Shown here in pieces: positions 1 through 64,000 of a stretch of 64,000 nucleotides of DNA. The translations under genes were made by a program, and so were the position numbers. Every line of letters begins with the position of its first letter. The first letter of the stretch is position 1. The notes beneath the pieces are model-generated. The model had not been told where the DNA came from. It worked only from the letters and a program-made list of their open reading frames with translations, and did no database searches. The DNA comes from Candidatus Liptonbacteria bacterium (GTDB taxonomy: Bacteria > Patescibacteriota > Minisyncoccia > UBA6257 > 2-01-FULL-56-20): assembly GCA_016204335.1 (NCBI GenBank), contig JACQKU010000014.1, positions 4,988 through 68,987 on the forward strand, written 5' to 3'.

Positions 1-835
1 ATTCCGGTTCGAGCGCCTCGCCGAACGCGACCGCTTTCGCGGCGTTGATGTGGTCGTGCGGGCCGCCCTGCACGCCGGGGAACACCGCGCGGTCGATGTC
101 CTTCGCAAATTTTTCTTTGCACATTATAATCGCGCCGCGCGGCCCGCGGAGCGTTTTGTGCGTTGTGGTGGATACGACGTCGAAATACGGCACGGGACTT
201 TCGAGCTGTTTTCCGGCGATGAGTCCGGCGATATGCGCGATGTCCGCGAACGTAAACGCGCCGATTTTGTCGGCTATTTCCTTGAACCGCTTCCAGTCCA
301 TGCTCCTGCTGTATGCGGAAAAACCGGCGAGAATCATTTTCGGTTTTTCGCGGAGCGCGATTTCTTCCACTTCGTCCATATCGATTATTTCCGTGTCGCG
401 CCGGACCTGATAGGGGACTATCGTATAAAGTTTTCCGGAAAAGTTGAGCGGATGGCCGTGCGAAAGATGCCCGCCCTGGTCAAGAGAAAATCCAAGCACC
501 TTGTCTCCCGGTTGGAGAAGCGCCATGTACACCGCGAGATTCGCGGGACTGCCGGAAAGCGGCTGTACGTTCACGTGTTCCGCGCCGAACAATTTTTTTG
601 CCCGCTCTATCGCAACGGATTCCACTTCGTCGATGACCTCGTTTCCGCCGTAGTATCGTTTGCCCGGATAACCCTCGGAGTATTTATTGGTAAGCACGCT
701 TCCCATCGCTTCGAGCACGGCGGGAGAAACATAGTTTTCGGAAGCAATCAGCTCGAGGCCTTCCTTCTGCCTCTTTTCTTCTTTCTTGATGAGAGGATAA
801 ATTTCCGGGTCGTCCGTTTTGAGGCGGTTGTGCAT
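1..835 (-). CDS. glyA: serine hydroxymethyltransferase, N-terminal ~278 aa (3' end lies beyond window start)
   Basis: Reverse-strand translation reads [84 protein letters not shown], classic SHMT motifs. It is absent from the ORF track because there is no stop inside the window. The listed + ORF 50..880 is its antisense shadow. Confidence 0.85.
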
Positions 836-892
836 GTTCGTATTCGTATTGCCATAATAACATACGATATGATAAAGTGAAGTCCGAATTAT

Positions 893-966
893 GGTGCCTA
901 TAGCTTAGTGGTAAAGCTCCGCTCTGTGGCAGCGGCGATATGGGTTCGATCCCCATTAGGCACCCA
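893..966 (+). tRNA. tRNA-His (anticodon GTG)
   Basis: Cloverleaf GGTGCCTA..CCGCT-CTGTGGC-AGCGG..ATGGG-TTCGATC-CCCAT-TAGGCACC. The 8-bp acceptor stem with extra G-1 pairing C73 is the His identity feature. Anticodon loop is CTGTGGC. Confidence 0.8.
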
Positions 967-1719
967 CAATAACAATCAAGAGCCGCAAAAAACACCGAGG
1001 ATCTCGCGGGTCCTTGAAATTGACTTTTTCTGAGAGTTATGCTTTACTCATTGCAGTTCTTTAACAATAGATTTCTGCGGCAATAAAGAGAAAACAAATT
1101 TCTCAATATCCCAATAACGCAATATCCGTGTATCCGTTTTATTTTTTCTTTATTGTCGCAGAGGTGCGTGGTTTGGTTTAAACAGCCAGCCCCTTGACCG
1201 AAAGTCGAGGGTCGGAAAGGAGATTTACATGAGAGTTCTTCTGCTTCACGCAATTGTCCTCGGGGCAATCGCAGGGCTGTGGAAGTCCTGCGGCCTCGGC
1301 TGGAAGGATTTGGCGGAGCTGTTCGAGGCTCCGCCGCGGAGATACTAGCCGCACCAATCGGAGCCGCGTCGTCGTCGAACGGCGGCGCGGCTCCACAACG
1401 CGAAGCTCCCGCATGCCGTCCAGGCGTGTTCGGGAGCTTCATTCGTTTTATGGGGTTATGTTAATTTTGACAAATCATTTTTTGTGAAATAGAATCATTC
1501 ATACAGAAGGAATTTACCCCGTCCCCGATTTTGCGATTTTATGAAGAGGCGAAGCGCTTCGCCCATCAAGGGGTGTGCTATTCGCACTCGCGCTTCGCTT
1601 TCCCAAAACAAAGTTTTCTCAATTATGGGGCCTCGTTTACAATGGTGCGGCAAAATCGAGGAAGGGTTGTTTGTTTCTTTTGCTTTCAAATATTTAATGT
1701 AATAATGTAGAAACAAACA

Positions 1720-3552
1720 ATGTCCAACTTTTCCAAAAATCTTTTCTGGGCGGTCACGACGCTCATTGTAATTTCCGTTGTTTTTTCCGCCTTATTCAAT
1801 AAATCGGCGAAGCCGGAAGAATTGAGTTTGAACCAACTCGCCGACAAAATGAATGGCGGACAGGTGACCGAGGTAAAGATAAACGGCGAGGATTTGAGCA
1901 TTAAACTTTCCGGCGGCGCGGACGCGGTTTCCAAAAAAGAAGCCGAAGCGAGTTTGAGCGAAACGCTCAAAAATCTCGGCGTCACTTCCGAAGCGTTCCA
2001 AAAAGTGAAATTCACCGTTGAAAACCAGTCGGGATTCCAGTTCTGGGCGGGCATTTTGATTCCGACGATTCTTCCGCTTCTCGTTATCGGACTTATTTTC
2101 TGGTTTATGTTCCGGCAAGCGAAAGGCGGAGTCAATCAGGCGTTCAGCTTCGGGCGTTCCAATATCAAACTTTCCAACTTCGGCAAAGAAAAAGTGATGT
2201 TCAGCGATGTTGCCGGACTCAAAGAAGCAAAAGAGGAATTGGCGGAAGTCGTTGAATTTTTGAAAACTCCGAAAAAATTTCTGGACTTGGGAGCAAAGAT
2301 TCCCCGCGGCGTTTTGCTGATGGGGCCTCCTGGAACCGGAAAAACTTTAATCGCGCGCGCGGTTGCAGGCGAGAGCAATGTGCCGTTCTTTTACATTTCA
2401 GCTTCGGAGTTCGTTGAAATGTTCGTCGGTGTCGGCGCGAGCCGGACGCGCGACGCGTTCATGACCGCGAAAAAAGCCGCGCCGGCGATTCTCTTTATAG
2501 ACGAGATTGACGCGGTGGGCCGACAGCGCGGCGCTGGTCTCGGCGGCGGCAACGACGAACGCGAACAGACGCTCAATCAGATTCTTGTCGAACTCGACGG
2601 GTTTGACCGCGATACTCGCGTAATCGTGCTCGCGGCGACGAACCGGCCGGACATTTTGGACCCCGCGCTTCTCCGGCCGGGCAGGTTCGACAGGCGCGTG
2701 ATTCTCGATTTGCCGGACATCAACGACCGCGAAGAGATTTTGAAAATTCATTCGCGCGGAAAGATGATTGCCACCGGCATTGATTTGAGAAAAGTTGCCG
2801 TACGGACGCCCGGTTTTTCCGGCGCCGACCTCGCCAATTTAATGAACGAAGGCGCGATTCTTGCCGCGAGAGGGAATAAGAAAACCATCGGCCAGGAGGA
2901 CTTTTATGAAGCGGTTGAAAAAATTATTCTTGGTCCCGAACGGAGAAGCCGCGTGATTTCCAAAAGAGAAAAAGAAATAACCGCGTACCACGAAGGGGGA
3001 CACGCGCTCGTTGCGGCGTCGCTTAAGGGTTCCGACCCGGTCCACAAGATTTCAATCATCAGCCGCGGAATGGCGGGCGGCTACACGATGAAATTGCCGA
3101 TTGAAGAACAACGGCTCCGGACAAAAACGCAATTTTTGAACGACATCGCGATGATGATGGGCGGATACGCTTCGGAACAACTGATGTTCGGCGACGTGTC
3201 CACCGGAGCGTCCAACGACCTCAAAGAAGCGTCGGAGCTTACGAGGAAACTGGTGACAAGATACGGCATGAGCGAACTGGGGCCGGTGACTTTCGGCAAA
3301 ACCGAAGAAATGATATTTTTGGGAAGAGAAATCGGAACCGAAAAAAATTATTCGGAAAAAATGGCGGAAAAAATAGACGACGAGGTGAGGAAATTCACCG
3401 AGCGCTCGTATGCTATCGCCCGGAGAATTCTGCAAACCCACAAAAAAGCGCTCCAAAAAATCGCGGAAACCCTGATTGAAAAAGAAACCATCGAAGGAGA
3501 CGAGTTTTACAATTTGCTGAAGCCGTTTAAGATTAAAGCGATAGCGGTATAA
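1720..3552 (+). CDS. ftsH: ATP-dependent zinc metalloprotease FtsH
   Basis: N-terminal TM segment, AAA+ Walker [18 protein letters not shown], zinc motif HEGGHAL, 610 aa. Confidence 0.95.
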
Positions 3553-3588
3553 CAGCTGATTAGCTTACTAGGAGTTAGCTGATTAGGC

Positions 3589-3664
3589 GGGCATGTAGCT
3601 CAACGGTTAGAGCACGAAGCTTATACCTTCGGGGTTCCTGGTTCGAATCCAGGCATGCCCACCA
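3589..3664 (+). tRNA. tRNA-Ile with UAU anticodon (AUA decoder), CCA encoded
   Basis: GGGCATG-TA-GCTC-AACGGTTA-GAGC-A-CGAAG-CTTATAC-CTTCG-GGGTT-CCTGG-TTCGAAT-CCAGG-CATGCCC-ACCA. The 7-nt anticodon loop gives T34 A35 T36. Confidence 0.7.
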
Positions 3665-3682
3665 AAATCTGACTTTCATTTT

Positions 3683-4135
3683 ATGAATATAGAAATAAAA
3701 CAAACAACCGAATCCTCAAAAGCATACGAAATAGCAAAATCTTTGCCGGAATATTTTGATGAAAGCGGATTAAAATCAATTGAGCAAGATACAAAAAATA
3801 ATATGCTTTTTGGGGCATATCGTGATAATGAAATGATAGGTTTTGTTGCATATAAAGAAATTAACAATGAAGCAATAGAAATGTCGTGGCTTGGAGTACT
3901 GCCACAGTATCAAGGAAAAAATTATGGCAAAATCTTGGTTGAAAAAAGTTTGGCTGAACTTTCGCAAAAATATAAAGTGTGCGAAGTTAAAACACTTTCT
4001 AATTCTGATGACTATGAACCGTATAAAAAAACTAGGGCATTTTATAAAAGCTTGGGTTTTATCCCGATAGAAACAATTTCGCCATATCCGGGTTGGGGCA
4101 ATAATCCTTGTCAGATTTTTGTGATGTTTTTATGA
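3683..4135 (+). CDS. GNAT family N-acetyltransferase (AT-rich, likely acquired)
   Basis: Acetyl-CoA binding motif LPQYQGKNYGKILV; 150 aa; GC much lower than flanks. Confidence 0.65.
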   Translation: MNIEIKQTTESSKAYEIAKSLPEYFDESGLKSIEQDTKNNMLFGAYRDNEMIGFVAYKEINNEAIEMSWLGVLPQYQGKNYGKILVEKSLAELSQKYKVCEVKTLSNSDDYEPYKKTRAFYKSLGFIPIETISPYPGWGNNPCQIFVMFL

Positions 4136-4141
4136 ATAAAG

Positions 4142-4591
4142 ATGCAAGTAACAGAATTCCGTTCAAAAGTTAAACCGGATATAACATTGTCAATTGACGG
4201 CAAAAATTTTACCGTCAAAGAAGTAGTCAAGTTCAGATTTGACGACAAAACGTTTTACACAAAATGTTTTTTGAATGACGGCTATGTTTTTGCGGATGAT
4301 TTGGCGGAGAACATATTTGTCTTGGTCAAAGAAACACAAACTCCGTTTCGGGAGCCGTTTTCACAAGTGCTTGATTTTGGCGGAAAGAAATTTAAATTTC
4401 TTTATGCCGCTCACGCAACGGCGGAAGAAATTCAAGGAGAAGCGATTTTTAAAAAAGGGGATTCCGAAACATTTCGGGATTACAAAGCGGAAGACGGTAG
4501 TTATTTAAGTTTGGGAGTAAACGATAAGACCGGCGAGAGAATGGATTTCTACGGCAGGATTGTCAGAAATGACAGTGTTTGGATTGGATAG
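4142..4591 (+). CDS. hypothetical protein (possibly DUF4178-like), AT-rich, 7 bp after the GNAT gene
   Basis: 149-aa ORF with good coding look, no recognisable motif. Confidence 0.45.
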   Translation: MQVTEFRSKVKPDITLSIDGKNFTVKEVVKFRFDDKTFYTKCFLNDGYVFADDLAENIFVLVKETQTPFREPFSQVLDFGGKKFKFLYAAHATAEEIQGEAIFKKGDSETFRDYKAEDGSYLSLGVNDKTGERMDFYGRIVRNDSVWIG

Positions 4592-5021
4592 ATAATCTAT
4601 ATTAATGAAAGGATGTAATTAAAAGATATTTCCGAGCGGAAGTTCCTTTTTTGATTTCTGTTTTTCCATATATGGATAACCTGTTGATATCTTGATAGCC
4701 GAAGCGGAATTTATATAAGTAAATCAACACTTTTCTCCTTTGGAGAAAAGGTTTTTTATTTTTTGACTCATTCACGGAGTGGCGTATTATTGAGTGGAAG
4801 TGGGGAATTGTGGATGAATCTGGGGATAAAGCCCCTTTTCTGTGCATAACCCCATTCGCAACTTTATTTTTGAGAGCCGGCGTAAAATTTCTCCAGCGGA
4901 AATTTTCGCCTGCATCTCGCGCCGATGAGTCGCCAAGGGCGACACCAAGCTCATCGGCGCTCCGATAGCCTCTCAAAAATAAAATTGCTCATTCACTGGT
5001 TTTTGCAAGGCATGGTTAATT

Positions 5022-5107
5022 AGTAAATGGGTTATTTGGCTAACAAGAGAATTCAAAATCAATTAATTTCGTGATTCTGACTTAATTACCAAATTACCCA
5101 TTTACCA
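5022..5107 (+). promoter_or_regulatory. putative MraZ operator/promoter: inverted repeat AGTAAATGGGTTATTTGG / CCAAATTACCCATTTACC plus tandem ATTTGGTAA motifs immediately upstream of mraZ
   Basis: Two 18-nt arms are near-perfect reverse complements and end 8 nt before the mraZ ATG. MraZ family proteins autoregulate by binding repeats upstream of their own gene. Confidence 0.4.
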
Positions 5108-5114
5108 AATAACT

Positions 5115-5546
5115 ATGTTCATCGGCGAATACACGCACAATCTGGATTCCAAAGGTCGGCTGGCGGTTCCGGCGAAGTTCAGGGAAAAACTTTCGTCGGG
5201 CGCCATAATCACGCGTGGACTTGATAACTGTCTTTTCGTGTTCGGCGGCAAAGAATGGGACGCGCTTGCGCAGAAACTCATCGCGCTTCCGTTGAGCCAG
5301 GCGAATTCGCGGGCATTCGTCCGTTTGATGCTTGCCGGCGCAATGGATGTGGAGATAGACGGCCAGGGCAGAATTTTAATTCCCGATTATTTGAGAAAAT
5401 ATGCTTCGCTGAACAAAGAAACCGTAATTGCCGGACTCTACAACCGGATGGAAATTTGGGACAGGAACAACTGGGAGCGCTACAAGCAAAAAACCGAAAG
5501 CGCTTCGGAAGAAATCGTGGAGAAGCTCGGAGAACTCGGTATTTGA
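5115..5546 (+). CDS. mraZ: transcriptional regulator MraZ
   Basis: MFIGEYTHNLDSKGRLAVPAKFR..; two MraZ repeats; 143 aa; first gene of the dcw cluster. Confidence 0.9.
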   Translation: MFIGEYTHNLDSKGRLAVPAKFREKLSSGAIITRGLDNCLFVFGGKEWDALAQKLIALPLSQANSRAFVRLMLAGAMDVEIDGQGRILIPDYLRKYASLNKETVIAGLYNRMEIWDRNNWERYKQKTESASEEIVEKLGELGI

Positions 5547-5639
5547 AATTAAGTAATTAAGTAATTGAGTAATTAGGTTATTAAGCCAAATTTTTTTTCG
5601 AATATCTTATAACTCAATATCCCAATATCTTAATTTCCT

Positions 5640-6593
5640 ATGACTCATATTCCTGTTCTTTTACGCGAAGTCATAAAATTTTTGGAGCCCCGCCCGGGAG
5701 AATTCTTCATAGACGGAACGATTGACGGAGGGGGACACGGCGCAGAAATTTTTGAAAAGGTCGGCCCAGACGGAATGTTGCTAGGCATAGATTGGGACGA
5801 ACGAATGATTGAGATGGCAAAAGGAAAAATTTCTGCGAAATCAAATTTGAAATCTCCCCGCCTGCGCCGAGCCCGCCTGCCGGACGGGCAGGGCTTCGGC
5901 GGGCAGGAAAAATCAAAATTGATTTTGATTCACGGGAATTACGCCGACCTGCCTGAAATCTTGAAGAACGAAAAGTTGCCGAAAGCCGATGGACTCCTGC
6001 TTGACCTTGGATTTTCCTCGGAACAGTTGGAAACATCCGGCAGAGGATTCAGTTTCACGAAAAACGAACCGCTTCTGATGACCTACGATTCATCGCGTGA
6101 GCCGGTTAAAGAAATTATCCGGGACATTAGCGAAGAAATGCTTGCGAAAATAATTTTTGAATTTGGCGGCGAGCGGTTTTCAAGGCGAATCGCAAAGGCA
6201 ATCAAGGAAAGGGGGATGAGAAAACGAATCGAGACAACCGGCGAATTGAGCGAAGCAATACGAAGCGCGGTTCCGGGAAATTACGAACGCGGCCGAATCG
6301 AACCCGCAACGCGAACGTTTCAGGCATTGCGGATTTACGCGAACGACGAATTGGGAAATCTTGGAAGAGTTTTGAAAAAATTGCCCGAGATACTGAAGCA
6401 AGGAGGCCGGGCGGCAATCATAACTTTCCATTCGCTGGAAGACAGAATAGTGAAAAACGGTTTTCGGGAAATGGAGAAGCAAAACATATTGAATATACTC
6501 GCCAAAAAGCCGATAACGCCGTCCGCGGACGAGATAAGAGAAAATCCGCGAAGCCGGTCGGCAAAATTGAGAGCAGCAAAATTAGCTTATTAG
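5640..6593 (+). CDS. rsmH: 16S rRNA (cytosine1402-N4)-methyltransferase RsmH, with an in-frame GC-rich insertion
   Basis: MTHIPVLLREV..FIDGTIDGGGH SAM motif; the segment ~5850-5930 (KSPRLRRARLPDGQGFGGQ) is encoded by nested GC hairpins absent from typical RsmH. Confidence 0.9.
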   Translation: MTHIPVLLREVIKFLEPRPGEFFIDGTIDGGGHGAEIFEKVGPDGMLLGIDWDERMIEMAKGKISAKSNLKSPRLRRARLPDGQGFGGQEKSKLILIHGNYADLPEILKNEKLPKADGLLLDLGFSSEQLETSGRGFSFTKNEPLLMTYDSSREPVKEIIRDISEEMLAKIIFEFGGERFSRRIAKAIKERGMRKRIETTGELSEAIRSAVPGNYERGRIEPATRTFQALRIYANDELGNLGRVLKKLPEILKQGGRAAIITFHSLEDRIVKNGFREMEKQNILNILAKKPITPSADEIRENPRSRSAKLRAAKLAY

Positions 6594-6674
6594 GAAATAG
6601 CTTATTAGCTTTTAGGGATTCAAAAGATAACATGCTAGTAAGCTAATCAGCTAAAAAGCTAATCATCTAAATCT

Positions 6675-6992
6675 ATGACTTTAATACAGCCAAGCCAAAA
6701 AAGTTTTACACACTTGATACTCGTTTTTTTCATTGTTATTCTTGTATCCGGAGCGTTCTCTTTGATTTTTTTGTACAACCGCTCTGTCAATATGGAACAT
6801 TCCATTTCGGCGGCGCAGGTGGAACTTCGGAAAATTCAGACGGCGCGCGCGGAGATTCAGGATAAAATTTTCGGACTATCAAGCGACGCGAATCTCCAAA
6901 AACTTTCCAAAGAACGGAATCTCGTCAAAGATAAAAACCCCCGTTATTTGGAAGTGTCCCAATCCGCAGTCGCGGGACTGGCGATTCGCTGA
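6675..6992 (+). CDS. ftsL: cell division protein FtsL-like (single TM, coiled coil)
   Basis: Position between rsmH and ftsI, N-terminal TM helix, 105 aa. Confidence 0.5.
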   Translation: MTLIQPSQKSFTHLILVFFIVILVSGAFSLIFLYNRSVNMEHSISAAQVELRKIQTARAEIQDKIFGLSSDANLQKLSKERNLVKDKNPRYLEVSQSAVAGLAIR

Positions 6993-7030
6993 CTTTTCCG
7001 TAATCATCAACTCTCGTTTAAAAGCAAGAA

Positions 7031-8671
7031 ATGAACTGGCGATATCCTTTTTTGATTGTCGCGACAACGGGAATGTATCTATTTCTGTTTTTGCATCTGT
7101 ATCAGATTCAATTGGTGGACGGAGGTTATTATCTTGAACGAGCCGAAACGCAGTATTTTGCGTCCGGAATTCTCAAAGCAAAAAGGGGAACGATTTACTT
7201 TCTGGATAAAAACGACAATCGTCTCGCAGTCGCGGTAAATAAAAATTTTCCGGTTATTTACGCCGTGCCGAGCGACATCGAAGATGTTCCGGGAACCGTC
7301 CGGCGTTTGGCGGAGCTTTTTCCGCAAGCGATGCCTGCTCTCGAGAAGGGACTTTCCCGCGAGGAAAGCAGTTATTATCTTCTGCAAAGAAAAGCCGATT
7401 CCGATATGGCGGCGAAAATCGCGAATGAAAAAATAAAAGGCGTATACGTTAATTCCGTTCCGGAGAGATTTTATCAGTTTGGAACGCTCGCCGCGCATCT
7501 TTTGGGTTTTGTGGGAGCGGACAGCGCCGGCGCCGGCGAGAGCGGCCGCTACGGACTCGAAAAATTTTATGATAATACGCTCAGCGGCGTTTCCGGAAAA
7601 ACCGAGAACGGAAAAATAATACAGCCGCGCGACGGAGAGGATTTGGTTCTGACCGTAGATATGAATATTCAAAGAGAGGCGGAACGTATTTTGGGCGCAT
7701 TGGTGAAGGACTATAATGCGAAGGGAGGCACGGTCATCGTCGAAGAGCCGGCGACCGGAAAAATTCTCGCGATGGGCGGCTATCCCAATTTCAATCCCAA
7801 TAATTACAGCCAGGGGAATATCGGCGATTTTTTAAATCCGATGATTCAAAAAATTTACGAACCCGGCTCGGTGTTCAAAGTTATCACGATGGCGGCGGGC
7901 ATTGATTTGGGAAAGATAACGCCGGATACGACCTATATCGACGCCGGCGCGCTGACGATAAACGGGAGAAAAATTTCGAATTACGATTTCCAAACGCGCG
8001 GCGCGTACGGCAAAGCCACAATGACGAATGTAATCGAACATTCCATCAATACCGGCGCGGTCTTTGCGGAAGGGAAAATCGGAAACGAACCGTTCAGAGA
8101 TTATCTTTTGAAATTCGGCTTCCGGCAAAAAACCGGCATTGATTTGCCCGGAGAGGTGAGCGGCGACCTTAAACCGTTGTTCAGCCGCGGAGCGCCGCAG
8201 GTTAATTTCGCCACAGCGTCGTTTGGCCAGGGAGTCGCCGTCACTCCAATTGAACTCATTAGCGCGATTGCCGCGATTGCGAACGGCGGGAAAATGATGC
8301 GACCGTACGTTAACAGCGCGTCTGCGCCGCAAGAAGTCGCGGCGGTCATCAATCCTTCGACAGCCCGGCTTGTGATAGAGATGATGGTTTCCGCCGTTGA
8401 CAAAGCGAATGTCGCGGCGATAAAAGGGTATTCGATAGCCGGTAAAACAGGAACCGCCTATGTGCCAAATTTCAAACACGGCGGTTATACCGACAATGTA
8501 ATCAACACGTATGTCGGATTCGGGCCTGCTGACAATCCTCGTTTCATCGCGCTCATAAAATTGGACGAGCCGGAGAACGCGCCGCTTGCGGGAGTGACGG
8601 TTGTGCCGGCATTCCGCGATTTGGCGCAGTTTATTTTCAATTATTATAATGTTCCGCCGGACAGGTTATGA
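7031..8671 (+). CDS. ftsI: peptidoglycan D,D-transpeptidase (PBP2/FtsI class)
   Basis: N-terminal TM, SxxK (GSVFK), SxN (HSINTG), KTG (KTGTA) motifs. Confidence 0.85.
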   Translation: MNWRYPFLIVATTGMYLFLFLHLYQIQLVDGGYYLERAETQYFASGILKAKRGTIYFLDKNDNRLAVAVNKNFPVIYAVPSDIEDVPGTVRRLAELFPQAMPALEKGLSREESSYYLLQRKADSDMAAKIANEKIKGVYVNSVPERFYQFGTLAAHLLGFVGADSAGAGESGRYGLEKFYDNTLSGVSGKTENGKIIQPRDGEDLVLTVDMNIQREAERILGALVKDYNAKGGTVIVEEPATGKILAMGGYPNFNPNNYSQGNIGDFLNPMIQKIYEPGSVFKVITMAAGIDLGKITPDTTYIDAGALTINGRKISNYDFQTRGAYGKATMTNVIEHSINTGAVFAEGKIGNEPFRDYLLKFGFRQKTGIDLPGEVSGDLKPLFSRGAPQVNFATASFGQGVAVTPIELISAIAAIANGGKMMRPYVNSASAPQEVAAVINPSTARLVIEMMVSAVDKANVAAIKGYSIAGKTGTAYVPNFKHGGYTDNVINTYVGFGPADNPRFIALIKLDEPENAPLAGVTVVPAFRDLAQFIFNYYNVPPDRL

Positions 8672-8805
8672 TAAATAAAAGAAAATAGTTTATGGAAAAT
8701 AGAAATTGGTAATGGAAATAAGAAAATGGAAAATAGTACATATCAAATTTCCAATTTCCAGTTTCTATTACTAATTTCCAATTTCCAGCAACCAATTTCT
8801 AAATT

Positions 8806-10089
8806 ATGAGAACCTTTCTAATCAGTCTCCTCCGGTGGGTTTTAAAAAAAGTTGCACAACTCACTGTGCTACGCTACCGGCCCGGAATAGTCGGCATAAC
8901 CGGAAGCGTGGGCAAGACCTCGACCAAGCTTGCCATTGCGGCTGTTCTGGGACCGAGCCGCCACATAAGATTTTCCAAAAGCAATCTCAACAGCGACCTT
9001 GGATTGCCGATTACGGTTATCGGCGATTTTCGGGAAGAAGAATTGAAACTTGTCAGCCGGGACCAGCCGGCGCATGAAAAAAGGATTCGGAAAGCTTTTT
9101 TTTGGCTCAAGGTCATTTTTGTCGGTTTGTTCCGCCTCATCGTAAAAAAACAGGGCTACCCGGACATTTTGATTCTCGAGTACGGCGCGGACAGGCCCGA
9201 CGACCTGAAAAATCTTCTTGAAATCGCGCGGCCGAATATCAGTGTAATTACGGCTGTCGGCGACGTACCGGTTCATACGGAATTTTTCGGCGGGCCGCAG
9301 GAAGTGGCTCGGGAGAAAGCGCGGCTCATAGAATATCTGCCGTCATCGGGCTTCGCTGTTTTAAATTATGACGACGAAACGGTAATGGCTTTGAAAGAAC
9401 GAACCCGCGGCCATATTGTGACGTTCGGTTTCGGAAAAGGCGCGGAAGTCAGAACAATGAATTTTGAAAACAGAATTGAAAACAATCATCCGGGGGGAAT
9501 TTTTTTCAAATTGGAATACGGAGGCAGTTCGGTGCCGGTGCGGATAGACGGGGTGTTCGGCAAGGTGCAGGGATACGCCGCCGGAGCCGCCGCCGCCGTC
9601 GGTTTGATTTTCGGGCTGAATCTCATTAAGATTGCCGAGGCGTTGAAAGAGTACCGGCCGGCTTCTGGAAGGATGGAACTTTTACAAGGCATCAAGTCCT
9701 GTCTTATAATCGACAGCTCGTATAACGCAAGTCCGCTTTCGATGCATGCGGCGCTTGACCTCTTGAACGATTTGCCGGGAAAAAGAAAAATCGCCGTGCT
9801 CGGCGATATGCTCGAGATCGGAAAATATACGCTCGAGGCGCACGAGCGAGTCGGCAAGCTCGCGGCAGAGTTCGTTGACGCGCTCGTTACGGTGGGCCCT
9901 GCCGCAAAACTCATTGCCGAAGCCGCGAGAAAAAACGGTATCCCAAAAAGGAACATCCACAGTTTTGACACTGTCGATAACGCCGTCGAGCCGGTAGAGA
10001 ATTTAATCAAAAAAGGGGACTTGATTCTTGTGAAGGGCTCGCGCGCGATGGAACTTGAAAAGATTGTGGAGGGAATAAAAGCAGTATAA
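8806..10089 (+). CDS. murF: UDP-N-acetylmuramoyl-tripeptide--D-alanyl-D-alanine ligase
   Basis: Mur ligase P-loop IVGITGSVGKTSTK, DSSYNASP motif, 427 aa, dcw synteny. Confidence 0.85.
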   Translation: MRTFLISLLRWVLKKVAQLTVLRYRPGIVGITGSVGKTSTKLAIAAVLGPSRHIRFSKSNLNSDLGLPITVIGDFREEELKLVSRDQPAHEKRIRKAFFWLKVIFVGLFRLIVKKQGYPDILILEYGADRPDDLKNLLEIARPNISVITAVGDVPVHTEFFGGPQEVAREKARLIEYLPSSGFAVLNYDDETVMALKERTRGHIVTFGFGKGAEVRTMNFENRIENNHPGGIFFKLEYGGSSVPVRIDGVFGKVQGYAAGAAAAVGLIFGLNLIKIAEALKEYRPASGRMELLQGIKSCLIIDSSYNASPLSMHAALDLLNDLPGKRKIAVLGDMLEIGKYTLEAHERVGKLAAEFVDALVTVGPAAKLIAEAARKNGIPKRNIHSFDTVDNAVEPVENLIKKGDLILVKGSRAMELEKIVEGIKAV

Positions 10090-10148
10090 ATCGGTAATTA
10101 AGTAATTAGGTAATTGAGAAATTGACGGGATGGCCCCATCGTCTACCC

Positions 10149-10278
10149 CCACACCTATTTTTGGATAATATGCTCTTATCGTCTAGTCTGGTCTAGGACA
10201 TCACGTTCTCAACGTGAAGACCCGGGTTCAAATCCCGGTGAGAGTACAAATTAAAATGGCAATCCAAAATAGGTGTGG
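10149..10278 (+). repeat. 17-18 bp inverted repeat CCACACCTATTTT(T)GGAT / ATCCAAAATAGGTGTGG enclosing tRNA-Glu
   Basis: Arms at ~10149-10166 and ~10262-10278 are exact reverse complements apart from one extra T. Confidence 0.6.
10172..10246 (+). tRNA. tRNA-Glu (anticodon CTC)
   Basis: GCTCTTA-TC-GTCT-AGTCTGGTC-TAGGAC-A-TCACG-TTCTCAA-CGTGA-AGAC-CCGGG-TTCAAAT-CCCGG-TGAGAGT-A; acceptor stem has two G-U pairs; no CCA. Confidence 0.6.
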
Positions 10279-10295
10279 AGGTCTCGTGGCTAGGA

Positions 10296-10352
10296 CCCAC
10301 GCACCAGAGCAGAGCTCGGTGCGGGGCAAGCACGACGTTCTCAACGTCGGGA
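10296..10352 (+). repeat. repeat A copy 1: ~55-nt multi-hairpin element CGCACCAGAGCAGAGCTCGGTGCGGGGCAAGCACGACGTTCTCAACGTCGG
   Basis: Near-identical second copy at 11528-11584; contains a 10-bp hairpin and a tRNA-like CGACG-TTCTCAA-CGTCG hairpin. Confidence 0.7.
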
Positions 10353-10430
10353 CACGAGTTCTCCGCCTAGGGCGGATCCGCCTCAGGCGGAGATTCTCCT
10401 TGGGGCTACAAAATTAGATTTTTTAAAAAA

Positions 10431-10796
10431 ATGGATCAAGATCATATAGAAAGAAAGAGTTTGGAATATGCTTTCGATGCTGGATTAAAATTTTTTCTCC
10501 ATTGGTCATTATTAGCGGGAGGGACTTTGACGCTTATGATTCCATTTGTTCAAAGCCTTAAGGGCGTAATGGTATATCGTTATTTGTTTATAGCGTCAGA
10601 AATTTGTTTGATTATTTCACTTATTTCCTCGTCGCTGGTTGTTTTTGGGGCCAGCCAAATAAGTTGGAGTAATGCAACTAAGGCAGAAACTAAAGGAATC
10701 GCGAAAATGCAGGGAATAAACTATAAGGTTGCAATCGTAGCGTATATAGCAGGAATTATTTTAGCTTTTTTCTTCATCAACGCTAATTTAACGTAA
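10431..10796 (+). CDS. hypothetical membrane protein (AT-rich)
   Basis: 121-aa ORF with 3 predicted TM helices; low GC. Confidence 0.4.
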   Translation: MDQDHIERKSLEYAFDAGLKFFLHWSLLAGGTLTLMIPFVQSLKGVMVYRYLFIASEICLIISLISSSLVVFGASQISWSNATKAETKGIAKMQGINYKVAIVAYIAGIILAFFFINANLT

Positions 10797-10807
10797 GTTA
10801 ATGTAAG

Positions 10808-10854
10808 ACTCACTCCACCGTCACCGATTTCGCGAGATTGCGCGGGCGGTCGAT
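10808..10854 (+). repeat. repeat B copy 1: duplicated 3' end of glmS (CTCCACCGTCACCGATTTCGCGAGATTGCGCGGGCGGTCGA)
   Basis: About 45 of 47 nt identical to the genuine glmS 3' terminus at 12036-12082. Confidence 0.75.
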
Positions 10855-10861
10855 GTTTTGG

Positions 10862-10889
10862 CTTGACAACGATTATAATCAAATTATAA
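10862..10889 (+). promoter_or_regulatory. sigma70-like promoter TTGACA-16/17-TATAAT upstream of the antitoxin gene
   Basis: TTGACAACGATTATAATCAAATTATAAT ends 8 nt before the antitoxin ATG. Confidence 0.5.
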
Positions 10890-10896
10890 TCCCATT

Positions 10897-11130
10897 ATGA
10901 CTCAAAAAGTATTACAAGTGGGAACTTCCGCGGCTGTCACGATTCCCAAGGAATCTCTAAAAACTTTGGGGTTAAAAGTGGGAGACAGAATCCGCCTTGA
11001 AGTTGACGCCAAGCGTAGGGTAGTTCGGATTGAACCTTTGGCGCCGCAGGTCAACGGAGAACTTTTGGAATGGACCGATGCGTTTATCAAGCGGTATCGG
11101 AACGCACTCGACGCTCTCGCGAAAAAATAA
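10897..11130 (+). CDS. AbrB/MazE (SpoVT-AbrB) family antitoxin
   Basis: VLQVGTSAAVTIPKESLKTLGLKVGDRIRLEV swapped-hairpin motif; 77 aa; stop 4 nt before the doc start. Confidence 0.65.
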   Translation: MTQKVLQVGTSAAVTIPKESLKTLGLKVGDRIRLEVDAKRRVVRIEPLAPQVNGELLEWTDAFIKRYRNALDALAKK

Positions 11131-11134
11131 TCTT

Positions 11135-11521
11135 ATGCGGTATGTGAGCGGAGAAGAGATTTTGGTGTTGCACGCCCGTATTCTTGACGCTACGGGCGGC
11201 GCGCACGGGGTGCGCGACTAGCGCCTTCTTGCTTCATTGCTCGAAAAACCCAAAATGAAATTCGGCGGAAAAGAGTTGTACGCCGGAGTGTTCCGCAAGG
11301 CCGGGGTGTATTTCGAAGCGTTGGCGACGTACCATGTGTTTATCGACGGCAACAAGCGGACGGAGCTCGCGGTTGCGGCACGATTTCTCTTTTTGAACGG
11401 CTATACTCTTGTTTCTACCAACAACCAAGCCGAAAAGTTCATTCTCGGCGTTGCGTTGAAGAAGCATGACGTAAAAGCAATTGCAAAATGGCTGAAACAG
11501 AATTCGGAAAGGTTGGATTAA
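11135..11521 (+). pseudogene. doc: Doc (Fic family) toxin interrupted by an in-frame TAG at 11219-11221
   Basis: MRYVSGEEILVLHARILDATGGAHGVRD-stop-RLLASLLEKPK..HVFIDGNKRT (Fic/Doc motif). N-terminal segment (inside ORF 11030..11221) and C-terminal ORF 11237..11521 are in the same frame. Confidence 0.6.
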
Positions 11522-11527
11522 TCTACC

Positions 11528-11584
11528 CGCGCACCAGAGCAAAGCTCGGTGCGGGGCAAGCACGACGTTCTCAACGTCGGAACA
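11528..11584 (+). repeat. repeat A copy 2
   Basis: CGCACCAGAGCAAAGCTCGGTGCGGGGCAAGCACGACGTTCTCAACGTCGG followed by T-arm-like AGGGGTTTGATTCCCCT. Confidence 0.7.
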
Positions 11585-11736
11585 GGGGTTTGATTCCCCT
11601 TGAGGCTACTGGCTAAAGGGTTCCCTGCCCGCCGAAGCTTTTAGCAAAGGCGGGGATTCCCGTAAGCGCTACAAATATTTAAAACTGAAGAAGCCGCCCG
11701 CCTGCGACTTCAACAGTCCTGCAGGGGACGGCTTGA

Positions 11737-12021
11737 CTACTTCTTTTTGGCCGAGCGCTTCTTCGGCGAGGCGTCCGATGGCGCCGGCGACGGTTTGAGT
11801 GACTCATACCACGGTTCGATGAGCGCCCGGAAGAGCTCTCTTGATCTTTCAGGGCTCAAGTTCCGGACTTTCATCACCACGGAGCGGTTCGAGCCAATCC
11901 ACATCTTGTCCTCCTTCGTCAGGGTGGAAGAGTCGGTCGTTATTGACAGGCGCTTCCGGCTGACAAGGAAGAAGTTGCAAAGAGCTAGTTTGATTAAAGC
12001 TCTAAAGAGAAAAAATATCAA
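11737..12021 (-). CDS. small hypothetical ORF with lysine-rich C-terminus (possibly a remnant)
   Basis: 94-aa ORF ending SPKKRSAKKK; lies inside the repeat-bounded islet; weak support. Confidence 0.2.
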   Translation of the reverse strand: MIFFLFRALIKLALCNFFLVSRKRLSITTDSSTLTKEDKMWIGSNRSVVMKVRNLSPERSRELFRALIEPWYESLKPSPAPSDASPKKRSAKKK

Positions 12022-12035
12022 GCGATCCTATAATA

Positions 12036-12082
12036 ACCTACTCCACCGTCACCGATTTCGCGAGATTGCGCGGGCGGTCGAC
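12036..12082 (+). repeat. repeat B copy 2 = native 3' end of glmS
   Basis: See 10808-10854. Confidence 0.75.
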
Positions 12083-13858
12083 GTTGAGTCCTTTTTGCCG
12101 CGCGAAATAATAGGCGAATAATTGAAGCGGAATCGCCGAAAGAATCGGCGAGAGCATTTCAAGCGTTTTTGGAACGTAGATGACGTCATCGGCGACACCG
12201 CGAACTTCTTCCGAACCCTCGGTCGCGAGCGCGATTATTTTTCCTTTCCGCGCTTTGATTTCCTGCATGTTCGAGAGCATTTTTTCGTAGACGCTGTCGC
12301 GGAGCGCGATTGCCATGGTCGGAAAATTCTCGTCAATCATCGCGAGCGGCCCGTGTTTCATTTCTCCGGCTCCGCATCCTTCCGCGTGGATATAGGAAAT
12401 TTCTTTCAGTTTCAGCGCGCCCTCCAGCGCGATGGGATAATTGTATTTTCTTCCGATGTAGAGAAAATCGCGCGAGTCCGCATATTTTTCCGCGAGCGAT
12501 TGCAAATATTCTTTTTGCCCCAAAATCGCCTCGATTTTTTCCGGCAGTAAAAGCAATTCTTCTGCTATCCGTTTTCCCATTGTGGCGGACATTTGCCTTT
12601 GCCTGCCGAGGAAAAGCGTAATGAGTGAAAGCGCGGTCAGTTGCGATATGAACGCTTTCGTGGACGCGACGCCGATTTCAGGGCCAGCATGGTTGTAAAT
12701 GCCCGCGTCTGTTTCGCGCGCGATGGTCGAGCCGATGGCGTTCACGACGCCGAGCGCGAGCGCGCCCTTCCGTTTTCCTTCGCGGATTGCTTCGAGCGTG
12801 TCGAGCGTTTCGCCCGACTGGGAAATAGCGAGAAGAATCGTATCGCCGTCAATGACCGGTTTTCTGTATCTGAACTCGGACCCTACTTCGACTTCAACGG
12901 GAATGCCGGCGTATTCCTCGAGCATATATTCGCCGACAAGACCGGCATAATACGCCGTGCCGCAGGCGACAATGATAATCCGTTTTACATCGCGCAGTTT
13001 ATCCGCAACCGATTCGAGCCCGCCGAGTTTCGCGAGTCCGTCCTTGACGATTAATCTTCCCCGAATCGTATTTTTCAAAACCTCCGGCGCTTCCATAATT
13101 TCCTTCAGCATAAAATGCTCGTAGCCGCCTTTTTGCGCCTGCGAAATATCCCACTCGATTGTTTCCGGCGTTCCGATTACGCGGTTGTGGTCGAGCGTGT
13201 AGATGTTGTGCGATGAAGGCGTAATGACCGCGATTTCGCCGTCGCGCAGGTAAATCACGTTTTTCGTGTGTCGCAGAATCGGCGACGGGTCGGACGCGAT
13301 GAAATTTTCGTTTTCGCCCAAGCCCAAAACAACCGGAGCGCCCATCCTGCCAGTGATGATTTTTTCCGGTTCTTTGCTGTATGCGATTGCGAGGCCATAT
13401 GTTCCTCGGACTTCGCGAAGCGAGGCAATTACCGCTTTTTCGAAGTCATTTTCCTTTTTCAAATTTTCTTCTATCAAATGGGCAAGAACTTCAGTGTCGG
13501 TGTCGGAAACGAACGTATGTTTTTTCTTGATGAGCTTGTCTTTGATTTCCTTGTAATTTTCTATGATGCCGTTGTGCGCTACCCAGATTTCACCGGCGCA
13601 ATCCGAATGCGGATGGGCGTTTATCTCGGTCGGCTCGCCGTGCGTTGCCCAGCGCAGATGCGCGATTCCGCTTTGCCCTTTAAAGTTTTGCGGAACTTTC
13701 GCTTTTAGATTGCCAACCGCGCCGACTGCCTTGACGGTTCCCGCTTCGGGAATAAAAATACCTGCCGAATCATATCCCCGGTATTCTAGGGAAGTAAGGC
13801 CGTCAAGAAGCACTTCCGCCGCGTTTTTCTTGCCCGTGTAAGCGAATATTCCACACAT
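12038..13858 (-). CDS. glmS: glutamine--fructose-6-phosphate aminotransferase
   Basis: MCGIFAYTGKK.. with N-terminal nucleophile Cys2, two SIS domains, C-terminal ..SVTVE; 606 aa. Confidence 0.95.
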   Translation of the reverse strand: MCGIFAYTGKKNAAEVLLDGLTSLEYRGYDSAGIFIPEAGTVKAVGAVGNLKAKVPQNFKGQSGIAHLRWATHGEPTEINAHPHSDCAGEIWVAHNGIIENYKEIKDKLIKKKHTFVSDTDTEVLAHLIEENLKKENDFEKAVIASLREVRGTYGLAIAYSKEPEKIITGRMGAPVVLGLGENENFIASDPSPILRHTKNVIYLRDGEIAVITPSSHNIYTLDHNRVIGTPETIEWDISQAQKGGYEHFMLKEIMEAPEVLKNTIRGRLIVKDGLAKLGGLESVADKLRDVKRIIIVACGTAYYAGLVGEYMLEEYAGIPVEVEVGSEFRYRKPVIDGDTILLAISQSGETLDTLEAIREGKRKGALALGVVNAIGSTIARETDAGIYNHAGPEIGVASTKAFISQLTALSLITLFLGRQRQMSATMGKRIAEELLLLPEKIEAILGQKEYLQSLAEKYADSRDFLYIGRKYNYPIALEGALKLKEISYIHAEGCGAGEMKHGPLAMIDENFPTMAIALRDSVYEKMLSNMQEIKARKGKIIALATEGSEEVRGVADDVIYVPKTLEMLSPILSAIPLQLFAYYFARQKGLNVDRPRNLAKSVTVE

Positions 13859-14803
13859 AGGTAAAGTATATCAAAGATTGGAGATTGAAACTTATTATAA
13901 AAACTTGAGGGGCGCCGCGCACGTGGCACGGACACCCCTCGTTGCTTCGCTCGCCGCCGCGTCCTAGCGGCGGTGGCGATTTCTGCCGAGCGGCTCGAGG
14001 AGGTCTCTCAGCTCGCCGGCGACGCACTGGACGCGTCGCGGCCGTGAATTCCTCCAAGCCCTCCTTGCGCACCGGCATGCTTCCAACTCCTGCACTACGG
14101 GCGCGCAGAGCATACGACAGACGTCGTCCTCATTGAATTGAACCCGACTTGCTTGAGCTCGTCGGGAGTGAACTCGAGTTTCGCCCAATACGTATACCGT
14201 CCGTGCTCGCGCGGATTCGCCTCTTCGAACCGGTGAGCCATTCTGGGGCTGACTCTGCGCGGGTTAATCACGCGCTGGAGCCCACTACTGTGATGCATAA
14301 GAGCCAAGTACCCGGAAGTCCGCCCTTCTCGAATGACCTGCAGGCGGACTCTTGCGGCCGGAACAGTGGTGCGAGTGATCGAGTTGGTCATGCGGCCCCC
14401 TTGTGGTGGGATTGGTTTATTCAATCCCGGGTTTGAGTTTGCTCCGACGCTCTTACAAAAAACAGAATCCCTATTCCGCCAAAGAGCCCTGCCACAACGG
14501 CGAAAGTTCCGCGGAGCAAGGGTTGCTCCACCACTTCGCCGCCTACGACGCACATCACGAATACCAAAATACAACACAACCCAGCTATTTTCACGGCACT
14601 CTCCTTAGTAGGTTAGAGTTAGAAGCATTTCAGTCATCTCTTCGCCTTGAGACGCAATAACCAAGAAAGTTAGTTTCCAAGTTCTTGCGTATCGAGGAGT
14701 TATATTATTAAAGAGCTGAAAGTAATATAGAACATTTAAGGGTATTTTGTCAATTTTTTTCGCTGCATTATCGCGGGCGCAAAAACCTGTTATAATCTCC
14801 CGA

Positions 14804-15922
14804 ATGAGGTTATACGAATTCGAAGGCAAGCGGCTTTTTGAGAAATACGGCATTCCGGTGCCGAAGAGCGTGTTGCTGGAAAAATCCGGAAAAGTTTCCG
14901 GCATTAAGTTGCCGGTCGTACTTAAAGCCCAGGTTTTGTCCGGTGAACGGAAAAGCGCGGGCGGTATTCTTTTCCCGAAAAATAAATCGGAACTTTCACA
15001 CGGGCTCAAAAAACTTTTCGCGGCGCATATCCGCGGCGAACCCGTTCAAAAAATTTTAGTTGAGGGGCGTATCTCGGCTTCGCGCGAATATTATCTTTCG
15101 TTGAGTTACGACACCGACACGCGCGGTCCGGTTTTGGCTTTTTCTTCCCGCGGCGGCTCGCGCATAGCCATCGCGCTGAAGGCGAATGTCGCGCCGCTCG
15201 ATATTCTTCTCGGCGCAAAACCGTTTTTAATCCGCGAAGCGCTGTCAAAAGGAAAAGTTCCGTCCGAAGATATCAACGGCCTCGCGAAGGTCATTATAAA
15301 TTTATGGAAGCTTTTTGTTTCCGAATACGCGCTCGTCGCCGAAATCAATCCGTTGTTTCGGACTCCGAGCGGAGAATTTATCGCGGGAGACGCGAAAGTC
15401 ATTCTTGACGACGAAAAATTGAACCCCGGCGAGCGGAGATTCATCGAACTCGGCGGCGACATCGCGATTTTGGCGTCCGGCGGCGGCGCGTCGCTTTTGA
15501 ACATTGACGCGCTTCTCCAGTATAAAGGGAAGCCCGCGAATTACACCGAATACTCCGGCAACCCTCCGGCTGACGTGGTAAAAGCGCTAACACAGCGCGT
15601 GCTCGGCAGGCCCGGGCTCAAAGGCGCGTGGGTAATCGGCGGCACCGCGAATTTCACGGACATTTACGAAACACTGAAAGGATTTATCGAAGGACTCCGG
15701 CAGGTAAAACCGAAACCGGCATATCCGATTGTTATCCGGCGCGACGGCCCCAATCAGGAAAAAGCGTTCGCGATGCTCCGCGAAGTAGCCAAAAAAGAGG
15801 GGTACGACTTCCACCTTTTTAATTCGAAAACCTCGATGGCGGAGTCGGCGAAATTGATGGTGAAATATGCGTACCATGATAAAATCAAAATTCAAACTGC
15901 AAATATCAAAATGAAAGAGTAA
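14804..15922 (+). CDS. succinyl-CoA synthetase beta / ATP-citrate lyase small-subunit-like ATP-grasp protein
   Basis: MRLYEFEGKRLFEKYGIPVP (SucC N-terminus), LVAEINPL, GGGASLL. The ORF-track start 14747 is probably an overcall. TATAAT at 14791-14796 precedes the ATG at 14804. Confidence 0.75.
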   Translation: MRLYEFEGKRLFEKYGIPVPKSVLLEKSGKVSGIKLPVVLKAQVLSGERKSAGGILFPKNKSELSHGLKKLFAAHIRGEPVQKILVEGRISASREYYLSLSYDTDTRGPVLAFSSRGGSRIAIALKANVAPLDILLGAKPFLIREALSKGKVPSEDINGLAKVIINLWKLFVSEYALVAEINPLFRTPSGEFIAGDAKVILDDEKLNPGERRFIELGGDIAILASGGGASLLNIDALLQYKGKPANYTEYSGNPPADVVKALTQRVLGRPGLKGAWVIGGTANFTDIYETLKGFIEGLRQVKPKPAYPIVIRRDGPNQEKAFAMLREVAKKEGYDFHLFNSKTSMAESAKLMVKYAYHDKIKIQTANIKMKE

Positions 15923-16001
15923 AATGCAAAAAGCCTTTAACAATTCTTTTTTAATTTCTTCTTTTTCATTTTGCATTTTGAGATTTGATTTTTGAATTTT
16001 C
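15881..16001 (+). repeat. MITE-like long hairpin family 1 (AAAATCAAAATTCAAACTGCAAA..ATGCAAAAA / TTTTTCATTTTGCATTTTGAGATTTGATTTTTGAATTTT), copy 1
   Basis: ~40-bp inverted arms; left arm encodes the last residues and stop of the upstream gene; right arm ends 2 nt before the sucD-like ATG; near-identical copy at 59735-59857. Confidence 0.8.
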
Positions 16002-16002
16002 C

Positions 16003-16914
16003 ATGAGCATTTTAGTCGACAAAAAAACGCGCGTTTTGATTCAGGGCATCACCGGGCATGAGGGCGCGCGGGCGTGCAACGAGATGCTTTCGTACGGGAC
16101 AAAAGTGCTCGCGGGCGTGACGCCGGGAAAAGGCGGACAGAAAATATCCGGCGTGCCTGTGTATGACACTGTGCGTCAGGCGCTCGCAAAACACCGGAGT
16201 ATAAACACCTCGCTCATCGCTGTTCCCGCGGCGGCGGTCAAAGACGCGGCAATGGAAGCGATATTCGCGGGAATTCCGTTAGTGAATATTCTCGCCGAGC
16301 ACGTGCCGACTTTGGATTGCGCGGAGATTGTCGCGCGGGCTCGCGCGAAAGGCACGATACTCGTCGGCCCTTCATCTGTCGGCGTGATTTCTCCAAAAGA
16401 GAAAGTGAAAATCGGAAGCATCGGGAGTTCGCTCGTTCGAAATGTGTTCACGCCCGGTTCGGTCGGCGTTGTTTCAAAAAGCGGAGGAATGACCGCGGAA
16501 ATCGCGGTGACGCTCACGAACGCAGGCATAGGCCAGAGCACGGTGCTCGGCATCGGCGGCGACCAAATTATCGGATTCGATTTCGTGGACGCGCTCAAAT
16601 TGTTTGGGAAGGATCCGGAAACGAAAGCAGTGATACTGTTCGGTGAAGTTGGCGGCACATACGAAGAGCAGGCGGCGGAGTTTATCCGAAAAGAAAAATT
16701 CAAGAAGCCGGTTGTCGCGGTGGTGGCGGGAAAATTTACCGCGCGCCTTCCGCAAGGCACCGTGTTGGGACATGCCGGCGCGATTGTCGCGAAAGGAAAA
16801 GGCGGATACGATTCGAAAGTGCGGGCTTTCAAAAAAGCGGGCGTGCCGGTTGCGGCTACTCTTGATGAAATTCCGTGGTTGCTTCGGCAGCTACTTCGTG
16901 GAAGAATGAAGTAA
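16003..16914 (+). CDS. succinyl-CoA synthetase alpha-like CoA-binding subunit
   Basis: MSILVDKKTRVLIQGITGHEGA, phosphohistidine loop GHAGAIV, 303 aa. Confidence 0.85.
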   Translation: MSILVDKKTRVLIQGITGHEGARACNEMLSYGTKVLAGVTPGKGGQKISGVPVYDTVRQALAKHRSINTSLIAVPAAAVKDAAMEAIFAGIPLVNILAEHVPTLDCAEIVARARAKGTILVGPSSVGVISPKEKVKIGSIGSSLVRNVFTPGSVGVVSKSGGMTAEIAVTLTNAGIGQSTVLGIGGDQIIGFDFVDALKLFGKDPETKAVILFGEVGGTYEEQAAEFIRKEKFKKPVVAVVAGKFTARLPQGTVLGHAGAIVAKGKGGYDSKVRAFKKAGVPVAATLDEIPWLLRQLLRGRMK

Positions 16915-17030
16915 GTCAATGCTACGCGGGAAATCAACGAGAAAAATGTTTTTTTGGGAATCAAGTTATCTTCTCTAATTCGCGCGAATAGGAGAATAAA
17001 AAGAAAAACAAATAAACAACAAATAAACAA

Positions 17031-17756
17031 ATGAAGTGGAAAACGGCGATCAGTACACATAAAAACGGCGAGCTTTATATCCGAGGCGAGGCGTTGACCA
17101 AACTCATCGAAAAGCGCTCTTTTGCCGAGGCGATTTTTCTTGTTTTGAAAGGGACATTTCCGAATAAGCGCGAGAAGGAAATGTTCGACGCGATTCTTGT
17201 GGCTCCGATCGAGCACGGCGTTGAAGCGCCGTCCGCGTTTGTCGCGCGGACAGTCGCTTCCGTCGGCAATCCGATGAATGTCGCGCTAGCGGCTGGATTT
17301 CTCGCGACGGGGGACTGGCACGGCGGCGCAATCGAACAAGCGGCAAAAATGTTTCAGTCGGATAAAACACCGGCGGAGATTGTCTCCGGCGCGCTCGCGA
17401 AAAAAGAGCGCGTTTCCGGATTCGGACACAAAATATATAAAGAAGCCGACCCGCGCGCGGCGGCAATTTTTGCCAAGGCGAAAAAACTGAAATTCTACGG
17501 CAAATATGCCGGCCGCGCGATTGCAATCCAAAAAGAACTTGAAAAACAGTCCGGCAAAAAATTGCCGCTCAACATCGACGCCGCGATTGCCGCGGTAATT
17601 TCGGAGCTCGGATTCGACTGGCGTCTGGGAAAAGCGTTTTTCGCGCTTGGACGCCTACCTGGAATAATCGCGCACGCGCACGAGGAAATGGTGAACGAAA
17701 AGCCATACCGGCGTTTTGAGGAAGGCGATGTGGAGTATGTCGGCAAACCAATATAG
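17031..17756 (+). CDS. citrate synthase-like / citryl-CoA lyase-like protein (short, 241 aa)
   Basis: GFGHKIYKEADPRAA matches the citrate synthase family GHRVYK..DPR signature. Confidence 0.7.
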   Translation: MKWKTAISTHKNGELYIRGEALTKLIEKRSFAEAIFLVLKGTFPNKREKEMFDAILVAPIEHGVEAPSAFVARTVASVGNPMNVALAAGFLATGDWHGGAIEQAAKMFQSDKTPAEIVSGALAKKERVSGFGHKIYKEADPRAAAIFAKAKKLKFYGKYAGRAIAIQKELEKQSGKKLPLNIDAAIAAVISELGFDWRLGKAFFALGRLPGIIAHAHEEMVNEKPYRRFEEGDVEYVGKPI

Positions 17757-17853
17757 TTGTCATTGCGAGCGAAGTGAAGCAATCCAGATTGCCACGTCGC
17801 GGAGTTTATCCTGAGTAACGTCGAAGGACTCCTCGCAATGACGGATTAAAAAA

Positions 17854-18288
17854 ATGATCAAGATTCAGCAATTGAAAAAAGCGGATAAAGCGGCGGTGCG
17901 CGACCTCAATCATCTCTTGAAGCAGTTGCGTAAGAATCCTTCCGAACATAGCGGATCGCTTTTTGATCTTCGAAACATTGTCAGCGATAAAAAGATAGTA
18001 ATGATCGTCGCCCAAAACGGCAGGAACATTGTTGGTATGGCAACGCTCTATATCATCATTATGCTCGGAAAAACTGTTGGAACCGTCGAGGAAGTCGTGG
18101 TAGACAGCGCGTACAGGGGCAAAGGATTAGGGAAAAAGATACTTCAAATGCTTATTCGGGTTGCCCGCAAGAAAAAGGTTAAAAAGTTATATCTCACGAG
18201 CCGACCTTCGCGTGTTGCCGCCAATAAGCTTTACCAAAAACTCGGCTTCAAATTGAAAGAGACGAATCCTTATACGCTCCGGCTTTAA
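17854..18288 (+). CDS. GNAT family N-acetyltransferase
   Basis: VDSAYRGKGLGKKIL acetyl-CoA motif; 144 aa. Confidence 0.7.
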   Translation: MIKIQQLKKADKAAVRDLNHLLKQLRKNPSEHSGSLFDLRNIVSDKKIVMIVAQNGRNIVGMATLYIIIMLGKTVGTVEEVVVDSAYRGKGLGKKILQMLIRVARKKKVKKLYLTSRPSRVAANKLYQKLGFKLKETNPYTLRL

Positions 18289-18330
18289 TTGTTTGAGAGA
18301 CATACGATTTTTTGGTATAGTCAAACTATG

Positions 18331-18478
18331 CCAGGTAGTGAAAATGCGATTTAAGCAACCAAATTTTATATTATGCTATGCTATTATGAGTAAACAAAAT
18401 ATAAGCAAAGGTCATCGTTTCATCACCCAATCACGCAGTTACCATAAATAATGTTGCAATCGCATTTCTACTACCTGG
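18331..18478 (+). repeat. MITE-like element with termini CCAGGTAGTGAAAATGCGATT ... AATCGCATTTCTACTACCTGG
   Basis: 21-bp terminal inverted repeats; same termini type as the element at 26111-26181. Confidence 0.6.
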
Positions 18479-18479
18479 T

Positions 18480-18761
18480 ATGGACGCACTGATATTTTCC
18501 CAGACATTTTTCTATTTGGTGATTTCATTCGCGATACTTGTCCTCGGGATTTTGGCGGCGATTGTCGCGTATCATTTGATCGGTATCACGAAACGGCTGG
18601 AAGAAATTTCCGGCGACATCAGCGACACTTCCCGCGACGCGCGGGAAGGAATCAAAGATTTGCTCGCGGCGTTTTCCCGCATACCGTTCCTTTCGTTTTT
18701 TACGAAAAGGAAATCTAACGAACAGCGCAAAAAAGGTCGTGGGAAGTCAGTGTCAGAGTGA
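18480..18761 (+). CDS. hypothetical small membrane protein
   Basis: 93-aa ORF, N-terminal TM helix. Confidence 0.35.
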   Translation: MDALIFSQTFFYLVISFAILVLGILAAIVAYHLIGITKRLEEISGDISDTSRDAREGIKDLLAAFSRIPFLSFFTKRKSNEQRKKGRGKSVSE

Positions 18762-19104
18762 CAATAACGATGACAATAACACGATGAAAAATAATAAACG
18801 CGGAGGAAAACTTTTGGGAGGAGCGTTGGTGGGCGCGGCGTTGGGAGTCGCGGCTGGTCTTCTGCTCGCTCCGGAATCAGGCAAAAAACTTCGCGGAGAA
18901 GTCAAAAAGAAATCGGCGGAATTTTATGCGCATCTTTCTCCCAAATTGAAGAAAATGAAAAAAGTGGGGGAGAAGGAATACGCTCAGTTTGTGAAAAACG
19001 CGGCGAAGAATTACGGCAAAGCAAAATTTCTCTCAAGCCAACAGCAAAAAGTTCTTGTCGCCGAAGCCCAAAAAACCTGGAAACATTTGCAGAAGCATTT
19101 GTAA
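18739..19104 (+). CDS. YtxH-like (DUF948) protein; likely true start at 18784 (MKNNKRGG)
   Basis: LLGGALVGAALGVAAGLLLAPESGKKLR motif. Confidence 0.5.
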   Translation: MGSQCQSDNNDDNNTMKNNKRGGKLLGGALVGAALGVAAGLLLAPESGKKLRGEVKKKSAEFYAHLSPKLKKMKKVGEKEYAQFVKNAAKNYGKAKFLSSQQQKVLVAEAQKTWKHLQKHL

Positions 19105-19107
19105 GAA

Positions 19108-19896
19108 ATGCAAAAACTCATTGTTGCTAATTGGAAGATGAATCCAATCTCTGCGAAAGAGGCGTTTTCGCTTGCGAAGAAGATTGATGCGGGAATTCCG
19201 AAGAAAAAAAATATCGAAGTTGTTATCGCGCCGCCGTTTCCATACCTTGAATGTATCAAGTATCAAGTATCAAGCATCAAGTTGGGAGCGCAGGATGTAT
19301 TTTGGGAAGACAAGGGAGCATACACGGGCGAAGTGTCGCCGACGATGCTCAAAAATCTCGGCGCAGAGTATGTGATTGTCGGCCACTCGGAGCGGCGCCG
19401 CCTTCTAAATGAAACCGACGAGATGGTTAACAAAAAAGTTCAGGCGTCGATGAAAGCCGGTTTGAAAGTTATTTTGTGCGTCGGCGAACCCAAACGAGCG
19501 ACAAGAGACATGCGACAAGGAATAAAGGAAGCGAAAAGTTTTGTAAAACGACAATTGCAGAGAGATTTAAAAGGAATTTCCAAATCCCATGTCGCTAATC
19601 CCATGTCGCTTATTGTAGCTTACGAGCCGATATGGGCAATCAGCGCAGGCGGCGCCGGAAAACCGGACAAGCCCGAAGACGCCGCCGAAATGATACGATT
19701 TATTAAGCAATTCCTCACTACTCACTACTCATTACTCGCTACTCCTGTCTTGTACGGCGGCTCCGTAAATTCCTCAAACGTCCGGAATTTCCTGCAGTAT
19801 GAAGAAGTGGATGGCGCGCTGGTCGGTAGCGCGAGTTTAAAGCATCAAGAATTTAAAAAGATAATCGCCGCAGTTTCATCGGTTGCGTATTATTAA
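19108..19896 (+). CDS. tpiA: triosephosphate isomerase
   Basis: IVANWKMN, GHSERR, YGGSVN motifs; carries two heptamer tandem-repeat tracts in-frame. Confidence 0.9.
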   Translation: MQKLIVANWKMNPISAKEAFSLAKKIDAGIPKKKNIEVVIAPPFPYLECIKYQVSSIKLGAQDVFWEDKGAYTGEVSPTMLKNLGAEYVIVGHSERRRLLNETDEMVNKKVQASMKAGLKVILCVGEPKRATRDMRQGIKEAKSFVKRQLQRDLKGISKSHVANPMSLIVAYEPIWAISAGGAGKPDKPEDAAEMIRFIKQFLTTHYSLLATPVLYGGSVNSSNVRNFLQYEEVDGALVGSASLKHQEFKKIIAAVSSVAYY

Positions 19897-22141
19897 AAAC
19901 ATGAAGCACAAAACAAAAATAATTTTAGGACTGACAGGATTAGGCATACTTTTCATTTCGCGCTTTGTTTTGGCGGATACGCTTATTAATCAAACCATTC
20001 ACGATACAAGGGCGCACGCAGGCATTCAATTTTCATTCAATAATTATCGTAGCGGACAAACATTCCTTGCTTCTTCCGCTTTTACCGTATCCGATATTCG
20101 ATACTGGATTAAATCCTCAAATGGGAGTGCTCAATCCGCAACATTCAATCTCGCCTTATACGATTTGGGTCTGACAAGCAATCCTTTAACTTCGCCCATC
20201 CTTGTTGCTTCCTCGACGAATACGGCGGTAAACGAAAGCGGTTTTACGGGGTCGGAATACACTTTTACGTTTTCACCTGCTTTTACTCTCACTGCCAATC
20301 ATTATTATTTTGTCGCGCAAGGGAGTTATGGCATCGGTATTAGCGCGGGCGCTTTAACCACTGCGGGTTCGGCAAGCGATGTGATTACCGGCCGGTATTA
20401 CAATAATGTTTCGTTTGGCGATAATTTTACCGGTCTCGATTTGGAAATTAACGATTCGTATTTTGTTATAAACGGAGGAGCTATTCTGCCTTCAATTACC
20501 GGCTTGCAGCAGTCCAAATCCGATGCTACAACCTCTATCGCCGAAGGCAATGCGACGACGGAAGATACGGTGGTATTCGGCGCGATGTTGCAATCGTCAT
20601 CGAGCGACCCATTGCGGCTGGAAGTGGAATATACGGCGAGCGAAACTTTTACGGGCATTGCCAACGCAACGACTACACCCGTTCCTCCCGGCAGTGTTGC
20701 AACCGCAACTGCAACCGGACTTCAGAACGGCAACTATCGGTGGCGCGCAAGGGCGGTGGATACGGCAACGAACGCCGCCTCCGACTGGCAGGAGTTCGGA
20801 ACGGCGGGCAATACGGATTTTGTCGTTAATAACTTAGGACAAAACGCGGCAGAGTTGGCGAAGCAACTTCTGAACTCCTCGTACCTTTTTGGCGGCAAGG
20901 GATGGGATTACGACGCAAATCAATTTATCTCCGCCAGTATGATCAAAAGCGGTTATACGTTTTGGAATCAATCATTGACAATGCCAGGTAAAGATTTCGG
21001 TTTAGGTGTGGATTGTTCTGGTCTTATCATGTGGGCGTTTAACCGGAGTGTCGATGCATTAAAGCCATTTGTGAATAATTTTGTGAAATATGAAGGGGCC
21101 AATGCACAATATATGAGTAATACGATACCAGTTGCTGAATCACAACTTAAGCCCGGAGATGTGATGTTTTTCGATAACGTTGACGCGAATGGTGATCCTG
21201 GCCAAGATGGTCATATCGACCATGTCGAGATGTATGTCGGGAGTAGTACTGGTGGTTTCGATGTGGTTAGCGCAGCTTCCAAAGCTCTCGGAGTTATTGG
21301 GCGATCCAAAGACATCCGAAAGCAACCACAAACTGGTTTTGTTGGTTTCAAGCTGGTCACCTTAGCAGCACCGTATGGCTTTTTGGCAAGCGCTTATTCA
21401 CCAGTTGGTCTTATAGTTAGCGACCCTGATGGATTTACGATTACGCCTATGACGGTTGTATCATCTAACGAAGAATTTCTACGAGAAATTCCTGGAGTGT
21501 TTTACTACTCGGAAATGGAAAAAGGAGCAGATGGCAATTCTATTAAACGTGTATACTCCCCGACGCTCAAAACCGGGGATTATACGATAAAAGTTGTGCC
21601 AGTTCTTGGAACTTCTCTTGTTGCAACATACACGCTCGATGTTACGATTGGCGGACAGACTACTGTTTTGGCAAACAGTGCAACTGTGAGACAGATACCG
21701 TCCCAGGGTTATGGTGTAACAGTGTCGACCAGCAGTAGTATAAGCGTTTTCGTTCCTGCCGCAATCGATATCAGGCCCAACGAAAGCCCGAATAATATTA
21801 ACCTCAATTCTCATGGAATATTGCCTGTTGCAATTTTCGGCTCAGCAACCCTGAACGTTAATAATATAGATTTCGCAACCGTGAGATTGTTGGGAGCCAC
21901 GATAAAATTAAAAGAAAATAAAAAACCCGTCGTAAAATACAAAGATATAAACAAAGACGGCTTTCCTGACGCAATAGTTCGTTTCCCAATCCGGGCGCTC
22001 AACCTTACGCCGTCAAGCACGCAGGCAAGTTTAATTGGCCAACTTGCAAACGGCACCGTAATCAAGGGTTCTGACTCCGTTCGTATTGTTTCCACCAGCG
22101 AACGCGGCGAAGATGAAGATAACGAAGGCAATGACGACTAA
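19883..22141 (+). CDS. large secreted NlpC/P60-family cell-wall hydrolase
   Basis: Signal/TM N-terminus; NlpC/P60 catalytic region GVDCSGLIMWAF...DGHIDHVEMYVG; acidic C-terminus; 752 aa. Confidence 0.7.
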   Translation: MRIIKNMKHKTKIILGLTGLGILFISRFVLADTLINQTIHDTRAHAGIQFSFNNYRSGQTFLASSAFTVSDIRYWIKSSNGSAQSATFNLALYDLGLTSNPLTSPILVASSTNTAVNESGFTGSEYTFTFSPAFTLTANHYYFVAQGSYGIGISAGALTTAGSASDVITGRYYNNVSFGDNFTGLDLEINDSYFVINGGAILPSITGLQQSKSDATTSIAEGNATTEDTVVFGAMLQSSSSDPLRLEVEYTASETFTGIANATTTPVPPGSVATATATGLQNGNYRWRARAVDTATNAASDWQEFGTAGNTDFVVNNLGQNAAELAKQLLNSSYLFGGKGWDYDANQFISASMIKSGYTFWNQSLTMPGKDFGLGVDCSGLIMWAFNRSVDALKPFVNNFVKYEGANAQYMSNTIPVAESQLKPGDVMFFDNVDANGDPGQDGHIDHVEMYVGSSTGGFDVVSAASKALGVIGRSKDIRKQPQTGFVGFKLVTLAAPYGFLASAYSPVGLIVSDPDGFTITPMTVVSSNEEFLREIPGVFYYSEMEKGADGNSIKRVYSPTLKTGDYTIKVVPVLGTSLVATYTLDVTIGGQTTVLANSATVRQIPSQGYGVTVSTSSSISVFVPAAIDIRPNESPNNINLNSHGILPVAIFGSATLNVNNIDFATVRLLGATIKLKENKKPVVKYKDINKDGFPDAIVRFPIRALNLTPSSTQASLIGQLANGTVIKGSDSVRIVSTSERGEDEDNEGNDD

Positions 22142-22739
22142 CGGCAAAAAACTATTTCTCGCCATAACCGCTCTTCTTATTGTTTGTATTTCCGTTGTCG
22201 TGCTCTGGATACTCGTTGGGCAAAAACTTCAGAAACCGGTTCTGCAATCGCAATCTCTTCTACCTGCCGCAACGAGCTCCTCCTTGCCATCTGCGCCTAC
22301 ACTTCCTGTCGCCCCCTTAGTTTCACTCGTCAAAGCAAGCAGTACCGCGGGAACAAAAACTTACAGAAACACAGAATACGGATTTGAGTTTCAGTATCCG
22401 GAAAGTTGGAAGTTTGAGGAGAATAAGGTTTATAGTCCATTCAGTAAGTTTAATCTCATTGGATCACCAGTAGAGGGCATATACATATCCGATCCAATAG
22501 TCATAAATGTTGTTACGCCTGATTTTGCAGAACGACAGTTTTCCGATTTGAAAGGTACTGGTTTGACAACAAATATCGCTGGAGTTGTCGGGGAAAGATA
22601 TAACTATACATTTGAAGGAACAGAAGAAAGCGATATCATTTTACCTTTTGCGTCATATAAAATGATTCTTGGTGTAAAAAAACCATACGAGGACATTTTC
22701 AACCAAATCCTCGCTTCATTCAAGTTTCTTCGGAATTAG
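22113..22739 (+). CDS. hypothetical membrane-anchored protein
   Basis: ORF-track start 22086 overlaps the upstream gene; Met at 22113 precedes a TM helix. Confidence 0.4.
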   Translation: MKITKAMTTNGKKLFLAITALLIVCISVVVLWILVGQKLQKPVLQSQSLLPAATSSSLPSAPTLPVAPLVSLVKASSTAGTKTYRNTEYGFEFQYPESWKFEENKVYSPFSKFNLIGSPVEGIYISDPIVINVVTPDFAERQFSDLKGTGLTTNIAGVVGERYNYTFEGTEESDIILPFASYKMILGVKKPYEDIFNQILASFKFLRN

Positions 22740-22844
22740 GAGCGTTTATGATAGAATAAAAACGGGCGATGAAGCCCGAAAGGCCGAAGAGTTCGTGAAA
22801 ATCATTTGCAGCGTTAATAATTAAAAAATTAATAAAATAAAAAA

Positions 22845-23603
22845 ATGGATAACATATCTTACAAAAACTATTTCTGGATTCTGCTTGACGTTCTTGTTGC
22901 AGGAATTATCGTGAATCTCGTTTTTTTCGTGATGCCTGCAATCAGGCAGTACGGAAATTCATTGCCGCCAGTGCGGACAATCACGGTTTCAGCGGAAGGC
23001 AAAACGACTGTTTCGCCCGATGTCGCCGAGGTTTCGTTCTCGGTCGTGTCCCGGGGAAAAAATCCCGAAGATTTGACATCGGAGAACAACGCAAAAATAT
23101 CTGCAGTCATCCAAAATCTTAAGGCGCAGGGAATCGATGCGAAAGACATTAAAACCACGGGTTACAATCTTTCGCCGAATTACGCTTACGACAGAAATAC
23201 CGGAAGGAGTTATATCGACGGCTACGCGTTCAACCAGACGGTGCTTGTCAAAATTCGCGACCTTTCCAAAACGGCGAAAGTGGTCGGCGGAGTGACTCCG
23301 CTCGGCGTGAATCAGATAGGAGGGATTTCTTTTGTCGTTGACGACCAGGAAAAATTCCTCGCGGAAGCCAGGACTGACGCATTCAAAAAAGCTCAAGCCA
23401 AAGCGAATGGAATGGCTTCGGAAAACGGAGCGAAGATCGGAAAAGTTCTGAATATTTCCGAAAATCAAAATCCGCCTATTTTTTACGCGCGTGAAAGCGC
23501 GGCTATGGGCGGCGTAATGGCGGATTCCGCGCCGGTTCCGGCGATTGAGCCGGGGACTCAGGAAATTAAAGTACAGGTTTCGGTTACCTATGAGCTTCGG
23601 TAA
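22845..23603 (+). CDS. SIMPL/DUF541 domain protein
   Basis: TM anchor then SIMPL-like segments (ITVSAEG.., NQIGGISF..). Confidence 0.6.
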   Translation: MDNISYKNYFWILLDVLVAGIIVNLVFFVMPAIRQYGNSLPPVRTITVSAEGKTTVSPDVAEVSFSVVSRGKNPEDLTSENNAKISAVIQNLKAQGIDAKDIKTTGYNLSPNYAYDRNTGRSYIDGYAFNQTVLVKIRDLSKTAKVVGGVTPLGVNQIGGISFVVDDQEKFLAEARTDAFKKAQAKANGMASENGAKIGKVLNISENQNPPIFYARESAAMGGVMADSAPVPAIEPGTQEIKVQVSVTYELR

Positions 23604-23623
23604 TAGGATTAAATTCTCAAACG

Positions 23624-24271
23624 ATGACTAAGAAGGACTTTATTTTGTCCGTGGCGATAGGAACCGCGGTGGGCTTTTTGGTCCAACCCGTGATTTCGAA
23701 TTTCTCGGAAGAGATTGTTAACGCGACCGGCGCTTCGCTTATTGCGATGCGTTTCGTTGCGTTCTTCCTCTTTTTATTTGGCGCGCCGGCGGCGCTCTTC
23801 ATAGCGGCGTATATAGGGCGTTCGGTCAGGATTGTTTATCAGTTCGCCAAATTCGTCTCTGTCGGAACGCTGAACAGCATGATTGACCTCGGAGTGCTGA
23901 ATCTCGAAACATTCTTATGGGGCGTCCTGCCCGGGCCGACAACTTTCGCGGTGTTTAAGGGTATTTCATTTCTTGCCTCCACAACGAACAGTTTTTTTTG
24001 GAACAAGTACTGGACGTTCGAGGCGAGCGCGAAACCCCGGGCGGACGAGGTGACTAAATTTTACGTCGTGGCGATTCTGGGAGGATTCCTGAATATCGCC
24101 GTTGCCACGGCGGTTCGAACCGTCGGCGGAAACGTTATTCCTTCCCAAAACGTTCTAGTGAACATTGTCGCGCCTTTCTCGGGAATTTTCACCGTTTTTT
24201 TGTGGAACTTCCTCGGGTATAAATATATTGTTTTTAAAACCAAGTCCGAAGCCACGCCGCTTGACAGATAA
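23624..24271 (+). CDS. GtrA-like family membrane protein
   Basis: Four TM segments, FAKFVSVGTLNSMIDLGVLN GtrA-type motif. Confidence 0.55.
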   Translation: MTKKDFILSVAIGTAVGFLVQPVISNFSEEIVNATGASLIAMRFVAFFLFLFGAPAALFIAAYIGRSVRIVYQFAKFVSVGTLNSMIDLGVLNLETFLWGVLPGPTTFAVFKGISFLASTTNSFFWNKYWTFEASAKPRADEVTKFYVVAILGGFLNIAVATAVRTVGGNVIPSQNVLVNIVAPFSGIFTVFLWNFLGYKYIVFKTKSEATPLDR

Positions 24272-24452
24272 ATAAAAGTGTGCTATCTTGTATCCAGAAT
24301 TTTGACAGTTGAATTTCTGCGGCAACAAAGAGGATTTTCTGAATTTTCTTTATTGCTGCGGAAACATTACGGCAAAAGATTCCCTAAAGTTTCGCTTCAA
24401 GGCGAAACACCCGACTTTCTGAAAGGAAGCGGGTAGGAAAAGGAGGATCGGA

Positions 24453-24599
24453 ATGAATTGGGCGATTGCGCTTCTTTCTCTGGTCGGGATGGCGTGCCTC
24501 GCGCATGCCATGCCGGCGCATCCCTTGAACGCTGGTATCGGATTCACCCTTTACGCCGGTACCCTCGGTCTGGGCATGTGGGGCGTCGCGACCAGCTGA
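24453..24599 (+). CDS. small hydrophobic ORF (48 aa) with strong AGGAGG RBS
   Basis: AGGAGGATCGGAATG..; MNWAIALLSLVGMACLAHAMPA..; below ORF-track size cutoff. Confidence 0.3.
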   Translation: MNWAIALLSLVGMACLAHAMPAHPLNAGIGFTLYAGTLGLGMWGVATS

Positions 24600-26060
24600 C
24601 CTCCTCTGCTCACAATCTTCCCGCCGTTCCAGTCCAGGCCCCCACACGCCGCACAGGCGTTCGTCGGGGGTCTCGTTCATTTTTGAGACTTTTCGAAGTG
24701 AGAATACGTATATGGAAGTTTTTTCCCGCTTCTACCCAACGCGGAGATTTTCGTTTTGAAAGCAGCTCTCGGAGGCAACAAAAGCTTGGTGTCCGAAGGA
24801 CTTTTGTTGCTGAGAGGAAGACGAAAAACACCGCTGGAGTGTTTTTACGGCGGTGCTTTCAAAACGAAAACCGGAGCACCTGCACAAGTTCAGATACATA
24901 TGAGACTTTTCGAACGGTCGAAAAGTCATGCGAATCCATAGCAAAATAGCTCATACCCGAGGGTTTGTCTCAACCTACAACGAGGCGCTACGCTTGCGGG
25001 ATATGATTACCCGTAAAGCAGAGGAACGCGCCCGCATCCTCGCGTTCTGGCAGAAGCACGGGGATGCCGCAGCCAAAGAGGCGTTCACCATTTCTCGTCC
25101 CACCTTGTTTCGATGGCAGAACAATCTCCATGCCGGAAGCGGCAAGCTCGAGGCATTGAATCCGGGAAGCACCGCGCCGAAGAACAGACGGAAACGGACG
25201 ATCCCTGAATCAGTCAAAGACCTCATTCTCACGGAACGTTCACGCGAGCGCATAGGCAAAGAGAAACTTGCCTTGCTTCTCAAGGAAGACGGCATCGCAA
25301 CGCTCTCGCCGTCAACGGTCGGCAGGATGCTCGATGATATGAAGCGCGCCGGCAAACTTCCGAACCCGCGCAAACTCTCTTTCTCGGGAAAGACCGGACG
25401 GCTCAACGAGCGAATAGCCCCGCAATACAAGAAGAAACTGCGGAGCAATGGCCATGAGGGAGCTCTCGTGAAAGCCGATACCGTGGTGAGATTCACGAAC
25501 GGCATCAAGCGGTATATTCTGACCGCGATTGATCAAGAAACGAAGTTTGCTTTCGCGTATGGCTACCCCTCGCATGGCTCGCAGCATGCCGCTGAGTTTA
25601 TGCAGACCTTCAAAGACGTGGCGCCAATTTCTCTGACTCATGTGCAGACGGATAACGGAAGCGAATTTGCAAATCATTTTGAGTCCTATCTGACCACAGA
25701 AGGCATTATCCATTTCCATATTTATCCCCGTTCTCCCCAGATGAATGCGGAGATCGAACGATTCAACCGGACCTTGTCCGAAGCCTTTATCTCGAAGAAC
25801 AGACATTTGTTGGCATACGACCTTCCCGCATTCAATCGAGAACTTATGGATTGGTTACTGTGGTACAACACGCGCAGGCCGCACTGGTCGATTGGCTTGA
25901 TTTCTCCGTTGAGGTATATTGTGAATCAACTACCCGCCGAAGAGTCTCATATGTTGTGGACGAGTACAGCACCTTGACTTTTAGTTGCAAGCCATGCTAT
26001 ACTCTCTTCGAATGAGTGTGAATATGCCTTAACGATGATATCGACTAAGGTATGTCGCAT
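24600..26060 (+). mobile_element. probable IS element carrying the transposase; ends not resolved
   Basis: Transposase ORF preceded by a 330-bp structured non-coding tract with GAGACTTTTCGAA direct repeats; no clean terminal inverted repeats found by eye. Confidence 0.35.
24928..25977 (+). CDS. IS481-like family DDE transposase (HTH + rve integrase core)
   Basis: N-terminal HTH (ISRPTLFRWQ), DDE core with DNGSEF, C-terminal YNTRRPHWSIGLISP; alternative start at 25003. Confidence 0.8.
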   Translation: MRIHSKIAHTRGFVSTYNEALRLRDMITRKAEERARILAFWQKHGDAAAKEAFTISRPTLFRWQNNLHAGSGKLEALNPGSTAPKNRRKRTIPESVKDLILTERSRERIGKEKLALLLKEDGIATLSPSTVGRMLDDMKRAGKLPNPRKLSFSGKTGRLNERIAPQYKKKLRSNGHEGALVKADTVVRFTNGIKRYILTAIDQETKFAFAYGYPSHGSQHAAEFMQTFKDVAPISLTHVQTDNGSEFANHFESYLTTEGIIHFHIYPRSPQMNAEIERFNRTLSEAFISKNRHLLAYDLPAFNRELMDWLLWYNTRRPHWSIGLISPLRYIVNQLPAEESHMLWTSTAP

Positions 26061-26078
26061 CCGCTTTGTTTAGCCGTC

Positions 26079-26110
26079 CCGCCCGCAAGGGTTGGGCGGT
26101 TTTGTTTTTG
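26079..26110 (+). terminator. Rho-independent terminator CCGCCC-loop-GGGCGG-TTTTGTTTTT
   Basis: GC stem followed by T-run after the transposase. Confidence 0.55.
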
Positions 26111-26181
26111 CCAGGCAGTGAAAGTTCGGCTTTTGAATACGGATGCCGCCTATGGCGACTGGCCGAACTTCTACTGCCTGG
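26111..26181 (+). repeat. short MITE-like element with termini CCAGGCAGTGAAAGTTCGGC ... GCCGAACTTCTACTGCCTGG
   Basis: 20-bp terminal inverted repeats; same termini type as 18331-18478. Confidence 0.6.
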
Positions 26182-26370
26182 TTTGAATACTGAAACTTAA
26201 TTAAGTAATATATATTCGGAGCGGCCGGAGAGCACTCATTCTTCAAACAAAGCAATGGAGGTCACCTCGGCCGCTCCATCAGAGCTTCAACCGTCAATTA
26301 TCATGTGTCAGGTCCAATTTTGTTTCATAGATATTTTCTTGACACCTGATACCTGACCCATGACACTTTT

Positions 26371-27321
26371 ATGTTTAAAGAAAACATTCCGCTTGCCGGG
26401 CATACAGGTTATAAAATCGGCGGACCCGCGCGTTATTTTTTTGAAGCGCGCAATCTTGATGAATTGGAGAGCGCCGTCCGGGAAGCCCGTAAAAAAAATC
26501 TTTCGATATTCGTTTTGGGCGGCGGCACGAATCTTTTGGTTTCGGATGAAGGATTCGACGGCTTGGCGCTGAAGCCGGATTTTCATTTCCTGGAACAAGA
26601 CGGCAACGAAGTGAATGTCGGCGCCGGCATCCCAATTGCCGAATTACTTAATTACTTAATTACTCATTCTCTGACTGGTCTTGAATGGGCGGGCGGTTTG
26701 CCGGGAACCGTTGGCGGAGCGGTTCGCGGGAATGCGGGAGCGTTCGGCGGAGAAACAAAAGACCTTATAAAAAGCGTCCGGAGTTTTGATATCGAGAAAT
26801 TAAAAGAAGTTGAACGCGAGGCGCCGGCGTGTGACTTCGGCTATCGTTCAAGCGTTTTTAAAAAGAAAGGAGGAACGGAGATTATTATGTCCGCGGTATT
26901 TGCTCTGAAAAAAGGCGATACGGAAACCGTCCGAAAATCAATTCACGAAAAAATAAATTATCGTCGGGAAAGGCATCCGTTGGAGTATCCCAATATCGGA
27001 AGTATTTTTAAAAACGTCCCCTTAACGCGGATAAGCGCGGATAGTATAAGCCTAAATTTGCCTGGCAGTACGCGTAAATCAGCGGCCATACCGGTGAAGA
27101 CAGACCCTGTGCCCGTGGTGCCGGCGGCGTATCTGATTTCCGAGGCCGGGTTGAAGGGTGTCAGCTTCGGCGGGGCGATGGTTTCTCCCAAGCATCCCAA
27201 TTTCATCGTAAACGTGCTTGAAGCGAAGGCATCAGACGTGAAAACGTTAATTGAGCTCGTGAAAAACGAAGTCCACGGAAAATTCGGAATAATTTTGGAG
27301 GAAGAAGTGCAGAGAATCTGA
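26371..27321 (+). CDS. murB: UDP-N-acetylenolpyruvoylglucosamine reductase
   Basis: FAD-binding N-terminus GYKIGGPARYF, GGGTNLL; an AATTACTTAATTACTTAATTACTC 8-mer repeat is embedded in the coding sequence (~26640). Confidence 0.85.
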   Translation: MFKENIPLAGHTGYKIGGPARYFFEARNLDELESAVREARKKNLSIFVLGGGTNLLVSDEGFDGLALKPDFHFLEQDGNEVNVGAGIPIAELLNYLITHSLTGLEWAGGLPGTVGGAVRGNAGAFGGETKDLIKSVRSFDIEKLKEVEREAPACDFGYRSSVFKKKGGTEIIMSAVFALKKGDTETVRKSIHEKINYRRERHPLEYPNIGSIFKNVPLTRISADSISLNLPGSTRKSAAIPVKTDPVPVVPAAYLISEAGLKGVSFGGAMVSPKHPNFIVNVLEAKASDVKTLIELVKNEVHGKFGIILEEEVQRI

Positions 27322-27609
27322 TTTTCCGGCAAACGCGGGACTTTTTCTTTCGGGAAGTTCTTAGAGATCTCATAAGAGCGGGGAATTTTTTTGTCGGAGG
27401 GCTGTCGGAACTCCGACGTGCTTGGTTTTTTACCGCTATGCCGCGGCATAGTGCCATGAGACATCGGAGCGATCGGCAATAAAAAATTTCTCTGCCTGCC
27501 GCCTGTCTGCCGGCAGGCAGGGCATGCAGGCGCCGGAGAAATTTTATCGCGGTTCCCGAAAGGAAAATATCCGGAGCAAAAGTTATGCACAGTTTTTCTA
27601 AAAATCGCA

Positions 27610-27868
27610 AAATCTATTTGCTATAATTTCCAGCAAGGGAGAAATAAAAATGAAATTCTTATTTCGACCGAACAAAGATTTGAAATTTTAACGAGGTTTC
27701 GATTAGGCACGTTGGTCTTTTAAAAATTTTAAACTAAGACCGATAAAGGTCGGTAGCCCAACTAACATTTACTTTTTAAAATGGCAAAGAAAAAAGCGAA
27801 GAAAGGAGGAAAAAAGAGATAGAATTTGTTCTCTTCCCGCTCCGGCATATGCCGGAGCGGGTTTTTTT
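27610..27868 (+). ncRNA. candidate small RNA: -10-like TTGCTATAAT, two tiny K-rich ORFs, ending at a strong terminator
   Basis: Promoter-like TATAAT ~27620; hairpins GGTCTT..AAGACC and GACCGATAAAGGTCGG; terminator CCCGCTCCGGC-ATAT-GCCGGAGCGGG-TTTTTTT at 27836-27868. Confidence 0.3.
27836..27868 (+). terminator. strong Rho-independent terminator
   Basis: 11-bp GC stem, ATAT loop, 7 T. Confidence 0.7.
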
Positions 27869-27910
27869 ATTGCATTGGCAAATGATAGAAATTGTATTAT
27901 GCTGTTCAAT

Positions 27911-28246
27911 ATGCGAATTATCATTGAAGACGCGGGGCTTGAGGTGACGCCCGCCCTTAAGGCCTATATTTACGAGAAGCTCGGGGCGCTGGAGAAATTC
28001 GAGAAAAATAGAGAGGCGGAAATTTTCCTCGAGGTCTCACGGACGACCAAGCATCATCATAAAGGGATGGTATTCAGGGCGGAAGCGAATTTGAAAATCG
28101 GCGGGACAATGTTGCGGGCGGAAGCGAACGGAGAAGACATAAGAACGGCCATTGACGAAGTCAAAGACGAATTGAAAAGGGAAATTTCTCATTTCAAAGG
28201 AAAGGCGGCGGCAATGGCGCGGAGGAGCGGCCGCCGGGTAAAATGA
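27911..28246 (+). CDS. hpf: ribosome hibernation promoting factor (short HPF/RaiA)
   Basis: MRIIIEDAGLEVTPALKAYIYEKLGALEKF; followed by hairpin GAAATGTTG-CAGAGC-CAACATTTC. Confidence 0.8.
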   Translation: MRIIIEDAGLEVTPALKAYIYEKLGALEKFEKNREAEIFLEVSRTTKHHHKGMVFRAEANLKIGGTMLRAEANGEDIRTAIDEVKDELKREISHFKGKAAAMARRSGRRVK

Positions 28247-28372
28247 GAAATGTTGCAGAGCCAACATTTCTCTGTTTGGTTCGCTCGCCCGCAATGAAAA
28301 ATTATTCTCATTGCGTTGCTCGCTGCCAAATATGAAAAATGTCGCTCTCGCGGATAACAAAATTTTATCGCA

Positions 28373-31144
28373 ATGTCAATTTTAAAAACGATTTTCGGCG
28401 ATTCAAACGACCGATATATAAAATCTCTCAAGCCGGCAATCGATGAGATAAACGACCTTGAAGAAAAATTCAAGGAATTTTCCGATTCGGAACTGCGCGC
28501 TTTAACCGATGGATTCAAAAATCGCCTGAAAGAAGGCGAGACGCTTGACGACATATTGGTCGAGGCGTTTGCCGCGGTTCGGGAGGTTGCGAAGCGGACG
28601 CTTAGCCAGCGCCCGTTCGACGTTCAGTTAATGGGGGGCATTGTTCTTCATCGCGGCGCGGTTGCGGAAATGGTGACCGGCGAAGGAAAGACGCTCGCCG
28701 CCGTGGCGCCGGCGTATCTCAACGCGCTTGCCGGCGAAGGAGCGCATATCGTGACCGTGAATGAATATCTCGCACGTCGCGACGCCGTATGGATGGGCCA
28801 GATTTACCGCGCGCTCGGTTTGAGCGTTGCTTGTCTGGTGCCGAACGCCGCGTTCGCGTACGACCCTTCCTATACGCAGATTAACGCGGATGCAGACGCA
28901 GATAAACGCGGATATATCAGCGAAAATCAGCGTGAAAATTTGCGAGAATCCGCGCTGTTGGATCGAGAACGCGATTCAACGGGAGGTTTTTTGATACAAC
29001 AGGAATTTTTGCGGCCCGTTTCGAGGCGCGAAGCGTATTTGTCGGACATTGTCTACGGCACAAACCATGAATTCGGATTCGATTATCTTCGCGACAATCT
29101 CGCGTACTCGTTCGAAGACCAAGTCCAAAGCGCGCAGATTAACGCAGATATTGAAATTCACGCGGATCAACGCAGATATAATATCAGCGAAAATCCGCGT
29201 CTCGATCAGCGAAAATCCGCGCACTATTACGCCATCATCGACGAGGTTGACAGCATTCTTATCGATGAGGCAAGGACGCCGCTCATTATTTCCGCTCCGG
29301 ACGCGGAATCGAGCGAGTTCTATAAAACATTTTCAAGAATTGTGGAACGTCTCCAGCCGGAAGAGGACTACAAAGTCGATGAAAAATTCAGAACTGTGAG
29401 CATTAACGATTCCGGAATAGAAAAAGTGGAAAAAATAATCGGCATTCAGAATTTGTACGCTCCGGAAAATCTTCGCTTGGTTCATTTTCTCGAAGAGTGT
29501 CTGAAAGCGAAAACGCTTTTCCGGCGCGACAAGGACTATGTCGTGAAAAACGGAGAAGTGATTATCGTCGACGAGTTTACCGGCAGGATGTTGCAGGGAC
29601 GGAGATACAACGCCGGACTTCATCAGGCGATTGAGGCGAAAGAAGGCGTGTTCGTGAAAGAAGAATCGAGAACATACGCGAAAATTTCGATTCAGAATTA
29701 TTTCAGGATTTATAAAAAAATCGCGGGCATGACCGGCACCGCGCAAACGTCCGCCGAAGAGTTTCACAAAGTGTATAACCTTGAAGTCGTGAGCATTCCG
29801 ACGAACCGGAAGCTTGTTCGGGAGCAGCTGCCGGATGTGATTTATAAAACAGCGGGTGCGAAATGGGACGCGGTTGTGAAAGAAATCGAGGCGTTGCACC
29901 GGCGCGGCCAGCCGGTTTTGGTAGGCACAACTTCGATTGAAAAAAACGAGCGCGTGTCCGAAAAACTCCATCGCGCGGGAATACCTCACGAGGTTTTGAA
30001 CGCGAAGAATAACGAACACGAAGGCGCGATTATCGCGCAAGCGGGCCGGCCGAACGCCGTGACAGTCGCGACGAATATGGCGGGGCGCGGCGTTGACATT
30101 ATTTTGGGCGGGAATCCGCCTTCGCCCGGCGAAGCGGAGAAAATACGGGGATTGGGCGGATTGCATGTCATCGGCACCGAGCGGCATGAAGCGCGCCGGA
30201 TTGACAATCAGTTGCGAGGGAGGGCAGGCAGGCAAGGCGACCCGGGTTCGGCGCAATTTTTTCTGTCGCTTGAAGACGATTTGCTCCGGATTTTCGGCGG
30301 TGACAGAATTAAAAATATGATGGAGACATTCAACCTGCCGGAAGACCAGCCGATTCAGGCGAGTTTTCTTTCGAAAGTAATCGGCCAGGCGCAGGCGAAA
30401 GTGGAAGGATTCAATTTCGATTTGCGGAAACGGCTTCTCGAGTACGACGACGTGTTGAACAAACAGCGAACATCGATTTACAAGCGCAGGCAGGAAATTC
30501 TTGAAAGTATGAATCGCGAGGACGTGGTAAAATTCATTTTCGACGCATCAAGCGAGTATCTCAATGTCCTTGCGAGCGTAGCGAAGCAATCTCCGGAGAT
30601 CGCCGCGGCCGAAGGCCTCGCGATGACGAGGAAGGCTTTCGAGGAAGCGGGAATTGTGGACAAGAATCATCCCTACCCCGAAGACGATTCGCAGGAAAAT
30701 CTGATTGAATTGCTCCACGCGCGGAGCGGAGAAGCCGCGGCCGACCCGTTTTCGAGAAACCGGCTTTTAAGCATTCTCGACCTTCTCTGGATGAACCAGT
30801 TGGACGATTTGGAGGCATTGAGCGAGTCAGTGGGGCTTCGCGCGTACGGCCAAAAAGACCCGATTGTCGAATACCGGCACGAAGCCCGCCGTCTTTTCAA
30901 GGATTTCTGGAACAATTTCAACGGGTGGGTGTTTATGAACATTTTTAAATTAGCGACAAGCGACAAGCGACAAGCGACAAGTTCGCAAATTTCAACTCCT
31001 CCTGTATTGCATGTCGCTAATAGCCATGTCGCAAAAGTTGGCCGCAACGATCCCTGCCCGTGCGGAGCGGTGAACCCGGCAACTGACCAGATATACAAAT
31101 ATAAGAAATGCGGTTTAATCAATGCGTCATATCATAAAAAATAG
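28373..31144 (+). CDS. secA: preprotein translocase ATPase SecA with in-frame repeat insertions
   Basis: DEAD motor (MGGIVLHRGAVAEMVTGEGKT, DEVDSILIDEARTPLIIS), C-terminal zinc motif CPCGA. Two extra segments (~28860-28990 and ~29130-29230) come from related hairpin-forming DNA repeats. A (GCGACAA)x4 tract sits at 30953-30981. Confidence 0.95.
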   Translation: MSILKTIFGDSNDRYIKSLKPAIDEINDLEEKFKEFSDSELRALTDGFKNRLKEGETLDDILVEAFAAVREVAKRTLSQRPFDVQLMGGIVLHRGAVAEMVTGEGKTLAAVAPAYLNALAGEGAHIVTVNEYLARRDAVWMGQIYRALGLSVACLVPNAAFAYDPSYTQINADADADKRGYISENQRENLRESALLDRERDSTGGFLIQQEFLRPVSRREAYLSDIVYGTNHEFGFDYLRDNLAYSFEDQVQSAQINADIEIHADQRRYNISENPRLDQRKSAHYYAIIDEVDSILIDEARTPLIISAPDAESSEFYKTFSRIVERLQPEEDYKVDEKFRTVSINDSGIEKVEKIIGIQNLYAPENLRLVHFLEECLKAKTLFRRDKDYVVKNGEVIIVDEFTGRMLQGRRYNAGLHQAIEAKEGVFVKEESRTYAKISIQNYFRIYKKIAGMTGTAQTSAEEFHKVYNLEVVSIPTNRKLVREQLPDVIYKTAGAKWDAVVKEIEALHRRGQPVLVGTTSIEKNERVSEKLHRAGIPHEVLNAKNNEHEGAIIAQAGRPNAVTVATNMAGRGVDIILGGNPPSPGEAEKIRGLGGLHVIGTERHEARRIDNQLRGRAGRQGDPGSAQFFLSLEDDLLRIFGGDRIKNMMETFNLPEDQPIQASFLSKVIGQAQAKVEGFNFDLRKRLLEYDDVLNKQRTSIYKRRQEILESMNREDVVKFIFDASSEYLNVLASVAKQSPEIAAAEGLAMTRKAFEEAGIVDKNHPYPEDDSQENLIELLHARSGEAAADPFSRNRLLSILDLLWMNQLDDLEALSESVGLRAYGQKDPIVEYRHEARRLFKDFWNNFNGWVFMNIFKLATSDKRQATSSQISTPPVLHVANSHVAKVGRNDPCPCGAVNPATDQIYKYKKCGLINASYHKK

Positions 31145-31295
31145 AGCGAAGTCCGCCGTAGTTTTAACGAAGGAGGACGGAGCGAAAAAAGAGAGCGGAC
31201 AGCCGGTTAAGTACAAACACTGCCATGGGAAAAATCTTTGATATGCTAAAGAACGGAAGCGGAGCCCTGAGCGTAGTCGAAGGGCGGAAGCGGGA

Positions 31296-31321
31296 GGAAA
31301 TATAAGAAGTGCCATGGGAAA
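31296..31321 (+). repeat. 26-bp direct repeat GAAATATAAGAAGTGCCATGGGAAAT flanking the GNAT gene (copy 1)
   Basis: Second copy GAAATATAAGAAGTGTCACGGAAAAT at 31766-31791. Confidence 0.6.
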
Positions 31322-31775
31322 TAGAGATATGGTAATCAGATCGGCAACCAAGAGCGATTTCGATGCGTTATACAAATTGGGAGCAGAAACCCCTGAATTT
31401 AGAGTCAGTCGAAGCGGAGCGTGGATGGATCCGGATGAATTCATGTCCGCGATCGAAAATCCGTCAGGCACTTTTCTTTTGGCCGAATCCGAAGGAGGGG
31501 CGGCTGGATTCATTTACGCGAACCGACAAGATCCAGAACGGGGACCTAAAACAAAGGCAGCATGTCTTGTATATCTTGTAGTCAGACCGGAACATAGAAA
31601 ACAAAAAATCGGGCAGCAGTTGTGGGACGCGTGCCTCGGCGATTTGAAAAAACACATAGTAACCTATGTGTACGGATGGGCGAATGCGGAAAGCGACGGC
31701 AGTATGGTCGGTTTCTTGAAGAAAAACGGTTTTTCCGAAGGACATAAATACGCATGGATGGATAAAGAAATATAA
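31314..31775 (+). CDS. GNAT family N-acetyltransferase
   Basis: VVRPEHRKQKIGQQLW acetyl-CoA motif; 153 aa. Confidence 0.7.
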   Translation: MGNRDMVIRSATKSDFDALYKLGAETPEFRVSRSGAWMDPDEFMSAIENPSGTFLLAESEGGAAGFIYANRQDPERGPKTKAACLVYLVVRPEHRKQKIGQQLWDACLGDLKKHIVTYVYGWANAESDGSMVGFLKKNGFSEGHKYAWMDKEI

Positions 31776-31801
31776 GAAGTGTCACGGAAAATAAAAACTC
31801 T

Positions 31802-32776
31802 ATGAAACTCCTCATCGCGACATATCCGGTGCGCGCTTCCCATCCGCATTTTTTCAAGCCGGCTCATTTGAAGCAGATAAAGAGCATAACCAAAAACAAA
31901 GTGGAAGTGCGCGCAACGGCGGATAAGAAAAAAGCTGAACTGTATGCCAGAGACGCGGACATTATTGCCGGACATCCCGGCGATATCCCGCGACTTGTCG
32001 GCATAAGAAATATCAAGTGGGTGCAATCGTTTTCCGCCGGAGTTGATAAACTGCTTACGCCGGAAGTGATACGGTCGCCGATTGTCGTTACCAATGTTTC
32101 CGGCATTCACGCGACGCCGATTGCGGAACATGTCATCGGTTTTATGCTCACGTTCACGCGCAGATTCCGCGAAACGTGGCTGAATCAGACAAAACACATC
32201 TGGAAGCCGGACCAAACGGTTACCGAATTGAGGGGCAAAACGGTTCTAATCGCTGGACTGGGGAATATCGGCGGGGAAGTCGCGCGGCTTTCGCATTGCT
32301 TTGGGGCGCGTGTGATTGCGGTTTCTCGAAATGCACGAGCAAAACCCCTGTATGTCGACCTTCTCAAAACCGAAAAATATCTGGATTCTTTGCTTCCCGA
32401 AGCGGATTTTGTATGCATTTGCCTTCCGCACACCAAAGATACTCATCATCTTTTTGATATGAGTAAATTCAAACATATGAAGCGAACCGCCATCCTCATC
32501 AATATCGGTAGAGGCGGAATTATAAATGAAAAAGAGCTTGTCGCGGCGTTGAAGAAAAAGATTATCGGAGGCGCGGCGCTCGACGTGACGGAAGAAGAAC
32601 CGCTGTCCCCACGAAGCCCGTTGTGGGATATGGAAAACGTAATCATAACCCCGCATCATTCCGGCATGTCCGAAAAATATATGGACCGCGCGATTGCTCT
32701 TTTTTGCGGCAATCTCAAAAATTTCCTTGCCGGAAAGCCGCTTAAGAACATAGTGAATAAAAAATTGGGATACTAA
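31802..32776 (+). CDS. D-isomer specific 2-hydroxyacid dehydrogenase (PGDH/glyoxylate reductase-like)
   Basis: NAD fold GLGNIGGEVARL, catalytic region RGGIINEKELVAALKKKIIGGAALDV, HH near C-terminus. Confidence 0.8.
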   Translation: MKLLIATYPVRASHPHFFKPAHLKQIKSITKNKVEVRATADKKKAELYARDADIIAGHPGDIPRLVGIRNIKWVQSFSAGVDKLLTPEVIRSPIVVTNVSGIHATPIAEHVIGFMLTFTRRFRETWLNQTKHIWKPDQTVTELRGKTVLIAGLGNIGGEVARLSHCFGARVIAVSRNARAKPLYVDLLKTEKYLDSLLPEADFVCICLPHTKDTHHLFDMSKFKHMKRTAILINIGRGGIINEKELVAALKKKIIGGAALDVTEEEPLSPRSPLWDMENVIITPHHSGMSEKYMDRAIALFCGNLKNFLAGKPLKNIVNKKLGY

Positions 32777-32778
32777 TG

Positions 32779-32863
32779 GCTACGAAATACGAAAAAGTAC
32801 GAATATACGAAATTGAAACAAACAAGATTTTCGTATATTCGTAAGAAATTCGTATTTCGTAGC
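32779..32863 (+). repeat. MITE-like hairpin family 2 (GCTACGAAATACGAA..TACGAATATACGAAA / TTTCGTATATTCGTA..TTCGTATTTCGTAGC)
   Basis: ~34-bp inverted arms; related copies at 37790-37852 and 63246-63332. Confidence 0.75.
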
Positions 32864-32877
32864 TGGGCGAAGCGACT

Positions 32878-33705
32878 ATGAAACTAATCTGCTTAAACAT
32901 CTGGGGCGGGAAATTGTTCGAGCCGTTGGTTGAATTCATCAAGCGTTCCGCGGAAACCGCCGATATTTTTTGTTTTCAGGAAGTGTTTCAAACCCCAGGC
33001 GAACCGCTTTATGGCGAGCTTGCCAGCCCTGAGTTTATCGAAGGGACCGAGCCCAAGCCGCTTCCGAGCGGGGGACATGCCGATATGTTCGCGGTGTTCG
33101 AGAAAATTCTCCCTGATTTTCGGGGGTACTTTGCAAAAAATGAGGAAGGATGGGATTTTCACCAGCCAGTTTCGTTTCCCATTGCGCTCGGCCAGGCATC
33201 GTTCGTCAGAAATGCGTTGACGGTTCGCGCGCACCGGCAAATTTCCGTCTATGAAACGGCAAGCGGAAAAGTCGAAGAAAAATGGGAACGGCCCCGTGGT
33301 ATGCAATACCTTGAAATTGACGACGGCAAAGATATGCCACTCCGCATTTTTAACTTGCACGGTCTTCTTGACTCCGGACACAAACGAGATACGGAGAAAC
33401 GGCTCGCTCATTTCGAGCTCGCGCGGAAATATGTGGACGAAGCCGTGAGCCGAACTATTTTGTGCGGCGACTTTAACGCGTACCCCGATACGCGGAGCGT
33501 TGGGATGTTTGAGGAGAAAATGCGGAATCTTTTAAAAGAATACGGAATGCCGCGGACGCGGAACAGCAACTATGCCGATATGGAAAAGTACTCTGATTAT
33601 TGGGGAGACCATATTTTCGCAACTCCCGATATAAAAGTGAATAACTTCGCGGTTCTTGAAGATATTGTTTCCGACCATATGGCGCTGATGGTTGAGTTTT
33701 CCTGA
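32878..33705 (+). CDS. endonuclease/exonuclease/phosphatase (EEP) family protein
   Basis: MKLICLNIWGG..IFCFQEV N-terminal EEP signature; C-terminal SDH. Confidence 0.65.
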   Translation: MKLICLNIWGGKLFEPLVEFIKRSAETADIFCFQEVFQTPGEPLYGELASPEFIEGTEPKPLPSGGHADMFAVFEKILPDFRGYFAKNEEGWDFHQPVSFPIALGQASFVRNALTVRAHRQISVYETASGKVEEKWERPRGMQYLEIDDGKDMPLRIFNLHGLLDSGHKRDTEKRLAHFELARKYVDEAVSRTILCGDFNAYPDTRSVGMFEEKMRNLLKEYGMPRTRNSNYADMEKYSDYWGDHIFATPDIKVNNFAVLEDIVSDHMALMVEFS

Positions 33706-33849
33706 GCAAAACTAAAATCTCCATAAAAATACTTCACCCTCGACACGATGTGCCGAGGGTTTGGGGCTTGCCCGGCTCCGATGGAGCAGGGCGGTTGGCG
33801 GTGGGCGAGGTTGCATAGGGTTTTCTCCTTTCTGTTGCGGTGGTTGGGT

Positions 33850-34143
33850 CTATCCTCCCAACCCCATCCGCATTTCGTGTAGGATTTGTCTGAGGGCTCG
33901 GAAGAATCCCGCAACCCTCTGGCAGATGTTATAGAAGTCCCATGGAATTCGCTCAGGCATCGGCTCGCGCCGTAGCCAGGCCAGCGTTGATTCCAGCTCG
34001 CCATTGGCGTTGACTCTGACAGGTTGCAAGCGCCCACACTCTGGGCACCCGATTTCCTTCCCCTCTCTCTTTTCCTCCCCCGAGAAATCATCCGCGAGGG
34101 AATTCGAGATGGGTTTATTGCACGTTTTGTTTTCGCAGTTCAC
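33850..34143 (-). CDS. small zinc-ribbon protein (paralog 1)
   Basis: CENKTC..CPECG; similar to the adjacent ORF. Confidence 0.4.
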   Translation of the reverse strand: MNCENKTCNKPISNSLADDFSGEEKREGKEIGCPECGRLQPVRVNANGELESTLAWLRREPMPERIPWDFYNICQRVAGFFRALRQILHEMRMGLGG

Positions 34144-34156
34144 ATTCCCTCCTTTA

Positions 34157-34384
34157 TCAAAGAAGTTCGAGAAGACTGTGAATGTTTTCCGGTGAAATCC
34201 GCGCTACTTCCACGGGGATGATATCCCCATTCGCGGTTGCCAACAGGAATGATCCACAGCGTTGGCATTGGAAGTACTTCTCTCCCGCTTGCTTCGCCAC
34301 AGGAAAAGACGCGGGGTCTATTTCCTGCAGGAATTGGGTTTCACAATCCGGGCACTCGAGCGGTTCCACGTCCTCGGATGTCAT
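34157..34384 (-). CDS. small zinc-ribbon protein (paralog 2), start at MTSEDV with GGAGGTG RBS
   Basis: CPDC..CQRCG; ORF-track N-terminal extension to 34519 looks non-coding. Confidence 0.4.
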   Translation of the reverse strand: MTSEDVEPLECPDCETQFLQEIDPASFPVAKQAGEKYFQCQRCGSFLLATANGDIIPVEVARISPENIHSLLELL

Positions 34385-34680
34385 CGGACACCTCCTTTTT
34401 TCAGCTTGGACCTTCTTATTCTCCTCCAGATTACCTTCTCTTCTTTTTCTTCTCTGTGCCTCAGTATCAAGCGCCGAACCCTTTGCGGAGGCATCCGGTA
34501 TCCTGCCATTTCGCTTCACCTCGCTTTCCGCTGTTATTTGATGTTATGTTGTACCACGAGCCATTCTATCTTTTGATACTTGTTAGCTCGGTCTGGGTTC
34601 TTAATAACAAAATTCATCGGCTTTGTCAAAAAAATAAAGGCGCTGTTCGATAACCCGGAAAAAGCGGAAGAATGAGTAAG

Positions 34681-34700
34681 CACTATGCCATGGCATAGTG
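34681..34700 (+). repeat. 20-bp perfect palindrome CACTATGCCATGGCATAGTG
   Basis: Member of the YTATGC..GCATAR palindrome family. Confidence 0.7.
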
Positions 34701-34796
34701 CCATGGCTTCCTTTAAAACAGTAGTTCCCGAACATCGGCAAAATAATAAGGGGTATTCTTTTAAAACAAAAAATCTATTAAAATGAAAGCAGAACG

Positions 34797-35438
34797 ATGA
34801 AGAAACTTTCTAAAAAAGAGTTTGAAAAACGAAGAAAAAAAGCGCTCGCTATAATCAAGGCGCTGAAAAAGCTTTTTCCGAATCCCAGAATCGCGCTGAA
34901 ATATCGGAATCCGTGGGAACTTTTTGTGTCCGTGGTGCTGTCGGCGCAGTGCACGGACAAGCAGGTGAACAAAGTCACCGCGCCGCTTTTCAGGAAGTAC
35001 AGAACATTGGGCGATTACGCGAAAGTCGGCGTCAAAGAGTTTCAAAAAGACATAAAGTCCACCGGGTTTTACCGCAACAAAGCGAAAAATATTCTGGCCG
35101 CGGCGAAAATGCTTAAACAAAAATTCCGCGGCAAAATCCCGCGCACTATGGAAGAGATGCTGACTTTGCCCGGCATCGGCAGAAAATCGGCGAACGTGAT
35201 TCTGGGCAATGTCTACGGCGTGGTTGAAGGAATTGCGGTTGACACCCATGTCCGCCGGCTTTCGAAAAAACTCGGGTTGACCGACCACGACGACCCGGCG
35301 AAAATCGAACGCGACCTTATGAAGCTGATTCCGCGGAAAGAATGGTTTCCAATTACGTATCGCCTTATCGATTACGGAAGAAAATATTGCGCGGCGCGAC
35401 CTCACGCTCATGAAAACTGCCCGTTATCGAGAATCTAA
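34797..35438 (+). CDS. nth: endonuclease III-like DNA glycosylase (HhH-GPD)
   Basis: LSAQCTDKQVN, HhH LPGIGRKSANVI, VDTHVRR; only two C-terminal Cys, so possibly no Fe-S cluster. Confidence 0.8.
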   Translation: MKKLSKKEFEKRRKKALAIIKALKKLFPNPRIALKYRNPWELFVSVVLSAQCTDKQVNKVTAPLFRKYRTLGDYAKVGVKEFQKDIKSTGFYRNKAKNILAAAKMLKQKFRGKIPRTMEEMLTLPGIGRKSANVILGNVYGVVEGIAVDTHVRRLSKKLGLTDHDDPAKIERDLMKLIPRKEWFPITYRLIDYGRKYCAARPHAHENCPLSRI

Positions 35439-36213
35439 CCCTCCTTCGCCTGTTGAGCTTCGGAAGGGTTCTTCTTCTCTTCTGCTTCGCGACAAATCGC
35501 GAAGTAATAAAGTGAGAAGAAGAAAAGTCGCGGTGTTCGACATTGACGGAACGATTTTCCGTTCGAGCTTGCTTATTGAACTTCTCGAAGCGCTGATTCT
35601 TGAAGGTGTGTTTCGGGCGAACGTCCGAAAGACATATGCCCGCCAATACTCCCGTTGGCACGACAGGAAAGACAGCTACGAGAAATATATCGACGCGGTT
35701 GTCAGAGCGTTCGATTCTCATATCAAAGGAGTGCGGGAAAAAGATTTCGCGCCCGTCGCCGACCGCGTCATCTCGTTTCATCGAAACAGGGTATATCGTT
35801 ATACGAGGGACTTGCTCAAAGAATTGAAGAAAAAGGACTACTATCTTCTTGCGATTTCACATTCGCCGATGTACGTCGTGGGACGTTTCGGCAAACGGCT
35901 CGGTTTCAACAAGGTCTACGGCCGGCTTCTCGAACTCGGCGCGGATAAGCGTTTTACCGGCAAGGGAATTTACGAGGATTTGATTTTTGACAAGGCGAAA
36001 GTTCTGAAGCGTGCCGTTGAAAAAGAACATTTGACGCTTCGGGACTCCGTCGGCGTCGGCGACACAGAATCGGATATTCCGTTTTTAAAAATCGTGGAAA
36101 AGCCGATTTGCTTCAATCCGAACGCCGAGCTTTATAAAGCGGCGAAAAGAAACAAATGGCGCGTCGTGGTCGAGCGAAAAGACATGATTTACAAAATGAC
36201 AAACAACCGTTAA
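35410..36213 (+). CDS. HAD superfamily phosphatase (phosphoserine phosphatase-like)
   Basis: Motif I VAVFDIDGTIF; start uncertain (overlaps nth by 29 nt). Confidence 0.65.
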   Translation: MKTARYRESNPPSPVELRKGSSSLLLRDKSRSNKVRRRKVAVFDIDGTIFRSSLLIELLEALILEGVFRANVRKTYARQYSRWHDRKDSYEKYIDAVVRAFDSHIKGVREKDFAPVADRVISFHRNRVYRYTRDLLKELKKKDYYLLAISHSPMYVVGRFGKRLGFNKVYGRLLELGADKRFTGKGIYEDLIFDKAKVLKRAVEKEHLTLRDSVGVGDTESDIPFLKIVEKPICFNPNAELYKAAKRNKWRVVVERKDMIYKMTNNR

Positions 36214-36216
36214 TCA

Positions 36217-36807
36217 ATGACAAAAGTATTTTTCAACTTCAATTCTGAAGTTGTGAAGATTTTAAAAAGAGGCGGCGCCGGCGTTATGCCTACCGATACA
36301 ATCTACGGAATCGTCGGTTCGGCGATGTCGCGGAAAACGGTTGCCCGGATTTACCGGCTTCGAAAGCGCCGGCCTGACAAGCCGATGATTATTTTGATAA
36401 ATTCGTTCAGCGTTTTGAAAATTTTCGGCATCGTGCCGGACGCACAGACAAAAAAGCTTTTGAAAAGATTCTGGCCCGGCAAAGTGAGCGTAATCTTAAG
36501 AGTCAAGAGTCATGAGTCAAAAATCAAGTTAAAATATCTTCATCGTGGGACGAATTCGCTTGCATTTCGTTTGCCTAAACCCTATTGGCTAAGAAAACTA
36601 TTGGCTAAGACGGGTCCGCTTGTCGCCCCGAGCGCGAATCTTGAAGGAAAAACTCCCGCTACGACGATAAAAGAGGCGCAAAAATATTTCGGCGCTAAAG
36701 CCGATTTTTACGTTGATGCGGGCAAGCTCATCGGCGTTCCATCCGCGATTGTCGCGTTCCGAAGCGGCAAAGCCCTTTTTTTACGGAAAGGCGCAAATGG
36801 AAAATAG
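36217..36807 (+). CDS. tsaC: L-threonylcarbamoyladenylate synthase TsaC/YrdC
   Basis: GGAGVMPTDTIYGI YrdC motif; 196 aa; contains (GAGTCAA)-type heptamer tract at ~36497-36527. Confidence 0.8.
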   Translation: MTKVFFNFNSEVVKILKRGGAGVMPTDTIYGIVGSAMSRKTVARIYRLRKRRPDKPMIILINSFSVLKIFGIVPDAQTKKLLKRFWPGKVSVILRVKSHESKIKLKYLHRGTNSLAFRLPKPYWLRKLLAKTGPLVAPSANLEGKTPATTIKEAQKYFGAKADFYVDAGKLIGVPSAIVAFRSGKALFLRKGANGK

Positions 36808-36861
36808 CGCGTGGTCAATTCAAGAAATTTGGTATACAATAGAAATTGACTTAACAAAAAA

Positions 36862-37137
36862 ATGCCCGAAGAAGACATCGGCAAAATCAAAAAAGAGGAA
36901 CCTCGGTTGCGACGCGAAGTAAAAGAACGGTCGCTTGTATATATTGTGGCGGCGTTCAGTTTGGTCGCGAGTTTGGCGTGGAACGAGGCGATAAAATCGC
37001 TCATAGATTATTTCTTTCCGCTTGGCGCGAATACGCTATTCGCCAAGTTTTTATACGCCGCAACGATTACTTTGTTCGTGGTTTCCATTACGATTTATCT
37101 TGAGCGGCTGTTGAGAAAAGAAACGGAAAAAGATTGA
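36862..37137 (+). CDS. hypothetical small membrane protein
   Basis: 91 aa, two TM helices. Confidence 0.35.
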   Translation: MPEEDIGKIKKEEPRLRREVKERSLVYIVAAFSLVASLAWNEAIKSLIDYFFPLGANTLFAKFLYAATITLFVVSITIYLERLLRKETEKD

Positions 37138-37772
37138 CTATGAAAGGAATTAAAATCCACGACATCAGCAGGCCCATCGGCAGAGGCGAGGCGGTTTATC
37201 CGGGCAACGAGGCGCCCGCGCTGAAAAGAATAAAAGTTTTTTCGAAAGACAAATCCAATCTTTTTTCTTTGAGTTTGGGGCTTCACACGGCGAGCCATCT
37301 TGACGCGCCGCTTCATTATATTAGGAACGGCAAGACGGCGGATAAACTCTCGCTTGAAAAATGCGTTGGCTGGTGCCGCGTCGTAAACTTTGAAAATATC
37401 AAACGAGAAATAGGGGAAACTGAAATTAAAAGAGTCAAGCCCAAAGCGGAAGAAATCATTCTTTTCAAAACCAAAAACTCGAAACTGTCGGCATCCAAAC
37501 GATTCAATAAAAATTTCGTTTATTTGAATGAGTCAGGAGCGCGGTTTTTAGTGAAGTCGAGAATAAAAGCAGTGGGCATTGACGGGCCGTCTATAAGAAA
37601 ATTCCGCCTGAAACCGGACACCGTGCATCCAATTCTTCTCAAAGCCGGAATCGGAGTTTATGAGGGGTTGTATTTTCGCGATGTGAAGCCGGGTCGGTAC
37701 TTTTTCATCGGCTTGCCGCTCAAAATCAAAGACGCCGAGGCGTCGCCGGTTCGGGCGATTTTGATAAAATAA
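37134..37772 (+). CDS. cyclase family protein (kynurenine formamidase-like)
   Basis: HTASHLDAPLHY matches cyclase family HxGTHxDAPxH. Confidence 0.65.
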   Translation: MTMKGIKIHDISRPIGRGEAVYPGNEAPALKRIKVFSKDKSNLFSLSLGLHTASHLDAPLHYIRNGKTADKLSLEKCVGWCRVVNFENIKREIGETEIKRVKPKAEEIILFKTKNSKLSASKRFNKNFVYLNESGARFLVKSRIKAVGIDGPSIRKFRLKPDTVHPILLKAGIGVYEGLYFRDVKPGRYFFIGLPLKIKDAEASPVRAILIK

Positions 37773-37858
37773 ATTGAGTAATCACTGATTATACAAATCC
37801 GCGCAAATATACGAAAATTTGTATATTACTTATTATTCGTATATTCGCGAATGCTCTT

Positions 37859-38983
37859 ATGAACGGCACTGACTTCAAATCAAAAAATCCCACGATACTC
37901 GTTATTTTCGGAGCCACGGGGGATTTGACGAGCCGGAAGCTCATGCCGGCGCTTTTTCATCTTTACCGGAAGAAACTTTTACCGCCGCTGTTTCAGGTTG
38001 TTGGGTTTTCGCGGCAGGATTTGTCCGACGCGGAGTTCCAATCGAGAGTGAAAAAAACGATTGGCCGAAGCAAAAAAAATGGCGCCACGGTGGAAGTCGT
38101 CGAATCGTTTTCCAAACTTTTCATATACTCGAAAGGATTTTTCGAAAAAAAGAAGGGATACAAAGATTTGGCTGAACTGCTCGGATACCGCGATAACGAA
38201 TGGAGGACTTGCGCGAACAAACTTTTTTATCTCGCGGTGCCGCCGCAATATTACAAGGGCATTCTGAAAAATCTGACTGCTTCCGGACTGACCGAACCGT
38301 GCAGTCCCGAAGAGGGATGGACGCGGGTAATTGTCGAAAAACCGTTCGGCAGAAATCTCAAAACCGCAGAAGAGCTCGACGCCCTTTTGGGCAAACTCTT
38401 TAAAGAAGAGCAGATTTACCGCATCGACCATTATCTCGGCAAGGAAACGGTTCAAAACATTCTCGCGTTCAGGTTTTCGAATTATTTTCTCGAGCCGGCG
38501 TGGGATAAACATTCTATCGAGGATATCAGAATTCGCCTGTGGGAAACCGGCGGCGTCGAGGGCCGCGGCGGTTTTTACGATACGGCAGGGGCGCTTCGCG
38601 ACGTGGGGCAGAATCATTTACTTCAGCTTTTGGCGCTTTTCACCATGGAAAATCCGGGCAAGTTTGACGCCGAGTCAATCCGCCGCAGGCGCGCCGAGAC
38701 GCTCAACTGTCTTAAGATTTTTACGAAAAAAGACGTGGAGCGTTTTGCGGTCCGGGCGCAATATGAAGGATACAGGAATGAGAAAGACGTAAAATCAGAT
38801 TCAAATACGGAAACATATTTCCGGATTACCGCTTTTTTGGACACGCCGCGTTTTGAAGGAGTACCGCTATATCTTGAAAGCGGGAAGATGATGCCTGAAT
38901 CGAAAGCCGAAGTTGTCGTCACGTTCAAGCATCCGTTGCCGTGTCTGTGTCCCGTCGAGGGACAAGGGACAAGGGACAAGTAA
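37859..38983 (+). pseudogene. zwf: glucose-6-phosphate dehydrogenase, N-terminal 374 aa, truncated by frameshift in a (GGGACAA)x3 tract
   Basis: ILVIFGATGDLTSRKLMPALFHLY NADP motif; reading frame ends inside the heptamer tract 38958-38980; C-terminal G6PD homology continues in another frame (38941 ORF). Confidence 0.75.
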
Positions 38984-40347
38984 AACATTACAAGAATATC
39001 CTCCGGTATCAGATTCAGCCGAGAGAACGCATTACCACGTCATTCTGGGTTAAGCGGCCGGGCGCGGAGATGATAATGGAGGAAAAAGATTTTTCGTTCG
39101 ATTACAAAGGCGCGTTTTCAAAAGAACTCTTCGTTGACGCATACGAGCGGCTCTTGCTTGATGCCATTTCAGGCAATCAAACGCTTTTTGTAAGCACCGA
39201 AGAAATCGCGGCAAGCTGGAAATTTATCGACCCGATTTCAAGAGCGTGGAAGAAAAATTCCGCATCACTTCTTTCGTACGCAAAAAAAACACTCCCCATT
39301 TCCGAAGAACTGGATGGTTCGGGCTTGTCCCGAAAAGAAATCGGTTTGATAGGTCTTGGAAAAATGGGGAAAAATATGGCGCTCCGGCTCTTGGAAAAAA
39401 GATGGAATGTGATTGCGTACGATGTAAGCCCGGAAGCACGCCAGGAAATTATCTTGAAAGGCGGGGTTGCCACAAATAGTATTCCTGAACTGGTTGGACA
39501 GTTGGAATTACCCCGAACAATTTGGTTAATGGTACCTGCGGGCAAAATTCTCGACGAAGTAATTTTCGGCACTTCGGCAAAGCTCAGTGCCGACCCTGAG
39601 CAGCGTCGAAGGGTCGGTTCGAACGGCCTCGCCGCGCTTCTTGCAAAAGGCGACATGATAATAGACGGCGGCAATTCGCTTTACGAGGATTCAATCAGGC
39701 GCGCGAAAAAGTTGAAAAAATTCGGCATCAGTTTTCTCGACGCCGGTGTCTCGGGAGGTCCCGGAGGGGCGAGGAACGGCGCGTGCCTGATGGTGGGCGG
39801 AGAGAAATCGGCGTACGACAAGCGCGAAGATTTATTCCGCGACCTCGCGGTTTCGGACGGATATGAGTATGTCGGAAAAGCGGGAGCCGGCCATTTCGTG
39901 AAAATGATTCATAACGGCATCGAGTACGGAATGATGCAGGCGATTGCGGAAGGCTTCGATGTGCTTCGCACCGCGGACTTACGCGGACTGAACCCTTCGA
40001 CACGGCTCAGGGCAAGCGCGGACAAACGCGGAAAATTGAAATATAAATTTAACCTCAAGAAAATAGCCGGCATTTATAATCGTGGGAGCGTGATTGAATC
40101 GCGGCTCGTCGGCTGGCTCAAGAACGCGTTTGAGGAATACGGCGAAAACCTCGAAAGAATTTCGGGCTCTGTCGGCCATACCGGAGAAGGGGAATGGACG
40201 GTCAAAACCGCGAAAAAACTCGGCGTGCCCGCCAAGGTAATCGAAGACGCGTTCAAATTCCGCGTGCAGTCCGCGAAAAAACCGAGTTATGTTGGAAAAA
40301 TTCTCTCGGCATTGCGAAATCAGTTCGGAGGACATAAGGCAAAGTAA
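38941..40347 (+). CDS. gnd: G6PD C-terminal segment fused in-frame to 6-phosphogluconate dehydrogenase (short Gnd type)
   Basis: ILRYQIQPRE..FVDAYERLLLDAISGNQTLFV (G6PD C-terminus) runs without a stop into IGLIGLGKMGKNMALRL Rossmann start of 6PGDH and GAGHFVKMIHNGIEYG. Confidence 0.75.
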   Translation: MSVSRRGTRDKGQVKHYKNILRYQIQPRERITTSFWVKRPGAEMIMEEKDFSFDYKGAFSKELFVDAYERLLLDAISGNQTLFVSTEEIAASWKFIDPISRAWKKNSASLLSYAKKTLPISEELDGSGLSRKEIGLIGLGKMGKNMALRLLEKRWNVIAYDVSPEARQEIILKGGVATNSIPELVGQLELPRTIWLMVPAGKILDEVIFGTSAKLSADPEQRRRVGSNGLAALLAKGDMIIDGGNSLYEDSIRRAKKLKKFGISFLDAGVSGGPGGARNGACLMVGGEKSAYDKREDLFRDLAVSDGYEYVGKAGAGHFVKMIHNGIEYGMMQAIAEGFDVLRTADLRGLNPSTRLRASADKRGKLKYKFNLKKIAGIYNRGSVIESRLVGWLKNAFEEYGENLERISGSVGHTGEGEWTVKTAKKLGVPAKVIEDAFKFRVQSAKKPSYVGKILSALRNQFGGHKAK

Positions 40348-40398
40348 ATTCAAAAATCAAATATCAAAATGCAAAATGACAATGCAAAATTAAAAAAT
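40346..40398 (+). repeat. MITE family 1 left-arm-only copy (AAATTCAAAAATCAAATATCAAAATGCAAAATGACAATGCAAAATTAAAAAATG)
   Basis: Overlaps and supplies the N-terminal codons of ORF 40369. Confidence 0.6.
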
Positions 40399-40914
40399 GA
40401 TTTTCTAGAAAACGTAATCGCGACCAACTCTATCTTTGCGGCTTTTGGAAGAGCTAATATTTATTCACCTATTGCGAATAAAAAAGATAAAGAAAAACTC
40501 AAACACTTTATAAAAGCGAGATTAAAGAAATACTTGGACGAATATGATGGTGGAAATATCTCTGAAAAAGAACATATCTCGAATATTCAGAAGTTGGCAG
40601 ATGAGACATCCACATATTTTAGAGATATTTTGTTAGATGGTAGACTTCGTATAGGCACAGCACAAAAACTTTTAAATCTCTATCTTAAATATATCTGGGT
40701 TTTGGGCTGGATGAAAAAACCTCCACCCCATTGTCCTTTCGATTCGAGAGTAATTGGAAAATTAGGGAAGAATGTATCTATCAAATGTAAAAAATTTACA
40801 GAAACAGATGATGAAAACTGTTATTATGAATGGGTAAATGCTGTGCGAAATATCGCTGGAGAAAAAATCGCAGAATGGGAATTGCGCTTTTTTAATGAAA
40901 CGAACAGAGTTTAA
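40369..40914 (+). CDS. hypothetical protein, AT-rich (GC ~33%)
   Basis: 181-aa ORF, no recognisable motif; strongly deviant composition. Confidence 0.45.
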   Translation: MQNDNAKLKNDFLENVIATNSIFAAFGRANIYSPIANKKDKEKLKHFIKARLKKYLDEYDGGNISEKEHISNIQKLADETSTYFRDILLDGRLRIGTAQKLLNLYLKYIWVLGWMKKPPPHCPFDSRVIGKLGKNVSIKCKKFTETDDENCYYEWVNAVRNIAGEKIAEWELRFFNETNRV

Positions 40915-40926
40915 TAATTAGAAGCC

Positions 40927-41631
40927 ATGAAAACCAAAGAAGGATTGTGGAAATTGAGTCCGAGCGGGTTGTACGGCTTTGAAGAATGCCGGACGTGTTT
41001 TTGGCTCGAGCACCATCATACAAGAGCTCCCGGCCTCCCGTTTGTTCTGAACATGGCGATGGACAGCGTTTTGAAATCGCGCTACGACGCTTATCGGGAG
41101 AAGGAAGAATTGCCGCCGGAAATTCAATCGCTCGGAAACGAAGGAATAACTCTTTTTCGCGACATTGAAACGCTGAATAAGTGGCGCGGCAGTACGATGC
41201 ACCTTCGAGTAGTAAACGAAAAAGTCGGATATGAAATCGGAGGGAAACTCGACGAGGTTCTTATCGAAAAAAACGGTCGTCTCATACCGACCGATTTCAA
41301 ATCGTCCGGCTACGCCCCGAAAGAAGACAAACAGAAATATTACGTGTCCCAGCTTACTGCATACGCGTTTATGTTTCAGAAGCACGAATTGAATCCGTCC
41401 GACCGCGCGATTCTCCTCCATTATTTCCTGAAAGACCCGAGAAATCCGTCTCTGCAGGTGGAATTCATAAGCCATATCGACCCCGTCCGGCTGGATTTGC
41501 CGGGATTCGAGAATAAACTTGAAGACATCGTCGGTTTATTGAACGGTCCGTACCCCGGAGACAATCTCGCGTGCGAAAAATGTTTATATTACGCGGGGCG
41601 GAATGAAAAGAGCAATCCCGATAATCGCTAA
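40927..41631 (+). CDS. PD-(D/E)xK nuclease, Cas4/RecB-like with four Cys
   Basis: CRTC near N-terminus, GKLDEV..IPTDFKSS (D..DxK), QLTAY (QxxxY), C-terminal CEKC. Confidence 0.55.
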   Translation: MKTKEGLWKLSPSGLYGFEECRTCFWLEHHHTRAPGLPFVLNMAMDSVLKSRYDAYREKEELPPEIQSLGNEGITLFRDIETLNKWRGSTMHLRVVNEKVGYEIGGKLDEVLIEKNGRLIPTDFKSSGYAPKEDKQKYYVSQLTAYAFMFQKHELNPSDRAILLHYFLKDPRNPSLQVEFISHIDPVRLDLPGFENKLEDIVGLLNGPYPGDNLACEKCLYYAGRNEKSNPDNR

Positions 41632-41665
41632 TGACTAATAACTTATGACTAATCACTAATTAATA

Positions 41666-42061
41666 ATGCCGATTCTCAAAAAACCAAAGATTTTTCATTG
41701 GACCAGCCATAGCCGGGCAAAAATGCGTTTTTACGGATTGTCGGAAGCGCGATTGAGGCGCGTAATTCGTTCGCCACATCGGATTGAAGAGGGAATCGCG
41801 CCGGACACGGTCGCGATGATGCAGTCGGCCGGCAGCGCGAAGCATCCTTATGAAATCTGGCTGATGATTCAAGAGACGTGGATAAACGCAGACCTCACGC
41901 GGAATAACGCGGAAAAAAGAACACGTCAGCGTAAGTCAGCGTTAAGTCCGCGTAAGTCAGCGGTTATAAAAGTCATCAGCGCGTGGCGGTATCCGGGCAA
42001 AACAAAGCCGGGACAATCCCTGCCCGCGGAGATTTTGAGAGAAATGAGAAATTTTTTGTAG
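41666..42061 (+). CDS. DUF4258-like protein with 10-11-nt tandem repeat insertion
   Basis: HSRAKMRFYGLSEARLRRVI N-terminal motif; GTAAGTCAGCG-type repeats at ~41925-41960 encode RQRKSALSPRKSAV. Confidence 0.4.
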   Translation: MPILKKPKIFHWTSHSRAKMRFYGLSEARLRRVIRSPHRIEEGIAPDTVAMMQSAGSAKHPYEIWLMIQETWINADLTRNNAEKRTRQRKSALSPRKSAVIKVISAWRYPGKTKPGQSLPAEILREMRNFL

Positions 42062-42200
42062 TGCGCAATCGGAAGCGCGCGTTGGAGATGTTAAAATACA
42101 GTTTTGCTGCACGAAAACCGGTGCTGTGACGCGTCACATCGCCATTATTCAAAAATGAGCGATTGTGATACAATGGCAGTAAGTCGAAAATAGGTTCATT

Positions 42201-42794
42201 TTGTTGGCAGGTTGTATGAATAAGATTGGTATAATTGTTCTTGGAATCGTTGTGACAACAGCGGCGATTGTTGCGTTTCCCTTTTTCTCAAAAAAAGCAG
42301 CGGCTCCGGAGAGCAAAAATGTCGAACCGACTAAAACTATAAAAAATGCGATTATGACAATTACCAGCCCGAGTTTCCGGGAAAACGGTTCCATTCCGAA
42401 AAAATTCACTTGTCAGGGAGAGAATATCAATCCCGAACTGCGGTTCGGCGGCGCGCCAGAAGAAGCAAAAAGTCTTGCGCTTATTATGCATGACCCGGAC
42501 GCTCCAATGCCCGGCGGTTTTACGCATTGGGTCATGTGGAACATCGAACCTCTTACAACCGCGATAAAAGAAAATAGCGCGCCGCCGGGCGCGAGCGAGG
42601 GAAAAAACGGCGCCGGCAAAACGGGCTATATCGGTCCGTGTCCGCCCTCGGGAACGCATCGTTATTTTTTCAAATTATACGCTTTGGATGCCGTTCTTAA
42701 TCTGCCCGCCGGCGCCGACAAAAATTCACTGGAAGCGGAAATCAACAAGCATCTTTTGGCGGAGGCCGAAATAATCGGTTTATATCAGAGGTAA
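42201..42794 (+). CDS. YbhB/YbcL (PEBP) family protein
   Basis: DPDAP..HWVMWNI..GYIGPCPP..HRYFFKLYALD. Confidence 0.8.
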   Translation: MLAGCMNKIGIIVLGIVVTTAAIVAFPFFSKKAAAPESKNVEPTKTIKNAIMTITSPSFRENGSIPKKFTCQGENINPELRFGGAPEEAKSLALIMHDPDAPMPGGFTHWVMWNIEPLTTAIKENSAPPGASEGKNGAGKTGYIGPCPPSGTHRYFFKLYALDAVLNLPAGADKNSLEAEINKHLLAEAEIIGLYQR

Positions 42795-43071
42795 AAACGG
42801 AAGGTTTTCTTTAGGGTGTTTTTTCCGGCAAGCAAGGACTTTTCTGCGCGAGAAGCTTTAGGGAAATTTTCCAACAGCGAGCAAAAGTTATCCACAGGTC
42901 CTGTTTTTGCGATATGCTACAATAAAGCCAGTTAGAATATCATAGTGCGTATGGTATAGTTATGGCGTATGGCGTGTCGTGTATAGTAAAGGTCAAATTA
43001 AAACTTTAATAACACAGTAACAAAAGTCGAAAAACCGTAACACAAATAATAAAATAATAAAATAATAAAAA

Positions 43072-44280
43072 ATGAATAAAAACACCAGCGCGTTTTCGAG
43101 AAAAATCGCAAAGTTTATCACTTCTTTTACCTCCATCGCCATCGTTTCCGGCGTTTCGGTCGCGGTTGCCGCGATTACTTTCAGCAACACCAGCATCACG
43201 GGCGATTCGTCGTTCAACAATATTGTCGTGGGAACAAGCACGGCTTCCAGTAATCTTCTCTTTATCGCAACCACGAGTCCGATATTCGCCGTCAGTTCCA
43301 CGGGCAATGTCGGCATTGGGATTGCCAACCCTGGTACGTCTCTTGAAGTAGCCGGCGTGGTATCATCAACCCAATTGAGAACGCCGAGTTCGACGATTTC
43401 TGCTCTTACATTCACCAACGCCTCGGGGACTTCACTTACCGCCTCGACGTATCTTCAAAGCGCGGCGGGCTTTATCACAAACGTTTCAAGCACGCGACTT
43501 GATGTCACGACAGGCGGAACCATCGCGAACGTATCGTCAACCAACATCAGCGCGTCTGGATTCGGAACATTTCCCACGCTCAATTTCACCAACGCTTCGG
43601 GCACGAACCTCACCGCTTCCGGATATTTGCAAGTAGCGAGTGTGTCTGGAGACACTACTCGAGCAACTGGCGCAACCGGTTCCTTTCAGACTATTGCCGG
43701 TGATCTAACCTACCAAGGCGCCGCTGGTGGCACTAGCTCATATCACGCTGGTGTCATGGGCAACTTTTTAGGTGATACACTTACCAATGCCAATGCTACC
43801 GTTCACGCTGGCACAATTGGTAAATACTCTGTTACTACTAGCGACGCTTTGGTTGGTCCCAAAGCCGGTCTAGTCGGTGAAGCAGAAACCAGCGTTGCAA
43901 ATTCAGCCGTCATGGCTGTTCTTGGCGGCGATAGTGGTACAGTTACACCGGGTGCAGCATACGGAGTTCGCTATCTGAACTCCACAGCAGCTTCCAAGTT
44001 CGGTTTCGGTCTTGATTTGTTCAGTGCCGCCGTGGGAAGTTATAAGGCCGTTGATTATGGCACGGCTGATATCCGTTTAAGTAGCGGTGTGCGCATTTAT
44101 ACCGGTAGTGCCGCGACGCGCGCGGCTGTCCGGACTCAAGTCGGCGATACGGCTCCGGTGGGGTCGTTATATGTAGGAAGTTCTTCGGTTGCCACCACAA
44201 AACCAAATCTCTATGTCAAGGTTTTGAACGGTCCTGGCGACACGGACTGGGAAAGAGTTGTTACTGCGGCTTCTGATTAA
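43072..44280 (+). CDS. secreted Ser/Thr-rich repeat protein (fiber/adhesin-like)
   Basis: Signal anchor, internal repeats FTNASGTxLTASxYLQ. Confidence 0.5.
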   Translation: MNKNTSAFSRKIAKFITSFTSIAIVSGVSVAVAAITFSNTSITGDSSFNNIVVGTSTASSNLLFIATTSPIFAVSSTGNVGIGIANPGTSLEVAGVVSSTQLRTPSSTISALTFTNASGTSLTASTYLQSAAGFITNVSSTRLDVTTGGTIANVSSTNISASGFGTFPTLNFTNASGTNLTASGYLQVASVSGDTTRATGATGSFQTIAGDLTYQGAAGGTSSYHAGVMGNFLGDTLTNANATVHAGTIGKYSVTTSDALVGPKAGLVGEAETSVANSAVMAVLGGDSGTVTPGAAYGVRYLNSTAASKFGFGLDLFSAAVGSYKAVDYGTADIRLSSGVRIYTGSAATRAAVRTQVGDTAPVGSLYVGSSSVATTKPNLYVKVLNGPGDTDWERVVTAASD

Positions 44281-44329
44281 AATTAAGATGAAGATTCCTT
44301 CGTATAACCAATTACGGGGGTAGTAAACC

Positions 44330-45241
44330 ATGAATGAAATGAATAAAAATGGGTTTTTTCTTCGACTTCGAATCAAGTTACTGTTTGTTTGTTTCGCGGC
44401 AGGTATAGGATTTCTTCTGCCAATCGGAGCATCTGCCGCTCCGATTACCTACAATTCCGATTTTACCGTTTCGCTTACTTCGCCGGCGATTAACTTGACA
44501 ATAGCATCGGGTTCTCTCGCGGATTCTGTTACGGTCAATGCCGGAAGCGTTGAAGTAGCTCTCTCGCAGACCACCGGAGGAAATTTTACCGTCACATCGG
44601 CATCACGTGGTTTAACGGCTGGCACGACTGGTAGCGGAGTTGGCGGGACGGTCGCATTAACCTGCAGTTCTTCCCAAGTGCAGACTCTTGCTATAAATCA
44701 GTACGCGAGTTCTGAAACATATACCATTACCCCGACCGCGTCTCTCTGTACAGCTCCTGCGGTCGCAAGCACTAGCACTACATCTGGCGGCGGAAGCGGC
44801 GGTGGCGGTGGGGGTGGAGGTGGAGGTGGGGGTGGCTCTGGATTTTCGGCGCCGGTTTCAACTCCCACAGTTCCGACAGCTCCCGTAACCGTCGGTTCTT
44901 TGCAGGAACAGCTGAATGCTCTGCTTGTGAAGTTGTACGCCTTGCAGAAGCAGGCGAGAGAGCAAGGCGGCGCTTCGGTGGGCGCGAGTCCTTCTTCATT
45001 TGCGTTTACGCGAAATTTGCGCGCAGGTTCGCGCGGAGAGGATGTGCGCCAACTCCAGATTTTTTTGAATAATAACGGATTCCCCGTCGCGGCATCCGGT
45101 CCGGGGTCTGCTGGACAGGAGACCGCTTTCTTCGGGAATGCCACGCGCGCGGCGCTTGCCAGGTATCAGGCAAGCATTGGACTTCCTTCGACAGGTTTCT
45201 TCGGACCGCTCACGCGGGCGAAGATAGGCGGAAGTGAATAA
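44330..45241 (+). CDS. secreted protein with Gly-rich linker and C-terminal peptidoglycan-binding (PG_binding_1-like) domain
   Basis: GGGSGGGGGGGGGGGGG linker; RNLRAGSRGEDVRQLQIFLNNNGF..LARYQASIGLPSTGFFGPLT. Confidence 0.6.
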   Translation: MNEMNKNGFFLRLRIKLLFVCFAAGIGFLLPIGASAAPITYNSDFTVSLTSPAINLTIASGSLADSVTVNAGSVEVALSQTTGGNFTVTSASRGLTAGTTGSGVGGTVALTCSSSQVQTLAINQYASSETYTITPTASLCTAPAVASTSTTSGGGSGGGGGGGGGGGGGSGFSAPVSTPTVPTAPVTVGSLQEQLNALLVKLYALQKQAREQGGASVGASPSSFAFTRNLRAGSRGEDVRQLQIFLNNNGFPVAASGPGSAGQETAFFGNATRAALARYQASIGLPSTGFFGPLTRAKIGGSE

Positions 45242-45572
45242 AAATCTGCCTTCCATCGCTCTTCGGCTGGGTTTGGCGTTCGTACTGTCGTACGCCGCCG
45301 TTTCGAGTTTGCTTGAGCCGCAAAATTGGGTCGGCTATTTCCCGCGTTTCCTTTTTTCAATTCTGCCGGAGCGGTTTTTACTGCCGGGATTTTCCATTGC
45401 CCAAATCATTCTGGCGGTTTGGCTTTTGTCGGGACGGCGTTTGAAATGGGCTTCTTTGGTTTCGGCGGGGATGATGGCGGGAATCACTCTATTCAATCTC
45501 AATTTGTTCGAAGTGACGTTTAGGGACGTCGGTTTGTTTTTTATGGCGGTTGCGCTCTGGTTTCTGGCGTAA
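45234..45572 (+). CDS. DoxX-like small membrane protein
   Basis: 3-4 TM helices, LRLGLAFVLSYAAVSSL. Confidence 0.4.
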   Translation: MNKNLPSIALRLGLAFVLSYAAVSSLLEPQNWVGYFPRFLFSILPERFLLPGFSIAQIILAVWLLSGRRLKWASLVSAGMMAGITLFNLNLFEVTFRDVGLFFMAVALWFLA

Positions 45573-45590
45573 GTCAATCTTAAAATGGTC

Positions 45591-45619
45591 GGTTGACAAA
45601 AATTTCAAACTCACTTATA
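45591..45619 (+). promoter_or_regulatory. strong sigma70-like promoter TTGACA-17-TATAGT
   Basis: TTGACAAAAATTTCAAACTCACTTATAGT; a second TTGACA lies at ~45684. Confidence 0.45.
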
Positions 45620-45784
45620 GTGAGAACGTTTTACGGCTTGACCGAGCGAATGAGAATTGTTGCTCGGCCAGGCCGGAAAAAGTCGGCCTTGGTTGACAAC
45701 CACATATCAAGAGAGGGGAGGGGATAAAAAAGTGGCGTGGAAGAAGTAGGTGGAGTGAACGCTTTTTTCCGAAAGAGGGGGTTT

Positions 45785-46294
45785 ATGCCATTCGAACTGG
45801 AACCCGACCTGCGGCTTTTCCCGGTGATTTCCGCGCTGGAAAAGGAGAGCAACGCGTACGCTCTCCTGGAGCAGGTCCGGAAAGGAGAGCGTAGAAAGTT
45901 CTCCAACTGGGCCTATGATGGGAAGGGATGTCATGTCAGCGAAGGGAGGATTGAAATCGGTTCGGGAATCGCCGTGCCGATGACTCTCAAGTTTGGGACC
46001 GCGGAGGGACTTCTCCTCCATCCTGTCGCCCAGACTCCCCGATTCTTCCCCTTGAAGTTGAAGCGAGGAGATGGAGCCTGGATCCTCGAGGTAGGAAGCG
46101 ACTTGAGTGAGCTCGCGATTTTCCATGCCGCAACGCAAATCGTCGCGCATGCGGCATACCGAGGATTTCCGGATCCTCGGACACTCACAGCTTCCTATAT
46201 CAGGCAGCAGAGGCGGGGAGGGGTGGCTCCGCAACGGCAAAAGGAACCCGGCAGGAGCTGGGCGGATCATTTCGTGAAGAATCCAGGCTTCTAA
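45785..46294 (+). CDS. hypothetical protein in a GC-rich (~58%) island
   Basis: GAGGGGG RBS then MPFELEPDL..; protein-like composition; the overlapping 216-aa minus-strand ORF looks like a GC artefact. Confidence 0.35.
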   Translation: MPFELEPDLRLFPVISALEKESNAYALLEQVRKGERRKFSNWAYDGKGCHVSEGRIEIGSGIAVPMTLKFGTAEGLLLHPVAQTPRFFPLKLKRGDGAWILEVGSDLSELAIFHAATQIVAHAAYRGFPDPRTLTASYIRQQRRGGVAPQRQKEPGRSWADHFVKNPGF

Positions 46295-46538
46295 CCCATC
46301 CCAGTAATCGGGAACCGTAGCGCGACAAGGGCAAGTCGCGCAAGGACCGGTTCTCAAGAGGGGTCGTAGCAGGAAAGAGTTAGTTCAACTCAATCCAGCC
46401 GCGACCCTTGTTGTATTTTTAGGGAGTTTTATTTTTTTAAGTATCGAACATCGCGGTCGATTTTTTGTTTCATGGCGGGATAGTATAGTAATGATAGCAA
46501 TAATGACTGCGAGGGCAGAGTATTGTATTATCAAAAGT

Positions 46539-47573
46539 ATGAAATTATCCATCGGAATCGTCGGTTTGCCTAACGTCGGCAAGTCCACGCTTTTTAAAAT
46601 TCTCACCAGGCAGGAGGTGCATATCGCGAATTATCCATTCGCGACCATTGACCCGAACGTGGGCGTCGTTGAGGTTCCGGACGAACGGCTCGAAAAACTT
46701 TCCACGATGTCGAAGTCGAAAAAGATTATTCCGGCAGTCGTGGAGTTTTACGATATCGCTGGACTGGTAAAAGGCGCGAATACGGGCGAAGGGCTTGGCA
46801 ATCAGTTCCTCGCGCACATCCGTGAAACGCAGGCGATAGTTGTCGTTATCAGATTATTCGGCAATTCGGAAATCGTGCATGTCGAGGGAACGGTTGACGC
46901 GGCGCGCGATTTGGAAATCATCAATACCGAACTTATTTTGAGAGATTTGGAAACAGTGGAAAAGTGCATTCCAAAAGCCGAGTCGGAAGCTCGAACCGGA
47001 AGTAAAGAAGCGGCGCAATTTTTATCCGTTTTGCGCGAAGCAAAATCGGCGCTTGAAAAAGGCGACCTTTTGTCATTAGAAAAACATTCTCATATTCTGC
47101 AGAATGTTGGAATGTCGGGACTAAGTTTATTAACCGCAAAAAAGCAACTCTATCTTTTGAATGGAACAGAGGAAGACGCAAACGAGGCGCTAATAGGAAA
47201 AATAAAATCGCTCGGCGCGGATTATCTCGCTATGGACCTTGCTTCGGCGACCGAGATATCCGGCCTCATCAAAAAGTCATACGAAATTCTCGACCTCATC
47301 AGTTTTCTGACCACCGGCGAGGACGAGACGCGCGCGTGGACAATCAAAAAGGGAACGAAAGCCCCCGAAGCGGCCGGCGTGATTCATACGGATTTCGAGA
47401 AAAAATTCATCCGCGCGGAAGTTGTTAACTGGCAAAAATTACTCGAAGCCGCCCATTCGGCAGGCTCAGGGCAAGGTGGCTGGGTTCAGGCAAAGCAGAA
47501 AGGGTTAATCCGGCTGGAAGGGAAAGATTATGTAGTCCAGGACGGGGACGTAGTGGTAATCAGGCACGGGTGA
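46539..47573 (+). CDS. ychF: ribosome-binding ATPase YchF
   Basis: MKLSIGIVGLPNVGKSTLF, TGS C-terminus ..GKDYVVQDGDVVVIRHG; contains a degenerate copy of the arsR-flanking palindrome at ~47085-47115. Confidence 0.9.
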   Translation: MKLSIGIVGLPNVGKSTLFKILTRQEVHIANYPFATIDPNVGVVEVPDERLEKLSTMSKSKKIIPAVVEFYDIAGLVKGANTGEGLGNQFLAHIRETQAIVVVIRLFGNSEIVHVEGTVDAARDLEIINTELILRDLETVEKCIPKAESEARTGSKEAAQFLSVLREAKSALEKGDLLSLEKHSHILQNVGMSGLSLLTAKKQLYLLNGTEEDANEALIGKIKSLGADYLAMDLASATEISGLIKKSYEILDLISFLTTGEDETRAWTIKKGTKAPEAAGVIHTDFEKKFIRAEVVNWQKLLEAAHSAGSGQGGWVQAKQKGLIRLEGKDYVVQDGDVVVIRHG

Positions 47574-47701
47574 TTTTAACTATTCCTTAACCTACGACCT
47601 CTTCTCCGGCGCGCTTCCAACGTTTCATCATCCGCAAACTCTATCTCGCCGCCGGTGTGAAGGCCGCGGTCGAGGCGGATTATAAATGGTAGAATTGAAA
47701 A

Positions 47702-48457
47702 ATGGCCCGTATGGATTCAGGTAGGGGGATAGTGTTGGTTGGCGTACTTAAAAGAAAACGCGACCTCACGATTCTCCTGCGTGAGCGCTGGTATCGTATT
47801 CCTCGCGCATGGTTTCCGAAAAGGAAATTTCAATATCTCGCGTTTTATCAACCTGCTTTGTTCGGCCGGCAAGGGAAGCGGATTCAGTATTATGCGCGCG
47901 TGATGCGTTGCGAGACACATAAGCGGCGCGGATTGTTGCCGCGCGAATCCGTGCATCCGAACGCCGACGCGGAGTATGCGCAGATCCATGTCGCCGATAT
48001 CAAAAAACTGCCAAAAGCGATTATAAATCGTCGGCCGGGACAGCCACGACGCGTGTCTTTCGGCTTCACCACGTTCACGTGTTTGAAAACGGCGAGAAAT
48101 ATTTTGGAATTATACCGCGTCGCGCCGACCGAGGAGATGATGGGAAAGGCGCTTGTGGAATCCGGCATTCGGGCGATTCCGCAGCACTATGTTTCGAGCG
48201 GCTTGAAGCGAAGGAAAAAACTATATTGTCTTGATTTTGCGATATTGTGCAAATGGGGCGCGATCGCGATCGAGTGCGACAATCGAAAAGCTCATGTCGG
48301 GGCGCGACAGCGCGCAAAGGACGGGACGAAAGACGCTTTTTTGCGCCGGCGCGGCTGGACCGTGGTCCGGCTTAAGGAAGAAGAAATCGTGCTTCGCCTC
48401 GAGGATTGCATTACTCACATACGTAAAACAATCCAAGCCCTCGGCGGCCAATCCTAA
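47702..48457 (+). CDS. DUF559 (Vsr-like PD-(D/E)xK) domain protein with unknown N-terminal domain
   Basis: C-terminal LDFAILCKWGAIAIECDNRKAH..RRRGWTVVRL. Confidence 0.5.
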   Translation: MARMDSGRGIVLVGVLKRKRDLTILLRERWYRIPRAWFPKRKFQYLAFYQPALFGRQGKRIQYYARVMRCETHKRRGLLPRESVHPNADAEYAQIHVADIKKLPKAIINRRPGQPRRVSFGFTTFTCLKTARNILELYRVAPTEEMMGKALVESGIRAIPQHYVSSGLKRRKKLYCLDFAILCKWGAIAIECDNRKAHVGARQRAKDGTKDAFLRRRGWTVVRLKEEEIVLRLEDCITHIRKTIQALGGQS

Positions 48458-48499
48458 TTACAACATTCTGATATTCTGCAGAATATTAGAATGTTGTAA
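48456..48499 (+). promoter_or_regulatory. palindromic operator-like site TTACAACATTCTGATATTCTGCAGAATATTAGAATGTTGTAA upstream of arsR
   Basis: Near-perfect 36-44-bp palindrome; second copy at 48789-48824 overlapping the arsR stop. Confidence 0.5.
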
Positions 48500-48532
48500 T
48501 GTGATATACTTACTTACGATACAATCGATACA

Positions 48533-48799
48533 ATGAAAACCTCAAAGCAACTTGAACGGTATTTTAAGGGTGCGGCCAATCATTGGCGTATTTCCGTTTT
48601 GTTTCTTATTGAGAAAAACGAAGGAATTACTGTTCAGGGAATTACTTCAGCACTCGGCGGAAATTTCAAAACTATCTCCCAACATACGCGAGCATTGGTG
48701 CAGGCTGGCCTTTTGAATAAAAAGTATCGCGGCCAGGAAGTTATGCATTCGCTCTCTCCTTATGGAAAATCATTCGTCCGTTTCATGAAAACATTCTAA
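48533..48799 (+). CDS. ArsR/SmtB family winged-helix transcriptional regulator
   Basis: ISVLFLIEKNEGITVQGITSALGGNFKTISQHTRALVQAGLL. Confidence 0.6.
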   Translation: MKTSKQLERYFKGAANHWRISVLFLIEKNEGITVQGITSALGGNFKTISQHTRALVQAGLLNKKYRGQEVMHSLSPYGKSFVRFMKTF

Positions 48800-48824
48800 T
48801 ATTCTGCAGAATATCAGAATGTTT
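48789..48824 (+). promoter_or_regulatory. second copy of palindrome AAACATTCTAATATTCTGCAGAATATCAGAATGTTT
   Basis: See 48456-48499. Confidence 0.5.
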
Positions 48825-48856
48825 TATGTAAAGTGGCTTTTAGTTTAAGGATTTTT

Positions 48857-49537
48857 CTAATTCCGCTTCTCAAGCGCGGCGCCTAAAGTGTCGTCGTCGG
48901 CGAATTCAATTTCGCCTCCAGTGGGGAGGCCGCGGCCGAGACGAGTAATTTTTTTCGCGAGCGGTTTCAGTTCCTTTTCGACAAGCGAAGAATTAAAATC
49001 GCCGTGACTTGTAGGATTGAATCCCAAGATGATTTCTTCCGCCTGCCCTGAGCCCGGTTGAAGGGCTTGCCCTGCTACGGCACCTGTCGAATGAGTCGTA
49101 TCCGGCGTATTTGACGTGTGTGTCGAATTTTTCGAATTGGCGATGAAATTTTTAAGATTTTGCAACCGGAGTTTTTGTCGGTCATCAAGAATGCCGGTTT
49201 TGGAAATCGCGCCCATAATGAAATACCGGCCGTTGAACCGAGACGTATTTTCAATTGAAAGGAGGTCGGTTTCTTTTTCGACAATCATTATTATGTCCTG
49301 CCTGCGCGCCGGGCTCCGGCAAATGTCGCAGAGCGTGTCCGGATTCTGGTGAATGAAGAAACACCGCTCGCATATTTTTATTTTTTTAAGTTCGTCGATG
49401 TTTTGCGAGAGGTTTTGGATGTTGTTCGAGCCAAGGCCAATGAGATAAAAAACAAGCCGGATAGCTTGTCTCGGTCCGATGGAAGGCAGTTCTGCAAGCG
49501 CGTCAACGAGCGCGCGGATGGAATCTGGCAGTTTCAT
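48857..49537 (-). CDS. recR: recombination protein RecR (with ~40-aa low-complexity insertion)
   Basis: HhH N-terminus, C4 zinc finger CERC..CDIC, Toprim; insert NSTHTSNTPDTTHSTGAVAG.. Confidence 0.85.
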   Translation of the reverse strand: MKLPDSIRALVDALAELPSIGPRQAIRLVFYLIGLGSNNIQNLSQNIDELKKIKICERCFFIHQNPDTLCDICRSPARRQDIIMIVEKETDLLSIENTSRFNGRYFIMGAISKTGILDDRQKLRLQNLKNFIANSKNSTHTSNTPDTTHSTGAVAGQALQPGSGQAEEIILGFNPTSHGDFNSSLVEKELKPLAKKITRLGRGLPTGGEIEFADDDTLGAALEKRN

Positions 49538-50919
49538 TATAAAACATTTTCGCCGACTTCGGCGTTTTCTTCATTATACCGCGTTTCCATATTGCGGAAT
49601 GTCACGCGTTCCTGGTCGAACTTAAGTTTCACGGTGCCGAGCGGGCCGTTCCGGTGCTTTGCGACGAGAATTTCGGCGACATTTTGTTCTTCGGGCGGCA
49701 AGTCCGCGCGGTCGCGGTCTTTCCGATAAATGAAAAGCACGATGTCCGCGTCCTGCTCGATACTTCCGCTTTCGCGAAGGTCGGACAGCCGAGGGGTTTT
49801 GTTGTCGCGCTGTTCGACTCCGCGCGAGAGCTGGGAAACGGCGAGAATCGGAATGTTCAGTTCCCGCGCGAGCGCTTTCAACCCGCGCGAAATTTCGGTG
49901 ATTTGCTGGACCATATTTTCGGAATTGGTTCGCGGCGCGATAAGCTGGAGGTAGTCGACGACAAGAAGACTTAAGCCCTGTTCCATCTGCAATCGCCGCG
50001 CCATCGAGCGCATCTGCAGAATGTTCGGCGAGGGCGTGTCGTCGATGAAGATGTTCGCCTGGGACAGGCGGTCGAGCGATGCCTGAATCATCTGGAATTC
50101 GAGGTCGTCGCTGATTCGCCCCGTGCGGAGTTTCCAGAGCGGAACCTGCGATTCGGCGGCGATAAACCGGTCGATAACTTGCTCGCGCGACATTTCGATG
50201 GAAAATATGCCGACCGGAAGATTGGTTTTTAGCGCGGCATTCCGGACTATATCGAGGACAAACGTGGTTTTTCCGAGCGACGGCCGCGCCCCGACTATGA
50301 TTAAATCGGAGGATTGCAATCCGGAAAGAAGATTGTCCAGACTTGTGAAGCCGGTCGGTATGCCGCGAAGCGCGCCCTTGCCCTCGTGCAATTTTTCGAT
50401 GCGTTCGTACGCGGATTTGAGTTCGTCGCGCAATGGGACGAAGTTCTTTGGCGATGATTTTTGGGAAATCGCGCTGATTTTTTGTTCGATGTCGTCGAGA
50501 ATATCCTCGACTTCTTTGGTCGGCTCGAACGCGCTTTCGGTAATCTGGGCGGACGCTTCAATGAGGTCGCGAAGGATTTTTTTCCCTCGGACGATGTCCG
50601 TGTAATGGTCTATATGCGACGCAGTGGTCACCTGGTTCGTCAATTCCGCGAGATACGAAGAACCGCCGACATCGGCGAGCAATTCTTTTTCTTTGAGCCG
50701 GTTGGTCAGGGTCAGAATGTCGATGGGCTGGCGTTTGTCGTAGAGTTCAACGATTGTTTCGTATATTTTTTCGTGCGCGGGCGCGTAAAAATCCTTCGGC
50801 GTCAGTCGGTCTGCGACTTTGAAAATCGCGTTTTTGTCGATGAGGACGGAACCGAGCACCGACTGCTCGGCTTCAAGATTCTGCGGCGGGAGTTTTATAT
50901 TTGATTTTTTGGGAGGCAT
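49537..50919 (-). CDS. dnaB: replicative DNA helicase DnaB
   Basis: LPPQNLEAEQSVLGSVL, Walker A GARPSLGKTTF, 460 aa. Confidence 0.9.
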   Translation of the reverse strand: MPPKKSNIKLPPQNLEAEQSVLGSVLIDKNAIFKVADRLTPKDFYAPAHEKIYETIVELYDKRQPIDILTLTNRLKEKELLADVGGSSYLAELTNQVTTASHIDHYTDIVRGKKILRDLIEASAQITESAFEPTKEVEDILDDIEQKISAISQKSSPKNFVPLRDELKSAYERIEKLHEGKGALRGIPTGFTSLDNLLSGLQSSDLIIVGARPSLGKTTFVLDIVRNAALKTNLPVGIFSIEMSREQVIDRFIAAESQVPLWKLRTGRISDDLEFQMIQASLDRLSQANIFIDDTPSPNILQMRSMARRLQMEQGLSLLVVDYLQLIAPRTNSENMVQQITEISRGLKALARELNIPILAVSQLSRGVEQRDNKTPRLSDLRESGSIEQDADIVLFIYRKDRDRADLPPEEQNVAEILVAKHRNGPLGTVKLKFDQERVTFRNMETRYNEENAEVGENVL

Positions 50920-52347
50920 TTATTTTTTCGGTTTTATTATCGGGCCTTCTGGCGACTCTTCAATTTTAACTACACTTTCAACTTTAACCGTATCTTCAAC
51001 TATGAATCCTAAAGCATCTATTTCTTTTCTCAACTCATCTGCCTTAACAAACTGTTTAGAACCTCTGTATTTCTCCCGTTCATCGGCCAATTCCTTCACA
51101 TTCGGGGGAATTTCAGCTTCTTTCTCGGGCGTTAGGAATTTAATTCCGAGCGTATCGGCCATTTTATCTGCAAGTGGCTCAACGCCCTTATAGCCAACTA
51201 ACATATAAAAAACACCAAGAGAACCAGCCGTATTTAAATTATCATTCAAGTCTTCTCGAAAGGCGTCTTCATAATTTGTGTCAGAAACATATTGAAAAGG
51301 CTCATTGAATCTGTAATTGCTTAAACTCTCCAATCCCGATTTAGCCGCCTTGAGAGCGGTCATCGTGAAATTCATCTGCTTGCGGTAATTGGTGAGGAGC
51401 GTAAGGTACCGAAACGCCATTCCCGCGTCCGGCATCTCTTTCTCCAAATCTTTCAGCGTATAAAAATTCCCTTCGCTCTTTGCCATTTTTTTGCCGTCCA
51501 CCAATAGGTGTTCATTGTGTGACCAATGATTCACGAACGGTTTGTAAATCGGCTGGCTTTGGGCTATTTCGTTGGTGTGGTGCGGGAAAATAAGGTCGAC
51601 GCCGCCGGTGTGAATATCCGTCGGAGCGCCGCCGAAAGCGACTTTGTTAATGACGGAACATTCTATGTGCCAGCCCGGCCGGCCGTTGCCGAGTTCTTCG
51701 TCTTCCCAGAAAATATTTCCGTCCGACTCGTCCTGTTTTTTCCAAAGCGCGAAATCGCTCAGGTCTTCTTTTTTGTATTCGTCGACTTTCACGCGGGCGC
51801 CGACTTCCTTGCCTTCCAAAAAATCGGGGCCAACCAATCCGCCATAATCGCCGAATTTTTTCTGGTATGTTTCGATACTGAAATAAACGCCGTCGCCGGT
51901 TTTATACGCGTAGCCGAGTTTAATCAGTTTCTTTATAAAATCTTTTATTTCTTCGATTTTGTCGGATACGCGTATAAAAGTTATATTTTCTGAATCGGTC
52001 GGTATATTTACCGCTTCCAAATCTTTTTTAAATTCTTCAAAATATTTATCAGTATATTCACGGAGTTCTTTTGGCGTAGCTTTACTGCCATATTGTTCCA
52101 CGGAGCGCTTGATGGTTTTGTCGTCGACATCGGTTATGTTCATCACCCATCTTACTTTATAGCCGTTATATTGAAGGGCGCGCCGGAGGACATCGGCGAA
52201 AATATAACTCCGGAGATTGCCGATATGCGCGGTGTCGTAAACGGTGGGACCGCACGTATATAGATTCACGGAATTTCCGCCAGAAGGTTTAAACTCCTCA
52301 ATTTCCCGCGATAATGTGTTAAAAAGCCGAATAGACATAAGGTTCAT
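50920..52347 (-). CDS. cysS: cysteine--tRNA ligase
   Basis: HIGN (TAHIGNLRSY) and KMAKS motifs. Confidence 0.9.
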   Translation of the reverse strand: MNLMSIRLFNTLSREIEEFKPSGGNSVNLYTCGPTVYDTAHIGNLRSYIFADVLRRALQYNGYKVRWVMNITDVDDKTIKRSVEQYGSKATPKELREYTDKYFEEFKKDLEAVNIPTDSENITFIRVSDKIEEIKDFIKKLIKLGYAYKTGDGVYFSIETYQKKFGDYGGLVGPDFLEGKEVGARVKVDEYKKEDLSDFALWKKQDESDGNIFWEDEELGNGRPGWHIECSVINKVAFGGAPTDIHTGGVDLIFPHHTNEIAQSQPIYKPFVNHWSHNEHLLVDGKKMAKSEGNFYTLKDLEKEMPDAGMAFRYLTLLTNYRKQMNFTMTALKAAKSGLESLSNYRFNEPFQYVSDTNYEDAFREDLNDNLNTAGSLGVFYMLVGYKGVEPLADKMADTLGIKFLTPEKEAEIPPNVKELADEREKYRGSKQFVKADELRKEIDALGFIVEDTVKVESVVKIEESPEGPIIKPKK

Positions 52348-52457
52348 TATAGCGAAAATCGTTCTTCATTGAAAGAATGGAAATGGAATTGAGGATGATA
52401 AAAATTACTGCGGGACCTATGCATTGCGCATAAGTCCCGCGTCTACGGAATCGGCCA

Positions 52458-52769
52458 TCAACGGGCGCGCGCTACAGCCTCGTCCCGCCCGCCGCTGATG
52501 TCGATGAGATGCTCGACGGCCGTGATTGTTATTCGGCCGTCCCTCGAGTTTCCCGTGTGAGCCGCCCCCATTACGGCGGCAATGGCCCGGTTTACATCTC
52601 CGTCAGGGACGGTGATGTCTACCTGAACCATTGGGACATCCAAGTGCCAGTTCCAGCCCGCGATGTGGCGGACCTCACGCACCGTCACGCCGGAGAAACC
52701 CGCCACAGAGAGCGCTTCCAATACCTCGTTTAACTTACGTTGCTTGATTATCGCCTCTACATTCTTCAT
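52458..52769 (-). CDS. P-II-like family protein (GlnB-like fold)
   Basis: MKNVEAIIKQRKLNEVLEALSVAGFSGVTVREV pattern parallels GlnB; 103 aa. Confidence 0.45.
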   Translation of the reverse strand: MKNVEAIIKQRKLNEVLEALSVAGFSGVTVREVRHIAGWNWHLDVPMVQVDITVPDGDVNRAIAAVMGAAHTGNSRDGRITITAVEHLIDISGGRDEAVARAR

Positions 52770-52919
52770 CCTGTCCTCCTTGATGGGTTAACAGCATGCC
52801 ATCCATATTAAATTTTCGGCGAGAATACCTAACTCATTTGATATCACAAGTTTCCGGCGATGTCAAAAAAATCTGGCGGTCAATAGCATAAGTTTTCAGT
52901 TTGAATAAATTATCACGCG

Positions 52920-52949
52920 CCGGCCGCTATGCTATAGCATAGCGGCCGG
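52920..52949 (+). repeat. 30-bp perfect palindrome CCGGCCGCTATGCTATAGCATAGCGGCCGG
   Basis: Core GCTATGCTATAGCATAGC shared with 53044-53079 and 57643-57666. Confidence 0.8.
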
Positions 52950-53043
52950 AAATGTCGGAGCGAGAGGCAGGTTTCATAGATTTTTTCAGCAACGGAAACC
53001 GGTGTCTTTTTTGGAGAAGCTTTCGCAAGTCCAACCGGCTTGG

Positions 53044-53079
53044 CCTTCTGCCGCTATGCTATAGCATAGCGGCAGAAGG
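53044..53079 (+). repeat. 36-bp perfect palindrome CCTTCTGCCGCTATGCTATAGCATAGCGGCAGAAGG
   Basis: Same core, 125 bp from the previous copy. Confidence 0.8.
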
Positions 53080-53127
53080 CATTTTACTGCCAGTAATACT
53101 TATACAAACGGGGACCTCACGCGAAGT

Positions 53128-54048
53128 TCAGAGCCACCGTTTGCTCTTGAAAAAAATAAACATCGCGATGATAACGCCCGCCATAATGCCGAGCACAATC
53201 CAGAATCCGCCGGGATGGTTAACGAATGGAACGCCGTCCGCCCTGACGCTGAAAATTCCCGCTATCAGCATCAGTGGAAACGTTGAAAACGCCAGGATTG
53301 TAAACGTTTTCATAATCTCATTCGTTTTGACGTTCATAAGCTGATTATTGGTTGCTTCGAAATCGGCGACCGCTTCGCGGTACGAATCGAGCCGGTTGAG
53401 CAGTTTCAGATATTCGCCGAGCAAATCTGCAAGATACGCGCGACTCTGCGGCCCCCAGAAATTGACGCCGTTTTCAAGAAGCGAGTTGAAGAGATGCTGC
53501 TGAGGCCTCACAATCAGCTGGTATTCCGAGAGGTCGCGCTTGAGATAAGAAATTTTTTTCAGCAATTCTTTCTCTTTGTCGTTGAAAAGCTCGTTTGCGA
53601 CCGATTCCGTTTTTTCTTCGATATGATTGAGCTCGCGCTGATTGAAATTGATGAGGTGGCCTAAAAAATCGCGGGTCAGCTTCAAAGTGTTGTCCAACGT
53701 GTTTTTTTTGAATTCTTCGTCTTTGAGCGATTGTTTGAAATCGGAATATGCTTCGATGTCGTCATAGCGAACCGTAATGACTTCGTTTTTCGTTATCAAA
53801 AAATCGATTTCCGCCCGGCGCGAGACCTTTTCCTCGGAATCGTAGACCGGGGAATAATATACGAGATAAAGATATTCGCCGAATGATTCGACTTTCGCGC
53901 GGGCGGAGGATTCTTTCAGTTCTTCCATGATAATCGGATGGAAATTGAAATTTTCTTTCAGCCACGCAATGTCTTCGTCTTGCGGCCGGAAAATATCAAT
54001 CCACCGGACTTTTCCCTGCACAATATCCATTAGGATAATTATAAACAT
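53128..54048 (-). CDS. CorA-like divalent cation transporter (non-canonical GMN loop)
   Basis: Two C-terminal TM helices; IAGIFSVR where CorA normally has YGMNF. Confidence 0.65.
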   Translation of the reverse strand: MFIIILMDIVQGKVRWIDIFRPQDEDIAWLKENFNFHPIIMEELKESSARAKVESFGEYLYLVYYSPVYDSEEKVSRRAEIDFLITKNEVITVRYDDIEAYSDFKQSLKDEEFKKNTLDNTLKLTRDFLGHLINFNQRELNHIEEKTESVANELFNDKEKELLKKISYLKRDLSEYQLIVRPQQHLFNSLLENGVNFWGPQSRAYLADLLGEYLKLLNRLDSYREAVADFEATNNQLMNVKTNEIMKTFTILAFSTFPLMLIAGIFSVRADGVPFVNHPGGFWIVLGIMAGVIIAMFIFFKSKRWL

Positions 54049-54174
54049 ATCTCATTTTTTATTCCAGTAGCCGTCTTCTCTGCGGAGGAGATTTTCGGTT
54101 CGAGAGGGGCCGCCTAATCTTATCCAATGCGGAGCCCTTGCATTCCCGTTAATCTATCCTGTATAATTCCTGCC

Positions 54175-55269
54175 ATGCTTACGGACGATAAAAACGGCGT
54201 TTTGAGTTCGGTTCTGCTGCAAACTTTGAAAAGCGAACTTTCCGGAGTTCGTCTCCGCGAAGGCGAAGTTGTGGAAGCCGAGCTTTTGAGAAAAACGCCC
54301 CGGGCGATTTTTTTCGACATCGGAAAATTCGGCACGGGGATTCTCTATGGAGCCGAATTGCTGAACGCGAGGGAGATGACCAAAAAGCTGAATCCCGGCG
54401 AGCGCATACCGGCAAGAATCGAAAATATGGAAGGCGAAGGGGGATACGTCGAGCTTTCGCTGGCGGAAGCGGGGAAACAGCGGCTGTGGCAGCAGGTTCA
54501 GGAGCTTCAGGATGCCGGCGAAATTTTGAAAGTGAAAATAGGCGGAGCGAATGCCGGCGGTCTGATGACGGACCTCGCCGGACTCAAAGCGTTCCTGCCG
54601 GTTTCACAGCTTTCCGCGGAGCATTACCCGAAGGGAACGGAAGGCGACCCGCAGAAAAATCTTGAGGCGCTGAAAAAATTCGTCGGGCAGGAATTGAATG
54701 TCAAAATCATAGCGGTCAATCCGCGCGCGAATAAGCTCATAATTTCGGAGCGCGAGACGGTTGGGACGAATATCAAAGAACTTCTTGCCGCATACCAGGT
54801 CGGCCAGACCGTCGGCGGCGTGGTGTCGGGAATCGCCGATTTCGGAATTTTCGTCCGTTTCGTCGACAATCCGCAGATTGAGGGACTTGTGCATATTTCG
54901 GAGATAGATTACCGGCTGATAGAAAATCCGAAGGAAATCGTGAACCTCGACGAAGCCATACAAGTGAAGATTATTGATATCCGGGAAGGCCGGGTTTTTC
55001 TTTCAATGAAAGCGCTGAAAACGGACCCGTGGGAGAAAATTGCGGAACGGTATCATGCCGGACAGGAAATCATCGGCGCTGTCTATAAATTCAATCCGTT
55101 CGGCGCGGTCATCGATGTCGAAGGCGGAGTTCAGGGGTTGATTCACGTTTCCGAATTCGGCAGTATCGAGGAAATGAAAAAAACGCTTATCCTTAAGGAA
55201 TCCCATTCGTTTGTCATTGACTCGCTGAAGCCGGAAGAGCGGCGGATGATTTTGAAGTTGAAACGGTAG
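54175..55269 (+). CDS. rpsA: S1 RNA-binding domain protein (short ribosomal protein S1 homolog)
   Basis: Four S1 repeats; start at MLTDDKNG preferred over ORF-track 54127. Confidence 0.7.
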   Translation: MLTDDKNGVLSSVLLQTLKSELSGVRLREGEVVEAELLRKTPRAIFFDIGKFGTGILYGAELLNAREMTKKLNPGERIPARIENMEGEGGYVELSLAEAGKQRLWQQVQELQDAGEILKVKIGGANAGGLMTDLAGLKAFLPVSQLSAEHYPKGTEGDPQKNLEALKKFVGQELNVKIIAVNPRANKLIISERETVGTNIKELLAAYQVGQTVGGVVSGIADFGIFVRFVDNPQIEGLVHISEIDYRLIENPKEIVNLDEAIQVKIIDIREGRVFLSMKALKTDPWEKIAERYHAGQEIIGAVYKFNPFGAVIDVEGGVQGLIHVSEFGSIEEMKKTLILKESHSFVIDSLKPEERRMILKLKR

Positions 55270-55308
55270 ATTTCACTTTTTTTGTCAGATAATTTATTCT
55301 TAGCTTGC

Positions 55309-55328
55309 GCCGGACTAGCTCATTGGTA
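55309..55328 (+). repeat. 20-nt duplicate of the tRNA-Phe 5' end (GCCGGACTAGCTCATTGGTA)
   Basis: Identical to 55626-55645. Confidence 0.75.
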
Positions 55329-55389
55329 CCTGCCTGCCGGCAGGCAGGGAGCGCAATCCTGGAATAGAAAATGGGTTCCTATCTTGTGC

Positions 55390-55635
55390 ATGGAATATTT
55401 TGTTTATATAATTCGAAGCGGTAAGGATAACAGTAATTACACTGGTTTGACTGCGAATTTAGAACGAAGAGTTGCTGAACATAACAAAAGTGATACGAAA
55501 ACCACTCGTTCTAAAAAGCCATGGAGGTTAATATACTTTGAAAAGTACTCATCACGGATTGAAGCAAGAAAACGAGAAAAATATTTAAAAAGCGGCACTG
55601 GACGTGAACTAAGGAAACAACTACTGCCGGACTAG
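55390..55635 (+). CDS. GIY-YIG nuclease family protein (homing-endonuclease-like), AT-rich
   Basis: YFVYIIRSGKDNSNYTGLTANLERRVAEHN GIY-YIG motif; stop TAG lies inside the tRNA-Phe 5' end. Confidence 0.65.
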   Translation: MEYFVYIIRSGKDNSNYTGLTANLERRVAEHNKSDTKTTRSKKPWRLIYFEKYSSRIEARKREKYLKSGTGRELRKQLLPD

Positions 55636-55697
55636 CTCATTGGTAGAGCGCTACCCTGAAGAGGTAGGCGTACCCAGTTCGATTCTGGGGTCCGGCA
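55626..55697 (+). tRNA. tRNA-Phe (anticodon GAA)
   Basis: GCCGGAC-TA-GCTC-ATTGGTA-GAGC-G-CTACC-CTGAAGA-GGTAG-GCGT-ACCCAG-TTCGATT-CTGGG-GTCCGGC-A. Confidence 0.8.
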
Positions 55698-55975
55698 CAT
55701 ATTAGATTTTGTTCGCGCAATGCGCGCTACAAAATCTTCCCTGCCTGCCGGTAGGCGGGTATCCCGCCGCCGGCGGGACTGGGAAAATTTTTTCTGCTCA
55801 CTGGTGGAGCGAAAAGAATTTTCCTGCTTCCGAAACTGTGCAAAACTTATTTTGCTTTTTAGCGAAATAAATTTATTATTCGTATAATACTTCAGTATTG
55901 ATTTTTTTAGGCGATTCAGAATTGATTGTCCCTTTGGGGGAATAAAAGTTTCTCCGAGTTTCTCCAAACCGGGCA

Positions 55976-56239
55976 ATGAAGCCCAAAGAAAGGAAGGAGT
56001 ACCTTGACATGAAAAAGGGAATCCGAGAGTGGGAGTGTCCCGAGAAGTGCGGAAAACCCAGTAGCAACTGTAAGCATTACAACCTCCAATGGATGAATCA
56101 AGTTGACCCATTCCAATATTGTGGGGGTTGTGGGGTCAAGAGGCGAGCTTCAAGTCTTAAGAGAAGAAGCGACGGCAAAGATGTCTGCTCAGTGTGCTTT
56201 CGGGGAGGTCTGCTCTATCCGAGAAGAACGAGACCGTAG
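55976..56239 (+). CDS. hypothetical cysteine-rich small protein
   Basis: CPEKCG, CKHY, CGGCG, CSVC clusters; 87 aa. Confidence 0.3.
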   Translation: MKPKERKEYLDMKKGIREWECPEKCGKPSSNCKHYNLQWMNQVDPFQYCGGCGVKRRASSLKRRSDGKDVCSVCFRGGLLYPRRTRP

Positions 56240-56347
56240 TCCACGCCGCCATGGGAAACCATGAGCGGTGTGTGTATTTTAAAAGGGTATTTAACCGAAA
56301 CTTCGCGGACTAAAATCTTTTTGATAATTTGTGATACAATTTAATCG

Positions 56348-57355
56348 ATGAAACGAAAAAATGTCGTGACAATCGGCGGTGGCACGGGAAATTTTACGGT
56401 CCTGACGGCTCTAAAAAAATATCCGTTCAATTTGAACGCAATAGTGTCTATGGCGGACGACGGAGGCTCGAATGCAATGCTTCGCGACGAACTTGGCGTG
56501 CTCCCGCCGAGCGACATCTCGCAGTGCCTTGTGGCGCTTTCCGCTTCCGAAAAATGGATGCGGGAACTTATGAATTTCAAATTTCCGGGCGGCAGATTGC
56601 GCGGCCATCGCGTCGGCAATCTTTTTCTTTCTGCCCTTGAAATAATGAGCGGCAGTTTTGACGCGGCCGTGGAAAGGGTTTCGGAAATTCTCCGCATTGA
56701 AGGAAGGGTTATTCCCGTCACGCTCGAAAAAGTAAGATTGGCGGCGTATCTGAAAAACGGAACAATAATTCGCGGAGAGGACGGGATGGACGAAAAAATA
56801 TACGCCGCCGGCGCCGCCAATCTTAAAAAAATTTCTTTCCAGTCAAGAGCCCGGGCGAATCCGAAGGCGCTCCAAGCCATTCGGCATGCTGATTTTATCG
56901 TGATAGGCCCGGGGGACGTGTACACGAGCCTCGTACCGAATTTTCTTGTTTCCGGAATTCCGGACGCGATACGAAAAAGCCGGGCGAAGAAAATCTACAT
57001 CTGCAACCTGATGTCTAAAGCGGGACGCGCGGAAAAACTCGGCGTCGCCGATTTTGTGAACACGGTCGAATCGTATCTCGGCGCAAAATTTGATTACGTT
57101 GTTTACAATAACAGTCGGCCGCCGCCATCCTTGCTTGAAAAATATACTCGCAAAGGTGAGTCGTTGGTGAGATGGCATGGCGTTTCCGATTCTGACGCAT
57201 ATGGCAAGCGTTACATCGGCAGCGACCTCATAAACAGAACCGCTCCAAAACAGATTAAAGGAGACCTTTTGCAAAAGAGCAGGAGCTTAATCCGCCACGA
57301 CCCTTTGTGGCTCGGAAAACTGCTCGCGCGAGTTATTTCCTCCGGCCGAGAATGA
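56348..57355 (+). CDS. yvcK: gluconeogenesis factor / YvcK (UPF0052, CofD-like) family protein
   Basis: VVTIGGGTGNFTVLTAL, LPPSDISQCL. Confidence 0.8.
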   Translation: MKRKNVVTIGGGTGNFTVLTALKKYPFNLNAIVSMADDGGSNAMLRDELGVLPPSDISQCLVALSASEKWMRELMNFKFPGGRLRGHRVGNLFLSALEIMSGSFDAAVERVSEILRIEGRVIPVTLEKVRLAAYLKNGTIIRGEDGMDEKIYAAGAANLKKISFQSRARANPKALQAIRHADFIVIGPGDVYTSLVPNFLVSGIPDAIRKSRAKKIYICNLMSKAGRAEKLGVADFVNTVESYLGAKFDYVVYNNSRPPPSLLEKYTRKGESLVRWHGVSDSDAYGKRYIGSDLINRTAPKQIKGDLLQKSRSLIRHDPLWLGKLLARVISSGRE

Positions 57356-57397
57356 TCCCCACACTAAACGAGCACTGAGATTTTCACAAAAAGCTTT

Positions 57398-58156
57398 ATG
57401 AGAGCAAGTTTCAAATCCTTAAGCACGCGGTATAAATTTTCAAATCAACGTTATGGTGCTCGTTATAGTGTGGGGATAGATGAGGTGGGGCGGGGGGCTT
57501 TGGCCGGCCCGGTGACCGTTGCCGTGGCATGCATCCCGGACGATTTGCGTATCGAGAATCAGGGCTGGGGAAATTTGAAGGATTCAAAAAAACTTTCTCC
57601 GGCGCAAAGAAAGAAATGGTTTGCTTATTTCAGAAACCAGCCCGCGCTATGCTATAGCATAGCGCGCGTGTACCCGCGAGGCGTAGAGCGGTTGAATATT
57701 TCAAACGCCGCGAACCGAGCGGCTACGAAAGCGTGTAATAGGTTATTAAGGAAACGGGAAATTAAGAAATTCAGGATTTTTTTGGACGGCGGGCTTTATC
57801 TTGAAGATAAGAGCGAAAAAGTGCGAATACTTATGCGAAAGGGCGCGAAAAACTTTCGCAAAGATTCGCGTGTAAATTCGCGACATTTCGCTTCTACAAT
57901 TATCAAGGGCGACGAGAAAATCACCGCCATTGCAATCGCTTCCATCATCGCGAAAGTCGACAGGGACGGATATATGGAGCGGCTGTCGAAAAAACATCCA
58001 CGATACGGTTTCGAGATTCACAAGGGCTATGGGACAAAGAAACATTTTAGCGCGATCCGCCGGTACGGCCCCAGCAAAGCGCACAGGTTGACGTTTCTCT
58101 TAGATTTTCTTGAAAATCGTAAGCGGAAGCGAGACGATTTTTCTAGAAAATCTTAG
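57398..58156 (+). CDS. rnhB: ribonuclease HII
   Basis: GIDEVGRGALAGPV; contains perfect palindrome CGCGCTATGCTATAGCATAGCGCG at 57643-57666 within the coding sequence. Confidence 0.85.
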   Translation: MRASFKSLSTRYKFSNQRYGARYSVGIDEVGRGALAGPVTVAVACIPDDLRIENQGWGNLKDSKKLSPAQRKKWFAYFRNQPALCYSIARVYPRGVERLNISNAANRAATKACNRLLRKREIKKFRIFLDGGLYLEDKSEKVRILMRKGAKNFRKDSRVNSRHFASTIIKGDEKITAIAIASIIAKVDRDGYMERLSKKHPRYGFEIHKGYGTKKHFSAIRRYGPSKAHRLTFLLDFLENRKRKRDDFSRKS

Positions 58157-58298
58157 ACCCCGCCTCTTCTTTTATGTTGTTGGCTCTAGACTTGCATTGT
58201 CCGCTAAATTCTGTAAAATGGAATTATTAAATTAAAGCTCAGAAGAGGCGGGGTGCTCAATTTTGCAACCAATCGCTTCGCTCTTGGGCAAAATTGGC

Positions 58299-58448
58299 AT
58301 GGGAGGCGTACCAGTAAAACATCATAGCAAGGGAAAAGTCGGCAGGCGGAGGTCGCATATGGCTTTGAAAAAAGAGCGGGTTTTTGTTTGCAAGAACTGC
58401 GGCGGGCCGAAACTGCCGCACCGGATTTGCGGGCAGTGCAGGAAGTAA
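58299..58448 (+). CDS. rpmF: 50S ribosomal protein L32
   Basis: GGVPVKHHSKGKVGRRRSH..CKNCGGPKLPHRICGQC; ORF-track start 58263 uses a non-ATG start; coordinates may be off by 1. Confidence 0.7.
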   Translation: MGGVPVKHHSKGKVGRRRSHMALKKERVFVCKNCGGPKLPHRICGQCRK

Positions 58449-58598
58449 ATTCAAAAATCAAATATCAAAGTGCAAAATGAAAGCGTAAAATGAAAAAAGA
58501 ATTCAAGCACATTCTTTTTTCCGCCCGAGGCGGATCCGCCTTCGGCGGAGAATTTTGATTCGTCATTTTGATTTTTGACTTTTGCATTTTGTATTTTA
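58447..58598 (+). repeat. MITE family 1 degenerate copy with double CCGCC/GGCGG hairpin loop
   Basis: AAATTCAAAAATCAAATATCAAAGTGCAAAATGAAAGCG.. / ..TTTTGATTTTTGACTTTTGCATTTTGTATTTT; loop TCCGCCCGAGGCGGATCCGCCTTCGGCGGAG resembles 10362-10395. Confidence 0.6.
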
Positions 58599-58601
58599 TA
58601 T

Positions 58602-59030
58602 ATGTCTACCCGACACTTGGTAAGAAGCGTACTTTTGCAAACATTGTACGAATGGGATTTTTACGACAGAAAAAAGGATTTGACCGAGATTCTCGAGCGA
58701 AATCTCAATGAATTCGCGCCGGGCATCGACGAGCCGGAATTTGCCTGGCGGATTTTAAAAGGCCTAGCCGAGCATCTTTCGGAAATTGACGCGATTTTAG
58801 AGAAAGCCGCGCCCGAATGGCCGCTTAAAAAAATCGCGATGATAGACAGAAATATTCTGCGAATCGGACTTTATGAGCTTTTATACGCGGACCCGAACGA
58901 AGTTCCGGTGAAAGTCGCGATTAACGAAGCCGTGGAAATAGCCAAAAATTACGGCGGTCCCAACTCGGTCAAATTCATAAACGGCGTGCTCGGGACAGTG
59001 TATCGCCAAACGCACGGTAAACAGAAATAA
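58602..59030 (+). CDS. nusB: transcription antitermination factor NusB
   Basis: [20 protein letters not shown]. Confidence 0.85.
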
Positions 59031-59036
59031 TTAATT

Positions 59037-59735
59037 ATGAATAACGAAGCAGGCAATCTTGAAAATCTCGAAACCGTCATCGGCTTCAATTTCAAAAATA
59101 AAGATTTTCTCAAAGAGGCGCTGACGCACCGGTCGTATTTGAACGAAAATCCCGGCTGGCCGTTTTCCCACAACGAGCGTCTGGAATATCTCGGCGACGC
59201 GGTGCTTGAGCTTGTGGTGAGCGAAGCGCTTTTCAAAAAATTTCCCAAAGCGCCCGAGGGGCAGATGACAGTGCTTCGCGCCGCGCTCGTGAATTACCAA
59301 ATGCTCGGCAGCGTTGCCGCGGCTCTCCGCCTTGACGATTTTATTTTTATGTCGCGGGGGGAGCGCGCTGACACCTCAAAAGCGCGGGAAGTGATTCTCG
59401 CGAACGCCATTGAGTCGCTCATCGGCGCGATTTATCTTGATGCCGGACTTGAAGCCGTAGAGGGGTTTGTCGAACGATTTATTTTCACGCGTCTTCCGGA
59501 AATCCTCGAAACCAAAAGCTATAAGGACTCCAAAAGCGAACTTCAGGAAATAATCCAGGAAAAACTGAAAATAACGCCGACCTACGGAGTTCTTGGAGAA
59601 AGCGGGCCGGCGCACCAGCGGACATTCCGCATAGGGGTTTATTTCGGGAATGAATTGATTGCCGAAGGCGCGGGCGCTTCTAAGCAGGAAGCCGAAGTCG
59701 AAGCGGCGAAAAAAGCGCTGGAGAAGCGTAAATAA
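59037..59735 (+). CDS. rnc: ribonuclease III
   Basis: HRSYLNENPGWPFSHNERLEYLGDAVLELVVSEALF signature and C-terminal dsRBD. Confidence 0.9.
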   Translation: MNNEAGNLENLETVIGFNFKNKDFLKEALTHRSYLNENPGWPFSHNERLEYLGDAVLELVVSEALFKKFPKAPEGQMTVLRAALVNYQMLGSVAAALRLDDFIFMSRGERADTSKAREVILANAIESLIGAIYLDAGLEAVEGFVERFIFTRLPEILETKSYKDSKSELQEIIQEKLKITPTYGVLGESGPAHQRTFRIGVYFGNELIAEGAGASKQEAEVEAAKKALEKRK

Positions 59736-59857
59736 AATCAAAATTCAAACTGCAAACATCAAAATGAAAATGTAAAATGCAAAAAACCCTTAAAAATTCT
59801 TTTTTAATTTTTTCTTTTTCATTTTGCATTTTGAGATTTGATTTTTGAATTTTCCAT
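59735..59857 (+). repeat. MITE family 1 copy 4 (near-identical to 15881-16001)
   Basis: AAAATCAAAATTCAAACTGCAAACATCAAAATGAAAATGTAAAATGCAAAAAA .. TTTTTCATTTTGCATTTTGAGATTTGATTTTTGAATTTT, ending 2 nt before the smc ATG. Confidence 0.8.
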
Positions 59858-59858
59858 C

Positions 59859-62048
59859 ATGCCCAATCTTCTTAAACGCCTCGAACTAAACGGGTTCAAA
59901 TCGTTCGCGCAAAAGACAGTTCTCGAATTTCCGACCGGCATCACGGCGATTGTCGGTCCCAACGGTTCGGGAAAATCTAACGTCATAGACGCGATTCGCT
60001 GGCTGTTGGGCGAGCGCGAAGCGAAAAATTTGCGCGGCGCAAAAGCGGAGGACCTGATTTTCGCGGGCACTCCGAAAAAGGCGCGGCTTGGCCAGGCGCA
60101 CGCATCGCTTCATTTCGAAAACGAGAAGAATTTTTTTCCGCTTGAGTTCGCCGAAATTTCCGTTTCCCGGCAGGTTGACCGCGACGGCTCGAATAAGTTT
60201 TTTTTGAATAAGGCGGAAATCCGGCTCAAGGACCTGATAGATTTTTTCGCGAAAGTCAGGCTGGGAACAAAGGGTTTGGTGGTTATAACGCAGGGCAACA
60301 GCGACATTTTTGTCCAGGCCTCTCCAGCCGGAAGGCGCGAAATGCTCGAGGAAATGCTCGGCTTACGCGAATATCAGCTGAAAAAAAATTCATCCGAACG
60401 CCGCCTGAAAAACACGGAAATCAATCTTGAGAAAGTTGACGCCTTGATAAAGGAAATTCTGCCGCATCTTCGTTCGCTCAAACGGCAGACGGGCCGGTGG
60501 GAAAAACGGGAGGCGCTTGCGGACGAACTTCATAATCTTGAAAATCAATTTTTCGGGCATCAATGGCGGGAGCTTGGAGATAAGATTTCCGGAATTGAAA
60601 AAGAGATTGGCGTCCATCGGGAAGAGTTGAAAATTTTTGAAAAAGAAAAAGACGCCGCGGATGAATATCTCAAAAAAGTCGAGGCGAGCAGGCCGGCGGA
60701 ACGCGAGGAAATGGCGGGCATCAAGAAAGAACTGAACGAGGTTCTTGAAAAAAGAAGCCAATTTCAGAAAGAACTCGGCCGTTTGGAAGCCCGGCTCGAA
60801 ATATACCAGAAAAAGCCGGGCGATGTTTCGGTTCCGGCGACGAAACTCGTCGAATTTATAGAAAAGGCGAGAACGAGACTCGAAAAAACCCTTGACGCGG
60901 AAATCGAATCACTGCGCGATGTTATACGCGAACTTATGCGTGAAATCGACGTTCTTTTTTCCGCCGGAGAAAAAGAGGATATGGCACTGCCGCAGGACCT
61001 TAAATCGGGCCTCGCGGAACTCGAGAAAAATTTGGCGGGTTTGGACGGGGAAATTTCGGCGCTCCGGCTGAAAGAGGAAACGCTCGGAAAAAACCAGGAG
61101 GACTTTTATCGCTTGTTCAAAAAAGCCGCGGCTGGAATCGAGGCGGCGAAAGACAAAATCGAGAAATGGGAAAATAAGAATCAGGAGCGGCTTTTTGAAA
61201 AGGAACGTCTGGAACTCCGTTTATCGGAGTTGAAGCGCCAGATAGAACAAGCGGGCCGGAAGCCGGAAGAGTTTAATAAGGTTATGCATTCGGAGATTCC
61301 GCAATCGGAATCGTTTTCCTCGTTTGAGAAACGGATTTTTAAGTTGCGCGGCGACTTGGCGGGCATCGGCGAAGTTGACGAAGCGCTTCTTAAAGAAGCG
61401 AGGGAAACCGAAGAACGGCACAATTTTCTCGAACGGCAGTTCGAGGATTTGGGAAAAGCAAAAAACGACCTTAGGCAGTTGATAGAAGAATTAAGCGATA
61501 AAATAAGGAACGAGTTTATGGAAGCTCTAGGAAAAATTAACGAAGAGTTCGACACGTTTTTTCGGCTGATGTTCGACGGAGGCCGCGCGAAACTCAAGAT
61601 AGTGGGTCAAGGGTCAAGTATCAAGGGTCAAGTAAAGGCGAAAGGCGCCGAAGAAAATAAAGAGTCGAATGTTGCGGCGGAAGAAGAGGCGGAGAAAGAA
61701 GAAAAAGAAGTAGAGGAGGGAATAGAAATAAGCGTGAATTTGCCGCGAAAAAAAATACATTCTCTGGAAACGCTTTCCGGCGGCGAGAGGAGTTTGGTCG
61801 GCATCGCGGCATTGTTCGCCCTGATTTCGGTCAGCCCGCCGCCGTTTCTGGTTCTTGACGAAGTGGACGCCGCGCTCGATTCCCGAAATTCCCGGCGGTT
61901 CGGCGAGATGCTCAAAGAATTTTCGAAAAAAACCCAGTTTATCGTCGTCACGCACAACCGCGCCGTAATGGAAACGGCAAACGTGTTATACGGAGTGACG
62001 CTCAACGAAGACGGCACTTCAAAAATTTTGTCGTTGAAATTGGAATAA
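59859..62048 (+). CDS. smc: chromosome segregation SMC-like ATPase (short, ~729 aa)
   Basis: Walker A GPNGSGKSN, long coiled coil, signature LSGGERSL, Walker B FLVLDEVDAALD; rnc-smc synteny; (GGGTCAA)-type heptamer tract at 61605-61633. Confidence 0.75.
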   Translation: MPNLLKRLELNGFKSFAQKTVLEFPTGITAIVGPNGSGKSNVIDAIRWLLGEREAKNLRGAKAEDLIFAGTPKKARLGQAHASLHFENEKNFFPLEFAEISVSRQVDRDGSNKFFLNKAEIRLKDLIDFFAKVRLGTKGLVVITQGNSDIFVQASPAGRREMLEEMLGLREYQLKKNSSERRLKNTEINLEKVDALIKEILPHLRSLKRQTGRWEKREALADELHNLENQFFGHQWRELGDKISGIEKEIGVHREELKIFEKEKDAADEYLKKVEASRPAEREEMAGIKKELNEVLEKRSQFQKELGRLEARLEIYQKKPGDVSVPATKLVEFIEKARTRLEKTLDAEIESLRDVIRELMREIDVLFSAGEKEDMALPQDLKSGLAELEKNLAGLDGEISALRLKEETLGKNQEDFYRLFKKAAAGIEAAKDKIEKWENKNQERLFEKERLELRLSELKRQIEQAGRKPEEFNKVMHSEIPQSESFSSFEKRIFKLRGDLAGIGEVDEALLKEARETEERHNFLERQFEDLGKAKNDLRQLIEELSDKIRNEFMEALGKINEEFDTFFRLMFDGGRAKLKIVGQGSSIKGQVKAKGAEENKESNVAAEEEAEKEEKEVEEGIEISVNLPRKKIHSLETLSGGERSLVGIAALFALISVSPPPFLVLDEVDAALDSRNSRRFGEMLKEFSKKTQFIVVTHNRAVMETANVLYGVTLNEDGTSKILSLKLE

Positions 62049-62060
62049 TCTTTAAAAACG

Positions 62061-62104
62061 AAAAAACGCCGGACATCACTTGTTGACGAAGGCGTTTCTT
62101 TGTT
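62061..62104. terminator. bidirectional terminator-like hairpin AACGCC..GGCGTT flanked by A-run and T-run
   Basis: AAAAAACGCC-20 nt-GGCGTTTCTTTGTT; on the minus strand it is followed by TTTTTTCGTTTTT. Confidence 0.4.
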
Positions 62105-62714
62105 ACTCGTTAAGTTGTCAAAGAGCGAAACCGATGGGCGGGCGGAGAGTCAGCAGGACTCCCCGCCCGGAATCCTTTCGTTTCCCTTTGTAAGGGATAC
62201 GCTAGGTTTCTGCATTCGCCAGGGAGTTCGTCCACTGCCGATTGCGCCCACCATTGCAAATTCAGGCGGGCAAGAAAAGAGGGTTTTTCTTTTCTTACCC
62301 GGACGGCCTATGCGCCCGATGCGCAAGGTCCTCTGCGACCTCCGGAGGCTGGAGGCGCACCCAAAGTTTTCTGAATAAAGGATAGTACGACTCCGGCCAT
62401 TTGACAAGTTTTGAATGTCTGCTACACTTTAGAAGATTCCAAAGACCATAGGTGCCAAAGGGATAAACTTGCCCGCCGTAGTCCGCCATAGGTGGACGAA
62501 GGATGGGTCCTATGCAGGAGATTTCATTCGGATGGGCGCTTTCGTGATGCGCTATTCGGGCGAAACGCCTGCTTTGGAGAGCGGGTTTTTTATTTATAAG
62601 TATCAGCATAAATCCGCAAAAATCAGCATGAATCAGCGTGGAAAGCGCGCAACGATTTCTAGGTTTGGACCGCTGATAGATGCCGATTTCAGCTGATTAA
62701 TACCGATAAACTTC

Positions 62715-63245
62715 ATGAAAACCAAAGCGCAAAAAGAAAAAGAACTCGAAAAAGGCAGAGAGCTTTTGGCTCAAAGCGCCATCTTGATTTTCACGAATTT
62801 TTCGAATGTCGCTTCGGCGAACATCAATAAACTGCGCCAGCAGCTCAAAAGTTCGGATTCGCGCTATTTAGTGATTAAAAAGCGGCTTCTCAATATTCTT
62901 TTCAAAGAGAGGGGGATTGAGTTTGACGCGAGAAAATTGGATTCGCAGATAGGCACGATTTTTTCAAAGCAGAATCTTGAACAAGTAAGCGGGCCGGTGT
63001 TCAGTTTTTTTAACGGCATCGGCGGAGACACGAAAGCCGGCCGCGATGAAAGCGTAAAGAAAATCCTCGGCGCCTACGACTTGAAAGCAAAAACGGCAAT
63101 CGAAGCGAAACAGGTGCTCTTTATCGGACAACTGCCGCCGAGAGAAGTTCTTCTGGCGCAGCTGCTCGGAATGATTTCTGCTCCGATACGTTCGTTTCTT
63201 TATGTTTTAAGCGAGAAGTCAAAACAAATGGTCGAAACCAAGTAG
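62715..63245 (+). CDS. rplJ: 50S ribosomal protein L10
   Basis: MKTKAQKEKELEKGRELL.. L10 family; followed by rplL. Confidence 0.85.
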   Translation: MKTKAQKEKELEKGRELLAQSAILIFTNFSNVASANINKLRQQLKSSDSRYLVIKKRLLNILFKERGIEFDARKLDSQIGTIFSKQNLEQVSGPVFSFFNGIGGDTKAGRDESVKKILGAYDLKAKTAIEAKQVLFIGQLPPREVLLAQLLGMISAPIRSFLYVLSEKSKQMVETK

Positions 63246-63332
63246 CGCTACGAAATACGAATTTATTGCGAATATACGAAACACGAATGGGAAGTAAAAT
63301 TCGTATATTCGCACAGTTTCGTAATTCGCAGA
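63246..63332 (+). repeat. MITE family 2 copy (GCTACGAAATACGAATTTATTGCGAATATACGAAA .. AATTCGTATATTCGCACAGTTTCGTAATTCGCAG)
   Basis: Between rplJ and rplL. Confidence 0.6.
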
Positions 63333-63339
63333 GATTATC

Positions 63340-63705
63340 ATGGATAAACACCAGGATTTAATTTCAAAAATAGAATCGTTGACCGCGCTCGAACTCGCGG
63401 AACTGGTAAGGGCGCTTGAAGAAAAATTCGGCATTTCCGCCGCGGCGCCGATGGCTGCCGCGGGAGGCGCGGGCGCCGCAGGAGCCGAAGAAAAAACAAG
63501 TTTTAACGTGCTCCTGAAGTCGGCCGGCGAACAGAAAATAAATGTCATCAAGGTAATCAGAGAAGCGACCGGCCTCGGATTGAAGGAATCGAAAGATGTC
63601 GCTGACGGCGCGCCGAAAGTCGTCAAAGAAGGATTGAAGAAAGAAGACGCGGACGAACTAAAGAAGAAACTCGAAGCGGCCGGAGCAGTTGCTGAAATTC
63701 AGTAA
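63340..63705 (+). CDS. rplL: 50S ribosomal protein L7/L12
   Basis: [18 protein letters not shown], Ala/Gly hinge, C-terminal KEAKDLV-like domain. Confidence 0.9.
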
Positions 63706-63726
63706 TTTGATAAATAAGTAATTGCA

Positions 63727-63766
63727 TGAAAAAAACAGCGCCGTGCTATAGCACGGCGCTGTTTTT
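63727..63766. terminator. bidirectional Rho-independent terminator AAAAACAGCGCCGTGC-TATA-GCACGGCGCTGTTTTT
   Basis: 11-bp GC stem, 4-nt loop, A5 upstream and T5 downstream. Confidence 0.75.
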
Positions 63767-64000
63767 GCGCGGTAAGAAATTTGCAAAATGGAGGTCTTCC
63801 AAAACATACTTATAAACTGGAGTATATAAGTATGTTTTTTATTGCGTGTTATGACATGTCATATCAAATTGGAATGATTTTATAATTCACATATATTATT
63901 TCCCCATAAGCCCTTCTTTCATATTGTTTATAGTCGGCTTTCTTGATATATTGTAATGGATTCGACGAGCTCGCCACAAGAACGATTTTGCGCGATTAGC

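What the first reader, a model, noticed from the sequence alone, without database searches (positions are those of the whole stretch)
47082..48826. ArsR-family regulator bracketed by two copies of a 36-bp palindrome, with a third degenerate copy inside ychF
CAACATTCTGATATTCTGCAGAATATTAGAATGTTG (48461-48496) and AAACATTCTAATATTCTGCAGAATATCAGAATGTTT (48789-48824) flank the 88-aa ArsR-type gene; the second overlaps its stop codon. A related copy (CATTCTCATATTCTGCAGAATGTTGGAATG) lies in-frame inside ychF at ~47085, about 1.4 kb upstream. This looks like an autoregulated metalloregulator with dual operators, and possibly a mobile regulator cassette. The upstream DUF559 fusion gene may be the regulated cargo.
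Basis: partly seen in the sequence, partly recalled or inferred. Interest (0 to 1): 0.5.

Follow-up and report, generated by a model that had tools for sequence, protein, structure and literature searches.

The report
Small regulator bracketed by its palindromes
A tiny DNA-binding protein of uncultivated Parcubacteria sits between two copies of a 36-40 bp near-perfect palindrome that it almost certainly recognises. This pairing is conserved across the group, and extra copies of the palindrome lie at gene borders and in frame inside housekeeping genes such as ychF.

Summary
The window holds exactly three copies of one palindrome: inside ychF, 37 nt upstream of an 88-aa winged-helix gene, and over that gene's stop codon. 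None is expected by chance.

The protein has an ArsR/SmtB fold but no metal ligands. The module "palindrome, gene, palindrome" is ancient: both copies are present in 60 of 74 related Parcubacteria loci. The upstream copy usually supplies the -35 box (TTGGAA) of a leaderless-type promoter. The downstream copy contains the stop codon in 64 of 72 loci.

The palindrome's central dinucleotide covaries with residues 44, 47 and 54 of the helix-turn-helix. Paralogues sharing a genome are each bracketed by their own palindrome class. So a specific protein-DNA pair with autorepression is well supported, though binding is inferred.

About 70% of copies lie away from the gene, roughly 4-5 per genome. They sit at gene borders or in frame inside ychF, mnmA, tsaD, prmC, hsdS and others. 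Their arms are more symmetric than protein binding alone explains, and they lack the promoter arrangement. They behave like a low-copy REP/RPE-like palindromic element.

"Metalloregulator" is not supported. "DUF559 cargo" is only a statistical neighbourhood. I found no published description.

The parts
46536..47573 (+). ychF (ribosome-associated ATPase). It hosts the in-frame palindrome copy.
   Evidence: Pfam YchF-GTPase_C 1.6e-33 and MMR_HSR1 2e-20. MKLSIGIVG is the start shared with orthologues.
47084..47115 (.). Palindrome copy 3, in frame in ychF (core 47085-47114). It is translated as K-H-S-H-I-L-Q-N-V-G-M.
   Evidence: Weight-matrix score 52.9 bits. The same position is occupied in YchF of L144 and L170. 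Among 121 YchF sequences, 9 carry an intact motif, 74 a longer form (many visibly degraded) and 38 a short form.
47702..48457 (+). Fusion of a PUA-like (EVE/ASCH/YTH-like) N-domain with a Vsr-like DUF559/MTES_1575 nuclease. It is a recurrent neighbour of the module.
48457..48500 (.). Upstream palindrome (core 48461-48496). It is the presumed operator and starts 3 nt after the DUF559 stop codon.
   Evidence: 55.0 bits. Present upstream in 67 of 74 loci. RNA hairpin -25.6 kcal/mol, z -9.
48502..48525 (+). Candidate core promoter: extended -10-like TGaTATACT (48502-48510), and TACAAT (48520-48525) 7 nt before the ATG.
   Evidence: Read. In the family, 47 of 70 loci have a -10-like hexamer, with modes at +31/32 from the palindrome centre and 6-9 nt before the ATG. 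The window deviates from the modal spacing, and the generic scan did not call a promoter here.
48533..48799 (+). 88-aa ArsR/SmtB-fold winged-helix protein. It has no Cys and no known metal site.
   Evidence: Pfam HTH_5 23.2 bits against a cut-off of 22. PDB profile hits HlyU 2.4e-5 and CadC. AlphaFold2 pLDDT 92.3 with H-H-H-H-E-E-H topology. Foldseek CadC, HlyU and CzrA TM 0.85-0.89. 931 homologues; the listed best 120 are 71-83% identical.
48788..48825 (.). Downstream palindrome (core 48789-48824). It encodes the C-terminal K-T-F and the stop codon. The gene beyond it is convergent recR.
   Evidence: 54.1 bits. Present in 72 of 80 loci, with the stop codon inside it in 64. RNA hairpin about -20 kcal/mol on either strand.
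48857..49537 (-). recR, convergent with the winged-helix gene. It marks the edge of the module and is not part of it.
   Evidence: Pfam RecR_HhH, RecR_C and Toprim_4. No recR lies next to the module in other loci.

Best explanation
The locus is the home copy of a two-part system conserved across Parcubacteria. One part is a small, non-metal ArsR/SmtB-fold protein. The other is its cognate palindrome, built as (AACATTCY)x2 - NN - (RGAATGTT)x2.

How it most likely works (all inferred):
- The protein binds the palindrome as one or two dimers. The central dinucleotide acts as a specificity determinant read by residues 44, 47 and 54.
- The upstream copy overlaps the gene's own core promoter. In most relatives its right arm is the -35 box, so binding gives negative autoregulation.
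- The downstream copy, which contains the stop codon, folds into a stable hairpin that ends the transcript ahead of convergent recR. As DNA it offers a second binding site.

The remaining copies, including the one in ychF, arose by an insertion or copying process like that of REP or Rickettsia palindromic elements. Most are probably relics or simple protein-bound punctuation, not promoters.

Shown here: the sequence facts, the conservation, the covariation, the fold, and the in-frame insertions. Not shown: binding, repression, termination, and the insertion mechanism.
For: 1. Three copies in 64 kb against 0 expected.
2. In 80 genome loci from many Parcubacteria lineages, the upstream copy is present in 67 of 74, the downstream copy in 72 of 80, both in 60 of 74, and the stop codon is inside the downstream copy in 64.
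3. Covariation:
   - GC centre goes with N44/T47 in 81 of 81 loci, and mostly S/A54.
   - AT centre goes with D44 (6 of 9), N47 (7 of 9) and R54 (6 of 9).
   - TA/TG/CA centre goes with R54 (14 of 16), often with E50.
   Other copies in a locus mostly share the centre type of the local gene.
4. Paralogues each carry their own palindrome class on both sides. L035 has two paralogues in one locus. More distant paralogues in L088, L201 and L237 carry further classes (L237 seen upstream only).
5. Promoter logic. Upstream copies prefer TTCCAA..TTGGAA. TTGGAA lies 17 nt from a TATAAT-like hexamer at +31/32, which is 6-9 nt from the ATG. 46 of 70 gene-side flanks have a -10-like hexamer, against 26 of 68 on the far side and 413 of 2000 at random positions.
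6. ArsR/SmtB fold.
7. Insertion behaviour. In-frame copies sit in ychF, mnmA (three positions), tsaD, prmC (two), hsdS, tspO, alr, a His-kinase and a PurN-like gene. The YchF series runs from intact through degraded to absent.
Against: - No binding or expression data exist for any member.
- The window's own promoter does not have the modal spacing, and the generic promoter scan did not call it.
- Arm-to-arm symmetry at freely variable positions is far above independence: pair 10 in dispersed copies is 0.92 observed against 0.51 expected. A dimeric repressor does not require this, so hairpin formation or copy-paste origin also matters.
- Dispersed copies show no -10 box at the operator spacing. 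Their neighbouring genes are functionally mixed.
- The covariation classes are partly clades, so the number of independent changes is small.
- The hairpins are AU-rich, lack a clear U-tract, and were not called as terminators.
Confidence: 0.6

Rival explanations
1. REPIN-RAYT-like system with a non-catalytic protein. The palindromes are a vertically inherited, low-copy mobile element. The bracketed winged-helix protein is the element's own factor, needed to propagate, homogenise or protect the copies, perhaps with a nearby PIF1 helicase or Vsr-like nuclease. It would not primarily be a transcription factor.
For: - The gene is bracketed by its repeat, and each paralogue by its own class. From my own knowledge, this is how RAYT genes relate to REPs.
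- 113 of 163 sampled copies lie away from the gene.
- Copies are inserted in frame in many unrelated genes, including several positions within mnmA.
- Rare variants are shared by all copies and both arms within a locus, as in L066 and L108.
- Arm symmetry exceeds what binding needs.
- Gene context is not conserved.
- PIF1 helicase (8 of 81 loci) and the Vsr-like nuclease fusion (6 of 81; 3 of 6 in the reverse test) are enriched nearby.
Against: - The 88-aa protein has a plain ArsR fold with no HUH motif or other nuclease or recombinase signature.
- Copy number is about 5 per genome, and 3 in this 64 kb.
- No target-site duplication of 3 nt or more.
- No recombinase or transposase recurs next to copies.
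- Most loci have neither PIF1 nor the nuclease.
- The protein is about as conserved as YchF, which fits a host function.
Confidence: 0.15
2. One reading: a metal-sensing ArsR repressor with two operators that controls the upstream DUF559 gene as cargo.
For: - ArsR/SmtB fold with a palindrome at the promoter.
- The DUF559 fusion is a significantly enriched neighbour.
- In L043 and L236 a palindrome lies directly at its 5' end.
Against: - No Cys anywhere, and no alpha3N or alpha5 ligand set. Below the NCBIfam metalloregulator cut-off.
- 75 of 81 loci lack the DUF559 gene within three genes.
- In the window the palindrome follows the DUF559 stop codon, and the 128-nt region upstream of DUF559 has no site.
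- The fusion looks like a modification-dependent nuclease, not a metal-resistance gene.
Confidence: 0.05
3. A purely RNA-level element. The palindromes are terminators, RNase III sites or mRNA-stabilising hairpins, and the winged-helix gene merely lies between two of them.
For: - Stable hairpins of -25.6 and about -20 kcal/mol.
- Arm symmetry is maintained at free positions.
- Copies lie next to gene ends, with convergent contexts 21 against divergent 13.
Against: - Sequence, not just pairing, is conserved across the group.
- The centre covaries with helix-turn-helix residues, and co-resident paralogues keep separate classes.
- The upstream copy lies upstream of the -10 box, so it is not in the gene's own transcript.
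- No U-tract and no Rfam family.
Confidence: 0.05
4. Chromosome-structuring sites such as ParB/parS or B. subtilis RTP/Ter. A few conserved sites per genome, tolerated inside genes, are bound by a small autoregulated winged-helix protein whose gene lies beside its sites.
For: - Low copy number, and copies occur inside genes.
- Roughly ten-fold enrichment of extra copies within 4 kb of the gene: 43 in about 0.5 Mb of flanks, against about 4-5 per genome.
- From my own knowledge, the rtp gene is autoregulated through an adjacent Ter site.
Against: - GC skew does not change sign anywhere in the window.
- The sites are symmetric, whereas fork barriers are polar.
- The ychF copy decays in most lineages.
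- Sites are scattered in unrelated contexts.
Confidence: 0.05

Closest known systems
Non-metal ArsR/SmtB-family autorepressors (HlyU, PagR, NolR, SdpR type)
   Same: Same fold (TM 0.85-0.89). Small dimeric winged-helix protein. Palindromic site at its own promoter. Conserved SQH motif in the recognition helix.
   Different: - Only 88 aa.
- The site is a 36-40 bp palindrome made of tandem octamers, not a 12-2-12 repeat.
- A second copy always overlaps the stop codon.
- Further copies lie inside genes.
- The family-specific NCBIfam cut-off is not reached.
REP/REPIN-RAYT systems (own knowledge)
   Same: A single-copy gene is bracketed by the palindromic repeat it is associated with. Each paralogue has its own repeat class. 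The system is inherited long-term, and dispersed copies lie at gene ends.
   Different: The protein is not a HUH/Y1 transposase. There are about 5 copies per genome, not tens to hundreds. Copies also occur in frame inside genes.
Rickettsia palindromic elements (RPE; PMC10969869)
   Same: Palindromic repeats are inserted in frame into unrelated housekeeping genes and translated as a conserved peptide. Copies then decay in place.
   Different: 36-40 bp rather than about 150 bp. Different phylum. Here a dedicated, covarying DNA-binding protein is linked to the repeat.
HrcA/CIRCE (own knowledge)
   Same: A winged-helix repressor paired with an unusually conserved perfect inverted repeat that acts both as DNA operator and as an mRNA hairpin.
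   Different: CIRCE marks a coherent chaperone regulon at promoters. Here the dispersed copies show no promoter arrangement and no common function.
Restriction-modification controller (C) proteins and C-boxes (own knowledge)
   Same: A small autoregulated HTH protein with a palindromic box, sometimes next to a nuclease gene. Here that gene is a PUA-like/Vsr-like fusion.
   Different: C proteins are Xre-type HTH, not ArsR-fold. Most loci here have no nuclease neighbour.

Membership tests
ArsR/SmtB family | alpha1-alpha2-alpha3-alphaR-beta1-beta2-alpha5 winged-helix fold | tested here: met
   AlphaFold2 pLDDT 92.3, elements H4-14, H17-28, H34-41, H45-57, E61-66, E69-74, H76-87. Foldseek CadC, HlyU, CzrA and ArsR with probability 1.00 and TM 0.85-0.89.
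ArsR/SmtB family | Sequence-profile membership | tested here: inconclusive
   Pfam HTH_5 scores 23.2 against a cut-off of 22, which passes. NCBIfam HTH_metalloreg scores 39.3 against 55, which fails. PDB profile hit to HlyU at 2.4e-5.
ArsR/SmtB metalloregulators | Metal or metalloid ligand set (alpha3/alpha3N Cys motif, or alpha5 Asp/His/Glu site) | tested here: not met
   No Cys in the protein. Alpha5 reads PYGKSFVRFMKTF, with no D, E or H. The invariant residues include no such set.
ArsR/SmtB family | Binds an inverted repeat overlapping its own promoter (autorepression) | not testable with these tools
   The sequence arrangement fits and covariation supports recognition. Binding itself is not shown.
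REP/REPIN-RAYT | Gene flanked by copies of the palindromic repeat family | tested here: met
   Both flanking copies are present in 60 of 74 loci. Paralogues carry their own classes.
REP/REPIN-RAYT | The flanked gene encodes a HUH/Y1 (IS200/IS605-like) transposase | tested here: not met
   Only HTH families match in Pfam and NCBIfam, and the fold is ArsR. No His-hydrophobic-His motif is present in the sequence.
REP/REPIN-RAYT | Tens to hundreds of extragenic copies per genome | tested here: not met
   Three copies in 64 kb. The ratio of 113 other copies to 50 gene-linked copies implies about 4-5 extra copies per gene.
MITE | Target-site duplication and a related autonomous element with a transposase | tested here: not met
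   No flank duplication of 3 nt or more above control. No transposase among recurrent neighbours.
Rickettsia palindromic elements | Palindromic repeat inserted in frame in protein-coding genes | tested here: met
   Found in ychF, mnmA, tsaD, prmC, hsdS, tspO, alr and others. Size and taxon differ, so this is an analogue and not a member.
Integron attC cassette array | Adjacent tyrosine integrase (IntI) and promoterless cassettes each ending in a structured site | tested here: not met
   L022 looks like an array of genes separated by palindromes. No integrase is among the neighbours, and the sites are conserved in sequence rather than in structure only.
Intrinsic terminator | G+C-rich stem followed by a U-tract | tested here: not met
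   The palindromes were not called by the terminator scan. Stems are A+U-rich and the 3' flank is only partly T-rich.
Known RNA families (Rfam 15) | Match at gathering score | tested here: not met
   Only sub-threshold chance matches to miRNA hairpin models.

The most novel reading that the evidence does not exclude
A REPIN-RAYT-like partnership in which the protein partner is an ArsR-fold DNA binder with no nuclease signature, not a transposase. The winged-helix protein would specify which 36-40 bp palindrome is copied, homogenised or protected in the genome. Host or neighbouring enzymes, such as the PIF1 helicase or the PUA-Vsr nuclease, would do the chemistry. The in-frame peptides in YchF, MnmA, TsaD and PrmC would be its footprints.
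Probability: 0.17. Interest if true: 0.85.

Novelty: new variant of a known kind. Interest (0 to 1): 0.62.

Why it matters
- Almost nothing is known about gene regulation in Parcubacteria and the wider candidate phyla radiation. This may be one of their most conserved protein-DNA pairs. The protein is about as conserved as YchF, and the specificity code is readable: residues 44, 47 and 54 against the central dinucleotide.
- The pair is directly testable in vitro and could be reused as a set of orthogonal repressor-operator pairs.
- In-frame palindromic "selfish DNA" in housekeeping genes, a phenomenon best known from Rickettsia, also occurs in this group. Here it is tied to a dedicated binding protein.
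- That link raises the question of how such short palindromes spread without a transposase.
- A practical point: the repeat can join unrelated genes in assemblies, as in the mnmA-tsaD chimera in L199.

Tried and rejected
- **Viral origin.** The 26-nt pattern has 0 hits in IMG/VR. All 33 hits to the 16-base core were chance matches with no full palindrome. Only one diverged paralogue sits on a "viral" contig.
- **Origin or terminus location.** GC skew stays positive across the window.
- **Target-site duplications.** None of 3 nt or more.
- **Dispersed copies as promoters or operators.** No -10 enrichment at +31/32, whether the copy is of the TTGGAA or the TTAGAA type.
- **Helical phasing of the two flanking copies.** Spacing ranges from 302 to 400 bp, mostly 314-320, with no clear phasing by eye.
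- **Orientation rule.** The exact inverted relation of the two window copies is not general: 16 loci are more similar direct and 13 inverted.
- **Assembly breaks at the palindrome.** 9 sites lie near locus ends against about 6 expected, which is not significant.
- **Known RNA family.** None.
- **Known defence system.** No PADLOC system matched, only generic domains.
- **Coherent regulon.** Neighbours are mixed. The argG-argH site recurs only among close relatives with 84-94% identical ArgG.
- **L067 and L069.** These are identical over 8,264 bp, so the pair gives no extra locus.
- **Literature.** Five searches found no description of this palindrome or family.
Full report
**Observation**

The three copies exist where stated. 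The 30-mer core matches 48464-48493 exactly. It matches 48792-48821 exactly on the opposite strand, and 47085-47114 with three mismatches. Shuffles of the window gave no match. The 12-mer ATTCTGCAGAAT occurs three times against 0.22 expected.

The inverted repeats extend to 48457-48500 (23-nt arms), 48788-48825 (19-nt arms) and 47084-47115. The downstream copy contains the stop codon at 48797-48799. The upstream copy begins 3 nt after the stop of the preceding DUF559 gene. The ychF copy is in frame and reads EKHSHILQNVGMS.

I built a 40-column weight matrix from 164 family sites. It scores the three copies at 52.9, 55.0 and 54.1 bits out of a possible 65.7. Nothing else in the 64 kb reaches 12 bits. 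By family standards the ychF copy is therefore a full site, not a degenerate one.

**The protein**

The 88-aa product passes Pfam HTH_5 marginally, 23.2 against 22. It stays below the NCBIfam metalloregulator cut-off, 39.3 against 55. A profile of 30 homologues finds HlyU, CadC and ArsR chains in the PDB at 2e-5 to 6e-3.

The AlphaFold2 model (pLDDT 92.3) has the five-helix, two-strand ArsR topology. It superposes on CadC, HlyU, CzrA, ArsR and PagR at TM 0.85-0.89. There is no cysteine, and the last helix (PYGKSFVRFMKTF) has no Asp, Glu or His. Neither known type of metal site is present.

The exact protein is annotated from a Candidatus Liptonbacteria genome assembled from a metagenome, on an 87-kb contig. 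There are 931 homologues. The listed best 120 are 71-83% identical and come from Liptonbacteria, Jorgensenbacteria, Sungbacteria, Giovannonibacteria, Wolfebacteria and others. That is about the same conservation as YchF itself.

**The module is ancient**

I fetched 80 genome loci.
- The upstream copy is present in 67 of 74 loci with enough flank.
- The downstream copy is present in 72 of 80.
- Both are present in 60 of 74.
- The stop codon lies inside the downstream copy in 64.

The consensus is (AACATTCY)x2-NN-(RGAATGTT)x2. Some sites have a third octamer.

Upstream copies prefer TTCCAA...TTGGAA. In the modal arrangement TTGGAA lies 17 nt from a TATAAT-like hexamer, which starts at +31/32 from the palindrome centre and ends 6-9 nt before the ATG. 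That is a leaderless-type promoter whose -35 box is inside the palindrome. A -10-like hexamer is present on 46 of 70 gene-side flanks, against 26 of 68 on the far side and 413 of 2000 at random positions.

Downstream copies prefer TTCTAA...TTAGAA, where TAA is the stop codon. In both cases the unconstrained arm follows by symmetry.

The window's own promoter deviates from the modal spacing. The candidates are TGaTATACT at 48502-48510, and TACAAT at 48520-48525, 7 nt before the ATG. The generic scan did not call either.

**Evidence that the protein recognises the palindrome**

The central dinucleotide varies (GC, AT, TA, TG, CA) and usually agrees between the two flanking copies. It covaries with the helix-turn-helix:
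- A GC centre goes with N44 and T47 in 81 of 81 loci, and mostly with S or A at 54.
- An AT centre goes with D44 (6 of 9), N47 (7 of 9) and R54 (6 of 9).
- A TA, TG or CA centre goes with R54 (14 of 16), often with E50.

Other copies in the same locus mostly share the local class.

The strongest evidence is that paralogues keep separate classes.
- L035 has one gene (S54) bracketed by GC-centre copies and a second (E50, R54) bracketed by TG-centre copies.
- More distant paralogues are associated with other palindromes of the same design:
  - L088: ATTCYAATGTTCTTAAGAACATTRGAAT.
  - L201: AACATCCTTACAAACTTGAGAATGTAAGGATGT.
  - L237: CTATTCAAGTATTTTGCAAAATACTTGAATAG, upstream only.

A neighbour-joining tree shows the classes are partly clades, so the number of independent switches is small. 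Binding remains an inference.

**The other copies**

Of 163 sites, 50 flank a winged-helix gene and 113 do not. That implies roughly 4-5 extra copies per gene. None was found in viral contigs.

Extra copies are about ten-fold enriched within 4 kb of the gene. Most are intergenic, and some abut or overlap stop codons. They sit between co-directional (59), convergent (21) or divergent (13) genes.

They do not show the promoter arrangement of the upstream copy. Their neighbours are functionally mixed: PIF1 helicase, NYN, TspO, YafQ-like toxin, RhuM/Fic, argG|argH and others.

About one in eight lies in frame inside a real gene. Nearly all read as K-H-S-N-I-L-Q-N-V-G/R-M. The genes are:
- ychF, at the same position in the window, L144 and L170;
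- mnmA, at three different positions in proteins only 37-50% identical;
- tsaD, prmC (twice, once in another frame), hsdS, tspO, alr, a histidine kinase and a PurN-like gene.

Among 121 YchF sequences, 9 carry the intact peptide. Seventy-four have a longer segment at the same place, many of them visibly degraded versions such as TSLIRANKRI. Thirty-eight have a short E. coli-like segment. The window's YchF groups with short-form relatives in a noisy tree. This looks like an insertion or replacement that decays in place. It is the pattern described for Rickettsia palindromic elements.

**Why binding alone is not enough**

At positions where both C and T are acceptable, the two arms agree far more often than independent half-sites would:
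- pair 10 in dispersed copies: 0.92 observed against 0.51 expected;
- pair 15: 0.86-0.88 against 0.63-0.73;
- pair 18: 0.49-0.67 against 0.31-0.41.

Rare variants are also shared by all copies and both arms within a locus, as in L066 and L108. So either hairpin formation is selected, or the copies derive from one another. The RNA hairpins are -25.6 and about -20 kcal/mol. I found no target-site duplication, and no transposase or recombinase among the recurrent neighbours.

**The DUF559 gene**

It lies within three genes of the winged-helix gene in 6 of 81 loci. In the reverse test, 3 of 6 loci chosen through the DUF559 fusion have a family winged-helix gene within about 1.1 kb. That is well above chance. 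However, the order of the two genes varies, and so does the palindrome's position relative to the nuclease gene. In the window the nuclease's own upstream region has no site. The association is real. Regulation is not shown.

**Context and mobility of the module**

Three hundred and ninety-nine neighbouring proteins fall into 338 clusters. The 83%-identical homologue sits between corC and rarA, not between DUF559 and recR. This fits either a mobile module or the generally poor synteny of these genomes. I could not tell which.

**Verdict**

The best-supported reading is a specific, autoregulated ArsR-fold protein and palindrome pair, whose palindrome also behaves as a low-copy, insertion-capable repeat. 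The metal-sensor reading is rejected. A REPIN-RAYT-like role for the protein is not excluded. Five literature searches found no description of this pair.

Noticed in passing
window 52920-52949, 53043-53080, 63731-63766: Three perfect palindromes of 30-38 bp share a GCTATAGC centre (CCGGCCGCTATGCTATAGCATAGCGGCCGG, GCCTTCTGCCGCTATGCTATAGCATAGCGGCAGAAGGC, AAAAACAGCGCCGTGCTATAGCACGGCGCTGTTTTT). They may be a second palindrome family in this genome.
   Followed up: partly
window 15875-16005 and 59734-59852: Two copies of an A/T-rich imperfect inverted repeat of about 120-130 bp (AAAATCAAAATTCAAACTGCAAA...). It is a dispersed repeat of unknown nature.
   Followed up: no
window 40004-40016 (+), 47463-47475 (+, in ychF), 49042-49054 (-, in recR): The G+C-rich 13-mer GGCTCAGGGCARG occurs 3 times against 0.09 expected. 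In ychF it codes a GSGQG segment within AAHSAGSGQGGW, and it also lies inside the recR coding region. This may be a second kind of short repeat carried in frame in housekeeping genes.
   Followed up: partly
L009 4293-4314, L022 1559-1580, L035 4521-4542, L039 2500-2521, L040 4296-4317: A different palindrome, AATACGCCA-N6-TGGCGTATT, lies 4-5 nt from the main palindrome in several related genomes. The arrangement resembles mosaic REP/BIME clusters. It is absent from the window.
   Followed up: partly
L199 317-2059: One open reading frame joins the N-terminal part of mnmA to the C-terminal part of tsaD, exactly at a palindrome copy. It is either an assembly chimera at the repeat or a real rearrangement.
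   Followed up: no
L074, L100, L117, L127, L199 (mnmA): mnmA carries or abuts a palindrome copy in five very divergent lineages (37-50% identical proteins), at four or more positions. A rough calculation suggests this is more than random insertion would give. I have no explanation.
   Followed up: partly
L022 1135-4290: Six genes or small ORFs in a row are each separated by a palindrome copy: a TM-wHTH protein, a small ORF, NYN, a 331-aa CGKDDCxICG protein, the winged-helix gene and TspO. It looks like a cassette array, but no integrase is nearby.
   Followed up: partly
80 genome loci, upstream of the winged-helix gene: The -10-like hexamer usually ends only 6-9 nt before the ATG. This suggests leaderless transcripts for this gene across Parcubacteria.
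   Followed up: partly
window 47702-48457: The 'DUF559 fusion' is a conserved Parcubacteria family with 378 homologues. It joins a PUA-like (EVE/ASCH/YTH-like) domain to a Vsr/I-Bth0305I-like nuclease domain, an architecture typical of modification-dependent nucleases.
   Followed up: yes
window 48857-49537 (recR): RecR is 226 aa. Its Toprim match spans residues 82-198 for an 85-position profile, so it holds a low-complexity insert of roughly 30-35 aa (NSKNSTHTSNTPDTTHSTGAVAGQALQPGSGQAEE).
   Followed up: no
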